A stretch of 64,000 nucleotides of DNA from the NCBI RefSeq assembly GCF_009914755.1, contig NC_060936.1, one strand, 5' to 3'. Shown here one piece after another: positions 1 through 64,000 of this stretch. The notes beneath the pieces are model-generated. The model was not told the DNA's origin and did no database searches. It worked only from the letters and a program-made list of their open reading frames with translations. The position numbers and the translations under genes were made by a program. The stretch is from the human T2T-CHM13v2.0 reference genome, Homo sapiens. Every line of letters starts with the position of its first letter. Within the stretch, counting starts at the first letter, position 1.

Positions 1-329
1 GCTCACACCCAGGGAGTGACAAAGCATGTCCAGAAAATCAGGGATTCCCCTTCTGCCAAGGAGGCGCGAGTGGAGACAGCCAATTCTCCATGGTCAGGAG
101 GGGGATGTTTCAAAGCTCCAGGCCTCTGAGGTTGGCAGAACTGCATGTTGTTTTGGGAAACTGTGCATTGCAGCAATTGTGAGAGAACAGAACTGTCTTC
201 GAGGCAAGAGAAATAACAGAGCTGAAATAGACCATGCAATAATGGTGAACTGTAATCTCAGGTTTCATTGGTGCCATGATCTTAATTATAAATAGTATTT
301 GAAACCCATTTTTCTCCCTCTTTAATGAT

Positions 330-530
330 AACAACTAAGTTTGTTAAGTAGTTACTCTGTTTTAGGCACTGTCCTAAGGGAATTAGAATACTATAAGTAT
401 TTTGGACAACAATTTGATCCTCAGGACAACCCTTTTGATAGGATTATTGTGATCTTCACTGAAAATTGAAGAAACTGAGTCTCAGAGGCTAGACAAGGAC
501 TTTGTTACACAGTTAAGAGAGTGTGAATCC
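330..530 (-). mobile_element. MIR SINE relic
   Basis: ggcactgtcctaag...gatcctcaggacaaccc...gaagaaactgagtctcagagg resembles the antisense MIR core. Confidence 0.65.
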
Positions 531-569
531 CAGGCTTTGTGAAAGATTAAAATAAGCACAAAATAAATG

Positions 570-1100
570 CATGTTACAAATCATTACTGAAAAGGAGCAA
601 ATGCATTTAACCTCAAAGTTAGCTCGCAGTTTCTGAACGTCAAGAATCTGGAAGCAGCTTAACTGCATGGTTCTGCTTCAGAGTCTCTCATGACATGGCA
701 GTCAAGTAGTCAGATGGGCTGTCGTCTCATTTGAAGGCTTGACTGGGGGAAATTCATTTCAATGCTTATTCATGTGGCTGTTGGCAGGAAGTCTCAGATT
801 CTCACTATGTAGGTCTCTCTTCAGGGCTGCTCCCAAAATAGCTCCCCCCACCTGCCCCCCACCCCGCCCCCCACCATGATCAGTTGAAAGACAGAGAGGA
901 GAGAAGAGAGCAGGGAGGAGGGAGAAGGGAGGAAGAAAAAAGGAGAGCAGGAAAGGGGGGGATGGGGGAGAGATAATATACCTGCAATTTCTTTTGTTAT
1001 CTAATCTCAGAGGTGAAACACCATCACTTCCGCTGTATGCCATTGGTGAGACCAACCCTGGTATAATGTGGGAGGGAACTACACAAGGATAGGACTATTA
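570..1100 (-). mobile_element. MLT1 (F/G/H-like) MaLR LTR with a purine-rich insert at ~885-970
   Basis: gtcaagaatctggaagcagcttaactg, catttgaaggcttgactggg, catgtggctgttggcagg and ccatcacttccgc are typical antisense MLT1 blocks. Confidence 0.7.
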
Positions 1101-1419
1101 GAAACTGGTTACCATAAGAATACATCTCTCCGCTAGAAAATCTTTGTGGTCTTCACGTGAAACAACACACCAAGGACCTAGTATCCTTTATTTTTTTCTC
1201 TCCATCCATCACTCCGACCAATGTCAAATATATACAATTGGAGGGAACATTTCTTGCCAAAGAATGAGGAGCTTCTATGTTGATTCTGCATGGGAATATC
1301 ACCCGATAAACTTTGTTCCTGTCAACTCAGTCTCCTTAACAAATAGGCAGGTAGCATTGTCTTCCCTTTTACCACCTTGAATCAAGGATGCTGGTTATTC
1401 TAACTCCAATTCCATCTCG

Positions 1420-1885
1420 AAGGTTAATTCTCTACCTTGCTCTGCCCTCTTTGTGATGCACACAGACTATGAAACTCATGTTCCCTTACCCCGGCTTTCA
1501 GTTGGGTTTGACCAATGATAAACACCAGCAGAAGACTGAGGGTGGCAAGAGAGAGAGCTTGGGTATCAATGCCTCTACTCCCTCTCTGCTTCTGTATTAT
1601 ATATCTGAAAGGGTTTGTGGCTCCCCATGTCTACATCACTCACTGGGTGACCTCACCTCCATGGCTCCAGCTTTCACTGGACTCCAAGGGTCCTTTTCCT
1701 CCCACTGCCCCTTGTGTTCCAGGGTTGGTGACAACTTCCTGCTGTTAGAAGTCCCTGATGGTGCTTCATCATCCATTTCTGGTTCTCCTAACTCAGCTCA
1801 CAATTCTGTAAATAGCCCTTATGGAAATGTCTCTCAGTTAAACAGCTGAACGAATTTTTTTTTTTTCTGCTGGGATCCTGGCTCC
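1420..1885 (+). mobile_element. LTR33-like ERVL solo LTR
   Basis: ggctttcagttgggtttgaccaatg...caccagcagaagactgagggtggcaagagagagag...ctgtaaatagccc...tgctgggatcctg. Confidence 0.7.
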
Positions 1886-3499
1886 ATAGACAATGAAATG
1901 GGCTCTGACTCCCACACCTTTGTTTCTTCACACTTCAAGACGATCCTTTAAACATGTATAAGTGTACAGAAGGGCATAAGGCTCACTTTCGTAAACATGG
2001 GATTTGAGAAATCCCTCGAGACATATTATGGGGTATGAGGATTCACATGACCTAGGATTCACATGGCCCTGACCACCACATCAACCTCGCAGAGCCTTTT
2101 TGAATCATCAAAAGTTTTATGCATTTTAAATGTGGAATGCATGAACGTGGGCTTTAAGAGGATTTCCAGTGGATGATTACCTAGGGCACTGAAATGTGAG
2201 GAGCTTGTTGGCAGGAAGTCTCTTCCTCATCCCCCAAATCCCGCCTCCCTACCAAAACCAATCACAGTTTGCAATTTGAGTTATGTAACACTGTGTATGG
2301 CCTCCTCTTTATTATAATTTCCTCATAGGAATCTTTATTGTTTTTTCTTTCTGAGGAAAGAAGGTAGAGGAAACCTAAGTTTAAGAACATCCCTTCCTTA
2401 GACGAATAAAATGTAGTAGTCTTCTATTACTGATCGTGTCTAAGAGAAAAGAAAAATAGCAAAGCTGGCAATGATTTTGCAAATCACTCCCTCTTACATT
2501 CATTTATCCATTCACTTATACCTTCCGAGATCTGTACCTTGTGTTAGGGAGGTTCTGAGGGTGCACAAAGAAATCCGATGGGGTATCTTCCCTCAAGGAG
2601 CCCACAGTTAAGAGAAATTAAGCAGACAAGAGCAAAACAGTCAAAGTAAAGAAGAGCTTTTTGTCATTGTATTTGTTTGTTTGTTTTTTTAAATCTAGAC
2701 TTTCTCTCTTTTCCTCTACCACAGAAGGTCAAACTGAGGGCGCATTCTTCCACGTGCTGTGTTCCATAAGAGTAGATTAAATAATTAGGATGATTTTGTT
2801 CATATTTAAGAAGGCATTTCTCAGGCAGGCTTTATGGAGGAGAGGTGGAGAATGAGGGCACAAAAACCCAGGAGAAAACCATTCTAATTAAACCATACCT
2901 CCAAGCTAAAGGAAATCTCTATTTTTTTAATTTTTTTTATTAAATAAGCAAACAAAATCCTCTCGCTTCCCCTCTTTGATGAATCCTTGCTTCACGGCGG
3001 TTCCTGAAGTTACAACAGTACATGGGACCATTAGTCCAATCACCAACTATCAACTCAAGCTGGAGGAAGACAAATGAAGCTTTCTCCCTTTTTCCCTACA
3101 CAACTTTAACACCACAATTACAGACGTACACATCAAGGTAGGAAGATTGTTGTTGTTGTTGCTTGTTGTTTGTATTTTGGTAGAGCTTCTTTTATCTTTT
3201 GTTCTTGGAATTTAAAAGATCTAAGGGAGTTGACCTGGAAAGATATTTATACTTTATTGGAGAATGGGAAAAGTTGTTTACTGGAAGATATATACAGTTT
3301 CATCTCACTTTTATGGACATATAAGTGCATGCCTGTGTGTGTCTGGGTGTATATATAATACTTAAGAATGTACAGAAAATGTGGATGAATATAAATTAAA
3401 AGGTAGTTTTCATTTTAAGTAACAAAATTGCAGATCATTGTTATTTTTCTCTTTGTGTTTATATGTTTTTTTTCAAATTTTTAACCTTTTAATATTGCC

Positions 3500-3690
3500 A
3501 CCACTTATGGAATACTTGCTATGTGTTTTCATAAGTGCTGTTTACATCCATTACCTCATATAATCCTTTCAGATACCCCACGGAGAAGGGTCCTATTACT
3601 GTTCCCATTATGCAGATCAAAAAAGTGAAGTCCAGAAAGATTAAGACTCTTGTGTAAAGTCACAAAACTCATAAGTTATAAGTTTAAGAT
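3500..3690 (-). mobile_element. MIR relic
   Basis: tacttgctatgtg...tattactgttcccattatgcagat...aaagtcacaaaact. Confidence 0.65.
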
Positions 3691-3696
3691 TGGATC

Positions 3697-4005
<309 letters not shown>

Positions 4006-4478
4006 TCATGTGAAGATATTTTTTAAACATTATCTAGAGAAAGAACTATGGAATTAATTCCTAAGAAACCAATTTAGAGAGTTAAAGGGAAGGGCAAAAC
4101 TCACATTCATTTGAAAACTCCCTACCACATTTTCTAGAAGCCAAGTTGTTTGGCCAAAGCTCCAGATATTGGTGTGGTTAAAATGAAGTGAGAAAAAAAG
4201 CAGACCAGCAAAGAGCACGATGCCATTTTTCTAAGAGAGAGACAAAGAGAGAGAGTGTTATATTTTCATCTAAGATGATTTTCATTATAAGATTCAATAT
4301 TGATTTGATGTCCTCTTTTATTTAGAGGGGTATGAGATGAGTGGTGTGAAATATTAAATATATGTACCTATCCTTTATTTTAAGATGTGTCCTGATCTCA
4401 GACATCAGGAGAGCATGTGTGTACCTTAGAATCAAGGAATACTCATGGCAGATAATCTTTGCAGAAATAAGGACCAAA

Positions 4479-4750
4479 GGCCGGGCATGGTGGCTCAGGC
4501 CTGTAATCTCAGCACTTTAGGAGGCCGAGGTAGCTGGATTACTTGAGGTCATTCGAGACCGGCCTGGCCAACATGGCGAAACCACGTCTTTACTAATAAT
4601 ATATAAATTTGCTGGGTGTGTTGGTGGGCACCTGAAATCCCAGCTACTCGGGAGGCTGAAGAATTGTTTGAACTCGGGAGGTGGAGGTTGCAGTGAGCCA
4701 AGATTGCACCATTTCACTCTAACCTGGGCGACAGAGTGAGATTCTGTCAA
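4479..4750 (+). mobile_element. Alu (AluS), tail expanded into a GAAA/GGAA microsatellite
   Basis: ggccgggcatggtggctca...gtgagattctgtcaa; probable TSD aaggaccaaa / aaggagcaaa on the far side of the microsatellite. Confidence 0.93.
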
Positions 4751-4992
4751 GAAGAAAGAAAGAAAGAGAAAGAAAGAAAGAAAGAAAGGAAAGAAAGAAA
4801 GAAAGAAGGAAGGAAGGAAGGAAGGAAGGAAGGAAGGAAGGAAGGAAGGAAGGAAGGAAGGAAAGAAAGAGGGAGGGAGGGAGGGAAGGAAGGAAGGAAG
4901 GAAAGAATGGAGGGAGGGAGAAAGGGAGGGAAGGTAGGAGGGAGGGAAGGAAGGAAGGAAGGAAGGAAGGAAGGAGGGAAGGAAGGAAGGAG
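4749..4992. repeat. (GAAA)n-(GGAA)n-(GGGA)n purine microsatellite
   Basis: Read directly; includes 14 perfect consecutive GGAA at 4808-4863. Confidence 0.98.
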
Positions 4993-5904
4993 CAAAATAC
5001 TCCAAGGAACAAAATATTCCTTATTATCTCTGCATTTCCCATGTTTTCTACATTGAATCCTTATCGCTTTTGTCATAATTAAAAGTTTATTTTAAAGACA
5101 AAGCAATTGCACTCAAAAACATCTTTCTGCATTATACCCCATCTCTCATTATACCCCTTTTCTTTGTATGAACCCACAGGGGCAGAGATCTGTAGACCTC
5201 TCTGTTCCTAGAAGGGTTAAGCTATGTTTCTGGAGACCACTAGTATTTGACCTACAGCTGACCCATTTTACAGATGAGAAAAAGAAGAATCAAGTCAAAT
5301 ACAAGTTAGAATTCTCAGCCCCTATATTTTAGCAAGGGTCTTTTTGTTGTCTAACAACCTACTTTATAACCCCAAGAGGGTGGTGGATAGAAAGAGAGAT
5401 ATGAAAGGGAAAATCTCATAGAACACCCCAAACAAAAGCAAAGTAGAGAAAAACCTCTTGGAAAGTGACACTAGCTACAATGTTGCTGGAGTAAATATCC
5501 AGGGCCAGTCATTTGGAGACCTTTACTCTCCTAATGTAACTCAGTTCTATTCACTTTTCACGTTTGAGTGTCTTCCTCATTTCCTCACCTGTATATCTTC
5601 CTTGTCCCTTATAGCACCTCCTTCCTTGCATCTTCCAAGTTACCATGGTTCCTCCGGCCTTAGCTTTGCCCCACACAATCTCTCTGTACAACCTTTTAGC
5701 TCCCAAACTTCCCTGTCACCGCCACTCAGTGTCCTCCCAGCTAACTTACAGAAAGAGAGAGAATTACATTGGCCTGTTCACCTTCATCTGTGCCAAGTAA
5801 CACCACCGGTGACAGCTCAGCTGAAAGGCAATCTATAAAAGACTTCCGCTGAGTCCACGGTGATCCTTATTTCCTTGTATATTGACACCATTCATGCATT
5901 TATG

Positions 5905-6425
5905 GGATCATTCATTTATTCATTCAACAACTATGTATTGAGCACCAACTCTCTGGTAGTTCTAAGCACTGGGAATATAACAGTAGACAAAACAGGCAAC
6001 AGTGACACAGTGTGTGTAGGGGGGGTCAGGCATTAAATATGATATGTATGTAAATTACATAGTGTATTTGATAGGAATAAATAAGGCAGAGTGAAGTGGA
6101 GGGGGAGGTATTAGGGAGGTTATGATTTTAAATAAGATGGCCAGAATAGGCCTCCCCGAGGTGACATTTGAACAACAATTGGGGGTAAGGGAGTATTCCA
6201 TGATGCCATCTCGGGAAGGAGTTTCAGGCAGAGGAGGCAGTGAGTGCAAAGGTCCTGAGGTGGCAATCATGCCTGGTATGTTTGAGGAGCATTATGGGAA
6301 GTCTGTGCCTCTGGAGGAGAGTGAGGAAAAGAACTGTGCAGGAGATGAAATCAGATACCCCCCAGCAGGTGGAGGGTAGGTGGCCAGGTAGAGCCTGTGG
6401 GTCACTGTAAGCAATTTGGGTTTTC
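5905..6425 (-). mobile_element. L2 LINE 3' region
   Basis: ttcattcaacaactatgtattgagcacc...gaggtgacatttgaac...caggcagaggaggcagtgagtgcaaaggtcctgagg. Confidence 0.85.
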
Positions 6426-6638
6426 CCCTCCTTAGTCTAATGAAAAAGAATATTTCACCAAAGCACTTTAGGAGCCCCTCTTTGCACATGTATTGAGGTG
6501 TTAAAAACAGAAAAAGGCTACAACAACTTTTCTTTGGGGGAAGAAAAGCTAAAATCATTACGCAGATAAAGTGCATAGAAAGTCCCAGTTGTGGTGCTGG
6601 CATGTGTACACACACATATACACGTGTATGCGTGCCTG

Positions 6639-6670
<32 letters not shown>

Positions 6671-6689
6671 CTGTCCTCCCCGAGAAGTA

Positions 6690-7000
6690 GGGGTGATATA
6701 AATAGAGACATGGCGACGGCGAAGGTGGCAGCCTGGAGCCTTGGGCTGAGGTCGGATGAAGCCGCGGCACTAACGCTAATGAATTCTGATGATTTGGAGC
6801 GGTCATTAAACTAATAAGCCCATCTCCAAATTAGCACAGCGGTTGCAGCCAGGGAACATTTAATCAGGCCACCTTCATTATTTTAGACACGGCACACTTG
6901 GCGAAAGTGGCTGTAGGAGACGAGACTGGGGACCCTCATCTGATAATTTTATCACTTGCCTGCCAGAGCGTGAAGGAATCAGCGTGATGAAGTTGCCCTG
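6690..7000. promoter_or_regulatory. Candidate conserved non-coding element / enhancer
   Basis: No recognisable repeat, 14 CpG in ~275 bp, seven TAAT/ATTA cores, inverted GATA pair TGATAA-TT-TTATCA at 6941-6954. Confidence 0.45.
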
Positions 7001-7434
7001 TTGGTTTCTTTCCCTGCCAGAAGGGAATGCCAGGGAAAAGCAAGCCTTCGTCTCCTCTATAATTACATGATCCCCATCTTTTTAAAAAATGTCTTGTGAT
7101 ACATTCATGATTTCCAATTTTGAATGTATTCTTAGAGTTTTGCTAGTTGGTGTCTACCTTCTAAAGAGCTTCTGTGCTTCAATTCCTCCCATTCTCTCTC
7201 CACCTCCCTCTCCTACCAAAAATTGATCCAACCCCTGGCCCAGCAACCCCACCCTTGCAAACCTCAGCTCAGACAAGGCCATGCATGAGGAAGGAGGGTG
7301 GTGGGTGCCCATGGAGATTTTCAATTCCTCTCTTGAAATTTCTAGCCACACTCTCTTTTACATATGCCCCAGCATTCCCTGAAATGCCACCTTTTCTGGG
7401 CCAGTTTGTAATCTCTGTGGCCTGATCAAAGATG

Positions 7435-7538
7435 AGGGTGACCAACTCACCTTGGGTTTCCTGGGACTTTTAGCACTGAAAGTCCCATGTCCTAGGAATT
7501 CCTTAGTCCCTGGCAAACTGGGACTGCTGGTCCCCGTG
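7435..7538. mobile_element. MER81-like hAT-Blackjack MITE
   Basis: agggtgaccaac...ttttagcactgaaagtccc...ggcaaactgggac...ggtccccg with terminal inverted repeats. Confidence 0.75.
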
Positions 7539-8224
7539 TCAGAGATTCAGCATCATTTCCTTCTCATAGTGGGCTTCAGTTTTTTGAGTGTAGTTTGGGT
7601 TTATGTGGTTGTTATTAATAAAGGATGAAATGCTGTTTCCCATAAGCAGCTCTCCCTCTCTCTCTCTTTCTCTCTCTCTCTTCCCCTATATTTCTTCTCT
7701 CTGATTCTGTCTCAATTTCTTCTTCTCATTAGGAAGATTAGATGAGTTAACGCTCCATGCATGGGAAAGTTCTGTAAAGATAATTGCATCCAACCCCTTC
7801 ATTTTAAAAACAACTCAAAATCGACATCACAGAGTGCATGGGGCGGGGCTTTCCCAGCCGGGAGGAGCTGCATGTGGAAACTGAGGCTTAGAGAGTTAAA
7901 TACTGCACTCAGGATGCCGCAGGCTCGTCCTCGGTGGTCCCTTGCTTCATCCCCAGGCCTGCCTGACTCCAAACACTGCCCTGGTAGGCACTGTCTTCTA
8001 TGGCCTTAGGGAGCCACTTAACTTCAGTTTCTCCATAATACAAAAAGATAAATAATCCCTGCATTTTCTTCCTCACAGGAAGATTTAGGGTGGAATGAAC
8101 AAACATACTATAGACGTTCTCTCCAGGAAAAGCAAGTGGTGAACAGTCTAATCACCATTGTGTTTACCCAGGTCCTTTCCCTGGGGTATTCACTTTTCTC
8201 TGCCTTAGATAGAAATAGAAAGAG

Positions 8225-8263
8225 TGTGTGTGTGTTTTGTGTGTGTGTGTGTGTGTGTGTGTG
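8225..8263. repeat. (TG)n microsatellite
   Basis: Read directly. Confidence 0.95.
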
Positions 8264-8699
8264 TTTATTAGCTACTGCTGAACAATTTCTCCATAGTTCT
8301 CAGAGAAAGTGGCCCTCTGTAGGCATAAGAGGGATAGAACATTGATCCTACAAAAGCATGCAAAGCTAACAGCTGTTCTTACCTTTACAAACACTTCTTT
8401 CAGGCCTGGGGAGGCCTCCTGGTTGGAGGATCAGGGAATTAGGCCATGAAGCTGCAGAAACAGGGCAGAAGAAGAATTAAGTAAATAAACATGCCATTTG
8501 AAGGTGATTAAGTGGTTGACAGGAACCTCATCGTGGGTGGGTTAGTTAATCAATATTTACTGAATCCTTACATTAGAGGCCATCTTGAGTCTTTAGAAGA
8601 TGTCGTTCTTGCTGCAGAGGTAATGGAAAAGATCTTTAGAAAGCCAAGACTCCAGTCCCGGCATTTGGCAATCTATACCCTTTCTGACATGATAATGCC

Positions 8700-8950
8700 C
8701 ACGATCATTTATTGAGCATTTACTAGGACCCATGATGTACATTATTGAATGTGCATTATTGGTAAATATATATAATAGTAAATATACATAATATATTTTA
8801 TTTTAAAATATACATTATGAAGTGTATGTTATTTTTATTGGATTCTCACTGTAATCTCTATGAGAAAACTGAGACTCAGAGAAGCTAAGTGACTTACCTG
8901 CTGGAATGCAGGCTTCTGCGTACACTTCTCAACTTCCACGGATTCTGCCT
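8700..8950 (-). mobile_element. MIR relic with AT-rich insert
   Basis: catttattgagcatttacta...gagaaaactgagactcagagaagctaagtgactt. Confidence 0.65.
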
Positions 8951-8984
8951 CCCTTCGCCTGAGTATCATTCCAGATAGGCTAGA

Positions 8985-9495
<511 letters not shown>

Positions 9496-9504
9496 TAGGA
9501 TTTG

Positions 9505-9865
9505 TGGCAGTAACAAACATCCCCCAAATCTTGATGGATTGAAATAACAAGGGCTCATTTCTTGTGCATGCTGCATGTTCATCACAGGCTGGCTGAGGGC
9601 TCTGCTCCATGCCATCCTCCCTTTAAGAATAAGGATAATGGAGGAACTATCATTTGGAATACTGCCATTCTCAAGAGCAGAGGAAAAAAGATCTCTGGTG
9701 GATCTCTCACTGGCATTAAATGCCCATCAAGAAGTTCACAACTCATTGGCTAGATTTAATCACATGACCCTAACTAACTGCAAGGAGAGCTGAGATTGTC
9801 TATTACATTTGGGAAAGATGAAGAGCCAGAAATATTTGATAAGCATCAGTAAAACCATCACAGCC
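9505..9865 (-). mobile_element. MLT1 (K/L-like) LTR
   Basis: gcagtaacaaacatcccccaaatc...ctcattggctagatttaatcacatgacc...aactgcaagg. Confidence 0.7.
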
Positions 9866-10339
9866 TCCTACAAATAAATCCAACAAGTGTTTACCAAGCA
9901 CTGATTAAACAACCAACACTATGGGTGATATTCAAAAAACTCTTCGCTCCCTTTCTTGTGAACCCTGGCTACTTCAACAATAAAAAGGAAAAAATCTGAA
10001 TGACAGTTCGAATTACATGCACACAAAAGGCACATCAAAAGTTTTGCAACTTTAAAATATGCAGTGACTACAAAGGATCTTTTTGACTTATGCAAAATTT
10101 GAATTGCACAAGACTTTCCAAAATAAAAACTCTTGCATAAGCTGGGAGTGACTGTGTTTTAAATGGAGATCACTCTGTACGCACATTTTTGCATACTGTC
10201 TTTTTTTCTTATCATTTCTATATCTTGGATTTTATAGATGACATCATTTTCTCAGGCTGTAATATTCTATGACGTATTTAACCAGTCTTTTTTGTTGAAT
10301 ATTCAGGTTCTAATTTTTTTGGCCATTATATTTTTTTCT

Positions 10340-11215
<876 letters not shown>

Positions 11216-12089
11216 TGCTATTATTTGCAACAATGAATTAGCTGATGGCAAAATATTTCTGCATATTTATTTCTTTAGAAAAAAACACTAAAAGTAGAAT
11301 CATCCAGTTAAGAAAAATGAATGCTTTTAAGAGTTTTGCTATGCAGTGTCAAAATGCTACCCTAGAGCTTATACCAATTCAGATTCCCATCAGCATTCTA
11401 TGAATGTCCATTTCATCACACTCTCACAAGAATGATAAGTAGGTTTTAATCACAAATTTGAGAGTAAAATATGTTATTGCAATTATGGCTTGTGTTTCTC
11501 TGGTAACTAATGTGTGTGAATATATATAGTTTTAAATATTCATTAGCAAAATTTTCATTCTTTTTCACTTATTAGTTTATGTCCCAGTTCCATTTTATTT
11601 TCCTTTGGGGTTTTAGAATTTTGCTTATTCTATGACTGCTTTATGTAAAAGAGCACTTAACCCTTTGTTGAATATATATGTAGCTAAAATTATTTCCAGT
11701 ATGTCTCTTGCCTTTTAGTTATCTTTTAAAAAATAAATAAATAAATAAATGATATTGGGGAGACCTGATTTGGTGTAAGTGCTAAGGGAACAATTTGACA
11801 ATATGTATTGAAAGTTTTTAAAACTTAATACTCCTTGAATAAGCAATTCCACTTATGGAAATTTTTCCTAAGGAAATCCAAATGAATCTGCCAAAATATT
11901 CAGGTACCTGATTAATCATTGTAGTGCTGCAAATGATAACAAAATGAGGTCTTTATTTAGTGAGACCTACCCATTCTTTCTTTCCTTGTGTTTCCTTTTT
12001 ATTGTTTATATCAATGTTATACTAAGAGACATAAAGATGATGTCATTTTACTATTCTTTGAAGTTTTCTTTTTTGCTTAATTAAAAATG

Positions 12090-12452
12090 GATAGATAGAT
12101 AAAACAAACATGGATAGCTATATGATAGTAGATGATAGGTAGGTACGTAGATAGATTAGATTAGATAGATAGATAGATAGACAGATAGATAGATAGATGA
12201 TAGAGATAGATACATAGATAGATAGACAGACAGACAGATAGATACACAGATAATAGGTGGGGTGAATGGATGGGTAGATAATCATATATATAATTATGTA
12301 TATAAATACTGTGTATATAGATATACAGATACATATATGTATGCATGTATGTATACACACACACAGAAGGAGAGACAGAAAGGGGGAGAGAGAGAGACAG
12401 AGACAGAAACAGTGTCAGAGAGAGACAGGGAGAGAAAGAGAGAGCGAGAGAG
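12090..12452. repeat. Compound microsatellite (GATA/GACA)n, (TA)n, (CA)n, (GA)n
   Basis: Read directly. Confidence 0.95.
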
Positions 12453-12456
12453 ATCC

Positions 12457-12575
12457 ACTGGTTCCCTATATTGAATGTACATGAGGATCACATGCAGAGC
12501 TTTAGTAACTTACACAAGTCTGGGCTCCTCCTCCAGAAAGAATGATTCAGTGGGGTTGGGTGGGGCCCAGGCATG
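12457..12575. mobile_element. MER5-family fragment
   Basis: ctggttccc...ggatcacatgcagagcttt...tgattcagtggggttggggtggggcccaggcat. Confidence 0.6.
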
Positions 12576-12664
12576 GAGGAAAGAGCGTGAGCAATGGTAC
12601 TAGGAAGAGAAGCCAAGAATCAGAGAAAAAACAAGGGGGCAGCTGAGTCACCTCCAAAGCAGAG

Positions 12665-13030
12665 AGCTAGAGTTCAGAATGAGCAAGCTCCTGCCTAACT
12701 GAAAGTAAAATCCACACTCCGCCAAACGGCACTGAGGCTGCATTCCCACCCAGCCCTGGAGCATTGCTCAGAGCCCACCTTGTCCCAGGCTCCCCAGCCT
12801 CAACCCACCCAGTTCCCCTGGTTTTTGTTTCTGTTTCCCCAAAATGCCAAGCCGGTTTCTGTCCCAGGATCTTTGTTCCTGAGCTTCTCTCTGCCTGAGA
12901 CATGGCTGTTTCTCATTATTTATTTAACAAAGTACAAAAGGCACATCCTCAGGGGCACCCTTCCTGGACTCTTTCTTTCAAACACCACCCCAGTTCCTCA
13001 TAACCAGGTACTTCCTGCCTCATGACCACA
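12665..13030 (+). mobile_element. L2 fragment
   Basis: aaagtaaaatccacactcc...tttctgtttccccaaaatgccaagc...ctctgcctgag. Confidence 0.6.
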
Positions 13031-13494
13031 TCTTGGGGCTCTCTCCTCCATCCCTCTCCATGGCTCAGTTCTCTCCATCTCTTTCTCACCTAACCAGGGC
13101 ACCTGCTCACCCCTTCAGCTTCTGCTGTGGGTTGTCAGTAATTCAAGTCCATCAGGCTCATCTCTGGAAAGGACAATGGGGATGGTGTCACATCATCTTC
13201 CAAGTATGACTTTCAGTTTCTCTTCACCTATCGATGTGCTATTATGCCAAAAGCCTGTCTGCTCTCTTGCTCTCTCTGCCTTCAGTTGTATTGCCAAATG
13301 TGCCTTTTATTACCCTATCCTTGGTGTATGCCATTCTGGAGTGTGGGTAGGAAATACTGCACCCCATATATGAATTGTTCCACTGATCTCTTGAAAACCT
13401 AGAGTGAGAATATATTTAATGAGGACCTACCATGTTCTAGGTATTGTGATGGGCAATGAAGATTAAGATGTTCTCCCATTAGTCAAGGATCTTT

Positions 13495-13598
13495 CAGGCA
13501 CTCTTCAGTTTGCCACAGTCCCGGTGACTCCCTATCGTTCCCCTTAGCCTGCTTTATACATTTCTTACTCGCCACGTCCCTGTCGCCATTTGAGATTC
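13495..13598 (+). mobile_element. MER102 3' portion
   Basis: ctcttcagtttgccacagtccc...actccctat...cctgtcgccatttgag. Confidence 0.6.
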
Positions 13599-13719
13599 TA
13601 ATATTTGTTGTTGAAATTGTTAAGAAGTTTACAGCAGGTTTTAAGCAGAGATGTGACAGGGATCTGTTTTGTTATTTATAGGGGACATAGACATGTAAAC
13701 ACAATTCCAGTTCTGTAAA

Positions 13720-14050
13720 TGTCATTAATCATGTACTATTTGTTGAGCACCTTCTATGTGCCTGGCCTGTTGAAGTCCTGGGCACTGTTTTAGGTGCTAT
13801 GACAAGAGTAAGGCAGAATGCCTTAAGAATGTACCAGAGGATCCCTTTACTCACTTCGAGGATTCAGATGGGATTTCCTGATGGAAGATGGTGACTAAGA
13901 GCGAAAGAGTCTGCAAGGGATAAAATGCTCCAGGCAGAAGAAATAGAAAATGCAAAGCTCAGGGTTAAGAACATGGGGAGTTTGAGGAGGTAAGAGCAGT
14001 TCAGTAGGCAATGCAGGGGGTAATAGGAATTCAGAGTCTGGAAGGATAAA
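13720..14050 (-). mobile_element. L2 fragment (resumes at ~14430-14590)
   Basis: tatttgttgagcaccttctatgtgcc...ccaggcagaagaaatagaaaatgcaaagctc. Confidence 0.7.
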
Positions 14051-14057
14051 TAAGGGC

Positions 14058-14270
14058 CAGTGGTTCCAAACTGCAGATTCAAGAGCCAAACGCTACCCTT
14101 CAAAATGTGTGTTTTGGGACATTCATGTGCTGTTGAAAAATATTTTTGAAATGGTTATCATTCAAAAATGGGCAGATTTCACATAAACATATAAACTTTC
14201 AACTTATATTTTAAATGGGGGAAAATCTGGTCACAGTGGGCCCAGATTTGCATGTGTCAACTGTCAGCCA
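14058..14270 (+). mobile_element. MER102 5' portion
   Basis: cagtggttccaaactg...aaaaatgggcagatttcacataaa...aatctggtcacagtgggccc. Confidence 0.65.
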
Positions 14271-14622
14271 AGAATATGTATCTTCTACTTCTTGTCTCTC
14301 TAATTTGCCATAGTCTCCACCCATCTCTACTGCTTCCCACTTGTCTTCCACTTCTCTCATTTATATTCCCTGCCTGGTCTCTGCACACAGTTATGCTTCT
14401 GATACCTGTTGTTGGGATAGAGAAGTCAGCAGAGGCCAGATTCCCTAGACCCTTGAAGGCTGTTTTGTCTTTATCTTTAAAGCAATGAGGATCTGTTAAA
14501 CCATTTGAAAGAGGGGAACAATTGGACTTTTGTGATTTGAAAAAGAACTCTCTGGTATATAATATGCTCACCAGAAGACAGGACCTGGACTATTCATAGT
14601 TGTAGAATTTATAAGAATTCCT

Positions 14623-14951
<329 letters not shown>

Positions 14952-14964
14952 CTAACTGAAAACT

Positions 14965-15345
14965 TCCCAATGCCTGTTAACAGTAGAATTAAGAAATCAT
15001 TGAATAACTGTGGCCTATTCACACAATGAGTCCTATGCAGAGATTAAAAAGAATGATCTACAACTACCCACAATAACACAAATGACTCTCACAAAAATGA
15101 GACACAAGAGAGGGCATGCCTTAAAATTCCACTTAGGTAAAGTATAAAAAGAAATCATACTAGTTTATGGTGTTACAAGTCCAGATACCAGTTGCCCTCG
15201 GGCAAAGAGGGATACAAGGGGTTTGATGAGGTTCTGTTTCTCATGGGTGCTGGTTACACGATGTGTTTAGTTTGTGACAATTTATTAAGCTGGACACTTG
15301 AGACCTGTGCCATTCTCTGATGGTCCATGAATTTAAATATTTTTA
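14965..15345 (+). mobile_element. Old L1 (L1ME-like) 3' UTR
   Basis: ctgtggcctattcacacaatg...gttctgtttc...gggtgctggttacacgatgtgtttagtttgtga. Confidence 0.75.
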
Positions 15346-16799
15346 AAATGAACTTTTTTGGTACCATTTTCGAAATGATGGTGGCTGGCCCAAGATAGTG
15401 GTTCTCAAACTTTTCAAGAATGGAGTTAAAAAATGATAAATAGGAGATAAAACCTACTAAACTTGGATTTGCAGAGATGAATGAGGAATGGGGGTAGAGG
15501 GAGATTTGGGGGCAGGAAAAACAACATGAGAACAACGACAGCCATTGGAGGGTTCCAGGTATGTTCAGAAGAAAAAGGGAAATCATTCATCTCGACTCTT
15601 AATAAAGTGGAGTGAGAATAACAGGAAACTACACAGATATCCCCCTACACCAAGTCAGGGATTCAAAGGAACTCAGAGGAAAAATAAATGCATAATTTGC
15701 TGATGAAACATTTACTTGCTTAAAAATGTCACATGATTTAAAAACACATGTAATAAGAATGGATGTGTGCCATGGAAAGTTGTCCCCCATAAATTTCCTC
15801 TAAAGGTGTCTAAAGTATCCTTCCTTTCCTTCAGGTACCATCTGCTTTAGGACTCTCTCTGCTTCCTCCTCTCCTCTCCAACCTCACAAATATCTTTATC
15901 AAATTCTTGTTGAAACATGGAAAAGAAAAATATTTCCAGCAGTGAAAGCTTTAACTTGTCACCTCCTGTTCTTCTCGAATTTCTAAAGCACGGAGGCCCA
16001 GAGAATATGTTTCCAATATCCTCTCGTCTCTCTCTGTTAGCATTTTGCTCCCTTCTACACCAAGGAGGTTCTGACCCCTGGTGTCTCTTGGGGATGAGGG
16101 GTTTGGAGTGGGGTCAGGCTTGTCAGAAAGGGAGAAGCCACGGCCGCCTTGAACAGCCCACGTCCCCCGGCTCCTTTAATACATTTAACCTGGAAGAGGC
16201 ATTGCTCCAGCCAAGATTAGATTACGGGGTTGGTGAAGGTGGCCTAACAAATGGCAAATGGTGGCATGTGAGGCTGAGCTAATCTCTGTTGACACGCATC
16301 TAATGCAAGGCCCGTGTTGAAGGCAGCGGGTCCCGTCTGCAGCTCCAGTCTGCCTTGATGACCAAAGGGGGAGGCGAGGCCCAGGGAAAGCCACTGAGAT
16401 GCCTGTCTCTTTCAATCTGAGAGCGCCTGGAGTGTGCACGTCATTATTTAAAGGTCTCCTGGTACCAGCTAAATGTCTCTGCTTCCTATGGGCACTGAGG
16501 TCGAGTTCAGCTTTTCTCAGAATGAGCTTTTGATTATTGGAATTCTCTAAAATCATGTTGACCTCCCTGGAAGTCTGAGAATTATATCATTCATTCATTC
16601 AACGAATTTGGATTAATTTCTCTTTTGTGCAGAGCCCTAGTAGAGGTGCGTCAGACTCCAATTCTTTGTTCCCTGTGAAAGTCACATAGATAAGTCCAAC
16701 TCTACTACCTCCTATGAGAAGTTGGACAGATTTAAATTTTTCAAGTCCCGGTTTCCTCATCTAGTGCTTGTCTGGCTCCTACATTTACTCCAGGGCCCT

Positions 16800-17175
16800 T
16801 GATATGGATTTGTGTCCCTGCCCACATCTCATATTGAATTATAATACCCAGTGTTGGAGGAGGGGTCTGGTGAGAGGTGATTGGATCATGGGGGTGGATT
16901 TCCCACTTGCTGTTCTCATGATAGTGAGTGAGTCCTCACAAGATCTGCTTGTTTATAAGTGTGTAACACCTCCACCTTAGCTCTCTTCCTCCTGCTCTGG
17001 GCATGTAAGATGTTGCCTTCTTCCCCTTTGCCTCCCATCATGATTGTAAGTTTCCCAAGGCCTCCCCAGAACCTGTACAGCCTGAAGAAATGTGAGCCAA
17101 TTAAACCTCTTTTCTTTTTGTAAATTACCCCGTCTCAGATAGTTCTGTATAACAAAGAGAGAATGGATGAATACA
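16800..17175 (+). mobile_element. MSTA-like MaLR solo LTR
   Basis: TGATATGG...AATACA termini, gccaattaaacctcttt, perfect 5-bp TSD gccct at 16795-16799 and 17176-17180. Confidence 0.93.
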
Positions 17176-17354
17176 GCCCTGCACATGCTAGTAACTATTT
17201 GTAGAACAGGATCATCTATAGAATAAACACAGCTGACTAGAAATACACATGCACAGCAGAATTTAGTAGCCTAATCATGTATCCAAATGCCATCTACATG
17301 TTATATTTTGTGGCAAAAAGTTTGTCATCTCTACTTTCCCCCTGCTTCCATCCC

Positions 17355-17505
17355 ACTAACTAGAATGTAAGATCCACAAAGGCAAGGATTCTCAAGCACC
17401 TGGATTAGTGGCTGAATTGTTGTTAGGAGTATAATAAATATTTGGAAAGCATCTATCAAATAGTGAGTTAATGAGTAAATGAATGAATGAATAAATGAAT
17501 GGAAA
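17355..17505 (+). mobile_element. L2 3' end
   Basis: actagaatgtaagatccacaaaggcaagg...aataaatatttg...(tgaa)n. Confidence 0.7.
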
Positions 17506-17649
17506 AATTTATTGGATCAATCCTCCTGGAAGGTAGACCATTGACATATTTAACATCTCTGCATATCATTTTATTTCCCTTCTCTCTTTTTCAATAAGAT
17601 CAATTCTTCTGCCTTTTAAATATTAATTAAGCTATCACACATTTGGTAC

Positions 17650-17880
17650 CATGTAGCCAGGCTCTGTGGCCAGATAATCTGGGCTTCAATTTTACCTTCA
17701 TCACCTGTTAATTGGGTGATTTTGGCAAGTCATTAGGCCTCTGTGTGTGTCCAATAACTCAGTTGTAGAATGGAGGAAATTACCAACTACTCAATTAGGT
17801 TGGTGTGAGGTTCAAATGAGTTTATGTAGGTCAAGTGCTAAAAACAGTGCCTCACACATTGGTAGCTATTACAAATGTTC
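17650..17880 (+). mobile_element. MIR
   Basis: ctgggcttcaatt...gtgattttggcaagtcatt...gtgtgaggttcaaatgag...aaaacagtgcct. Confidence 0.7.
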
Positions 17881-17930
17881 ATAAGTGTTGAATAATGTTG
17901 ATATTTAGTAAAGTAAATCTATTTGAGAGA

Positions 17931-18060
17931 GGCTGGGTGTATAATGGCTCATGCCTGTAATCCCAGCACTTTGGGAGGCCAAGGCAGGATTGTTGAGCAG
18001 AGTCCAGGAGTTCAAGACCAGCCTGGGTTAACATAGTTAGACCCTCTCTATATAAAAAAT
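17931..18060 (+). mobile_element. Free left Alu monomer (FLAM-like), followed by (CA)n at 18073-18102
   Basis: Left arm only, ending ccctctctatataaaaaa; no right arm follows. Confidence 0.85.
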
Positions 18061-18068
18061 CACATACA

Positions 18069-18103
<35 letters not shown>

Positions 18104-18174
18104 CTAGCTGAGAATAAAGAAACTACAAATAATATTAGAAAACAGAAAGAAAAATATAAACATGAGGGCTAGTT

Positions 18175-19625
<1,451 letters not shown>

Positions 19626-19959
19626 CGACCATAATGTTTAAAATAAAAAGCACACTATATAAATACACACATATAATTTACATCACAACAAAATAATCAA
19701 TATTCTGGAAGTAGAAGTTACCAGATTAAAGAAACAGAGGACAAGCGTCATTGAACAAGCATCATAGAAGACAGTATTCAAAAACTTTATCCCCCAAAAA
19801 GATTCAGAGGTCAATTTTAATAGTCAGTTTTTCAACGTGGATACATTGGTAATTTTCATGCCATACGTATACATTTGTTTTAGACCATAGGGAAAGATGA
19901 ATCACTGCGTACTGCATTCTTTGCAGCTGTGACACTGGCAACACAGCGGAAGACCAAAT

Positions 19960-21185
19960 TGATACAAGAAAAGAAAGCTACAGACTAATCTCACCTAGAA
20001 TCATAAATGCAAAAATCCTTACTAATTAACTTAAATATTACGTTAAAAACACGAGTCTTCATGTTCAGTGAGGGCTTATGCTAGAATACAATATAAAATA
20101 GCTCATCTGTATACCAAAGTAAAAATGTATAATAATTTCGATAGATTCATAAAAGGCATTAAAAAACATCAACATCATTTTACCAAAACATCTTTCAGAA
20201 AACTTGGAATAGAAGGATAGATATTTTTCGTAAAACTTTCTAAAGATTGCCTATCTTAAAACCACATGCAGAGTGCTATTTAATAGCAACTTGTATAAGT
20301 ATTTTTGTCAGAATTGAAATATTAGGTTGGTGCAAAACTAATGGCAAAAATCACAATTACTGTTATGTCAACCTACTGAGACAATGATATTCACTATCAC
20401 CATTAGCATTTAACATCTTTCCTGGGAGATGAGATGTAGGCAACATAAGAATTCATAAGACAGAAATAGATTAATAGACATAAAAAAGGAAAAAAAAAAG
20501 TCCTTTGCAGATGATATAATATTCTACCTGAAAACACAAAGGAAACAATTGAAAATCATCAAAACCCAATAAAGAGTTTAGTTGCATTGCCAGATACTAC
20601 ATAAAACATTCAGAAATCAATAGTTTTCTTAAACAGCAACAAATGGCTAAAAAATAAAAGGGACTCAGCTTCAATAGCAACCATTTTTATTAAATGCCTA
20701 GAAAACAATACAAAATATATAATACCATATGCAAAAAATTACTAAACATTCCTAAAAGGCATATGAAAATATTTGATTGAATGAAAAGATTCAACATTCT
20801 AAAGATGTCATTTCCTTCCAATTGTTTAAGATGCAACGCAATTCTAAAACAAAATACCAGTGATTACTTTTGTGAGTTGCCACTAAGGGGCAGGAGGGTG
20901 GCAAAGTAGTTTTCAAGTTCCTTTGGATGAGTAAATGTACAAGTTTAGCCAAGAATTTCTTTCCAAGGATGAAAGTATTTGCCTTTCCAGATGATAATGT
21001 TAACTAGCAACAATAATCAGATCATATGCATTGGAGGAAGGGTTGAGAGAATGTGCTCGAAGAGATAGAAGAGTGGACACAGAAATAGACTTTATTCAAT
21101 GATTTAGTGTTTGATAAAGGTGGCAGCATGGCTCAGGGGAAATGAAGGGTTATTCAAAACAGGTGCTGGAGCATTGGATCTCTGA
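19960..21185 (+). mobile_element. Highly decayed L1 ORF2 (RT region) relic
   Basis: tacagactaatctc...aatgcaaaaatcct; ctttgcagatgatataat (FADD motif remnant); aagattcaacattctaaagatgtc. Confidence 0.75.
20322..20376. mobile_element. MADE1 mariner MITE, internally deleted
   Basis: ttaggttggtgcaaaa...taatggcaaaaatcacaattac...caaccta. Confidence 0.8.
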
Positions 21186-21544
21186 CAGGTCCTCATCCGC
21201 TCTAAAGACTGCTTTTGAGCTTAATCATATTTCATTAACCTCCATGGTATCTTTTGCAGAATCTGCATCACCAAATTGCCTTTTTAAGGGCTTTTCAGGG
21301 GTACGAGAAGAAAGATAAAGTGATAAAGAAGAGCAAGATCCTATGAGGGTGAAATTCTGACCTCATTTCTTTTGCTGGTTCTCATTTCAGGTCATTTGAG
21401 GCAGCAGATACTCGGGTGCTAAAAATCCCTCCAAACATCTCAACATTTTTTCCCCCTCGGGATCAGTATGGTGTCACGGGAAGAAGTTTAAAGAATGAAT
21501 AGCATGTCCAGCCATCCCACTGTGTGTCTATAGATGCCAGGCCA

Positions 21545-22270
21545 GCCCAGGAGGCAAGATGGTACCGTGTTAGAAGTACCCTGGCAGACCTAAGTTCAAA
21601 CTTCACCTCTGCTACTTTCTGGCTGTGTGGGCAATTTTGGGCAAGTTACACAGCCTCAATTTCCCCACCCACAAAATGGGAGTTATGCTACCTATCTCAA
21701 AAATCACAATGAGGATTAATTCAGTTACTAACAATATCTCCTTTTAGACACACCGTGCCTCAGTTTCCCCATCTATACATTACTTGTACCTACCTCATGG
21801 GATTTGTATTAGTCAGTATTAGATATCATACTGGTAATAAAGACATACTGGAGACTGGGTAATTTATAAAGAAGAAGAGGTGTAATGGACTCACAGTTCT
21901 ACGTGGCTGGGGAGGCCTCACAATCATGGCAGAAGGCAAAGGAGAAGCAAAGGCATGTCTTACATGGTGGCAGGCAGGGACAGCATGTGCAGGGGAACTC
22001 ACCTTTATAAAGCCATCACATCTCATGAGGCTTATTGACTATGGCTAGAACAGCACAGGCAAAACCCACCCCCCATGATTCAGTTACCTCCCACTCGTCC
22101 CTCCCACAACACATGGAGATTATTGGAGCTACAATTCAAGAAGAGATTTGGGTAGGGACACAGCCAACCCATATCAGGATTGCTGTGAGAATTAAGTGAT
22201 TTAATATACAACAAAGATCCTAGAAGTGTTCTAGAACATGGCAAATACTCATTGTATGCTGTCAATTAAT
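21545..22270 (+). mobile_element. MIR fragments, the second split by THE1D
   Basis: gcctcagtttccccatcta...cctacctcatgggatt | ggattgctgtgagaattaagtga. Confidence 0.75.
21805..22176 (-). mobile_element. THE1D-like solo LTR
   Basis: tgtattagtc...ccatatca termini; perfect TSD ggatt at 21800-21804 and 22177-22181. Confidence 0.93.
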
Positions 22271-23877
22271 TTTATTATAGTCAAATCCAGATATTTGTTA
22301 AATATTCAACTGATAATGGTTATAATTATTATTAATAGCTTTTTATAATATCATTAGTCAGTATGTATTATTACAATATCTAACTGATTTTTTAACCTAA
22401 CAAACTAATTTTCTTGCTGAGCTGATTTATCTGTTGTCTCATAGATGCACTTTCAGATTCCTGATGGCAGCCGCTATAAGCAAAAGTTTCCTGGAGGTGC
22501 TCCTCTCTCTCCAATCAGCTTCCCAGTTCTACAAAACTGGACTTCAGGTTGTCACATATAGAGGTTTTCAACCACTATCAGCTTTGGTCTTCCATGGTAT
22601 TCAGCAAAGAACTAGCCCACATATTGTAGTGAAGACTCCCTTAGATCACATGACAGTATTTGAGACTGGAGATGCCATGTAGTGAGTTTGTTTTTTTTTT
22701 TTGAAATGAGAAGCGAGACATCAACTCACGGGTAAAGTACCCATAGCCGTTATTTTTTCCCTCCATTCTTCCCTCTCTCCCTTCACCCCAGCTAAAGACA
22801 GAATTTGACTTCAAATTAATTTGAGGCCAATGTTTTTCATACTGCTAGTGCTGAGAGAAGAAAGGCAACGGCTTCTCACCCGTGTTAACTTATACTTTCT
22901 CTTAACCCAAGGAATCAATACTGTATCACTTAGTCCTGGGAAGAGGGAGTAAAAGGTAGTTGCCTGAATGAACCTTTGGCATTCATTTATCTACAGAACC
23001 CTCCAAAAACAAAATTCCTATTGAAAGGAAACCTGCACAGCACCAGCTTGTACCTTGCACCTGTTCTGTTAAAGTCATTCACAGAGCAGAATACATTAGA
23101 ATAGATAAAATGTTTTGGTGTGCAATCAGTCTATTTAGCATTTATTGCCTCAGAAAAACAATAAGAGGGAGAGAGAGAGAGAGAAATACATCCAGAGATA
23201 TCATAGGATTTCTGGAAAGAAAGGGAAAAATTATCTCAGTAATATAGTATTGTCTTCCTTCCTTCCAAAAAAAAAAAAATGCCTCTCAGAGCTAGACATT
23301 TCCATCGAATAGCTCTATTAATGTTTTTCTCCCATGAGAAAATGTTCTGTTGGATTGGATTTCAGGCAGTGAAAAGTCCAGGTTGCCAGAACTAGCTTGA
23401 GGCTGTAGTGTGGTAGGGCTGGGGAAAAAAGATCAAGAGAAGTATTGGAGCACCCTCCGGCATGCACAAGCTGCTCCTGCCTCACTCTCCAGGCCAAGGT
23501 AAACGTGAAATCCAATGCTCAAAAAAATCTGAGTGTTTGTCATTGCTCAGAGAGAAAAATGCAACAGTTCCAGAAAAAGACTGCATTCACATTCTATGGG
23601 GAGCTTATACATTCAAGAAGCATGTACTGAGTAGCTGGCTACATGTTCCATGCTGTCTGCATTCACCCTTCACTGTAGATGAGAGACCACCTACTGTCCT
23701 CATTTTACAGATATAAGCCTGAAGTCAGCCAGCCCCACGTGGTTTCTCTGTTTTAACTGATGTCAGTGCTCTTGCAGACAACTGTTCGCATCAAAAGCAT
23801 TCAGTGGTGAGCTATGCAGATTTTGCTGAAGGTTCCGCAGGGCAAAGGGGAGAGGATGTTTACATCACAAACTCACC

Positions 23878-23886
23878 AAAAAAAAA

Positions 23887-23934
<48 letters not shown>

Positions 23935-23955
23935 CAAACAAACAAACAAAAAACA
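23878..23955. repeat. polyA-(AC)n-(AAAC)n compound repeat
   Basis: Read directly. Confidence 0.95.
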
Positions 23956-24219
23956 ATGAAAGCTCCTCATTGGGCAAGTAGTCTCTATAGCTGACTCCTC
24001 CTTGTGCTTCCATCAGTGGAAAGTGTTCTCCATCCTTTGCCCAATGCGGTACCTGGCTTCTTTCCCGTTCCTCCTGCAGTTCCTCTGATGGAGCCTCAAA
24101 TGCCTCCTCTTATTATGTAGTACACTTCACCCCCAGCCTAATTCCACTTCCAAGTATGTGCACCAACTCCCATCACAGGGTTAACCAACCCTTCCTACTA
24201 AGACATTCCCCACTGTGCC

Positions 24220-26506
24220 TGATATGGTTTGGCTGTGTCCCCATTCAAATCTCAACTTGAACTCTCTTTCCCAGAATTCCTACGTGTTGTGGGAGGGACC
24301 CAGGGGGAGGTAATTGAATCATGGGGCCAGTCTTCTCCACGCTGTTCTCGTGATAGTGAATACATCTCATGAGATCAGATGGGTTTATCAAGGGTTTCCG
24401 CTTTTGCTTCTTCCTCATTTTTTTCTTGCTGCTGCCATGTAAGAAGAGCCTTTCACCTCCCACCATGATTCTGAGGCCTCCCCAGCCATGTGGAACTATA
24501 AGTCCAATTAAACCTCTTTTTCTTTCCAGTCTTGGGTATGTCTTTATCAGCAGTATAAAAATGGACTAATATAGTAAATTGGTACCAGTAGAGTGGTGCT
24601 TTGCTGAAAAGATACCCGAAAATGTGGAAGCAACTTTGGAACTGGGTAACAGGCAGAGGCTGGAACAGTTTGGAGGGTTCAGAAGAAGACAGGAAAATAT
24701 GGGAAAGTATGGAACCTCCTAGAGACTTGTTGAATGGCTTTGACAAAAATGCTGATAGTGATATGAACAATAAGGTCCAGGCTGAGGTGGTCTCAGATGG
24801 ACGTGAGGAACTTGTTGGGAACTGGAGCAAAGGTAACTCTTGTTATGTTTTAGCAAACAGACTGGTGGTATTTTGCTCCTGCCCTGGAGATTTGTGGAAC
24901 TTTGAACTTGAGCGAGATGATTTAAGATATCTGGCAGCAGAAATTTCCAAGCAGAAAAGCATTCAAGAGGGACTTAGGTGCTGTTAAAAGCGTTCCATTT
25001 TAAAAGGGAAACAGAGCAAAAAAGTTTAGAAAATTTGCAGCCCGATGATGCAGTAGAAAAGAAAAACCAATTTTTTGAGGAGAAATTCAAGCCAGCTGCA
25101 GAAATCTGCATAAATAGCAAGGAGCCTAATGCTAATCCCCAAGACCATGGGGAAAATGTCTCCAGGCCATGTCAGAGACCTTCCCGGCAGCCCCTCCCAT
25201 CACAGGCCGGGAGGCCCAAGAGGAAAAAGTGGTTTTGTGGGCCAGGCCTAGGGTCCCCATGCTGCGTGCAGCCTATGGATTTGGTGCCCTGTGTTCCAGC
25301 CACTCCAGCCATGGCCTAAAGAGGCCAATGTACAGCTCAGGCTGTGGCTTCAGAGGGTGGAAGCCCCAAGCCTTGACAGCTTCCAGATGGTGTTGAGCCT
25401 GTGAGTACACAGAACTCAAGAATTGAGGTTTGGAACCTCTGCCTAGATTTCAGAGGAGGTATGGAAATGCCTGGATGCCCAGGCAAAACTTTGCTGCAGG
25501 GGCGGGGCCCTCATGGAGAACCTCTGCTAGGTCAGTGTGGAAGGAAGATGCGGGGTTGGAGGCCCCCCTCACAGAGTCCCTACTGGGGCACTGCCTAGTG
25601 GAGCTGTGAGAAGAGGGCCACTGTCCTCTAGACCCCAGAATGGTAGATCCACTGACAGCTTGCACTGTGTGTCTGGAAAAGCTGCAGACACTCAATGCCA
25701 GCCCATGAAAGCAGCTGGGAGGGAGGCTGTACCCTGCAAAGCCACAGGGGCAGAGCTTCCCACGTCCGTGGGAACCCACCTCTTACATCAGTGTGACCTG
25801 GGTATGAGACCTGGAATCAAAAGACATTATTTGGGAGCTTTAAAATTTGACTGCCCCATTGGATTTCAGACTTACATGGACCCTGTAACTTCTTTATTTT
25901 GGCCAGTTTCTCCCATTTGGAATGACTGTATTTACCCAATGCCTGTAACCCTATTGTATCTGGGAAGTAACTAACTTGCTTTTGATTTTACAGGCTCATA
26001 GGTGAAAGGGATTTGCCTTGTCTTAGGTGAGACTTTGGACTGTGGACTTTTGGGTTAATGCTGAAATGAGTTAAGACTTTGGAGTGCTGTTGGGAAGGCA
26101 TGATTGGTTTTGAAATGTGAGAACATGAGATTTGGAGGAGCCAGGGGTGGAACGATATGGTTTGGCTGTGTCCTTATTCACATCTCAACTTGAATTGTAC
26201 CTCCCAGAATTCCCAAGTGTTGTGGGAGGGACCCAGAGGAAGGTAATTGAATCATGGGGGCCAGTCTTTCCTGTGCTACTCTCATGATAGTGAGTAAGTC
26301 TCATGAGATCTGATGGGTTTATCAGGGGTTTCTGCTTTTGTTTCTTTCTCATTTTTCTCTGCCACCACCATGTAAGAAGTGTCATTCACCTCCCGCCATG
26401 ATTCTGAGGCCTCCCCAGCCATGTGCCACCATAAGTCCAATTAAACCTCTTTTTCTTCCCAGCCTCAGGTATGTCTTCATCAGCAGTGTGAAAATGGACT
26501 AATACA
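24220..26506 (+). mobile_element. Full-length THE1A MaLR element: 5' LTR 24220-24573, internal 24574-26152, 3' LTR 26153-26506
   Basis: Two homologous ~354-bp LTRs; internal region starts gtaaattggtacc and ends in purine tract ggagccaggggtggaa; TSD gtgcc / gtacc. Confidence 0.96.
24601..25974 (+). pseudogene. Frameshifted THE1 internal ORF remnants (24601-24987, 24978-25319, 25537-25974)
   Basis: WNWVTGRGWNSLEGSEEDRK and LWNFELERDDL are characteristic MaLR internal ORF sequence; broken across frames. Confidence 0.8.
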
Positions 26507-26774
26507 GTACCTTTTTTGGATCAGTGAGGGTAGAGAGGCAGAGTGGGGTATGCTGGTCTCTTGCCAAGCTGGGTAAACAAAGGCCAAGAGAAGGGAGGCA
26601 ATTATCTTGCTGTTAGGGAATAATAAGTTTCCAAATTCAGACATTCTAGTGTCTTTCACCTCTAGATCAGCCCACCTCTCCCAAAGCTCTGTGAAATTAA
26701 CCAACAATTATGATTCTGGAAAAGAAAACAGAAAATAAAGGGTATGGTATAAAAATGCAAGAGTATTAGGCATC

Positions 26775-27080
26775 AAGAATACTAGATCTAAAAGGGAAGT
26801 CAGAGGTCAACACTGGTACACAGTGCCTAGAATTTCCTTTAATATCCAAGCACATTGGATTTTGTGCCTTGTCTTGGATACTCCCAGTGGCAGAGAGCTT
26901 AGTATCTCTTGAGACAATCTATTCCACTTTGGACAGCTCTGGGCAATTTTTCCTTTTCCCTGAGCCAAACTCAACTTTCCTTCAACTTTAACAATTGCTA
27001 ATTCTTCCTTCTGGATCTATATAGCATAAATCAAGTGCCTCTTTAACATGATGTCTTTCTAATATTTGATGGCAGCTAAA
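26775..27080 (-). mobile_element. L3/CR1 relic
   Basis: cttggatactcccagtggcagagagct...ctattccactttggacagctct...ttctaatatttgatggcagct. Confidence 0.6.
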
Positions 27081-27084
27081 CCAT

Positions 27085-27250
27085 ATGTTATCTCATTCAG
27101 AAGCTTCCTGACCTCCTTGTGAGGTAGAGGTATTTTTCACACCCATTATACAGATGAGAAAGTAGTCTAAGTGAGGTGAGGAATATCTGAAAACTTAGAG
27201 CAAGGGAGTCTCAGAGACTGGGCTTGAACCCGAGACACAAAGATTTGAGC
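27085..27250 (-). mobile_element. MIR
   Basis: gtgaggtag...cccattatacagatgagaaa...gggcttgaaccc. Confidence 0.7.
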
Positions 27251-27778
27251 CCCCAGCAAAAGGCAATTTGAATAGCTTCTCGATCTATTATTGTAATTAG
27301 ACTACGTTAACTTTATTAGCTGTTCCTGATGTCAGCAAAACTGATCCATAAAAAATGTGAAATGTATATTGAAAGCATTCAAATAAGAAAGGAAGAAAAG
27401 AAACATAGAGGAAGGAAAAAGAAAGGACACAGGCAGAGGCAGAGAAACTTCAGTATGTAGATAGAGAAGAGAAAGAGAAGGAGAGGAGGGAGAGAGGGAA
27501 GAGAAAACTAAGACGCCAGTGATTCAAAGATGGTTACCAACCCTGATGCTGCTGGAATCCTGGAGGTCTTCTGAAGGTCTCCGTAGCTGGGGATTCCAGG
27601 AATTGGGACTTCTGCATCAATATCAAGAAAAGATAAAACCCTTTCCGCTTGTGGGTCCTGAATATCATCAATTTACAAGAGAGGGTAGAATATGCTTTTC
27701 TGTTGAACACAAGTAGAGGACACTTCAATTTGATATTGAAGAATATTTTAAATACATGGGTATTATTTTCCTCTAAAA

Positions 27779-27900
27779 CGGGGTTCTTAATATTGGATCC
27801 ATAAATTAAACTTCTAAGTTAAAGGGGTCTTTGAACCCCCCGAAATTATATATAAAACATTGTATGAGTATTCAATTATCTTTCTTTGTATTCTCAAATT
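27779..27900. mobile_element. MER103C-like MITE fragment
   Basis: ggggttcttaa...ggggtctttgaaccccccgaaattatat. Confidence 0.45.
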
Positions 27901-27903
27901 CTT

Positions 27904-28221
27904 CTTCTTCTTTTTTATTTTATTTATTTATTTATTATTTTTGAGAAAGTGTCTCAATCTGTTGCCCGGGCTGGTGTGCAGTAGTATGATCTCGGTTCAC
28001 TGCAACCTCTGCCCCGCCAGGCTCAAGTGATCCTCCCACCTCAGCCTTCCAAGTGGCTGAGACTACAGGCATGTGCCATCACACCCAGATAATTTTTGTA
28101 TTTTTTGGTAGAGATGGGTTTTCGCCATGTTGCCCAAGGTGGTGTCAAACTCCTGAGATCGAGTGATCTGCCGAACTTGGCCTCTCAAAGAACTGAGAGG
28201 CATGAGCCACTGTGCCCGGCC
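27904..28221 (-). mobile_element. Alu (old, AluJ-like)
   Basis: (TTTA)n tail, ggctcaagtgatcctcccacc; TSD tcaaattctt at 27894-27903 and 28222-28231. Confidence 0.93.
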
Positions 28222-29219
28222 TCAAATTCTTATTTGTTATATGACTTTGTGACATTTCCATAGTGGAGGCATAACTGATAAAATAGAGCAACCCAGAGTT
28301 TGGAAGAATAAGTCCTGGATCTCAGACTTCAGTGAGCCACTCACTAGTTTCAGCTTGCAAATTGAGACTTTCGCAGGCCATTTCTTCTCTGTAGGAGCTG
28401 GGCGTGAACTAGGACCACTTAAAATGTATTAGATGTTGTTTGGGGTGATGCTGGGAGCTGCCACCAGTCCCCTACTTTCTCCTCCCCGCTTCCAGCAAGG
28501 GTACTTTGTTGTATAACAGTTGTGTATGTATATGTGACCCTATGGCAACGTCATAACGGATTGAAGTAGGGCACATTGGATCCTCTCTCGTTGGGATTTG
28601 GAATGGAATTCAAAGATAATAGTCAGTCTCTGCTGGTTGGTGAAACTAAGCAGATGGAGAGGTGAGAGCTATGGATTGGCCATGCTTAGTCTACATGGAG
28701 AGCACAGGCGCTGATCTTAGGAGTGGAAGAGAAGAATACAGATGTCACAAGAGGATCAGAGAGAGTGTGTGGGTGTGAGGGTGTGTGTGGGAGAGAGAGA
28801 GGGAGGGAGGATATGTATCGTACATGTATGTGTGCATATGCACAGAGGAAAGCTCTGAAAAGATAACACATCAGACTAACAATAGTTGCTCTGGCTGGTG
28901 AGATTGAGTGCTTTTTATTCTCTTCCTCCTATTTCTCTGTATTGACTGTATTTTTTTTTTTTTGCAGCAGTCACACATTAATTTTATAATCAGCAAAAAT
29001 GATGAATCTATTTCCATTTGGGGAAAATTTTCTTTAGAAGGAATGCATCTGGGGACACTAGAATTTTCCCCATGCAAAGCCCAAGGGAGAGAGGGAGCCA
29101 GGGCTTAGGCCTTTGTAGTAAATATCTCCAGACCACACTAAATCCAATCTTCTCATTTGGGGTTATTTGCTTTCCGGACGGCAAGGCTGTGATGGATCCC
29201 AGATTCAGCACTCGTGGCA

Positions 29220-29400
29220 TCTCAATCAGCTGTGTTTAGATGCTGCTGTGACACAAGATTATGACGTTTTGATGGGATTAGGAGATAACTTTGCTTTAAT
29301 CTATAAAGCCCTGTATGCTTTGGGATCTGATTACCCCGGCAATTCCCTTCCTCGGCCCTAGCAATTAAGATTAGCCAGAATGCTCCTGTTAATGATCCCC
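29220..29400. promoter_or_regulatory. Candidate enhancer with a TAATC (K50 homeodomain) site cluster
   Basis: Five TAATC/GATTA cores within 29256-29373 in apparently unique DNA. Confidence 0.4.
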
Positions 29401-30049
29401 ATATTGAAAACTCAGGAAATCAGAAATGGGTGGTTTTGTTTTGAGTTGTTTTTTCTGGTTTTGTTCTCCCTTTTCCTTTTCTGTGGAAGGCTCTGGGCTC
29501 TCTCTAAGGCTCTTGTCTTCACATCCTAGTGGGTTGTCTGTTTTATTTCCTTCTCTGTTTTCTAAAGAAGCCATCTTTGGGAGGCCTCCTTTGTGTTCTT
29601 ATTTCATTAGGAAAAGTTTGCTTCTGTTTTATTCAATCAGTGGTCCTTGTGCTTGGTACAATTTGTCTCAGCAGTGATGAGTGAATTTTTAAATCCATCC
29701 AAGAAATGATAGAGCATAAACTTGCAAAGACTATTTAACAAAACTCCTGTGGCTAAGGAAGTTTCATGGGTCCACCCTGACCACATTGGCCCCAGTTCGT
29801 ATTTTCCAGAGAGATCTGCTCCCAGAATCTTTAAACTGCAGGAATTTATGGTCTGTGGTCAAACTATTGTTAAGTTTGCCCACTCTCTTATTTCTACTGA
29901 AATACAGTTGCATAAATACAGTACAAAAAACAACCATTGGAAGGTGCAGGTTTAATCTGTTATCATTTAAACTAGGTGTATATGAGAGGCAATTAGGTCA
30001 CTGTGCTGCATATTCTAGCTGACCACTCCAGCTCAAGCCTAAACCTCAA

Positions 30050-30485
30050 CTTCCACCCCGGAAGGCTGTCCTACAAGGTCAACAGGAACAGGATACCTTG
30101 TCTTCAGAATTCCAGTTGTGTTTGACCAATGGAAGCCATTCACAGGGAATAGGAAGGAGGAAGAAGGGAGATATCAGAGTGTTTATTCCCTCGGTTGTCT
30201 CTCTGCTGGGTCTGGGACGGGCAATGACTAAGACAACGTATCTTGTCTAGAAGCCCTTTCCTGTGGCTACTGCTCTGGTTCTGGTAATGTCTGCCTCCCT
30301 ATACTAATCTCTTCTGGCCTAGAGTAGGTAACACTTCAGACTATCGCCAATCCCAGGTTGTTTCACTAGGCATATGGACTTCCTTTCACCCTGCCCACAT
30401 TTTTGCAAGTGTTCCCTTAATTAAATTTTCTTCCATTTCTCTTGTGGAGTGAGCCTCCTCTCTCCTACCAGAACCCTGACCAATA
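30050..30485 (+). mobile_element. LTR33-like solo LTR
   Basis: ttccagttgtgtttgaccaatggaagc...gagtgtttattccc...ccctgcccacatttttgcaa...attaaa...gaaccctgaccaata. Confidence 0.7.
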
Positions 30486-30489
30486 GCAG

Positions 30490-30710
30490 CATTGTGGTTG
30501 GCAGCTTGGTTTCAGGAAAACTTTAAACCTAGGGGCTCCATCCCTTCCTTGATACAAGAACTTGGCAAGTGATGTCACATTGCTGAACCTCAGTTACCTC
30601 TTCTATAAAATATGCACAAAAATAATACTAAGTTTACAGGATTGTTGTGCTGTTTAAGTGAAATAAAAGGCAGTAGTGTATGGCACACAGTAGTCATTCA
30701 ATAAATGTCA
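30490..30710 (+). mobile_element. MIR
   Basis: cttggcaagtg...ctgaacctcagttacctcttctataaaat...tggcacacagtag. Confidence 0.7.
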
Positions 30711-30989
30711 GATTCCCTCTACAGCTTTCCATACCCAACACCCCTTTCTCATTAGGCCTGTTGCCCATTCATTTAAGTCTTCCCTTCTCTGAACAAGTTT
30801 TTTCTCTAGTAACTGATATGATGATGACAAGCTGGAACCATTGAGTAGCATATGGTGAAAAATGAGGCAAAAAAGAGAGACAGTGCATCATGGGTCATCC
30901 AGAGGGCCGTTGATTGCCCACTGACTTTTGCTAACAGACTAAATATGAGACCTGGCAAAATAACAATAGTGATTATTTATTGAATATAG

Positions 30990-31235
30990 CTCTTCCCAAA
31001 CTGAGCCTATCATTCCTTCTCAATGTAACCACAGCACCCTGTGCATTGCCAAACTTAGCACATATTACAGTGGATTGTGATGTCTATTTTTTGTTTCATC
31101 TACTGTCTTCACTAAACTTTCAGATAGTGTGGCCTGGGATTTGTCTTCTTCTAAATATTCAGTGCTTAGCATAGAGCAGTGGACATTCATGAAGGTGCTC
31201 ATAAACCCTGTTAAGAGAATGAATGAATGAATAAA
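30990..31235 (+). mobile_element. L2 3' end
   Basis: cacagcaccctgtgc...cagtgcttagcatagagc...gaatgaatgaatgaa. Confidence 0.65.
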
Positions 31236-31308
31236 CAGATGATAGACAGAGATACTGCAGTTGACTTGAAAGATAGGTGGTATGGGAAGGCTTCACCAAA
31301 GAGATGTA

Positions 31309-31587
31309 GGCCAGACACAGTGGCCTACACCTGTAATCCCAGCACTTTGGGAGGTCAAGGCAGGGGGATCACTTAAACTCAGTAGTTTGAGACCAGCCTG
31401 GGCAACATAGCAAGACATCAGCTCTACATAAAAGAAAAAAAAAATCCCCTATCTCAGCATCCCAAGTAGCTGGGAGCACAGGCATGGTGGGATCGCTTGG
31501 GCCCAGGAGGTCAAGGCTGCAGTGAGTTGTGATTGTGCCACTGCACTCCAGCCTGGACAACAGAACAAGACTCAAAAATTAAAAATA
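31309..31587 (+). mobile_element. AluJ with an internal micro-inversion
   Basis: ggtcaaggctgcagtgag (J-type); 31445-31486 is antisense Alu; TSD caaagagatg at 31297-31306 and 31908-31917 spans this and the next Alu. Confidence 0.9.
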
Positions 31588-31895
31588 GGCTGGGCGCGGT
31601 GGCTCAGGCCTGTAATCTCAGCACTTTGGGAGGCCAAGGTGGGCAGATCACGAGGTCAGGAGATCAAGGCCTTCCTGGCTAACATGGTGAAACCCCATTT
31701 CTACTAAAAGTACAACAAATTAGCCAGGTGTGATGGCACGTGCCTGTAGTCCCAGCTACTCGGGAGGCTGAGGCAGGAGAACCACTTGAACCCGGGAGGC
31801 AGAAGTTGCAGTGAGCTGAGATTCATCACTGCACCCCAGCCTGGGCAACAGAGCGAGACTCTTGTCTCCAAAAAATAATAATAATAATAATAAAA
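31588..31895 (+). mobile_element. Alu (AluSc8/Y-like) inserted in the tail of the preceding AluJ
   Basis: gatcacgaggtcaggagatc...ctggctaacatgg; (TAA)n tail. Confidence 0.95.
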
Positions 31896-32081
31896 CAAAT
31901 ATACAAACAAAGAGATGGCACTTAGCTTGGGCCTTAAAGATGAATAGTTTAAAATAGGAAGAAAGCAATTGAAGATATTCTAGGCAGAAGACATATAAGC
32001 AGTAGTGGGGGAGATGGAAACTCTTCTGAGCAGCATAGAGATTTTTGTGTATTAGAGTGGAAAGAAATGTGACTGGATATA

Positions 32082-32500
32082 TATTAGTTAGGGCAATGCT
32101 AGTTTCTGTAATAAACAAATCCTCAAATCTCATTGGGTCACACCCATAAAGTATATTTTGAGCTTACATAAAATCCAAAACAACAAGTATTATTAATCAG
32201 CAGGCAGCTCACTTCCAAGAGGGGATTCCAGAACCAGGTTTCTTCTGTCCTGTGGATTTCGCATTGCCTAAAGTCACACAGAAGAAGAAAAAAAAAGCAT
32301 GAAAGCATGGTGGACTCCATATGGACAATGTTTATGCGTGAACCATATGGTAAATGCCACTTCCACCTATATTCATTCTAGGGTCAGAACTCAGGCGCAT
32401 GACCACACCTCCCTGCAGGGGGACTGGGAAGTGCAGTCTAGGTGGGTGGCCAGGAGGAAGAGAATATGGCTTTGGAGACACGCTGGTCAGACTCTCCCAC
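32082..32500 (-). mobile_element. MLT1 (J/K-like) LTR
   Basis: tattagttagggcaatgctag...aaacaaatcctcaaatctca...catgaccacacctccctgcagggggactgggaagtgcagtcta. Confidence 0.7.
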
Positions 32501-32854
32501 AGATTGGTAAGGTTGGAAGAGATCCCAAAGAGCCTTGAGTACCAGGCTTGGTTCTACATATTGTGTGACTGGATCCCATCAACTAAGCCCACAGCTCCCA
32601 CTGCCAAGTGGTGTTTCAGAAAACAGAAGCTGACCCAGGAAAACATGACCACAAGTAGAAAGGATGTCAGGGAAGGGCTGAGGAACATCCTGGGAAGATC
32701 CTAAGCCCGCAGAGGAGCAACACTTCTTTTGTGCATAACCTTGGCACCAGAAAGGGGCTTTCTCCAAACCCAGGCATTGTCAATTTTAAGTAGTTCTTGA
32801 TTCTCACACAAAAGTCACTGCTGGCCCAATCTCTTCTCTGGCAGTAGAGCACAT

Positions 32855-33822
32855 GGGGAAGGAAGGAAGGAGGGAGGGAGGGAAGGAAGGAAGGAAGGAA
32901 GGAAGGAAGGAAGGAAGGAGGGAGGGAGGGAGGGAGGGAGGGAGGGAAGGAAGGAAGGAAGGAAGGAAGGGAAGAAGGAAGGAAGGAAGGGAGGGAGGGA
33001 GGAAGGAGAGGATGAAGGGAGGGAGAGAAGGAGGGAAGGAAGGAAGGAAGGGAGGGAGGGAGGAAGGAGGGAGGGAGGGAAGGAAGGAAGGAGGGAGGGA
33101 GGGAAGGAAGGAAGGAAGGAAGGAAGGAAGGAAGGAGGGAGGGAGGGAGGGAGGAGGGAGGGAGGGAGGGAAGGAAGGAAGGAAGGAAGGAAGGAAGGAA
33201 GGAGGGAGGGAGGGAGGGAAGGAAGGAAGGAAGGAAGGAAGGAAGGAAGGAAGGAAGGAGGGAGGGAGGGAGGAGGGAGGGAGGGAGGGAGGGAAGGAAG
33301 GAAGGAAGGAAGGAAGGAAGGAAGGAAGGAGGGAGGGAGGGAGGGAGGGAGGGAAGGAAGGAAGGAAGGAAGGAAGGGAAGAAGGAAGGAAGGAAGGGAG
33401 GGAGGGAGGAAGGAGAGGATGAAGGGAGGGAGAGAAGGAGGGAAGGAAGGAAGGAAGGGAGGGAGGGAGGAAGGAGGGAGGGAGGGAAGGAAGGAAGGAA
33501 GGAAGGAAGGAAGGAAGGAAGGAGGGAGGGAGGGAAGGAAGGAAGGAAGGAAGGAAGGAAGGAAGGAGGGAGGGAGGGAGGAAGGAGGGAGGGAGGGAGG
33601 GAAGGAAGGAAGGAAGGAAGGGAAGAAGGAAGGAAGGGAGGAAGGGAGGGAGGGAGGAAGGAGAGGATGAAGGGAGGGAGAGAAGGAGGGAAGGAAGGAA
33701 GGGAGGGAGGGAGGAAGAATAGAAGGAAAGAAGGGAGGGAGGAAGGGAGAAGTGAGAGGGAAGAAGGAAGGAAGAGAGGGAGGAAGGGAGGGAGGAAGGA
33801 AGGAGGGAGAGGAATGGAGGGA
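32855..33822. repeat. ~970-bp (GGAA/GGGA)n purine tract with higher-order units
   Basis: Almost pyrimidine-free + strand; recurring gaaggagaggatgaagggagggagagaagg block. Confidence 0.98.
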
Positions 33823-33894
33823 ATATTATTATTTAAAAATGCTTGGAATTTGTAGTACCAGGGTTGGTCTCATTGCATTCTCTCCTTCTGATTA

Positions 33895-34000
33895 TAGGAC
33901 AACCTGGTTTTTAGGAGCCTAAGGGGTTTCCCAAGACCTGAGACTTTTAGTGGTAAACCTGGGAAAGTCCCAGGCAAACTTGGACAAGTTAGTCAACTTA
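33895..34000. mobile_element. MER81-like MITE
   Basis: ggggtttcccaagacctgagacttttagtggtaaacctgggaaagtcccaggcaaacttggacaagttagtca. Confidence 0.75.
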
Positions 34001-34019
34001 GCTCTGACATCCGAGGAAC

Positions 34020-34225
34020 ATGGGTCCAAATTCTAGCTCTCCGCTTGGTAAATGTGTGCCTTTGGGCAAGTGACTACGTCTCTATGAGCTTCAGTTTCAT
34101 CCTCTTTAACATATGGATGACAAAATGACCACCCCCCTGGGTTGGTGTGAGGATTGAATGAGATAATGCATGTAAAACACTTAGCAATGTGTCTGGCATA
34201 TTGAATACACTTCATCGGTGTTGAA
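34020..34225 (+). mobile_element. MIR
   Basis: tgggcaagtgact...cttcagtttcatc...gttggtgtgaggattgaatgagataatgcatgtaaaacacttagc. Confidence 0.85.
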
Positions 34226-34929
34226 TGGGGCTCTCTTCTTACTTTAAGTGGATCTTGGTTAAGCAGAGCCCCTGAGAGGTGAGGTTCTTCCTGGGAAGAA
34301 GAAGAGGCAGGGGTGTAGCCAAGGACAGAGGCCTTCCTCTCTGTTTGGGTCCTGGGGGGTTTCCGGGCAGGTGGTGCTCAGATGTACAGGGAATCCCAGC
34401 TGCACGTGGATGTCAGCTCTTGTCAGCAGGGAGATCAGGGCGAATGGGGCTCAGATGAGGAGAGAGGAAGGCAGCCTGCCCAAGAGTTTCTGATCCCAAC
34501 TCTCACCACCAAGGGAGGAAAGCCGGGGCTGTGGGTGACATGATAAGAAGGCCCTGAGGAACGTTCAAAGTTCGCCCCTTCCTCCTACAGGAACCAAACT
34601 TTAACAGCCAGAGCCAGGGAGTGAAAGAGAAACCAGACAAGTGAGTCATTCGCCTTTAAACAGGCCACATTGTCTTCAGAAGCAGGCTTTGAAATTGTGC
34701 ATGTGTAACCACAGTAGAGAGGGTTTGGGCCCCCTCTGTTCCTGCCTGAGGGTAAGCCAGAAAAAAGAGAAGAAATGAAAGGGAGGGGGAAAAGAAACTA
34801 AAGGAAAAAGATGGGACTAGGAGAAAGTCATGGGAGAGGCAAGAGAGGAAGAACTTTAGGACACAGGAATGAGCCAGCCATGCACTTCGATATTCCAGCA
34901 GGTCTCATGCTTCTCAAGGTTGTTGAGGA

Positions 34930-35115
34930 CACTGACGATGCACAATGTTTTCTTGAGCAGTGCTCCGGGCCGTCATTCCTGTGCAGGATCATATTTCATC
35001 TTCATAGTCGACTTCCAACATTAGAGGTGAGGACACTGGGGCTCAGTGAGCCTAAGTAACTCATCCAAGGATACACAGCCAGTAAGTGGCAAAGCCAGAA
35101 TTTAGACCCAATCTG
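34930..35115 (-). mobile_element. MIR
   Basis: gaggacactggggctcagtgag...taactcatccaagg...gtaagtggcaaagccagaattt. Confidence 0.7.
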
Positions 35116-35250
35116 TGATGTCTAATAATAATGTTGGAAATGTGACAACTATTAATAACTTCATCATCCAGGATGATATAAAGCCAAAAGGGAAGGATGA
35201 AACAATATGGGAATACCAAAGACAGAAAATACCGAATGTCCGGCCTAAAG

Positions 35251-35471
35251 CAGGATTTCTCAATATCTGCACTATTGACATTTTAGCTGGGCAGTTTTTG
35301 GCCGTGGGGGCCTGTCCTGCATGTGGTAGGACATTTGGCAGCATCCCTGCTCTCCCCGCACTAGATGCCGGTAGCAGACCCTCCCCCAAATGTGGCATGA
35401 CAAACAGAAATGTCTCCAGACATTTTCAAGAATCTCCTGGGGACAAAGTCAACCCCTGTTAAGAACCATGG
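35251..35471. mobile_element. MER20 hAT-Charlie MITE
   Basis: caggatttctcaa...gcactattgacatttt...gcagcatccctg...cactagatgcc...aaatgtctccagaca...ttaagaacca; degenerate 8-bp TSD gcctaaag / gcatacag. Confidence 0.9.
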
Positions 35472-35506
35472 GCATACAGGAAGGTATAAAGAATAGTCAT
35501 TAATAT

Positions 35507-35830
<324 letters not shown>

Positions 35831-35834
35831 GTAG

Positions 35835-36030
35835 TAATGACTATGAATTGAGAGTCAACTAAGTGTCCTGTAAAAAGCACTTAATTTCATTTAACACCTC
35901 ATTGAATCCCCTACAAGAACCCTATGAGGTCGGCTTAGTACTTCCATTTTCTAGATCCGGGACCTTACATAACACGCCCAAGTTCACACAGCTGGTAAGA
36001 GACAGAGCTGGGATTTAAACCCAGGTCTAT
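35835..36030 (-). mobile_element. MIR
   Basis: aaccctatgagg...ccattttctagat...cacacagctggtaagagacagagctgggatttaaacccagg. Confidence 0.75.
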
Positions 36031-36159
36031 ACACGCCTTTCCCCTATACAGATCAGAGAGGGAAACTAAAGATGGGAAGGGAGTGAGCCCAGGAAAGAGA
36101 CAAAGCATCCCAATGCCAGGTAGTCAGAAAAGACTCCGAAAATGCAGGGAGAGATCCAC

Positions 36160-36620
36160 CATGTGGCCTGGTGATGTTACGCCATTGCCGGGACGAAGCC
36201 TTAATCTTTAAGCTGCCATATCACAGGCAGCCCCAGTTCTCCCCTCTGCCCCCTAACCCACCGCTTCCTGTGCAGTGTCCTGCACGTGAGTCCACCCTCT
36301 CTCTTCCCTCTCTCATATCTCATAAGAAGAGACAGTGTATTCTAAATGCTGTGATTTATGGGGAACAGCCACTTCCCGTGACCATCCATCTCTCTTCACA
36401 GGGACACATATGTTGGGGAGCATCTATCCCCATCATTTTCTGCCAGGAACCAATGGGCCGGGGAATTCAAGAAATGCCCCTAAATTACAAACGAGTGTGG
36501 GGGGACCTTCCTCTAGAAACCTTTTCCCCAAGCCTGAGCCTTGCTATAAATCACCCTGTAAGCATCACACACCGCCATAAACCGCAGATGTGTGGGGAAT
36601 GGCAAGGTGAACATCCGCTA
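36160..36620. promoter_or_regulatory. Candidate PBX-HOX enhancer
   Basis: TGATTTATGG 36352-36361, ATAAATCA 36546-36553 and CCATAAA 36575-36581 in CpG-retaining unique DNA. Confidence 0.35.
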
Positions 36621-36832
36621 GCAAGAAAGCAAGCAAGGTTGACCAAGACCTTGGAGGGGGCGGCTGTTGGAGGAACTCACCCTGACCTTCCCCACTTCCA
36701 ACATCCTTTCGCTGGATACTGTGTGGCTGTTACCTTTAGTGCGAGAAATAAATTTAACTCAAGATTCTTTTTTTTGGTGGGGGGGTAATCACCCACCCCC
36801 CCTTTCCAACCTCTGCAAAACAGCATGAGCAT

Positions 36833-36900
36833 TTGTTCTTAATCTTTCAGGGGGTGAAGGTTCCCTTTGAAAATCTGATGAAAGCTATGGACTCCTCCCT
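36833..36900. mobile_element. MER103C-like fragment
   Basis: ccctttgaaaatctgatgaaagctatggac. Confidence 0.5.
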
Positions 36901-37039
36901 TCATTAAATAAATGATTGTTTACTTGTGTTAAAGGCTTCGAAAATGGTTAAGACTGGTTTATGGTGGTATTTCTAGGAAGATAAAGGGCTTTTATCCCCC
37001 GTCATATAAAAAAAAGCATGTTTTAATGTATTGACTTTT

Positions 37040-38020
37040 GGGGAAACGTTTACTGATGTATAACATGCATACAGAAAAGTGCACAAATCATAAATGTTCG
37101 GCGTAATGAATTTTCACAAACTGAACAAACTGGTGTAACCTGTGCCCAGATCTTGAAAGAGCATTCCTGTGCATCTGGATGCTTCCTTACAGCCCCTTCC
37201 AGTTTTGCCTGGTTTTCTTCTTTCTATAAATGGAATTATATAGCACGGTTCTTTGTGTGTAACTCTTTTAACTCACTGTTACATTGGCGAGAATTATCTG
37301 TGTCGTGGTGTCTAATTGTGTTTCATTTATTCTTATTAGCATATAGTTTTCTATTGTGAGACTATGTCACAACTTATCTTCACTCTAGTGTTGCAAGTCA
37401 TTGGGGATGTGTTCATTTGTACGGAATTGTGTTGAGCTTATGTTCTTTAGAGTTGTAATTTTAACCTTTCCTATGTGTGAGTGTGTTTCATTTTCCCATT
37501 TATGTTAGGAATACATAGTAAATTCTTATTGCAAAAAAAAAAAAAAAATCTAGCATTCAGGGAAAAAAACAGGCAGTGAATTTCTCTCTGATTTCTTTTC
37601 GTCTCCCTCCCAACCCAATTAATTCAGTTTCACTGTTACTAGTTTTCTGGGCATCCTTCCAGACATTTCTCTGTGCATCTGTGCACTGATACATACAACA
37701 TTCAATGTGATGCTTAATTTTGTTTTTACATAAATGCAATTGTTCTGCAATTTTTTTCACTTATCAATATGTCCTGTAGACCCTTCTGTAGATCATCCTC
37801 ATTGCTTAAGACTGCTGAGCCTGCTTCCATTGCATGGGCGTGCCATGATTTATTTAACCAGTCTCCTACTGGTGGGTATTCAGGCTGTCTCCAGTTTTCT
37901 GCTGCTGCAAGCAGGGTGGCAGTGAACATCCTTTTATGTGCTTCTTTATGAGCATTGCAACTATTTCTCTTGGGGAGAAATGGAAAGGTGGAATTGCTGG
38001 GTGTACACATTTGCCTTTAA
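37040..38020 (-). mobile_element. Old L1 (L1MC/ME) 3' fragments (37040-37420 and 37570-38020)
   Basis: catacagaaaagtgcacaaatcataa...; tttatttaaccagtctcctactggtggg...gtggaattgctggg. Confidence 0.75.
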
Positions 38021-38344
38021 GTGGCTCTTATGAGGTCAAATAGATTGCCCGTACCACTGTGAATTCTGGGTACAGCCTGAAATTTAAGTGAAGGCATTTG
38101 GCATAAAGATCGAAATTCACTTGGGTTTTCAAAGATTCGACGGTTGCCTAGAATTGGGCAGAACAGAAGAGGAAGCTGTCTTAGCTTTCACTTAGTACAG
38201 TTTGCCAGCACCTCGACCCCACGGGATGCTGATGCTACACAGAGATTCCATAAGGGAAGAAAGTACTACCAGCAGATGGTAAGGAGAGTTGGAACTGGGA
38301 CGTCTGAGACACAAGGGACGGCTCTTTGAGGACAACTAGAATAA

Positions 38345-38520
38345 TCATGATAGTAACACAGCTAACATGCATTGAGTACTCACTATGTGTCAAGCACTGC
38401 TCAGGGATTGTCTAATTCAATTCCTACCATACTCCTATGGGAAAGTACTACACTGAGTCCCATTTTCCAGCTGGAAAAACTGAGGCTCCAATAAAGTCAC
38501 CTGCTCAAAGTCACACTTAT
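38345..38520 (-). mobile_element. MIR
   Basis: cagctaacatgcattgagtactcactatgtg...ggaaaaactgaggctc. Confidence 0.75.
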
Positions 38521-38819
38521 TCACTATGTGAATTAATTGCTTGGAGATTACACTATTGAGCAAGCTCAACATGGCTTTTTCCCCCAGGAAGCTCACTGTC
38601 TCCTGGTGGAAACAGACAAGCCACCAGGTGATTACAATGGAGCTCTGCTTGGAGCTGTGTTCAGCCAGAGCGGTGTGCCCTGCGGACTGCTTAGAAACAT
38701 GACTGGAGACACAGGGAACCTAAAACCACTCCTATGAGGAAGATAAAACCTCTCTGGCTCTCTTGTCCTTCCATGTGTATCACACCTCAACACCCTGGCC
38801 AGGAAGGCAAATCTTAAAG

Positions 38820-39010
38820 CTAATTAATATTAACATCACGCAGCAGGCGCCAAGTGCATGCTAACTGCTTCACCCCATCAATTCTCACAGCAGGTTTTTT
38901 AGGAAACTGAGGCTCAGAGAGGAGAGGTGACTTGTCCAAGGGCCACAGTGAATAGGGAGAAGAGCCGGGATTTGAGTCTGGGTCTGTGTAATAATTCTGG
39001 AGCCTGGAAC
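38820..39010 (-). mobile_element. MIR
   Basis: aggaaactgaggctcagagagg...gtgacttgtccaagggccacag. Confidence 0.75.
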
Positions 39011-39149
39011 CTCTGAGCATGCAGACCCCACCTTCCTGCCCTTTAGACAGTCCCAGTCCAACATTCCTCAATCAAAAATATTCGAGGGCCAAATCCATCC
39101 GTGTGTGCTTTGGCAGTGGAGTACACTGAGAGCAGACGTCTGTCCTTTG

Positions 39150-39450
39150 GTTCCAACCCCAGTTTACAATCACCTCACTTAACAATTAAATATATAAAGT
39201 CACAGCCCATTGTCCTCATGTCAGATTAATGCATTACATCTTTCTCCTTTCGGATTGATGCCTCCAGACTTTCCGATGTGGAAACGACTGATTATTACAG
39301 TTTTTAGGCTTTTTTTTTTCTTTTAATTTTCAAGTCAGTGAACCAGGCAATCACCGACACTGCCCGTGCATTATGGGCCTAATTCTGCAGAGGTCTGACA
39401 AACCTGCCCAGAGACAGAAGATTAAGCTATTCCAAATTACCCAGACGGAG
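39150..39450. promoter_or_regulatory. Candidate SOX/homeodomain enhancer
   Basis: AACAAT 39181, CATTGT 39208, TGTCA 39219, palindromic TAATGCATTA 39227-39236. Confidence 0.35.
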
Positions 39451-40604
39451 GCAAGCCCAGATTGGGCTCTCTGGGACAGAGGTGGGGGTGGGGGGACCTT
39501 TCATTTCTGCTCTTTGGAGACCTCCAAGACTAAACAGTTTAGGCCACATCTTGAAGAAAATTGCTTTATCCTTTCACCTTTAAGTGGATTCCGGTGCAAT
39601 CAGTTGATTTGGGAGCACGTGGAGGTCAGCACACACACGCCAGGATGGGGGTGGGGGATTGTGGGCAGAGTCTCGGAAAGACAGGTGGCAAGTAAAATAA
39701 GGGAGGATGTAAAAGCTAGGGCGGCCGGTTTGTAACCTCTAACATCTGGTGCCAAATAGGAGGGTACTCGGGAAAGTATTCGAACCAGGGATGGGGGAGT
39801 GAAGTGGAGAAGGAGATCGGGCGGGGAAGACTTTCAAAGGTTGCAACTGTGACAAACCAGGATGCTAGCCCCTCTCAGATGTCGCAGGAGGAAGTGAAAG
39901 AGGGAGGGAAGAGGAAGAGAGAGGGAGGAAGAGGTCAGGTCTCCGATCCCCATAACTAGAGGACACTCAAATGCTTGCAGATGGGATGCAAGGAAGGGTA
40001 GAGGTGGAGAGTAAATTGCATCTGGCTGCCTGGGAGCACAGCACAGAGGAAACTGGTTTTACTCATGCTGGCAAAGCCCCCTTGCTGAGAGTATCTCCAA
40101 CTCCAGCCAGCTGGTAGGGAGGAGCCCTAAAATCAGAAAAGCTCCCTCTACCCAGGTTCCTAGTCTTAGCTTCACTGCTCCTGGCTGGGCATGATTTCAT
40201 GAACCCTCTCCCCTCATTGTGACGGTCCTGGCATCTGAAACTTGCATGCTGAGAAAAGATACCAAGGGAGAGATGCCCATGCTTTCTCAAGGCAGTAGGA
40301 AAAGTGTTTTGTCCTGGTCTGGCCTGAGTGAGAACCAGACATTGACTCAGATGGCCAATTTCTACATTGCTATTATTTGGGAGGCTCTAGATTTGGATCG
40401 TTCGAAAGCCTTTTATCATTCAGTTCCAGCAACCACATTCAAACCTCCTCACTCTGTTCTCCCAGCACAGTGAACAGTTTGCCTCCACCTTCCCCTTTTG
40501 CCACTTCTCTCTTTTTTCTTTTCTTTTCTTTTTTCTTTTAAATCATGATCAGGAAGTTTTCACAGGGACTTCCAATGCTTAAAAGACCAGAGACTAAACT
40601 TACA

Positions 40605-41095
40605 TCAGCATCAGTTAGGATGCCTTCAGATACAATTAACAGAAAAGCCAGCTCACCTTGCATTAAACCTTGGAGATGTTTAATTTGGACATCTTCAGAC
40701 ATCTATAGACAGGCGGTTGCTTTCCAGGTTTGGGGCAGCCACTCCACTGGACATCAAGGTAAGCCCTCCCCATTCATCTACTCCCCCAAGCTCAACGCAT
40801 TCACTTCCCTTCCTGTTCATCAACTCACGCCTTCAAAATGGTAGCCACAGCTCCAAGCATCATGAGCTCAGTCAGAGGTAGAAAGTCTAGGAGAGAGGCG
40901 AGGCCTTTTTCTAGGATCACTTTGTCCTTCGATCAATAAAAAAGCAACATTTCTAGAGTCATCATAGCCTCCATCCAAGTCTCATTGATTAGAATTGGGT
41001 CACAGGCTCACTTTTAGAGAACAGTCCAAAGCAGGGGCAAAATCTGTTTGTAAGAAATAAAGGGAATGGCTGCTGGGAGGATAATCACAGTATCT
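40605..41095 (-). mobile_element. Ancient MLT1 (M/N/O-like) LTR
   Basis: tcagttaggatgccttcag...taacagaaaa...aaaatggtagccacagctcca...tctcattgattagaattgggtcac. Confidence 0.55.
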
Positions 41096-41429
41096 CCTCA
41101 CCAGCTCACCCCCAGGTATTTTCTTTCAGTGTCCTAATCTGGTGAATGGTTCAGCAAGCAGCATCCACATCACCTATTAATCAAGCCATCTCTGGATCCT
41201 CCCTGTCCTTCACTCACTCCTTCCCCAAGTCCTGGCCTGTATACCCCTCTTTGACCCTCGAAAATCTCTCCTATGATACTGGACACACAGCAGGTACTCA
41301 ATAAATGGCAATATTCATTTTGCTGCCCCTATAATCCTGCAGCTCTAGAACCAAATTAGCAAACTAGAAAATTTCCTTTGAGAAACTCAACTTTCTAGGC
41401 TCCAGTCATTATTTCAGAACCGACTACTG

Positions 41430-41670
41430 GTTAAATGAGCAGCTATTGGAATCATAAAACCTGGATTCAAATCTCTGCCCTGCTGTGCCTTAGTTATTAT
41501 GGCCCTGGGCAGCCTGATAAGACACTCTGAACCCCAGTTTTCTCATCTATAAAAGGGAAATAATTATACTCCATACTTCCTAGGGTAGCTGTGATGGTGA
41601 AGTATGATGAGGCATCCAAGTACTTAGCACAGTGTCTGGTACATGGGAAGGGATGAGCAAATGCCTGCTA
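41430..41670 (+). mobile_element. MIR
   Basis: acctggattcaaatc...ctctgaaccccagttttctcatctataaaagg...cttagcacagtgtctgg. Confidence 0.8.
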
Positions 41671-42344
41671 CACTTGCTACCATTTCCCAAATGGTAAAAC
41701 CCATTGTCAATGAGCTTCATCTTCCACTGCCCCACCAAATCACACTCACCTCAGGAACTTTTCTTCCATCCTGATTTCAATGGATGTTTCCCCCGCCCAA
41801 CCCCATCCTCAGGACACAGGGCACTCTAGGAAGATTTAGAGAGCCACTGGCTTCCCCTTGCGAAGTGGAGATCATACCCCAGTCCTCACGAGTCCTGGGG
41901 CCAGGCTGAAGCCGCAGGAATTGGGTCTGACTTCTAGTGGTTTAGATGGAAATCAGGCAAGAGACTTCTCAGCAGCTTCTTTTATATTTATTTCTGGTCA
42001 GATCAAAGGTCCTGTCGGCAATCTGTCTTGACATCTTAATTCCTGTTTTTCTTAACTAATTTTTTTTCCCTGGATGGTGTTCACTCCAAATAAGCTACTG
42101 AAAGGCCCTCTGGGGGTAAGAGAGAGAGAGAGAGACTGAGTGGGAGGAATTTAGTTATGTCTTGCTATAAATAAGTGTATAGAATTATACAGATCTTGAT
42201 GGCCGGAGATCAGTCACTTATTTCCACAGTAGGAAAAAGACAAGCTTGGGGTTATTTCCGGATTCCTAGTGGTGTTCAAACTCACAAGGACACCCAGTAA
42301 AGACTGGCTTGATAAAATTCTAACAGGGATCATTTATTGAAAGG

Positions 42345-42575
42345 GCGTATTAACTGTAATTAAGGACATGAAATTTGGAGTCTGCCATCCTGTAAATACC
42401 AGGTTGACCACTTACTAACTGTGTAACCTTGGAAAAGTGACCACACTGCTCTGCCTCAGTTTCCACATCTGTAAAATGGGGACAATAATAACCTCATGGA
42501 CTTGTTAGGAAGATTAAATGAGTTGATAAATGTGAAGTGCTTAGAGCAGTGCCTGGCACACAGTCAGCAAATATG
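42345..42575 (+). mobile_element. MIR
   Basis: ccacttactaactgtgtaaccttgg...gcctcagtttccacatctgtaaaatgggg...agtgcctggcacacag. Confidence 0.9.
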
Positions 42576-43759
42576 AGTTTATTAATATCTATTTAACAGG
42601 TATTGGGCATAGATTATTGTGTGTTCGATCCATACAACAGTCTTTCATGACAATGTTGCCATCTATAGACCTAATCCACTCATAAATCATTTTGCAAGAG
42701 AGGAACTAGAGAAGCAGAGAGACTTGAGTAATTTGGCTACAGGTACTAAGTAGCAGAATCGGAGTTCATAACCAGGTCTGCCTGATCGCCAGAAGAAGCT
42801 CTTCACACTCTGCCTCACCTGGTTAAGCAGGACCAGCTATGTCAGCAAGATAACCAGCAGGATGCCATCTCTTTACTGAGGGCAGATGGAGCAAGGCTCA
42901 CCTTGCCTGCTTAACTTTGAAGGGGGTTACCCCAAGCACGCAAATGAGTTGCTTTAAGCAACTCACGGCCAAAGAAATGAATCACTCCTTGCCCGTCATC
43001 TCTAGCTCCCCGATGATGTTTGCAGGCAAGCTTCGGGCCTGTGTAAACGTGAAGTAGGTCAGGCCACAAGCCAAGTCTGCAAGTAGCACAAGGAGTGACT
43101 GATTGCACAGTCAGTGAAAGTTTTGGACAATTTACCAGTTCAGGAAAACTACACCTACAACAAACTGGTTGCACCACCTTGTTTAGAATGAGCATCCACT
43201 GCCTCTACCACTCACGGAAGTGCTGGAGTTGACATCTAGGAAAACATCAAGGCTCCTGGGGACTTAGGGAGAGGGCACGCTGGTATATTTACATGTTCCT
43301 TGATAAAAATACAGCCCAAAAGACATGTTTACCACTGAACTTCAAAACCATTCCGAAGATACCAGTCACTCTTCTACTACAGTCAAAGTAGACCTTTGAA
43401 GACTTCTCAGAGAATTTAAAATCTTGAAGGGCCTCAGTGTTCTCTCTGGGGATGTCAAAGATATTTGTCAGAACTGGACAGGGCAATGATGAAGCAGCCT
43501 GGGATGCCTTCCTATACCCAGCAAAAAAAAAAAAAAAAAAAAAAAAGGCTTTGTTTTTTTTTCTTTCTTTTCTTTCCCTAATTTCTTATATGAGCATATT
43601 CCCCGTGATTCATTTTTTCCCTCTTAAGAGGTTTCTTTGGCCACCTGTGTTCCTGTGGAAATAGCAGCAATGCACACTTATTGAGCAAGCCCTATAGCTA
43701 AAAAAAAGTGTGAATCCCTTTGTATGATGTGTCATCCCCTTTACATTCACAACATTCCA

Positions 43760-44045
43760 GGCCAGGTGAGGTGTCTCACACCCGTAATTCCAGCCCTTTG
43801 GGAGGCCAAGGTGGGAGGATCACTTGAGGCCAGGAGTTTTGAGGCCACTCTAGGCAACAAATCAAGATGTTATCTCTACAAAAAGTACAAAAATTAGCCA
43901 GGCACGGTGTCATGTGTCTGTAGTCCCAGCTACGCAGGAAGATCGCTTGAGTACAGAAAGTCAAGACTGTAGTGAGCTATGATCCCATCACTGCACTCCA
44001 GCCTGGGCGACAGAGTCAGATCCTATCTCTTTAAAAAAAGAAAAA
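43760..44045 (+). mobile_element. AluJ with a small right-arm deletion
   Basis: ggaggatcacttgaggccaggag...gtcaagactgtagtgagctatgatc. Confidence 0.92.
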
Positions 44046-44319
44046 TGAGCAATATACCTGTGAGTTGGTACTAATAGGTAATTGTGCCCATTTTACAAAT
44101 CAAAATGCCAAGGCACTTGCCCAGTGTCAACTCACTGCATGAATGGAGGTGCTAGGTTTGGAATCAACATCTATCTCCAAAGCCCATATTCCTACCCTCT
44201 GCTATCCTGTCTCCTAACACTTTATTCAGATCTGTTTTTAAAAGTGCCTAACACAATATATATGATAATTTTTCCTGTTATGTGTCTGTTTCATTTGGTA
44301 ACAGTAAAGTTAATGCTAA

Positions 44320-44550
44320 CCACCATGTATTAAATAAGCACTTACATATATCAGGTACTGTGCAGGTGAATGTATACGCATTTTCTCTGATCCTGCTGAC
44401 AGTCCTGTGAGTTGGGTGTCAGGTGCTCCATTATACAGATGAGCAAACAAGTTCAGAGAGGTTAAGTGTGTGGCCCCAGGCTAAGGAGCTCGTGAGCGGT
44501 AGAGCCAGTTTCATGAATCAGGTTTGATGGGCCCAAAGCCCATGTGCTTT
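44320..44550 (-). mobile_element. MIR
   Basis: ccattatacagatgagcaaac...cagagaggttaagtg. Confidence 0.75.
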
Positions 44551-44919
44551 GTCCTGTGCCTTAGCAACTCCCACTGGCTGTCAGCTTATCAAGGGCCGGG
44601 CTGGCATTTTATGTTCTTAGTGTCTCTGCAACCCAGCAAAGTGTCTGGCTGTGAACTAGGTGAACTGCAAAAAAAAAAAAAAAAAAAGTAGAATCAAGGG
44701 ACCAAGTCAGTCATCCCAGTGCTCTGCTAAATATAGAGTTTAAAGTACAAGCTGGTGCAAGAACAAAGGAAAAAAAAGATGTTTATTTTTTAATGGATCA
44801 ATTAGAGAAAGTTGAAAATAAGGAGTTATGCTCATCTCTTATATGCAAATGACTGAGTCCTGGATATGTATTGGAGCCCAGCAAATACGTGTTGAATGAA
44901 TACACTCATATAAAGAGAT

Positions 44920-45690
44920 CAACACTCAGATATTTAGTAGGCATCTCAAACTTGCTATTTCCACAACTATACTGATTATCGTCCCTGCATAACCACTCCT
45001 TCTGCCATCTACCCCATTTCCATAATTGCAAACTCTATCCTTCTCATCATCCTCAACTCCTCTTTCTCTCATGCCACGTGAATCCAGCAGCAAGTCCTGC
45101 CTGCTCTACTTTCAGGGTATCGCCCGAAATCTGACCACGTCTCACCTCTCCCAAGGCTACCTCCCTGGTCCAAGCCACCATCACCTCTCACTCGGGATGT
45201 GGCACCAACCTTCTTACTGGTCACTCTGTGGCATCCCGTACTCTCCACTTCACAGCCAGAGGGATCCTGTTACATCCTAAACCAGACCATGTCACTACTC
45301 TATTCAAAATGAGCAGCATGCTCCAACCTCATGACATTTGCACTACAGCCCCGTCTGCTTGGAATTCTCTGCTACAGAAATCTGCAAGGCATACTCCCTC
45401 ATTCCCTTCCTTCAGGCCACCGCTCTGCCATCTGTCACCTCCTCAGTGAGCCTTCTCTGAATACCCTTTATCAAATAGAACCCTCTCCACTACCCCAGCA
45501 CCCAGCCTTCTCTATTTTCCTTCACCTGCTTTCTTTTTCCCCATAGTCATGTTCCATTTGTATCTATGTAACACCTATGATGTACCAGCACATAAACTTC
45601 ACAAGGGCAGAAGTATGTCTGTCCCAGCGAAATCCTAGGCACCCAGAACAATTCTGGCAAGGAGTAAATATTTGCTGAATGAATGAATAG
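44920..45690 (+). mobile_element. L2 (L2a-like) 3' ~770 bp
   Basis: ggcatctcaaactt...ccagcagcaagtcctg...ctggtccaagccaccatca...cacagccagagggatc...aaatatttgctgaatgaatgaa. Confidence 0.9.
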
Positions 45691-45751
45691 TTTCTCTTTG
45701 CTCTGGAACATGTAAGGATTAGTCCAGAAGGGTACACTATTACTGAGATCA

Positions 45752-46037
45752 AAGTTGTTCCATAGAACTTTCCAGAATGATGGAAATGGTCTACATCTGC
45801 TTTATTCATCCAATACAATAGCTACCAGTCGCTATGTGGCTAGGAGCACTTGAAATGTATGTAGGACAACTGAGGAATTAAATTTTTTAAAAATTCATAG
45901 ACCACTTTTTAGAGCAGTTTTAGGTTTACAGAAACACTGAGCAGAAAGTACAGAGAAAAGACAGTATTTTTTATTTTATTTTGTTTTAGTTTATTTAAAT
46001 AGCCATATGTGGCTAGTGGCTACCATATTGGACAGAA
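45752..46037. mobile_element. MER3-like hAT MITE containing a short L1 3'-end insert (~45895-45955)
   Basis: atagaactttccagaatgatggaaatg...gagcacttgaaatgt...atgtggctagtggctaccatattggaca. Confidence 0.8.
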
Positions 46038-46542
46038 GTGACTTAGACTGAGACTAAGAAGGAAGGCTCCTGCCTCCCTCACCGCTGTGTGTGCATCAGT
46101 CCCAGGAGGGAGCCTGTGGAAGGCCTGCCACGTTTTTCCTCCTAAGGACTCACCAGGGCCCCAAAGGCGGAGTCAGCCTTCCAAGCAGAGAAGTTTGCAG
46201 ATCAACCTCTAGGAAAGAAGAAAGCAGACAGTGCAGCACAGAGAATCTTCATTGAAGATGTGCCAGTTGCTAAGGGAGGCCCCTGGCCAACTCACGTACA
46301 TGTACGTCTTCTGATGAATGAGCCTTAGTGGGCCCCGTCTAACTCATCTTCTTCGCACATCCTCACCCCCTTCCACTCCTTTATGCTCTTCCTTTCATCT
46401 CTCCTCATCATCCCTGGGGCCCAAAATTGTTTCCTGTGCTTTACAGCTGGACTAAGGGACACCTTGGGCCCTTCTGCTCAAATCTGGCTTTTGGTTTCCA
46501 TAACAACTAGTAAAGCACACAGCACTAAATACAACAAAGATT

Positions 46543-46573
<31 letters not shown>

Positions 46574-46705
46574 ATATAAATATATATATAAATATAGATA
46601 AAGAGTGCACACATCTATATATATTCACACACATATATACAGCACACACATGAATGAATGCAGACATACACACACACACACACACACACGTATATTCACT
46701 CACAT
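46543..46705. repeat. (CT)n(TA)n...(CA)n compound microsatellite
   Basis: Read directly. Confidence 0.95.
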
Positions 46706-47400
46706 ATTTAAGGGTAAAGTGCAAGAAGGGTAGGAGGACTGAAGTCCAAAAAAGAAAGTAAATAAACCTTGACAACAAATAGAGACCATTCTAGGGAAGA
46801 GCAAAGGGACATGGAGCTGCCTATAATTAGCAGCCGCCACATCCCAAAACAAAATCAGACGTTCAGGCCTTGCAGCTTTGTTGCCATAGAAATGGGGCCC
46901 AAGATCCATCAGGCTGTCTTCCTAAAGCGATTCCGTCCCTGACCATGCCCACATCAAAGGGAGCCTCCCCAAGTTTCTTTGTGTTGTAGATGATACCCAG
47001 GACCCTACCATGTCTCCAAAGGGGGCAGGCAAGGAAAAGAAAAGACCTAGTAGAAAAAAATTCAGAAGTGTCTCAATCCAGACATGCTGGCTTCTCATGA
47101 GATACAGCAGGAGAAGGATTTAGCCAAGTAGCATCTTGGGGACTTTCTATCCTGTGGATGTGTTTACTGATTATTGGAGGCTGCCACTGGTCACTTTTTT
47201 TACATTTGTTTTTATTCTTTTTTCCTACACATTACAAACAAGCTTCCAGTCATATTGTCCTTACAGTTTTACTTCCTGTTTTTACCCATTTAATATTAGA
47301 AAGTAAATGTTGCCACATGTTACATATATTTTTGCATAACTGTCTCTATCAGTCAGGGTCCAGGCTACAGACAGATAGCAAACCAGTTATTTTAAGAGAG

Positions 47401-47785
47401 TGATGTGGTTTGGATTTCTCTTCCCGCCCTAATCTCATGTTGAATTGTAATCTCCAATGGTGGGGGTGGGGCTTCGTGGGAGGCGATTGGATCGTGGGAG
47501 TGGATTTCCCCCTTGCTGTTCTCGTGATAGCAAGTGAGTTCTCATGAGATCTGGTTGTTTCCAAGTGTGTAGCACCTCCCTCTTTACTCTCTTTCTCCTA
47601 CTCCAGCCATGTAAGAGATGCTTGCTTCCACTTCACCTTCTGCTATGACTGTAAGTTTCCTGAGGCCTCCCCAGCCGTGTTACCTGTACATCCTGCAGAA
47701 CCATGAGCCAATTAAACCTCTTTTCTTTATAAATTACCCAATCTCAGGTAGTTCTTTACAGCAATGCGAGAACAAACTAATACCA
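47401..47785 (+). mobile_element. MSTA-like solo LTR inserted into an older antisense LTR relic (47345-47400 and 47786 onward)
   Basis: tgatgtggtttgg...gccaattaaacctcttttc...ctaatacca; flanked by agagag on both sides. Confidence 0.92.
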
Positions 47786-48904
47786 AGAGAGAATGTAACA
47801 TAAGGAATTGTTAAGCAGGTAGTAGAGGAGAATCTTATGTATCATGTCAAAATTAATTTTACTATCTCCTGGAGGTGGCTAGCTCATTGACTGTCACCCC
47901 AAACTTTGCTAACTCACCAGTAGCAGGAGAAGGATAAAATTTTCTCTGCAATGTGAATCATCCTGCATGGCTTATTGATCAATCACAGTAAAGCGAAAAG
48001 ACATATAAGGCATAATGAGCTATCACCAAGATAGCCACTTGAGAAGCAACGTCCACACCTATGACCAGAGAACAAAGGAAAGATGTTGGTACCATTAAAC
48101 TTGATTTGTAAGGCTAAAGATAGGCACAGCACAGCAGAGACCCAGACTTCTGAAAATAAGGCACTATCTGGATGGTTTACTGAAATCCTTGAGGAAGCCC
48201 AGTGAGATTAGTTCTGATAGAGTGGAAAACGGCAAAGTAGATTTGGAAGCTGCTACTGAAATTAATCTTCTGATCAGGAAGAAGCAAGACTCTTCTTTTC
48301 CTCCAGGCTTCTCATTGTTTTTCACAGCCACCTACTGGCACACTTTTCACAGAGAAGTGGGTGCACAGTCTTATCCCCAGGATCACAAAGCCAAGCATAG
48401 AAGGATGGGATTGAAAACGAGAGGCAATAGCTCATCATTAAGTGGATGTTACACACTTTAACCAGTCCCCCATGTTGAACATTTAGGTTGTCTCTAACTC
48501 TTTGGTGTTATAAGTTGGGTTTCAGTAGGGGATCTTCTGCATCAACAAAATATTATTTCCTCGTAACGTATTCCCCAAAGTAGATTTAATTTGCTAAACA
48601 TTATGGGCATTTTTAAGGTTCTTGATACCTATGACAAAAACGTTTCCCTTAAAACTATCAACTTCAGTTCTATCCATCACTAAGCATTCTGAATCTAAAT
48701 CCATTATTGTGAAATTACTTTAATTTATTGATGCAATCCTTTCAGGTCCCCAAAACTTAACTGCCTTTCTCTGCTTATCATCAGCTCACAGTAAACATTT
48801 CTCATCTCTGAATCTGCATAATATGGTCACTCTTATTCATTTGCCACTCACTTCATTCTCTGTGATTCTACTTTTCTTATTTCTCTAACTAGTCAGCCAA
48901 GCAT

Positions 48905-49140
48905 ACTGTTGTTAACAGAGAGGACTCTGAGGCAGACTACCGATTTCCATACTAGATTTCAATGTGTACTGGCTGTGTGACTGCAGGCAAGCAACTGATT
49001 CTCTCTAAGCCCCACTTTCTTGTCAGTATAATGAAAAGAAATAGTTCTATGTACTTCAGAGGATTATGAGGCTCAAATATGATAATGCAAGGAATCTGAG
49101 ATATAGCATGATTTCAGTACATGATACCTATTGCTGTTGT
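48905..49140 (+). mobile_element. MIR
   Basis: tactggctgtgtgactgcaggcaag...ctctctaagccccactttc...gaggctcaaatatgataatgc. Confidence 0.7.
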
Positions 49141-49739
49141 AATTTTTGATATTATTCTTATTAGACAGTAAACTCATTGAGGGCAAGAATTATGTCTTAG
49201 AATTCTTTTCTATCTGTTTTCTTAACTTAGCAACCTTTAATTAGATTTTAAGAAACTGACACTCAGACTAAGTTAGCTTAAGCTTCCTTAAGCAATGAGG
49301 TTTTACCATAAAATTGAGGAATCGCAACAAATAAGAGGCAGCATGCAATTCTATGGGACCGTCAGTCCTTCTCTTATGGGTCATGTGTTTGCTCATCTCT
49401 GCTATATCACACTTTGATTTCTCTTCCCTTGACCACCAGGTTACTTTACACACTTGCTCCTTTTTCTGCATGCTATCAGCCATCAGGAGACATTGGGTCC
49501 AACCATGCCTGACCTTACAGACTCTTTGTCCTTAGTCCCATGTCTCTTAATTTAATTCCTGAAAAGAAAAAAAAAAAGATTGACTTGAGTTGTACCTATA
49601 AACTATCACTGGCCCAATCAGATAAGGCCAGGGATCACAGATCACCTGGCACAATTATGACTGCCTCAGTTCACTGCTTCAGGAGAGGTGGGAAAATGCT
49701 CTTCAGGAGTGCTAATTGACATGCCTACTTCCGTTATGC

Positions 49740-52700
49740 CTCATCCAGAACACCGAGGGAGCCAACACAGTTAGATTGCTTGGGAGTAGCTAAAAACAAA
49801 AAGAAGCAGGGCCTCTCAACAATCAGCACACAGATCTCAACAGCTGGCTTGGAGTCCCAGTGGAAGACCTGTCCTTGGCCACTGGCAGCAGGACCACCTG
49901 TCCCTACCCACCAGGGAGAGGACCACCTGCAGATGCCAGCAATAAGCCCACCAACCTGCAGACCCCGGCACCAAGCCCTCCCACCTGTGGGTCCAAGTAC
50001 CAGGCACACTTTCCTGCCTGTGGCCCTCAGCAGACTTGTTCACCCAAAAACCCTGTTGGCGGCAAGTTTACCTGCAGAGGCCAGCAGCAGACCCACACAT
50101 AGACCCAAGCACCAAGTCCATCTGCCCACCCACCTGTGGATCCTGGAAGTGGGCCCCTCTGTGGTCTCCACCAAATAGCTCACTCAGAATCTTTGGCCAG
50201 GCTGACTAATAAAGGGCCTTCCATGCCAGACTGTAAAGACTGAAAGAGGTGACTACTTCTTCAAATGCACAATAACAAACGCAAGGCTACAAGGATTACA
50301 AAGAATTAGGGAACTACAACACTACCATGGAAATAAAATAAGTCTCTAGTAACAAATGCTAAAGAAATGAATATCTAAAGAAATGAGAATGTCAGGTGCC
50401 TGATGAAAAATTCCAAATTGTTGTCCTAAATGAGCTTAGTGAACTGCAAGAGAACACAGATAGACAACTAAATAAAATCAGAAAAGCAATACATAAGCAA
50501 AATGAGAAGTTCAAAAAAGATAAAGAAATAATTAAAAGGAACCAAACAGAAATTCTGGAGCTAAATAATACACTGACTGAACTGAAAAAAATAAATACAG
50601 AACTTCAACTGTAAATGCAATCAAGTATTTGAGTTTAATCAGTGAACTCTAAGAGAAGTCATTTGAAATTATCCAAAGGAACAAAAAGCAAAAGAGTGAA
50701 AAGAGTGAAGAATAGCTATGGGACTTTGGGGACACTATCAAACCAAAAAAGAATATGGATTATTAGAGTCCCAAAAGAAGAAGAGAAAGAGAAGGAAAGT
50801 TTATTTAACTAGATTACGATAAAAAACTTCCTACATCTGGTGAGAGAAATAGGCATCCAGATTCATGAAGCCTAAAGAATTCCATATAGGCTAATCCTAA
50901 AGAGATCTACACAAGACACATTAAAATTAAATTATAAAAAATCAAAGACAGAGAGAGTTTTGAAAACAGCAAGAGGCTCATCATGTACAAGGAAATCTGC
51001 ATGAGACTATCAGTGGATCCCTTAGCAGAAACCTTGCAGACCAAGAGACAGTGGAATGATATATTCAAAGTATTTTTTAAAAAACTGCAAAAAAGAATGC
51101 CATACCAAGATAAACTGTTGTTTAAAAGAGAAGGATTGATAAAGACTTTACCTGACAAACAAAAACTGAGGTTTATCGCTTCTAGACCTGCCATAAAAAA
51201 GTACTAAAAGAAGTTTCTTTAGTTGAAACAAAGGGAAGATTAACAGTAAGATAAAAGCATATGAAAGTATAAATTTCACTGGTAAAGGCAAACCTATAGA
51301 AAATATAGGATAATATAATACTGTAATGATGGTGCCCAAATCAGTTTTTAAATTTTATATCCTCATATAAAATTTAAAGGACAAAATATTAAGAGTAACT
51401 ATAGCTACCAAAAATTGTTAATGGATACACAATAGAAAAATAAGTAAATTATGACACCAATTATACAAAGTTGTAGCAGGGGGACAAAGTGTAGAGTTTT
51501 TATATGCAATTAAGGTTAAGTAGTTATCAGCTTAAAATAGACTGTTACAATTATAAGATGTTTTTTGCAAGCCTCATAGCAACCAAAATGAAAAAAAAAA
51601 CTATTATAGATACAAAAAAGATAAAGAGAAAAGAATCAAAATATGTAGCTACAAAAACAAAATCATGAAAGAATATAGCAAGAGAGGAAGGGAGGAGCAA
51701 AAGACCCACAAAACAAACAGAAAACAACAAATTTGGTAAAGTTCCAGGATACAAAATCAATGTAAAAAACCAATAGTGCTTCCATACACTAACAATAAAC
51801 TATTCAAAAAGAAATTAAGAAAACAATTCCATTTACAATAGTATAAAAATAATACTTAGGAATAAAGTTAACCAAGATGGTAAAAGACTCATACAGTGAG
51901 AACTATAAAACACAGATGAGATGAATTAAAGCCAACACAAAAAAATGGAAAAATATTCCAAATTTACAGATTGAAAGATTTGTTATTGTTAAAGTACCCA
52001 CACTAACCAAAGTTATCTTCAGATTCAATGCCATCTCTATAAAAATTCCAATGGCATTTTCTTTCTATTTTTTTAATCAAAATAGAAAAACAATCCTAAA
52101 ATTTACGGGGAACCACAAAAGATCCCAAATAACCAAAGCAATTTCGAGCAAGAAAAATAAAGCTGGAGACATCACAGTTCCTGATTTCAAAATATGTTAC
52201 AAAACTACATTAATCTAAACAATATGATATTGGCATAAAAATAGATATATAACCAAATGGAATAGAATCAAAAGCCCAGAAATAAACCTATCATGTATGG
52301 TCAACTGATCTTTGACCAGGGTGTCAAAAATACACAATGGGGAAAGAACAGTTTCTTCAAGAAATAGTGCTGGGAAAACGGAATATCTACGTGCAAAAGA
52401 ATAAAACTGGACCACGTTCATACAACATTCACAAAAATAGTCTTGAAATGATTAAAAATGTAGTCGTAAGACCTGAAACTCTAGAGGAAAAGATAGAGGA
52501 ACAGTGTCTTGATATTGGTCTTGGCAATTATTGCTTTAATATGACACTAAAAGGCAACAAAAGCTCAAATACAAGTGGTGCTGTATCAAATGAGAAAGCT
52601 TCTACACAGCAAAGGAAGCAATCAACAAAATTAAAAGAAAGCAATCAACCAAATTACCTCTGGAATGGGAGAAAATATTTAGAAAACATGTTTGATGAAA

Positions 52701-53380
52701 GGCCAATAGCTCAATACCTAAGGAATGCTTACAAACTCTCTCTCCACACACACTCATATATAATATATATACACACATCCATAGAGACAGTGGAATGATA
52801 TATATAATTTTTAAGTGGCAATGGAATTGCATATACATTTTACTAAAGAAGATACACAAATGACCCAGAGATACATGAAAAGATGCTCAACATCTCTAAT
52901 CATCAGGGAAATAAACATCAAAACCACAATGAGCTATCACCTTACACCTGTTACATCTGTTTTGGCTATTAACCAAAACGGAAAAAAAGTACAAGTGTTG
53001 GCACGGATGTGGAGAAAAGAAAGCCCAGGTGTACTGTTGTTGGGAATGTAAATTGGTACAGCCACTATAGAAAACAGAATGGAGGTTCTTTAAGAAACAA
53101 AAAGTAGAACTACCATGTAATTTTTCAGTTGTCTTCTGAGTCTATGTCTAAAAAAATTTAAATCAGAATCTCAAAGAGATATCTACACTTCCATGTTCAT
53201 TGAAGCATTATTTACAATAGCCAAGTCATGGAAGCAACCTCAATGTCCATCTATGAATGAATGGATGAAGAAAATGTTTTATTTTTACAAAATATTTTAT
53301 ATATATTCAAATATATATTAATATTATTTGGCCTTAATAAAGAAGAAAATACTGCTGTTTGCAACAACGTGGAAAAATCT
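49740..53380 (+). mobile_element. Old L1M element: 5' UTR remnant, ORF1 (~50350-51240), spacer, then a junction at ~51728 to distal ORF2
   Basis: ORF1-like translations (ELQENTDRQLNKIRK; RLSVDPLAETLQTKRQWNDIFK) and ORF2 C-terminal remnants (ggtaaagttccaggatacaaaatcaatg; [12 protein letters not shown]). Confidence 0.9.
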
Positions 53381-53598
53381 GGCCCATCTACTTTACAATA
53401 GAATTAACATGTCAGTTGCTTGCTATTGAGTAAAACTGTATATTACCTGCACTACACAGTGTAGGTAATTTACAGGCTATCAAGAAGTAGGGGAAGAAAC
53501 TTTATCTTTTTTGGTCACCATGATACTCCCCATTCCTAGCACAAGATTGAGCACATTGCTGATGAACATACCTATTGGGCAGAAGAATAAATAAACCA

Positions 53599-53685
53599 GT
53601 GAGTGAGTGAGTGAGTGAGTGAGTGAGTGAGTAATGGATGAATGGATGGATGGATGGATGGATGGATGGATGGATGGATGGGTGA
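53599..53685. repeat. (GAGT)n-(GGAT)n, probably derived from an L2 tail
   Basis: Read directly; follows an L2 3' relic at ~53480-53590. Confidence 0.9.
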
Positions 53686-54545
53686 ATCAGTAAGGAACTA
53701 TGAGTATTCCCTTTTGAGCAGCAGTGATTTAAAGTCTAGCCTGCTCACCCTCTCAGTTCTCAGGGTAATTTTTTGTTTTTCCAGAGCTGAGGCAAATAGT
53801 ATCCAAACCAACGAACAGCTGTGATACTCACCAACGACCTCCCTAAATATAGATATCCTTTCAAAGGAAGAACTGAACTGAGGTCTCATAGCACTATAAT
53901 CCTCTGATTTCATAATATGAAAAGAAATAAATGTGGTTTACATATGCTGGGGAAGCCAACAATAAATCACCCGGCAGGGAGAGAGGGTGCTTTTCCTCTT
54001 TCTCCCAAAACCAAGAGGAAGATAATGGAGGAGGAGGGTGAGAAGACAGAGGTAGAGGAACAGAGCAGGGAAAGAAGAGTGAGCAAGGAAGAAGAGAAAG
54101 ATGAAAACCGGGGCCATTTTCTGAGCTTTCTAGACGTCATATGCTATACACATATTATGTCATTTATTTACTCAGCAAATACTTCTTGAGTCAGGCAGCC
54201 TCCTGTGGCACTGGGGACACAGCAGTGAATAAAATGAATATATTTCTGCTTCCATGGAGCTTATATTTTAGTAGGAAAACCTGACTTTGCTCCAGCAAGA
54301 CCTGAACTCAGAAAGCTAGATTTTAAGTGCAGACTGTCAGCCTTCACACATGAGAAAACCAAGGTACAAAAAGTTTAGCAACTCGCTAGGGCAATTATCA
54401 AAGTCTTTACAAATGAGCTATGCGTAAGAAGAGAAAAAAATTGTGTGAATGCATAAATGAAGGAAAAATGCATTCATGTCCCTCCTTTCTAAACAGAATC
54501 TTACCTCCTTCAGGGCAAGGATCAAGCTCACTTTCCTGTATAGAT

Positions 54546-54551
54546 CACACA

Positions 54552-54601
<50 letters not shown>
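54546..54601. repeat. (CA)n
   Basis: Read directly. Confidence 0.95.
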
Positions 54602-54602
<1 letters not shown>

Positions 54603-55276
54603 TCTTGCAAATAATCTATCCCTGTTAAATCGACAATGTGATGGTAGGGAACTTCATATATTCCAAATAAATTCATGTCATTTTGGCTCTGACTTGGCTC
54701 CCCCAGGGAGATGAACAACTTTTCTCTGATCAAGCAATAGTCACACTCTTGATTGTTTGTAGATGAAATAATTAGCATCAGCAAAATGACATGGTGATTT
54801 ACTTTGCACCCAGGCATTCTCCACGTGCTAATGAAATCTTTACACAGTATGTTAATTGGGCTCAGTAGCTAGGCAAATCCTGAAATGTCCTGCCCAAGGG
54901 AGGTGAAAACAACCCCATAGAGAAGATGAGATCAAAAGGCCAACATTCACATGAGCCTTCAAGCTCCCCAGACTGATCCAGTAGTTCTAATTCCCTTAAG
55001 AGACTCAAACCACCAACTTCTTCCTTCATTTCAATAGATGGTCCTGTTTGCCTCTGTATATATCTAATCTGTCATTGAATCCTACCCACTCGACCTCAAA
55101 AATATTCCTTGAAAGTGTCCAATTTTCCATGAATCTACTCTCACTTCCCAGTCTGAGCTACCATGGCATCTTACCCATATGGTCTCCCTACATTTGCCTT
55201 GCCCTTCCCATCCATCCTTCACACTGCAGCCAGATAGGCATATTAGAAAGCAAATTTGATTAAGCTCTGCACTTCC

Positions 55277-55708
55277 ATTTTTTTTTAAATTTTATTTTAT
55301 TTTAAGTTCCAGGATATAGGTGCAGGATGTGCAGGTTTGTTACATAGGTAAATATGCGCCACGGTGGTTTGCTGGACCTATCAACCCATCACCTAGGTAT
55401 TAAGCCCTGCATGCATTAGTTATTTATCCTGATGCTCTTCCTCCCCTTCCCCCACCCTCACAGGTCCCAGTGTGTGTTGTTCCCCTTCCTGTGTCCATGT
55501 GTTCTCACTGTTCAGCTCTCACTTATAAGTGAGAAAATGTGGTGTTTGGTTTTCTGTTCCTGTGTTAGATTGCTGAGGATAATGGCTTCCAGCTTTTATC
55601 CCATTCCTTTTTATGGCTGCATAGTTTTCCATGGTGTGTACCACATTTTCTTTGTCCAGTCTATCACTGATGGGCATTTGGGTTGAGTCTACATTTTTGC
55701 TATTATTG
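55277..55708 (-). mobile_element. 5'-truncated L1PA (older primate subfamily) 3' end
   Basis: polyT, gtgcaggtttgttacataggtaa...ccatcacctaggtattaagccc...ctatcactgatgggcatttgggttg. Confidence 0.92.
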
Positions 55709-55919
55709 ACTCCCCAGAGTCCCCAAGATAAGAGCCAGAATCTCTTCCATGGCCCATATGGGACTGCAGGACATAACCTGGTCTTACCTTCCTGACTCAG
55801 TTCTCATCACCCTGTATTCATTCCATCACACTGGTCTTCCTCCATGTTCAGACTCTATTTTCTTTGCCTCCTACATGCATATGGTTCTCTGTGCCTGGAA
55901 CACATTCTTGCTCACTCTT

Positions 55920-56491
55920 TGTATCAGTCAGCTATGCTGCATAACAAATCACCCACAAACTTAGCTTAAACAAAAACTAAAAGCAAAATACATTTATTAT
56001 CTCAAAGTTTTTATGGCTCAGGAGTCTGGGCCTGACTTAGCTGGGTCTTCTGCTTTGGGTTTCTCAAAAGGCTGCAATCAGGTTGTCACCTAGGGCTGGA
56101 GTCTCATCTGAAAGCTCAGCTGTGGAAGGATCCACTTCTAAACAAATGGGCTCTTGACAGGATTCAGTTCCTCATGCACTGTTGGACTGAGAGCCCTCAT
56201 TCCTTTCTGGCTGTTGGCTGGAGGCTACTCTCCATTCCCTGCCATGTAAGCTTCTCCAACATAGTTGTTTCATCTAAGCATGCAAACCAAGATGGCAACA
56301 GAGACAGTCTACTTGCAAGACAAAAGCTGCAGTCTTATGAAATGGCATCACAGAAGTGACACCATGTCACCTTGGCCTTATTCTGTTAGTTAGAGTAAGT
56401 CACAGGTCCCACCCACATTCAAGGAGACAGGATAACATGAGGTATCAGGAGGCAGGGATCACAGAGACCATCCTAAAGTCTGTCTGCCACA
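55920..56491 (-). mobile_element. MLT1F/G-like LTR
   Basis: tgtatcagtcagctatgctgcataacaaa...ggctcaggagtctggg...gaagtgacaccatg...ctgccaca. Confidence 0.85.
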
Positions 56492-57109
56492 TGTCCCATT
56501 AGCCTGACAAGAGAATTTTTTCCCTTGAATCTTTTCTGACATGTCACTGCCTTAGAGGAGCCTTCCCAACTAAAATTATTCCCACCTATTATATGCCCAT
56601 GCAGTGGCCTGTATTTTCCTTCAATTATACCTGTGTACTTTTAATGACTTGCTTCATGGTTGTCTTCAGGTAACACATCTGTTTAGAGCTACATATCCAA
56701 AGTCTAGCTCAGAGAGTAACTTCCCTATTCTGAAGCTCAATGCGTGTATGAATGTGCTTTTGAATGAATGACCAAACAGAAGTATCCTGAGTGTCATGAT
56801 CTGTTCAAACATTTGTCCTAAACTGTGCAACTTAAAAACTACCCAGACACTCACATATTGGCCCCCTCAGTATCTCTGCCTGACTTTGTCCTCCCTACTC
56901 CATTATTAATACTAGGGTGGAAGAATAAGATCCTGGAAAACTTTAGGAACATTCCAAAGTAGAATTAATCACCCCGGGAAACAGTCCCATGCTCCGTCTT
57001 AAAATGTATGCTCTTTCCTATTCAGTGATGTTGATACATCAATCCATACATTGAAAGGAACATTGAACCCATTGTTAACCTTCAATGTTAGATCAGGAAG
57101 AAGAGAGAA

Positions 57110-57240
57110 GCCAGGGTCATTCCTGAGCACCTGCCACATGCCAAGCACTATGCTATGTTAATACTTGTGAAATCTTTGGAGATAAGGACTTTTATCTCCA
57201 TTTTTCAGATAGAAAAACAAGTTGAGAGGGGACTTGAATT
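57110..57240 (-). mobile_element. MIR
   Basis: tgagcacctgccacatgccaagcact...ttttatctccatttttcagat. Confidence 0.65.
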
Positions 57241-57243
57241 TTG

Positions 57244-57432
57244 CAGTGGTGTGCTGGTAAACTTGATGGTGTGAGGGAGCTTGATTCTAGTCTTTGCTGA
57301 TTTTCTCCATGCAGATATTCTCACCATGACCAATCTTAACCTACCGATGGCTTCACAACTAAGTCACGAAATTCTTGAAAGTTTTTCAGCTGATTCTTGC
57401 AAGCCCATGAGTGCTGGCTCCAGCTTACCATT
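57244..57432. mobile_element. MER63A-like hAT-Blackjack MITE
   Basis: cagtggtgtgctgg...aaattcttgaaagttttt...ctggctccagcttaccatt. Confidence 0.7.
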
Positions 57433-58135
57433 AGACCTCTTTAGGAACAGGCCAGTGGTTAAGATTTTTTGTTTATGTTTTTGTTTTTCTTATCTCTCAT
57501 CTTCTACCACATGGAGATGCCACTGAGATATTAAGCTCCTGGAGGTTGAGGGTTTGCCCAGCCCAGAGCCTTGCTAGAGAGTGATGCTCAGTAAATATTT
57601 GTTGTGTCAGTGTGACTGGAATTTTCAAGGGCAGTCCAGAAGGAGCCAGATCACCCCCTGGCGGGATCTAAACAGGGACACAGGACACTGCAGGGACAAA
57701 CACCTAGTGATACTAGGGAGCTCCCTGGTGATGACCTAGGGGACAGACGCCTGTGGCAACGGCCTTCCTCTGGCTGAAGCAGCTGAGCAGGAAAGAAGAA
57801 AACCAGGAGATACCAGCTTGGTAGGGGATTGGCAAGTACACCGCTTGCCTTCCTGCCCTCCCAGCTCCTGCTGCCTCTGAACTGTTGCCTACCAGGTGGA
57901 TTTGTGGACTTAGGATCTTGGGAGTCCCAGAGATAAGGCTGATGTCTCAGAAGTACTGGAGACACACCTGGAACCTTCTTACCTGCCCTAAAGCTCCAGA
58001 AACAATGAAGAAGGCTGGAGCTAAGGCAGATTTTGGAGAGCATTCATCTCTTTGTTTATTCATTCAGCGATCACATATCGAAGGTTATATACCAGACAGA
58101 GTGGAGTAATGATGTTAGGCAAAAGTAGTCCTTGC

Positions 58136-58775
58136 AGATATCTGCACTCCCATGTTTACTGCAGCATTATTCACAATAGCCAAGATATGGAATCCACCTA
58201 AGCATCCAACAACAGATGAATGGATCGGGAAAATGTGGCGCATATACACAATGAACTATTATTCAACCATAAAAAGCATGAAATCCTATCATTTGCAACA
58301 ACATGGATGGAACTGGAGGACATTACGCTGAGTGAAATAAGCCAGACACAGAAAGACAAATATCATATGTTCTTACTTATATGTGGGAGCTAAAAAAAAA
58401 AAAAAATTGATCTCATGGAGATAGAGAGTAAAATGATATTTGTCAAAGGCCGGGAAGGGTAGTGGGGAGGGGGAGAAAAAGAGGGCTGATTAATGGGTAC
58501 AAAAATCCAGCTAGATAGAAGGAATAAGATCTGCAGTTTGGTAAACAATAGGGTAACTATAGTTAACAATAATTTATTGAATATTTTGAAATACCTCGAA
58601 GAGTGAAATTGGAATATCCCGAATACAAAAAATGATAAATGCTTGAGGTGACAGATATCTCAGTCACCCTGATTTGATCATTACACATTGTATGCGTGTG
58701 TCAAAATATCACATGTACCCCATAAATATATACAACTATTATGTATCCACAACACTTAAAAACAACAACAGGCCA
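58136..58775 (+). mobile_element. 5'-truncated L1MA 3' end inside an antisense L2
   Basis: Canonical L1 3' UTR; TSD agtagtccttgc at 58124-58135 and 58778-58789. Confidence 0.93.
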
Positions 58776-59079
58776 ACAGTAGTCCTTGCCTGCATGGAGT
58801 CTGCTATCTAGTAGGAAAGGGAGAAATAAAGTATAACATCAGGATATTTCTGACGCCTGCTAACCAAGGTAGGAAAGGAGAGGCATGAGAGAGGCATCTC
58901 AAAATCCAGTCTACAGTATCAGGGAAGGCTTCCTGGAGGAAGTGGTGTTCAAGGTGAAACCTAGAGTATTCAGCCCAATGAAAGGAAGGCATATGCCTAT
59001 GTCACATCATCTAATTCTACATATCTAACCACCTTTCATCAGCCTTCTTTTTCTCTATCAGATAACAAAAAGTCTATTT

Positions 59080-59565
59080 TGTTACCAATTGTCTTACAGA
59101 AAACTGCCCAAAACATTGAGGCTTAAAGCAATAATCATCTTATTAGGCCTCATGCTTTTGTGAGTCAAGAATTGGAGCAGGACTCAGCTGGGTGGGCACT
59201 GAGTGGTATCAATGGAACTCGTCAGTGTTAATTACCTGGAGAGTGGGCTGGTCTGGAGGGTCCAAGTCAGCTTCCCCTATATGTGACTGGTGACTTAGCA
59301 GGGATGGATGGAGGGCCAGGTTCAGCTGGGATTGTTGACTGCAAAGCTGCACATGGCCTCTCTGCGTGGCAGTCTCAGAGAGTCAGATTTTACGCAAAAT
59401 GGTGAAGGGATCCCACAGACAAGTGTGAGCCCGAAACCTGACACGGCATCACTCTAACTGTATTCTATTGGCCAAGCAGTTACAGAATCTTCCCAGATCT
59501 GATGGAAAGGAACAGAGACACCACCTCTCCACTGGAGGAGCATTAAAGAATTTGCAGAGTGGTCA
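59080..59565 (-). mobile_element. MLT1H-like LTR
   Basis: aactgcccaaaacattgaggcttaaagcaa...ggctggtctggagggtccaag...tattctattggccaagcagttacag. Confidence 0.75.
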
Positions 59566-59579
59566 TTTTGTTTGTTTGT

Positions 59580-59880
59580 TTGTTACTATACAACCACAAA
59601 AAGTTGCAAAAAAAAATAGAGAGACTGTTTTTTTACTGCACCCAGCTTCCCTCAGTGTTAATATCTTACATAATCATAGCGTATTGCCAAAAACAGGGAA
59701 TTGACTGCAGTACTTTTTAACTCAGGAACAGACCATATTCAGACTTCACCAGTTTTTACATGTAATTGTGTGTGTGTGTATCGTATGCAGAGTTCCATGA
59801 AATTTTATCACATGTAAACACAGGTAACCATCATCACAGTCAAGATGTGGAACTATTTCATCACCATAAAGAACTTCCTT
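59580..59880 (-). mobile_element. L1MC/MD 3' fragment
   Basis: aaaagttgcaaaa...cacccagcttccc...catcacagtcaagat. Confidence 0.7.
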
Positions 59881-59969
59881 CATATGGGCAATTTTAATCC
59901 ACCACAAGGTCTAATATTGACAACAGAGATTCCTCAGTTTGAAGCCCAACATTGTTAAAAGCTGGATGA

Positions 59970-60260
59970 GGCTGGGCACAGTGGCTTATGCCTGTAATCC
60001 CAGCACTTTGGGAGGCCAAGGCGGGCAGATCACGAGGTCAGGAGATGGAGACAATCCTGGCTAACACGGTGAAACCCCATCTCTACTAAAAATACAAAAA
60101 ATTATCCAGGCATAGTGGCACGCTCCTGTAGGGGGCTGCTCAGGGGGCTGAGGCAGGAGAATTGCTTGAACACAGGAGGCAGAGATCGTAGTGAGCCAAA
60201 ATTGTGCCACTGCACTTCAGCCTGGGCGACAGAGCGAGACTCCATCAAAAAAAAAAAAAA
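59970..60260 (+). mobile_element. Alu (AluSc8/Y-like)
   Basis: Full dimer with A tail; TSD aaaagctggatga / aaaagctggataa. Confidence 0.95.
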
Positions 60261-61819
60261 GCTGGATAATGCTGGATGATTCCATTGCAGATCCTCAGTT
60301 TCTTTATCTGTAAAATGGGTCAACAAGGAGAGGCTCCATAGAAACCAGAAAGCCCAAGTCACAGATCTAACTTATATTCTCAACTTCATACTTCATCTTT
60401 GTGAACACAAAGAAATAAGCTTCAGTTAATTTCAGCTCAGTTCATCAGTAAAATTGGAATACAACAACACACATGGTAAGAATGTAGTGAGGATAAAGGA
60501 AGACAATGTGTGCAAAACCCCAGCACAGTGCCTGCCAGAGACTCTTAAGAGTCTGTCCCCCATTCTCTTACATTTTTCAACTTACTTGTAATCCTGCCAT
60601 CTTGAGGAGTTTGTATATTTACATACTAAGCTTTATGGTAATTGGCTTTGGTTAGTTGTTTGTGTAATTGGTTAGACACAATTCTGTATTGATTGTTAAC
60701 ATGATACTGTTTTTTAAAATTCATTTTTTAACCACTTCTAAATCAAACCATCCTTCTTCCCTTACTCTGAACAATAATAGATCATGCAGAAACTCAGCCC
60801 CTAAAAGAGTCTTAGCGTGATTAAAGAAAACCCAATGTGAAAAATCCAACCATCGGAGTTCCACACATCTTTAAGAAAGCCCCTATATTTAGTTCTGAGC
60901 CTTAGATGTCAAAATCTTCTGCTACCCTGCAACATCACCAAAGGAAATAAAATTAAAAAAAAAAAAAAAAGGAAAACGGAAGCAATTTACCTCCCCAGGC
61001 AAAAGAGTGATTTTCCCCTTTCTTTTGATGCTGTCATTTTCTCATTCTCAAGAATTCCTTTTCAGTTCCTCAACATTTTCCTTCTCCTCTTAGGTAGTTC
61101 TAAGTCTGACTTCATTTCTAGAAAAGAGAATCACTGGGCCTGGATTCAACGCAGAATTCGACCGAGGATCTACCCAAAGTATCTTGGCCTAAAAAGTCTT
61201 GAGGCTACTTTTTTTCTCTTGCCACAGTCTACTGCCTGTCTCTTCCCCAACCACATTTCCGGTACACCCCATATGTGTGTTTCTGGGGGTTTGCACACTT
61301 AGAAACGTGGCATTTATACAGTTTTACTTAGGGAGAATTTAAGTTGAAACAGCCCAACAGCATGACTTTCAAACAAAACAAAATACCAGCTTCTGGGAGT
61401 CTGCAATGGTACCCGGGCAATATTGGACAGAAATTAAATTACGACCATTTTGAAGGAAACATGAGGAGAACTCTTTGGTTTATCTATCCTTGAGAGAGCG
61501 TTGCTCCTCAGCTGGGTGAAATCTCTGGCCTCATTCCTAAAACATTGCAAACTTTGCTTTGTACATACTTGCTGAGGAAAGCACACAGGTGTCTGTCCTC
61601 TGCTCAGCCTAGAAGCAGCATTAAGTGGCAACGATCAGCCCCACACGTATCATGAATTGGACTCCCTGCATCAGTAGCTGGGGACATTAGTTCTGTTTTG
61701 ACATGCCTGCTCAAATTCGAGGCCACTTCTTTTATTTTAAAGAAGGAAACAACCACACTCACCTTTACTCTGGAGACTTCTGGAAAGATGGGGTGACGCA
61801 ATAATAAAGATCTCTAAAA

Positions 61820-61985
61820 TAGTGTCTCCAACTTTAATGTGCACATACATCTCTGGGGGGATCTTATTAAAATGTAGATTCTGATTCAGTGGCTCTGGGG
61901 TCTACCTTGAGATTCCTCATTTTACCTGGCTTCGAGATGACACTGGCGGCTACTGGTTAGGGACCACACTTTGAGGAGCAAGATT
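61820..61985. mobile_element. MER5A-like MITE
   Basis: ggggatcttattaaaatgtagattctgattcagt...gggaccacactttgagg. Confidence 0.8.
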
Positions 61986-62214
61986 CTAAAGCACTTCAGT
62001 GATGAAGGATTGAGAAAAAAACGTTGAGGTCCCTTGTAAATCTTTTCTCCTTAGACATACTTCAGTAAAGCTTTAGAATCCATTGTAGCTTATTTCATAA
62101 GGCAGACTGCCTAAAAGTGAGCAACCAGTGAGCAATCAACCTGCAGTCTTCCAAGTTCTGAGGGCATCAAGTCTAAGAGTCAAACCCAGGCAGCAAGCTG
62201 AAGGGTTTTTCTTG

Positions 62215-62686
62215 TATGTGTCTGTCTTCTGTGGCTGCTGTGACAACTAATCACAGGCTTATTTGCATACGACCACAAAATTTTATTATCTTACAAGTTC
62301 TGGAAGTCAGAAATCTGAAAGTGGGTTACACCGGGCTAAAAATCAAGGCATTGGCATGACTGCAGCCACTCTGGAGGCTCTAGGGGAGAATCCACTTTTT
62401 GCCATTTCCAGTTTCTTGGGTCCTCTCACTTTCCTTGGCTTGTGGACTTTTTCTTGATTTTCAAAGCCAGCAGTGTAGCATTTTTCTCATCTCTCTCAGC
62501 CCTCTTTCCAGCATCACATCTCCTTCTCTGACTCTGACACTTCTGCTTCTCTCTTATCCTCTTCCTATCTCAAGGTTCTTATCTTCATCACACACACAAA
62601 GGCTCTTTTGTCATGTAAGATAACACAGTCACAGGTTTCGGGGATTAGGATGTGGACATAGTTGGGGGCCATTTTCGACCCACTAT
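62215..62686 (-). mobile_element. MLT1C-like LTR
   Basis: ggctgctgtgacaa...gttctggaagtcagaaatc...ctggaggctctaggggagaatcc...gggattaggatgtggacat. Confidence 0.85.
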
Positions 62687-62990
62687 GTCTTATTTCCATT
62701 GGTGAATCCTGGTGGAATACTTTGCTCTAGACAGTGCTAGGGTATATACAGATCCTCTAAGAGGTCATCTTAAAGCTTTGACTTCAGGAGTCCTGAGAAA
62801 TATCTTCCTAAAACTAAAAACTCCCCCAGAGACCAATTGATTTGATTTAAATCATGTGGCTGATTGTTTTCCGAACACAACAATATTTTCCATTCTATAT
62901 GCTCTTCTACAATATGACCTTGCACCCTCCCATCCAGCGGTTGGGGTTTGTGTTCCCATCCTTTAGACCTGGGTGGGCTGTGACTGTTTC

Positions 62991-63097
62991 GACCAGTAGA
63001 GTCTAATAGAGTATGGCAGAAATTATATTGTGTAACTTCTAAGGTTTTGACCAGTAGAGTCTAATAGAGTATGGCAAAAGTTATATTGTGCAACTTC
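62991..63097. repeat. Direct tandem duplication of a 49-bp unit, period 58 bp
   Basis: gaccagtagagtctaatagagtatggca.aa.ttatattgtg.aacttc at 62991-63039 and 63049-63097 (46/49 identical). Confidence 0.95.
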
Positions 63098-63284
63098 ATA
63101 AAAAGCAATACCGCTTCTGCCCTGTCCACTAAGACACTTATGCTAGAACCTCAAAACACCATGTAAGAGTTCCAACTAACCCTGAGGCTGCCACACTAAG
63201 AGGAAGCCCAGGCCACATGGAGAGGCCATATGTAAGTGCTAAGCGATGGCATTTTTAAGTGATCCCAGCTCCTGTAAGTAAATC

Positions 63285-63410
63285 TGCCTTGCAGATTTCT
63301 GTAGCAGAGAATTCCAAGCAGAGGGGGCTGTAGTGCAAAGGTCACGAGGTTGGAGTGAGCTGTTCGTTTTGAACAGAGGAGTGCCATGGTCTGGTTTAGG
63401 ATTTAACAGG
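63285..63410 (-). repeat. Inverted copy of 45266-45391, flanked by 45-bp inverted repeats (63228-63272 / 63416-63460)
   Basis: Hand alignment: 114/126 identical with no gaps; arms 40/45 identical. Confidence 0.93.
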
Positions 63411-64000
63411 TCCTGGGAGCTGGGATCACCTAGAAATCCCTTCGCTTAGCACCTACATATCCCAGCCATTGAATTATGTCCAGATTAGACCTTAGACATC
63501 TTGGAGCAGAGAACACCTGTCTGCACCTTCTATCAAAACTTCTGAGTCACAGAATCTGTTACCTAATGAAATGGTTGTTTATACCATTAAGTTTTTGGAC
63601 ACTTTGTTACACAGCAAAGATAACTGGAACAAAGTGGATCTCTTTGGAATGCAAATGTCTATCAGTATGAGAAATATAAACAATCAGAATTGCAGAGTAT
63701 ATATTCACTTGTTTATTTATTCACTTACTCTCTTACATCCCCGTTTATGAACACACGCATGCTCTCCTAATTTATTCACGTACTTATCCAAAAGCATGAT
63801 AAATTCTCACTATGAACAGAGATACCCTCTGAGACTTCACTTGGCAATGGGGATTCATTCATTCATTTCATAGATATTTATTGCCTGGGAAGTGTTCCTC
63901 AGAGATGTATCAAAATAGGAACAGACTTTCTTTCCTGCTTTGGTTGGAAAAATCCCAGGGAAGGCACCTCATTGGCTCTGTTGGATGGTGTGTCCAATGC

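What the first reader, a model, noticed from the sequence alone, without database searches (positions are those of the whole stretch)
63228..63460. Fossil templated insertion: 126 bp copied from 18 kb upstream, inverted, and wrapped in a 45-bp inverted duplication inside an MLT1 LTR
Seen: 63285-63410 is the reverse complement of 45266-45391, with 114/126 identical positions and no gaps. The ORF track shows it too (TFALQP.LLGILCYRNLQG at 45331+ and 63196-). The insert is bracketed by atatgtaagtgctaagcgatggcatttttaagtgatcccagctcc (63228-63272) and its inverted copy (63416-63460, 40/45 identical), with short linkers, no polyA and no TSD. Knowledge: independent L2 copies are normally far more diverged than 10%. 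Both copies here also appear to share the same internal L2 deletion, so this looks like a copy of this specific locus rather than a second L2 insertion. Inference: one repair event with several template switches (Pol-theta/TMEJ or MMBIR/FoSTeS type), first to a site 18 kb away and then a fold-back onto its own flank. Similar divergence (~10-11%) in insert and arms supports a single event in primate ancestry and implies the two sites were physically close. The product is a new MITE-like hairpin cassette (45-bp stem, 143-nt loop) made without a transposase.
Basis: partly seen in the sequence, partly recalled or inferred. Interest (0 to 1): 0.8.

Follow-up and report, generated by a model that had tools for sequence, protein, structure and literature searches.

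The report
Ancient template-switch repair scar in LTR
An old retrotransposon LTR on human chromosome 12 carries a one-off repair scar in which about 50 bases were lost and 188 were copied in from an L2 repeat 18 kb away and, inverted, from the scar's own flank; this is a clean fossil of a known mutation process, not a new mobile element.

Summary
63285-63410 is an ungapped inverted copy of 45266-45391 (114 of 126). It is bracketed by 45-nt inverted arms, 63228-63272 and 63416-63460 (40 of 45).

In the whole assembly the insert's best non-self hit is that one locus, and the reverse search agrees. Both junctions are unique at up to 3 mismatches. No MITE family was found.

New here:
- The left arm is native LTR sequence.
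- About 45-55 nt of the LTR are missing at the insertion point, so this is a deletion-insertion, not a plain insertion.
- Five of the 12 "linker" bases form a perfect 8-bp micro-palindrome with the start of the copy (null P 0.0016). This is a snap-back signature.
- An outgroup L2 copy follows the 45-kb locus past the copy boundary, so that locus is the donor.
- A private 58-bp direct re-copy lies 130-190 bp upstream.

Best reading: an ancient, fixed templated deletion-insertion made by template-switching synthesis (MMBIR or synthesis-dependent end joining). It was probably one event, roughly anthropoid in age.

Single versus two-step origin, the date and 3D proximity remain untested, because no primate orthologues were available. 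This is a known kind of event and of modest interest.

The parts
62905..63635 (+). Host element: one copy of a multi-copy LTR family (MLT1-type MaLR LTR by recollection). Limits are approximate.
   Evidence: 10 other genomic copies align to it on both sides of the cassette. L012 aligns from 62905, and alignments run to about 63630.
63228..63272 (+). Left arm X: native LTR sequence, and the template of the right arm.
   Evidence: It is continuous with the upstream LTR. Local alignments of 3 of 10 family copies run to 63270-63272 (L007, L012, L013). BLAST hits of 3 copies (L003, L010, L012) reach 63240.
63273..63279 (+). Linker part a, TGTAAGT. Origin is open: untemplated, or a short direct re-copy of 63231-63237.
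   Evidence: The same 7-mer occurs at 63231-63237. However, the right arm and 6 of 10 family copies have G where the left arm has A at 63235, so the match may be only 6 of 7 at the time of the event.
63280..63284 (+). Linker part b, AAATC: snap-back or strand-switch templated bases.
   Evidence: 63280-63287 (AAATCTGC) is the perfect inverted repeat of 63291-63298 (GCAGATTT) with a 3-nt loop. A stem of 8 or more occurred in 8 of 5000 random linkers, P 0.0016.
63285..63410 (-). Templated insert: inverted copy of 45266-45391.
   Evidence: 114 of 126 identical, ungapped. It is the best non-self hit in the whole assembly in both directions.
63411..63415 (+). Linker 2, TCCTG.
   Evidence: It forms a 4-bp inverted match with the end of the copy, which is not significant (P 0.12). 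TCC could be donor sequence with a 1-nt gap (reading).
63416..63460 (-). Right arm X': inverted duplicate of the left arm.
   Evidence: 40 of 45 complementary to 63228-63272. Its orientation is opposite to the LTR, so it cannot be native.
63272..63461 (.). Deletion point: about 45-55 nt of the LTR that should lie between 63272 and 63461 are absent.
   Evidence: L012 and L013 align up to 63270 and 63272 and again from 63461, with 57 and 43 of their own bases between. The net excess in 7 other copies is 23-72; L015 was dropped because its right alignment was poor.
45266..45391 (+). Donor segment, retained in place inside an old L2-type element.
   Evidence: Other copies of the family are collinear over 45065-45241 and 45251-45309, crossing the 45266 boundary (L019, L021, L028, L030, L006). 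L006 follows the donor, not the insert, beyond the boundary.
62986..63101 (+). Private 58-bp direct re-copy in the same LTR. It is possibly part of the same event.
   Evidence: Copies 62986-63039 and 63044-63097 share 50 of 54 positions. The window holds 57 and 61 extra bases here relative to L012 and L014.

Best explanation
This is a fixed, ancient deletion-insertion scar left by template-switching DNA synthesis while a break or collapsed fork inside an MLT1-type LTR was repaired.

About 45-55 nt of the LTR were lost and 188 nt (63273-63460) were written in, in this order:
- 7 nt of unclear origin;
- 5 nt made by a tiny snap-back or strand switch on the adjacent copy;
- a 126-nt tract copied from an L2 element 18 kb upstream, in inverted orientation;
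- 5 nt;
- a 45-nt inverted copy of the LTR sequence that abuts the break on the left.

The donor stayed intact, so this was copy and paste. No transposase or retrotransposition is involved.

Shown: the parts, their templates, the direction of copying (45 kb to 63 kb), uniqueness in the genome, the deletion, and the micro-palindrome.

Inferred:
- All of this happened in one event. I put this at about 0.6, against about 0.2-0.25 for two steps.
- The enzymology was MMBIR-like or synthesis-dependent alternative end joining.
- The date is near the catarrhine-platyrrhine split. This rests on about 10% pairwise divergence and on recalled primate branch lengths.

One detail favours synthesis primed from the right-hand end that ran off the left-hand break end: the inner edge of the inverted arm coincides exactly with the last retained LTR base (63272). 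A fold-back of the left end onto itself gives the same product.
For: - Insert identity and sharp ends.
- Genome-wide uniqueness and reciprocity. The next best hit to the insert is only 45 nt at 89% (L006).
- Junctions are unique at up to 3 mismatches: 1 forward and 0 reverse hit each, controls 0.
- The left arm is native and the deletion is present.
- The donor is embedded in a longer L2-type element, and the outgroup follows the donor past the boundary.
- The 8-bp junction micro-palindrome has P 0.0016.
- Divergence is equal within error: 12 of 126 (K2P 0.102), 5 of 45 (K2P 0.121), Fisher p 0.77.
- Both lineages changed after the copy. At the 5 differences in 63366-63410, L006 sides with the insert at 4 and with the donor at 1.
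- The pair is more alike than any Alu-sized pair in the window.
- Literature, passages read: multi-template insertions with template switches in normal human germlines and tumours (PMC8421209); short-range template switches that create inverted repeats in great apes, copied tract median 12 and maximum 128 nt (PMC7954356); Pol theta alternating between untemplated, snap-back and in-trans synthesis (PMC4912351); class 2 templated sequence insertions without TSD or poly(A), 73-414 bp at induced breaks (PMC5110952).
Against: - No clear microhomology at the junctions that can be read. Junction 2 has a 4-bp inverted match that is not significant (P 0.12), and at most GGA with a 1-nt gap at the donor edge.
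- The junction of the right arm with the LTR cannot be judged, because the ancestral bases are deleted.
- A single event is not demonstrated. The confidence intervals on divergence are wide (5.0-16.0% and 3.7-24.1%).
- A 126-nt tract from 18 kb away is long for Pol theta.
- A fold-back that starts exactly at the original 3' end lacks a visible primer-template match.
- The genome search scores only the best candidates and skips very common words (tool text), so very old diverged relatives of the cassette could be missed.
- No orthologous sequences were examined.
Confidence: 0.72

Rival explanations
1. Two-step history. First a short-range template switch replaced about 50 nt of the LTR with an inverted copy of the flank, making a near-perfect 45-bp palindrome with a short spacer. 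Later the unstable palindrome broke at its centre and was patched with a 126-nt templated insertion from 18 kb away.
For: The insert sits exactly at the centre of symmetry. Short-range switches alone routinely give such inverted repeats, and 29.5% of them shorten the sequence (PMC7954356, passages). Divergence estimates cannot separate events a few million years apart. That long palindromes are prone to central breakage is recalled knowledge, not read here.
Against: It needs two rare events at one spot. The arm and insert divergences are indistinguishable. Multi-template single events are documented (PMC8421209, passages).
Confidence: 0.2
2. The 126-nt patch came from RNA. A fragment of an intronic transcript covering 45.3 kb was reverse-transcribed and captured at a double-strand break by end joining (a class 2 templated sequence insertion). 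The inverted arm was added by fill-in or fold-back synthesis.
For: The features match class 2 TSIPs: no TSD, no poly(A), a deletion at the target, extra bases at the junctions, and a retained donor. The size lies within the 73-414 bp range of induced events (PMC5110952, passages). Donor and target both lie within the span of the predicted lncRNA LOC105370003 (annotation supplied with the finding). Snap-back at a cDNA end could also give the 8-bp micro-palindrome (inference).
Against: The lncRNA model is only predicted, and its expression in the ancestral germline is unknown. Nothing in the sequence tells an RNA template from a DNA template. Experimental TSIs mapped to 18 of 24 chromosomes with no preferred region (PMC5110952, passages), so a donor only 18 kb away in cis points more to local DNA templating.
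Confidence: 0.07
3. An unrecognised MITE or DNA-transposon family with 45-bp terminal inverted repeats that captured an L2 fragment.
For: It has 45-nt inverted termini and a hairpin-forming cassette. The ends read ATAT, so a TA duplication cannot be excluded from the ends alone.
Against: No second copy of the cassette, of either arm or of either junction was found in the assembly. The left arm is native LTR sequence shared with other copies of the LTR family to its last base. Host sequence is deleted at the site. The interior is 90% identical to a locus 18 kb away and to nothing else.
Confidence: 0.01

Closest known systems
MMBIR-type templated insertions (MMB-TI) and FoSTeS/MMBIR complex events
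   Same: An insertion built from two or more templates by successive template switches. The templates are local (inverted flank) and more distant. Donors are retained. Such events occur as germline variants in healthy people (PMC8421209, passages read).
   Different: Microhomology of 2-12 bp was found at 80% of 103 tumour MMB-TIs analysed, with a mean of 3.7 bp (PMC8421209). Here microhomology is absent, 3 nt or less, or unreadable. This scar is ancient and fixed, not a polymorphism or a somatic event.
Short-range template-switch mutations (four-point model; Loytynoja and Goldman; Walker et al. 2021)
   Same: The right arm is a reverse-complement copy of adjacent sequence that replaces the original bases and creates an inverted repeat able to form a hairpin (PMC7954356, passages read).
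   Different: The four-point model has one excursion within a fork, with a copied tract of median 12 and maximum 128 nt. Here a 126-nt tract from 18 kb away sits between the arms, so at least two excursions are needed.
Class 2 templated sequence insertion polymorphisms (Onozawa and Aplan)
   Same: No TSD, no poly(A), a microdeletion and extra bases at the junction, an intact donor, and a patch of about 100-400 bp (PMC5110952, passages read).
   Different: Those patches are reported as RNA-derived and as coming from anywhere in the genome. This donor is 18 kb away in cis, the patch is joined to an inverted flank copy, and polymorphism could not be checked.
Polymerase theta end-joining scars
   Same: A mix of unexplained bases, a snap-back tract (the 8-bp micro-palindrome) and flank-derived inverted sequence (PMC4912351, passages read; PMC5068794, search listing only).
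   Different: Typical insertion tracts are short (median 7 bp in PMC4912351). Here the tracts are 45 and 126 nt.
MITEs
   Same: Terminal inverted repeats and a hairpin-like cassette of about 230 nt.
   Different: It is single-copy, one terminus is host sequence, host sequence is deleted, and no family was found.

Membership tests
MITE / DNA transposon | Many dispersed copies sharing termini | tested here: not met
   Whole-assembly searches with the cassette, the insert and both junctions found only this locus and the donor. Caveat: the search scores only the best candidates.
MITE / DNA transposon | Termini foreign to the insertion site, flanked by a target-site duplication, with no loss of host sequence | tested here: not met
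   The left terminus is native LTR sequence in 3 of 10 family alignments, to 63270-63272. About 45-55 nt of host sequence are missing.
LINE-1-mediated insertion (class 1 TSIP / retrocopy) | Poly(A) tail, TSD of 5 bp or more, and a TTTT/A target (criteria from PMC5110952) | tested here: not met
   No A or T tract at either end of 63273-63460. The flanking CCCAGC motifs are two separate native LTR motifs, 43-57 nt apart in L013 and L012.
Class 2 templated sequence insertion | No TSD or poly(A); microdeletion, microhomology or untemplated bases at junctions; donor retained | tested here: met
   The donor is intact at 45266-45391.
Class 2 templated sequence insertion | RNA-derived patch; polymorphic among humans | not testable with these tools
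   No transcript or population data were available.
Short-range template-switch mutation (four-point model) | A reverse-complement copy of nearby sequence replaces the original bases and creates an inverted repeat | tested here: met
   The right arm 63416-63460 is the inverted left arm (40 of 45), and the LTR bases are replaced.
Short-range template-switch mutation (four-point model) | A single local excursion explains the whole cluster | tested here: not met
   126 nt between the arms come from 18 kb away.
MMBIR templated insertion | Inserted tracts each traceable to a template, several in series | tested here: met
   Of the 188 inserted bases, 126 + 45 + 5 are traced to templates.
MMBIR templated insertion | Microhomology at switch points | tested here: inconclusive
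   Junction 1 shares 3 nt (TGC/GCA) within the 8-bp palindrome. Junction 2 is not significant. The last junction is unreadable because the ancestral bases are lost.
Polymerase theta end joining | Short snap-back or flank-templated tracts mixed with untemplated bases | tested here: inconclusive
   The snap-back signature is present, but the tracts of 45 and 126 nt far exceed the median of 7 bp (PMC4912351).

The most novel reading that the evidence does not exclude
The 58-bp direct re-copy at 62986-63101, the loss of about 50 nt, the 45-nt fold-back, the 126-nt copy from 18 kb away and the 5-nt snap-back are all one germline replication accident with five or more template switches within 500 bp, a miniature chromoanasynthesis. 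It would be fixed since about the anthropoid ancestor. It would then be a datable record that the two sites 18 kb apart touched in an ancestral germline nucleus. It would also have created from nothing a 45-bp-stem hairpin inside a lncRNA intron, which could serve as a double-stranded RNA substrate.
Probability: 0.2. Interest if true: 0.45.

Novelty: new member of a known kind. Interest (0 to 1): 0.3.

Why it matters
It is a tidy, fully resolvable fossil of multi-template repair synthesis in the human germline lineage. Every inserted base but about 12 can be assigned to a template. The direction of copying is proven by an outgroup, and a statistically supported snap-back sits at one junction.

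Such cases calibrate what template switching leaves behind after tens of millions of years. They show how long inverted repeats and hairpins can arise without transposons. They also warn repeat annotators that an 'L2 fragment' can be a recent local copy.

It does not reveal a new mechanism or a functional element. Rfam found nothing, and no gene is nearby (annotation supplied with the finding).

Tried and rejected
- Rfam scan of 62900-63800 at E up to 1 gave 0 matches. The hairpin is not a known RNA family.
- The search for L2 relatives across the right donor boundary failed. A query of 45340-45490 returned only itself and the insert. Sensitive BLAST of 15 L2-bearing loci aligned no further than 45309. 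So the 'shared internal L2 deletion' and L2 continuity past 45391 could not be tested. A MAFFT alignment of those copies was too noisy downstream of about 45330 to use.
- The search for a local template for the linkers within +/-1.5 kb of the target was uninformative, because my filter returned only the self match. Near the donor it gave 8-mers, one of which (AAATCTGC at 45378) led to the micro-palindrome test.
- The junction 2 micro-palindrome (4 bp) was rejected as chance (P 0.12).
- The 7-mer TGTAAGT shared with 63231-63237 is left open. It is weakened by the G at the matching position in the right arm and in 6 of 10 family copies.
- A first version of the simulation timed out and was rerun.
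- Folding only restates the inverted repeat: DNA z -7.0 and minus-strand RNA z -8.2.
- No primate orthologues, Hi-C or Micro-C data, or population data could be reached with these tools.

Full report
**Observation**

The window region 63000-63700 and the proposed donor 45000-45700 were read.

- 63285-63410 is the reverse complement of 45266-45391 at 114 of 126 positions with no gap.
- Homology ends abruptly. Of the 10 bases beyond each end only 5 and 2 match, and of the 20 bases beyond only 5 and 3.
- The arms 63228-63272 and 63416-63460 are 45 nt each and 89% complementary (40 of 45), with 143 nt between them.
- In a self-comparison of the whole window, 90 repeat pairs were listed. The four most alike are a 43-nt pair (11157/18909), a 54-nt tandem pair at 62986/63044, the 126-nt pair and the arms. 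Every Alu-sized pair is 86% identical or less.

**Is it a family?**

The window's own assembly (3.1 Gb) could be searched.

- With 63200-63490 as query, the only matches to the insert were itself, the donor (90% over 126 nt) and a 45-nt, 89% match on another chromosome (L006).
- The only matches to the arms were the arms themselves. The other 10 hits covered only query positions 1-41, which is the LTR flank.
- The insert alone gave the same 3 places.
- The donor region 45100-45560 returned the insert as its best non-self hit. The remaining 14 hits were L2-type copies at 74-86% identity over a different part, 45103-45229.
- Each junction, searched as a pattern with up to 3 mismatches, occurs once, and the reversed control pattern occurs 0 times.
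- Caveat from the tool text: only the best candidates are scored and very common words are skipped, so the counts are lower bounds.
- Within that limit there is no arm-insert-arm family, and no other L2 copy matches the insert comparably.

**Host and deletion**

Ten other copies of the flanking repeat (L003, L007-L015) align to the window on both sides of the cassette. I recognise the family as an MLT1-type MaLR LTR; the name is recalled.

- Local alignments of the left flank end at 63270-63272 in 3 of 10 copies (L007, L012, L013) and at 63229-63240 in the other 7.
- Alignments of the right flank begin at 63461 in 2 of 10 (L012, L013) and at 63463 in 2 more (L009, L014).
- The left arm is therefore native LTR sequence to its last base. 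The right arm, being inverted, is the copy.
- L012 and L013 have 57 and 43 bases of their own between the two anchor points. The net excess in 7 further copies is 23-72 bases; L015 was dropped because its right alignment was poor.
- About 45-55 nt of the LTR are thus missing. The event is a deletion-insertion: roughly 50 nt lost and 188 nt gained (63273-63460).
- The motif CCCAGC on both sides of the inserted block is two separate native motifs of the LTR, not a target-site duplication.
- There is no poly(A).

**Direction of copying**

- At 45 kb the segment lies inside a longer old repeat. Other copies of that repeat are collinear over 45065-45241 and 45251-45309 in L019, L021, L028 and L030, and over 45257-45309 in L006. 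These alignments cross the 45266 boundary.
- In a three-way comparison, L006 goes on matching the donor beyond the boundary while the insert departs.
- So the 45-kb locus is the donor and 63 kb is the recipient.
- At the 5 donor/insert differences in 63366-63410, L006 agrees with the insert at 4 and with the donor at 1. Both copies have therefore drifted since the event.
- I could not align outgroup copies beyond 45309. Continuity past 45391 and the 'shared internal L2 deletion' therefore rest on recollection of the L2 3' end and on the ungapped alignment only.

**Junctions**

- The 12-nt linker is not all filler. 63280-63287 (AAATCTGC) is a perfect inverted repeat of 63291-63298 (GCAGATTT) with a 3-nt loop. 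It comprises the last 5 linker bases plus the first 3 bases of the copy.
- With 5000 random 12-nt linkers placed before the same copy, a junction-spanning stem of 8 or more arose 8 times (P 0.0016).
- This is the pattern expected from a snap-back of a nascent end on itself, or from a switch between the two strands of the donor. It argues for polymerase template switching rather than ligation of a ready-made fragment.
- The remaining 7 nt (TGTAAGT) equal 63231-63237 of the left arm. However, the right arm and 6 of 10 family copies have G where the left arm has A at 63235, so this is left open.
- At junction 2 only a 4-bp inverted match exists (P 0.12).
- Microhomology at the last junction cannot be read, because the ancestral bases are deleted.

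**Age**

- Differences are 12 of 126 in the insert (6 transitions, 6 transversions, 3 at CpG; K2P 0.102). They are 5 of 45 in the arms (K2P 0.121). Fisher p is 0.77, and pooled they are 17 of 171, or 9.9% (95% CI 5.9-15.4%).
- Two copies in one genome diverge at twice the human-lineage rate. With recalled branch lengths (about 3% since the macaque split and about 5% since the marmoset split), about 10% points to roughly the catarrhine-platyrrhine ancestor, with a wide margin. This is inference and was not tested.

**Mechanism**

The parts fit a single bout of template-switching synthesis at a break or collapsed fork.

- In one version, the left 3' end is extended, copies the donor, then folds back on its own strand.
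- In the other version, the right end primes on the left end at 63228 and runs off at the break (63272). It then copies the donor, snaps back for 5 nt and is joined.
- The second version explains why the inner edge of the inverted arm coincides with the last retained LTR base. The first does not.
- The literature shows each ingredient is known:
  - multi-template insertions in normal germlines (PMC8421209, passages);
  - short-range switches that create inverted repeats in great apes, with copied tracts of median 12 and maximum 128 nt (PMC7954356, passages);
  - Pol theta alternating between untemplated, snap-back and in-trans synthesis, with median insertions of 7 bp (PMC4912351, passages);
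  - class 2 templated sequence insertions of 73-414 bp without TSD or poly(A), reported as RNA-derived (PMC5110952, passages);
  - template switches as a source of RNA hairpins and miRNAs (PMC8794818 and PMC10710096, search listing and abstract starts only).
- The tract lengths here (45 and 126 nt) fit MMBIR-like synthesis, or a captured patch, better than typical Pol theta tracts.

**Rivals**

- A two-step history (palindrome first, centre break and patch later) explains the central position of the insert equally well. It can only be separated from one event with orthologues.
- An RNA-derived patch cannot be excluded.
- A MITE is excluded as far as the tools reach.

**Neighbourhood**

- The same LTR carries a private 58-bp direct re-copy (62986-63039 and 63044-63097, 50 of 54 identical).
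- Relative to L012 and L014, the only 2 of the 10 family copies with BLAST alignments on both sides of it, the window has 57 and 61 extra bases there. By eye it replaces a few LTR bases, so it is another small deletion-insertion.
- Three of the four most alike repeat pairs in the 64-kb window lie within 62986-63460.
- This hints at one complex event or a locally fragile site. It is not shown.

**Function**

- Nothing suggests function. There is no Rfam match.
- The strong folds (DNA z -7.0; minus-strand RNA z -8.2) merely restate the inverted repeat.
- The site lies in an intron of a predicted lncRNA, far from protein-coding genes (annotation supplied with the finding).

**Verdict**

- It is a new example of a known kind of mutation and of modest interest.

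Noticed in passing
window 62986-63101: A 58-bp direct (tandem) re-copy inside the same LTR, 50 of 54 identical. It is absent from the two family copies that align on both sides (57 and 61 extra bases in the window). By eye it replaces a few LTR bases. It lies 130-190 bp upstream of the cassette and is of similar divergence, so it may belong to the same event.
   Followed up: partly
window 63356-63358 versus 45318-45320: Three adjacent differences (TGA versus CAT in insert orientation) among only 12 differences in 126 nt. This could be a multi-nucleotide change, either a copying error of the repair polymerase or a later cluster. The outgroup L006 is poorly aligned here.
   Followed up: no
window 11157-11199 and 18909-18951: The most similar repeat pair in the window's self-comparison (95% over 43 nt). 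It adjoins Alu-sized repeats at 10863-11165 and 19285-19590 and is probably part of those elements.
   Followed up: no
L006 (another chromosome), locus positions 1501-1545: An L2-type copy that is 89% identical to the insert over 45 nt, which is unusually close for two old L2 copies. It seems to reflect a well-conserved stretch of the family. It was useful as an outgroup.
   Followed up: partly
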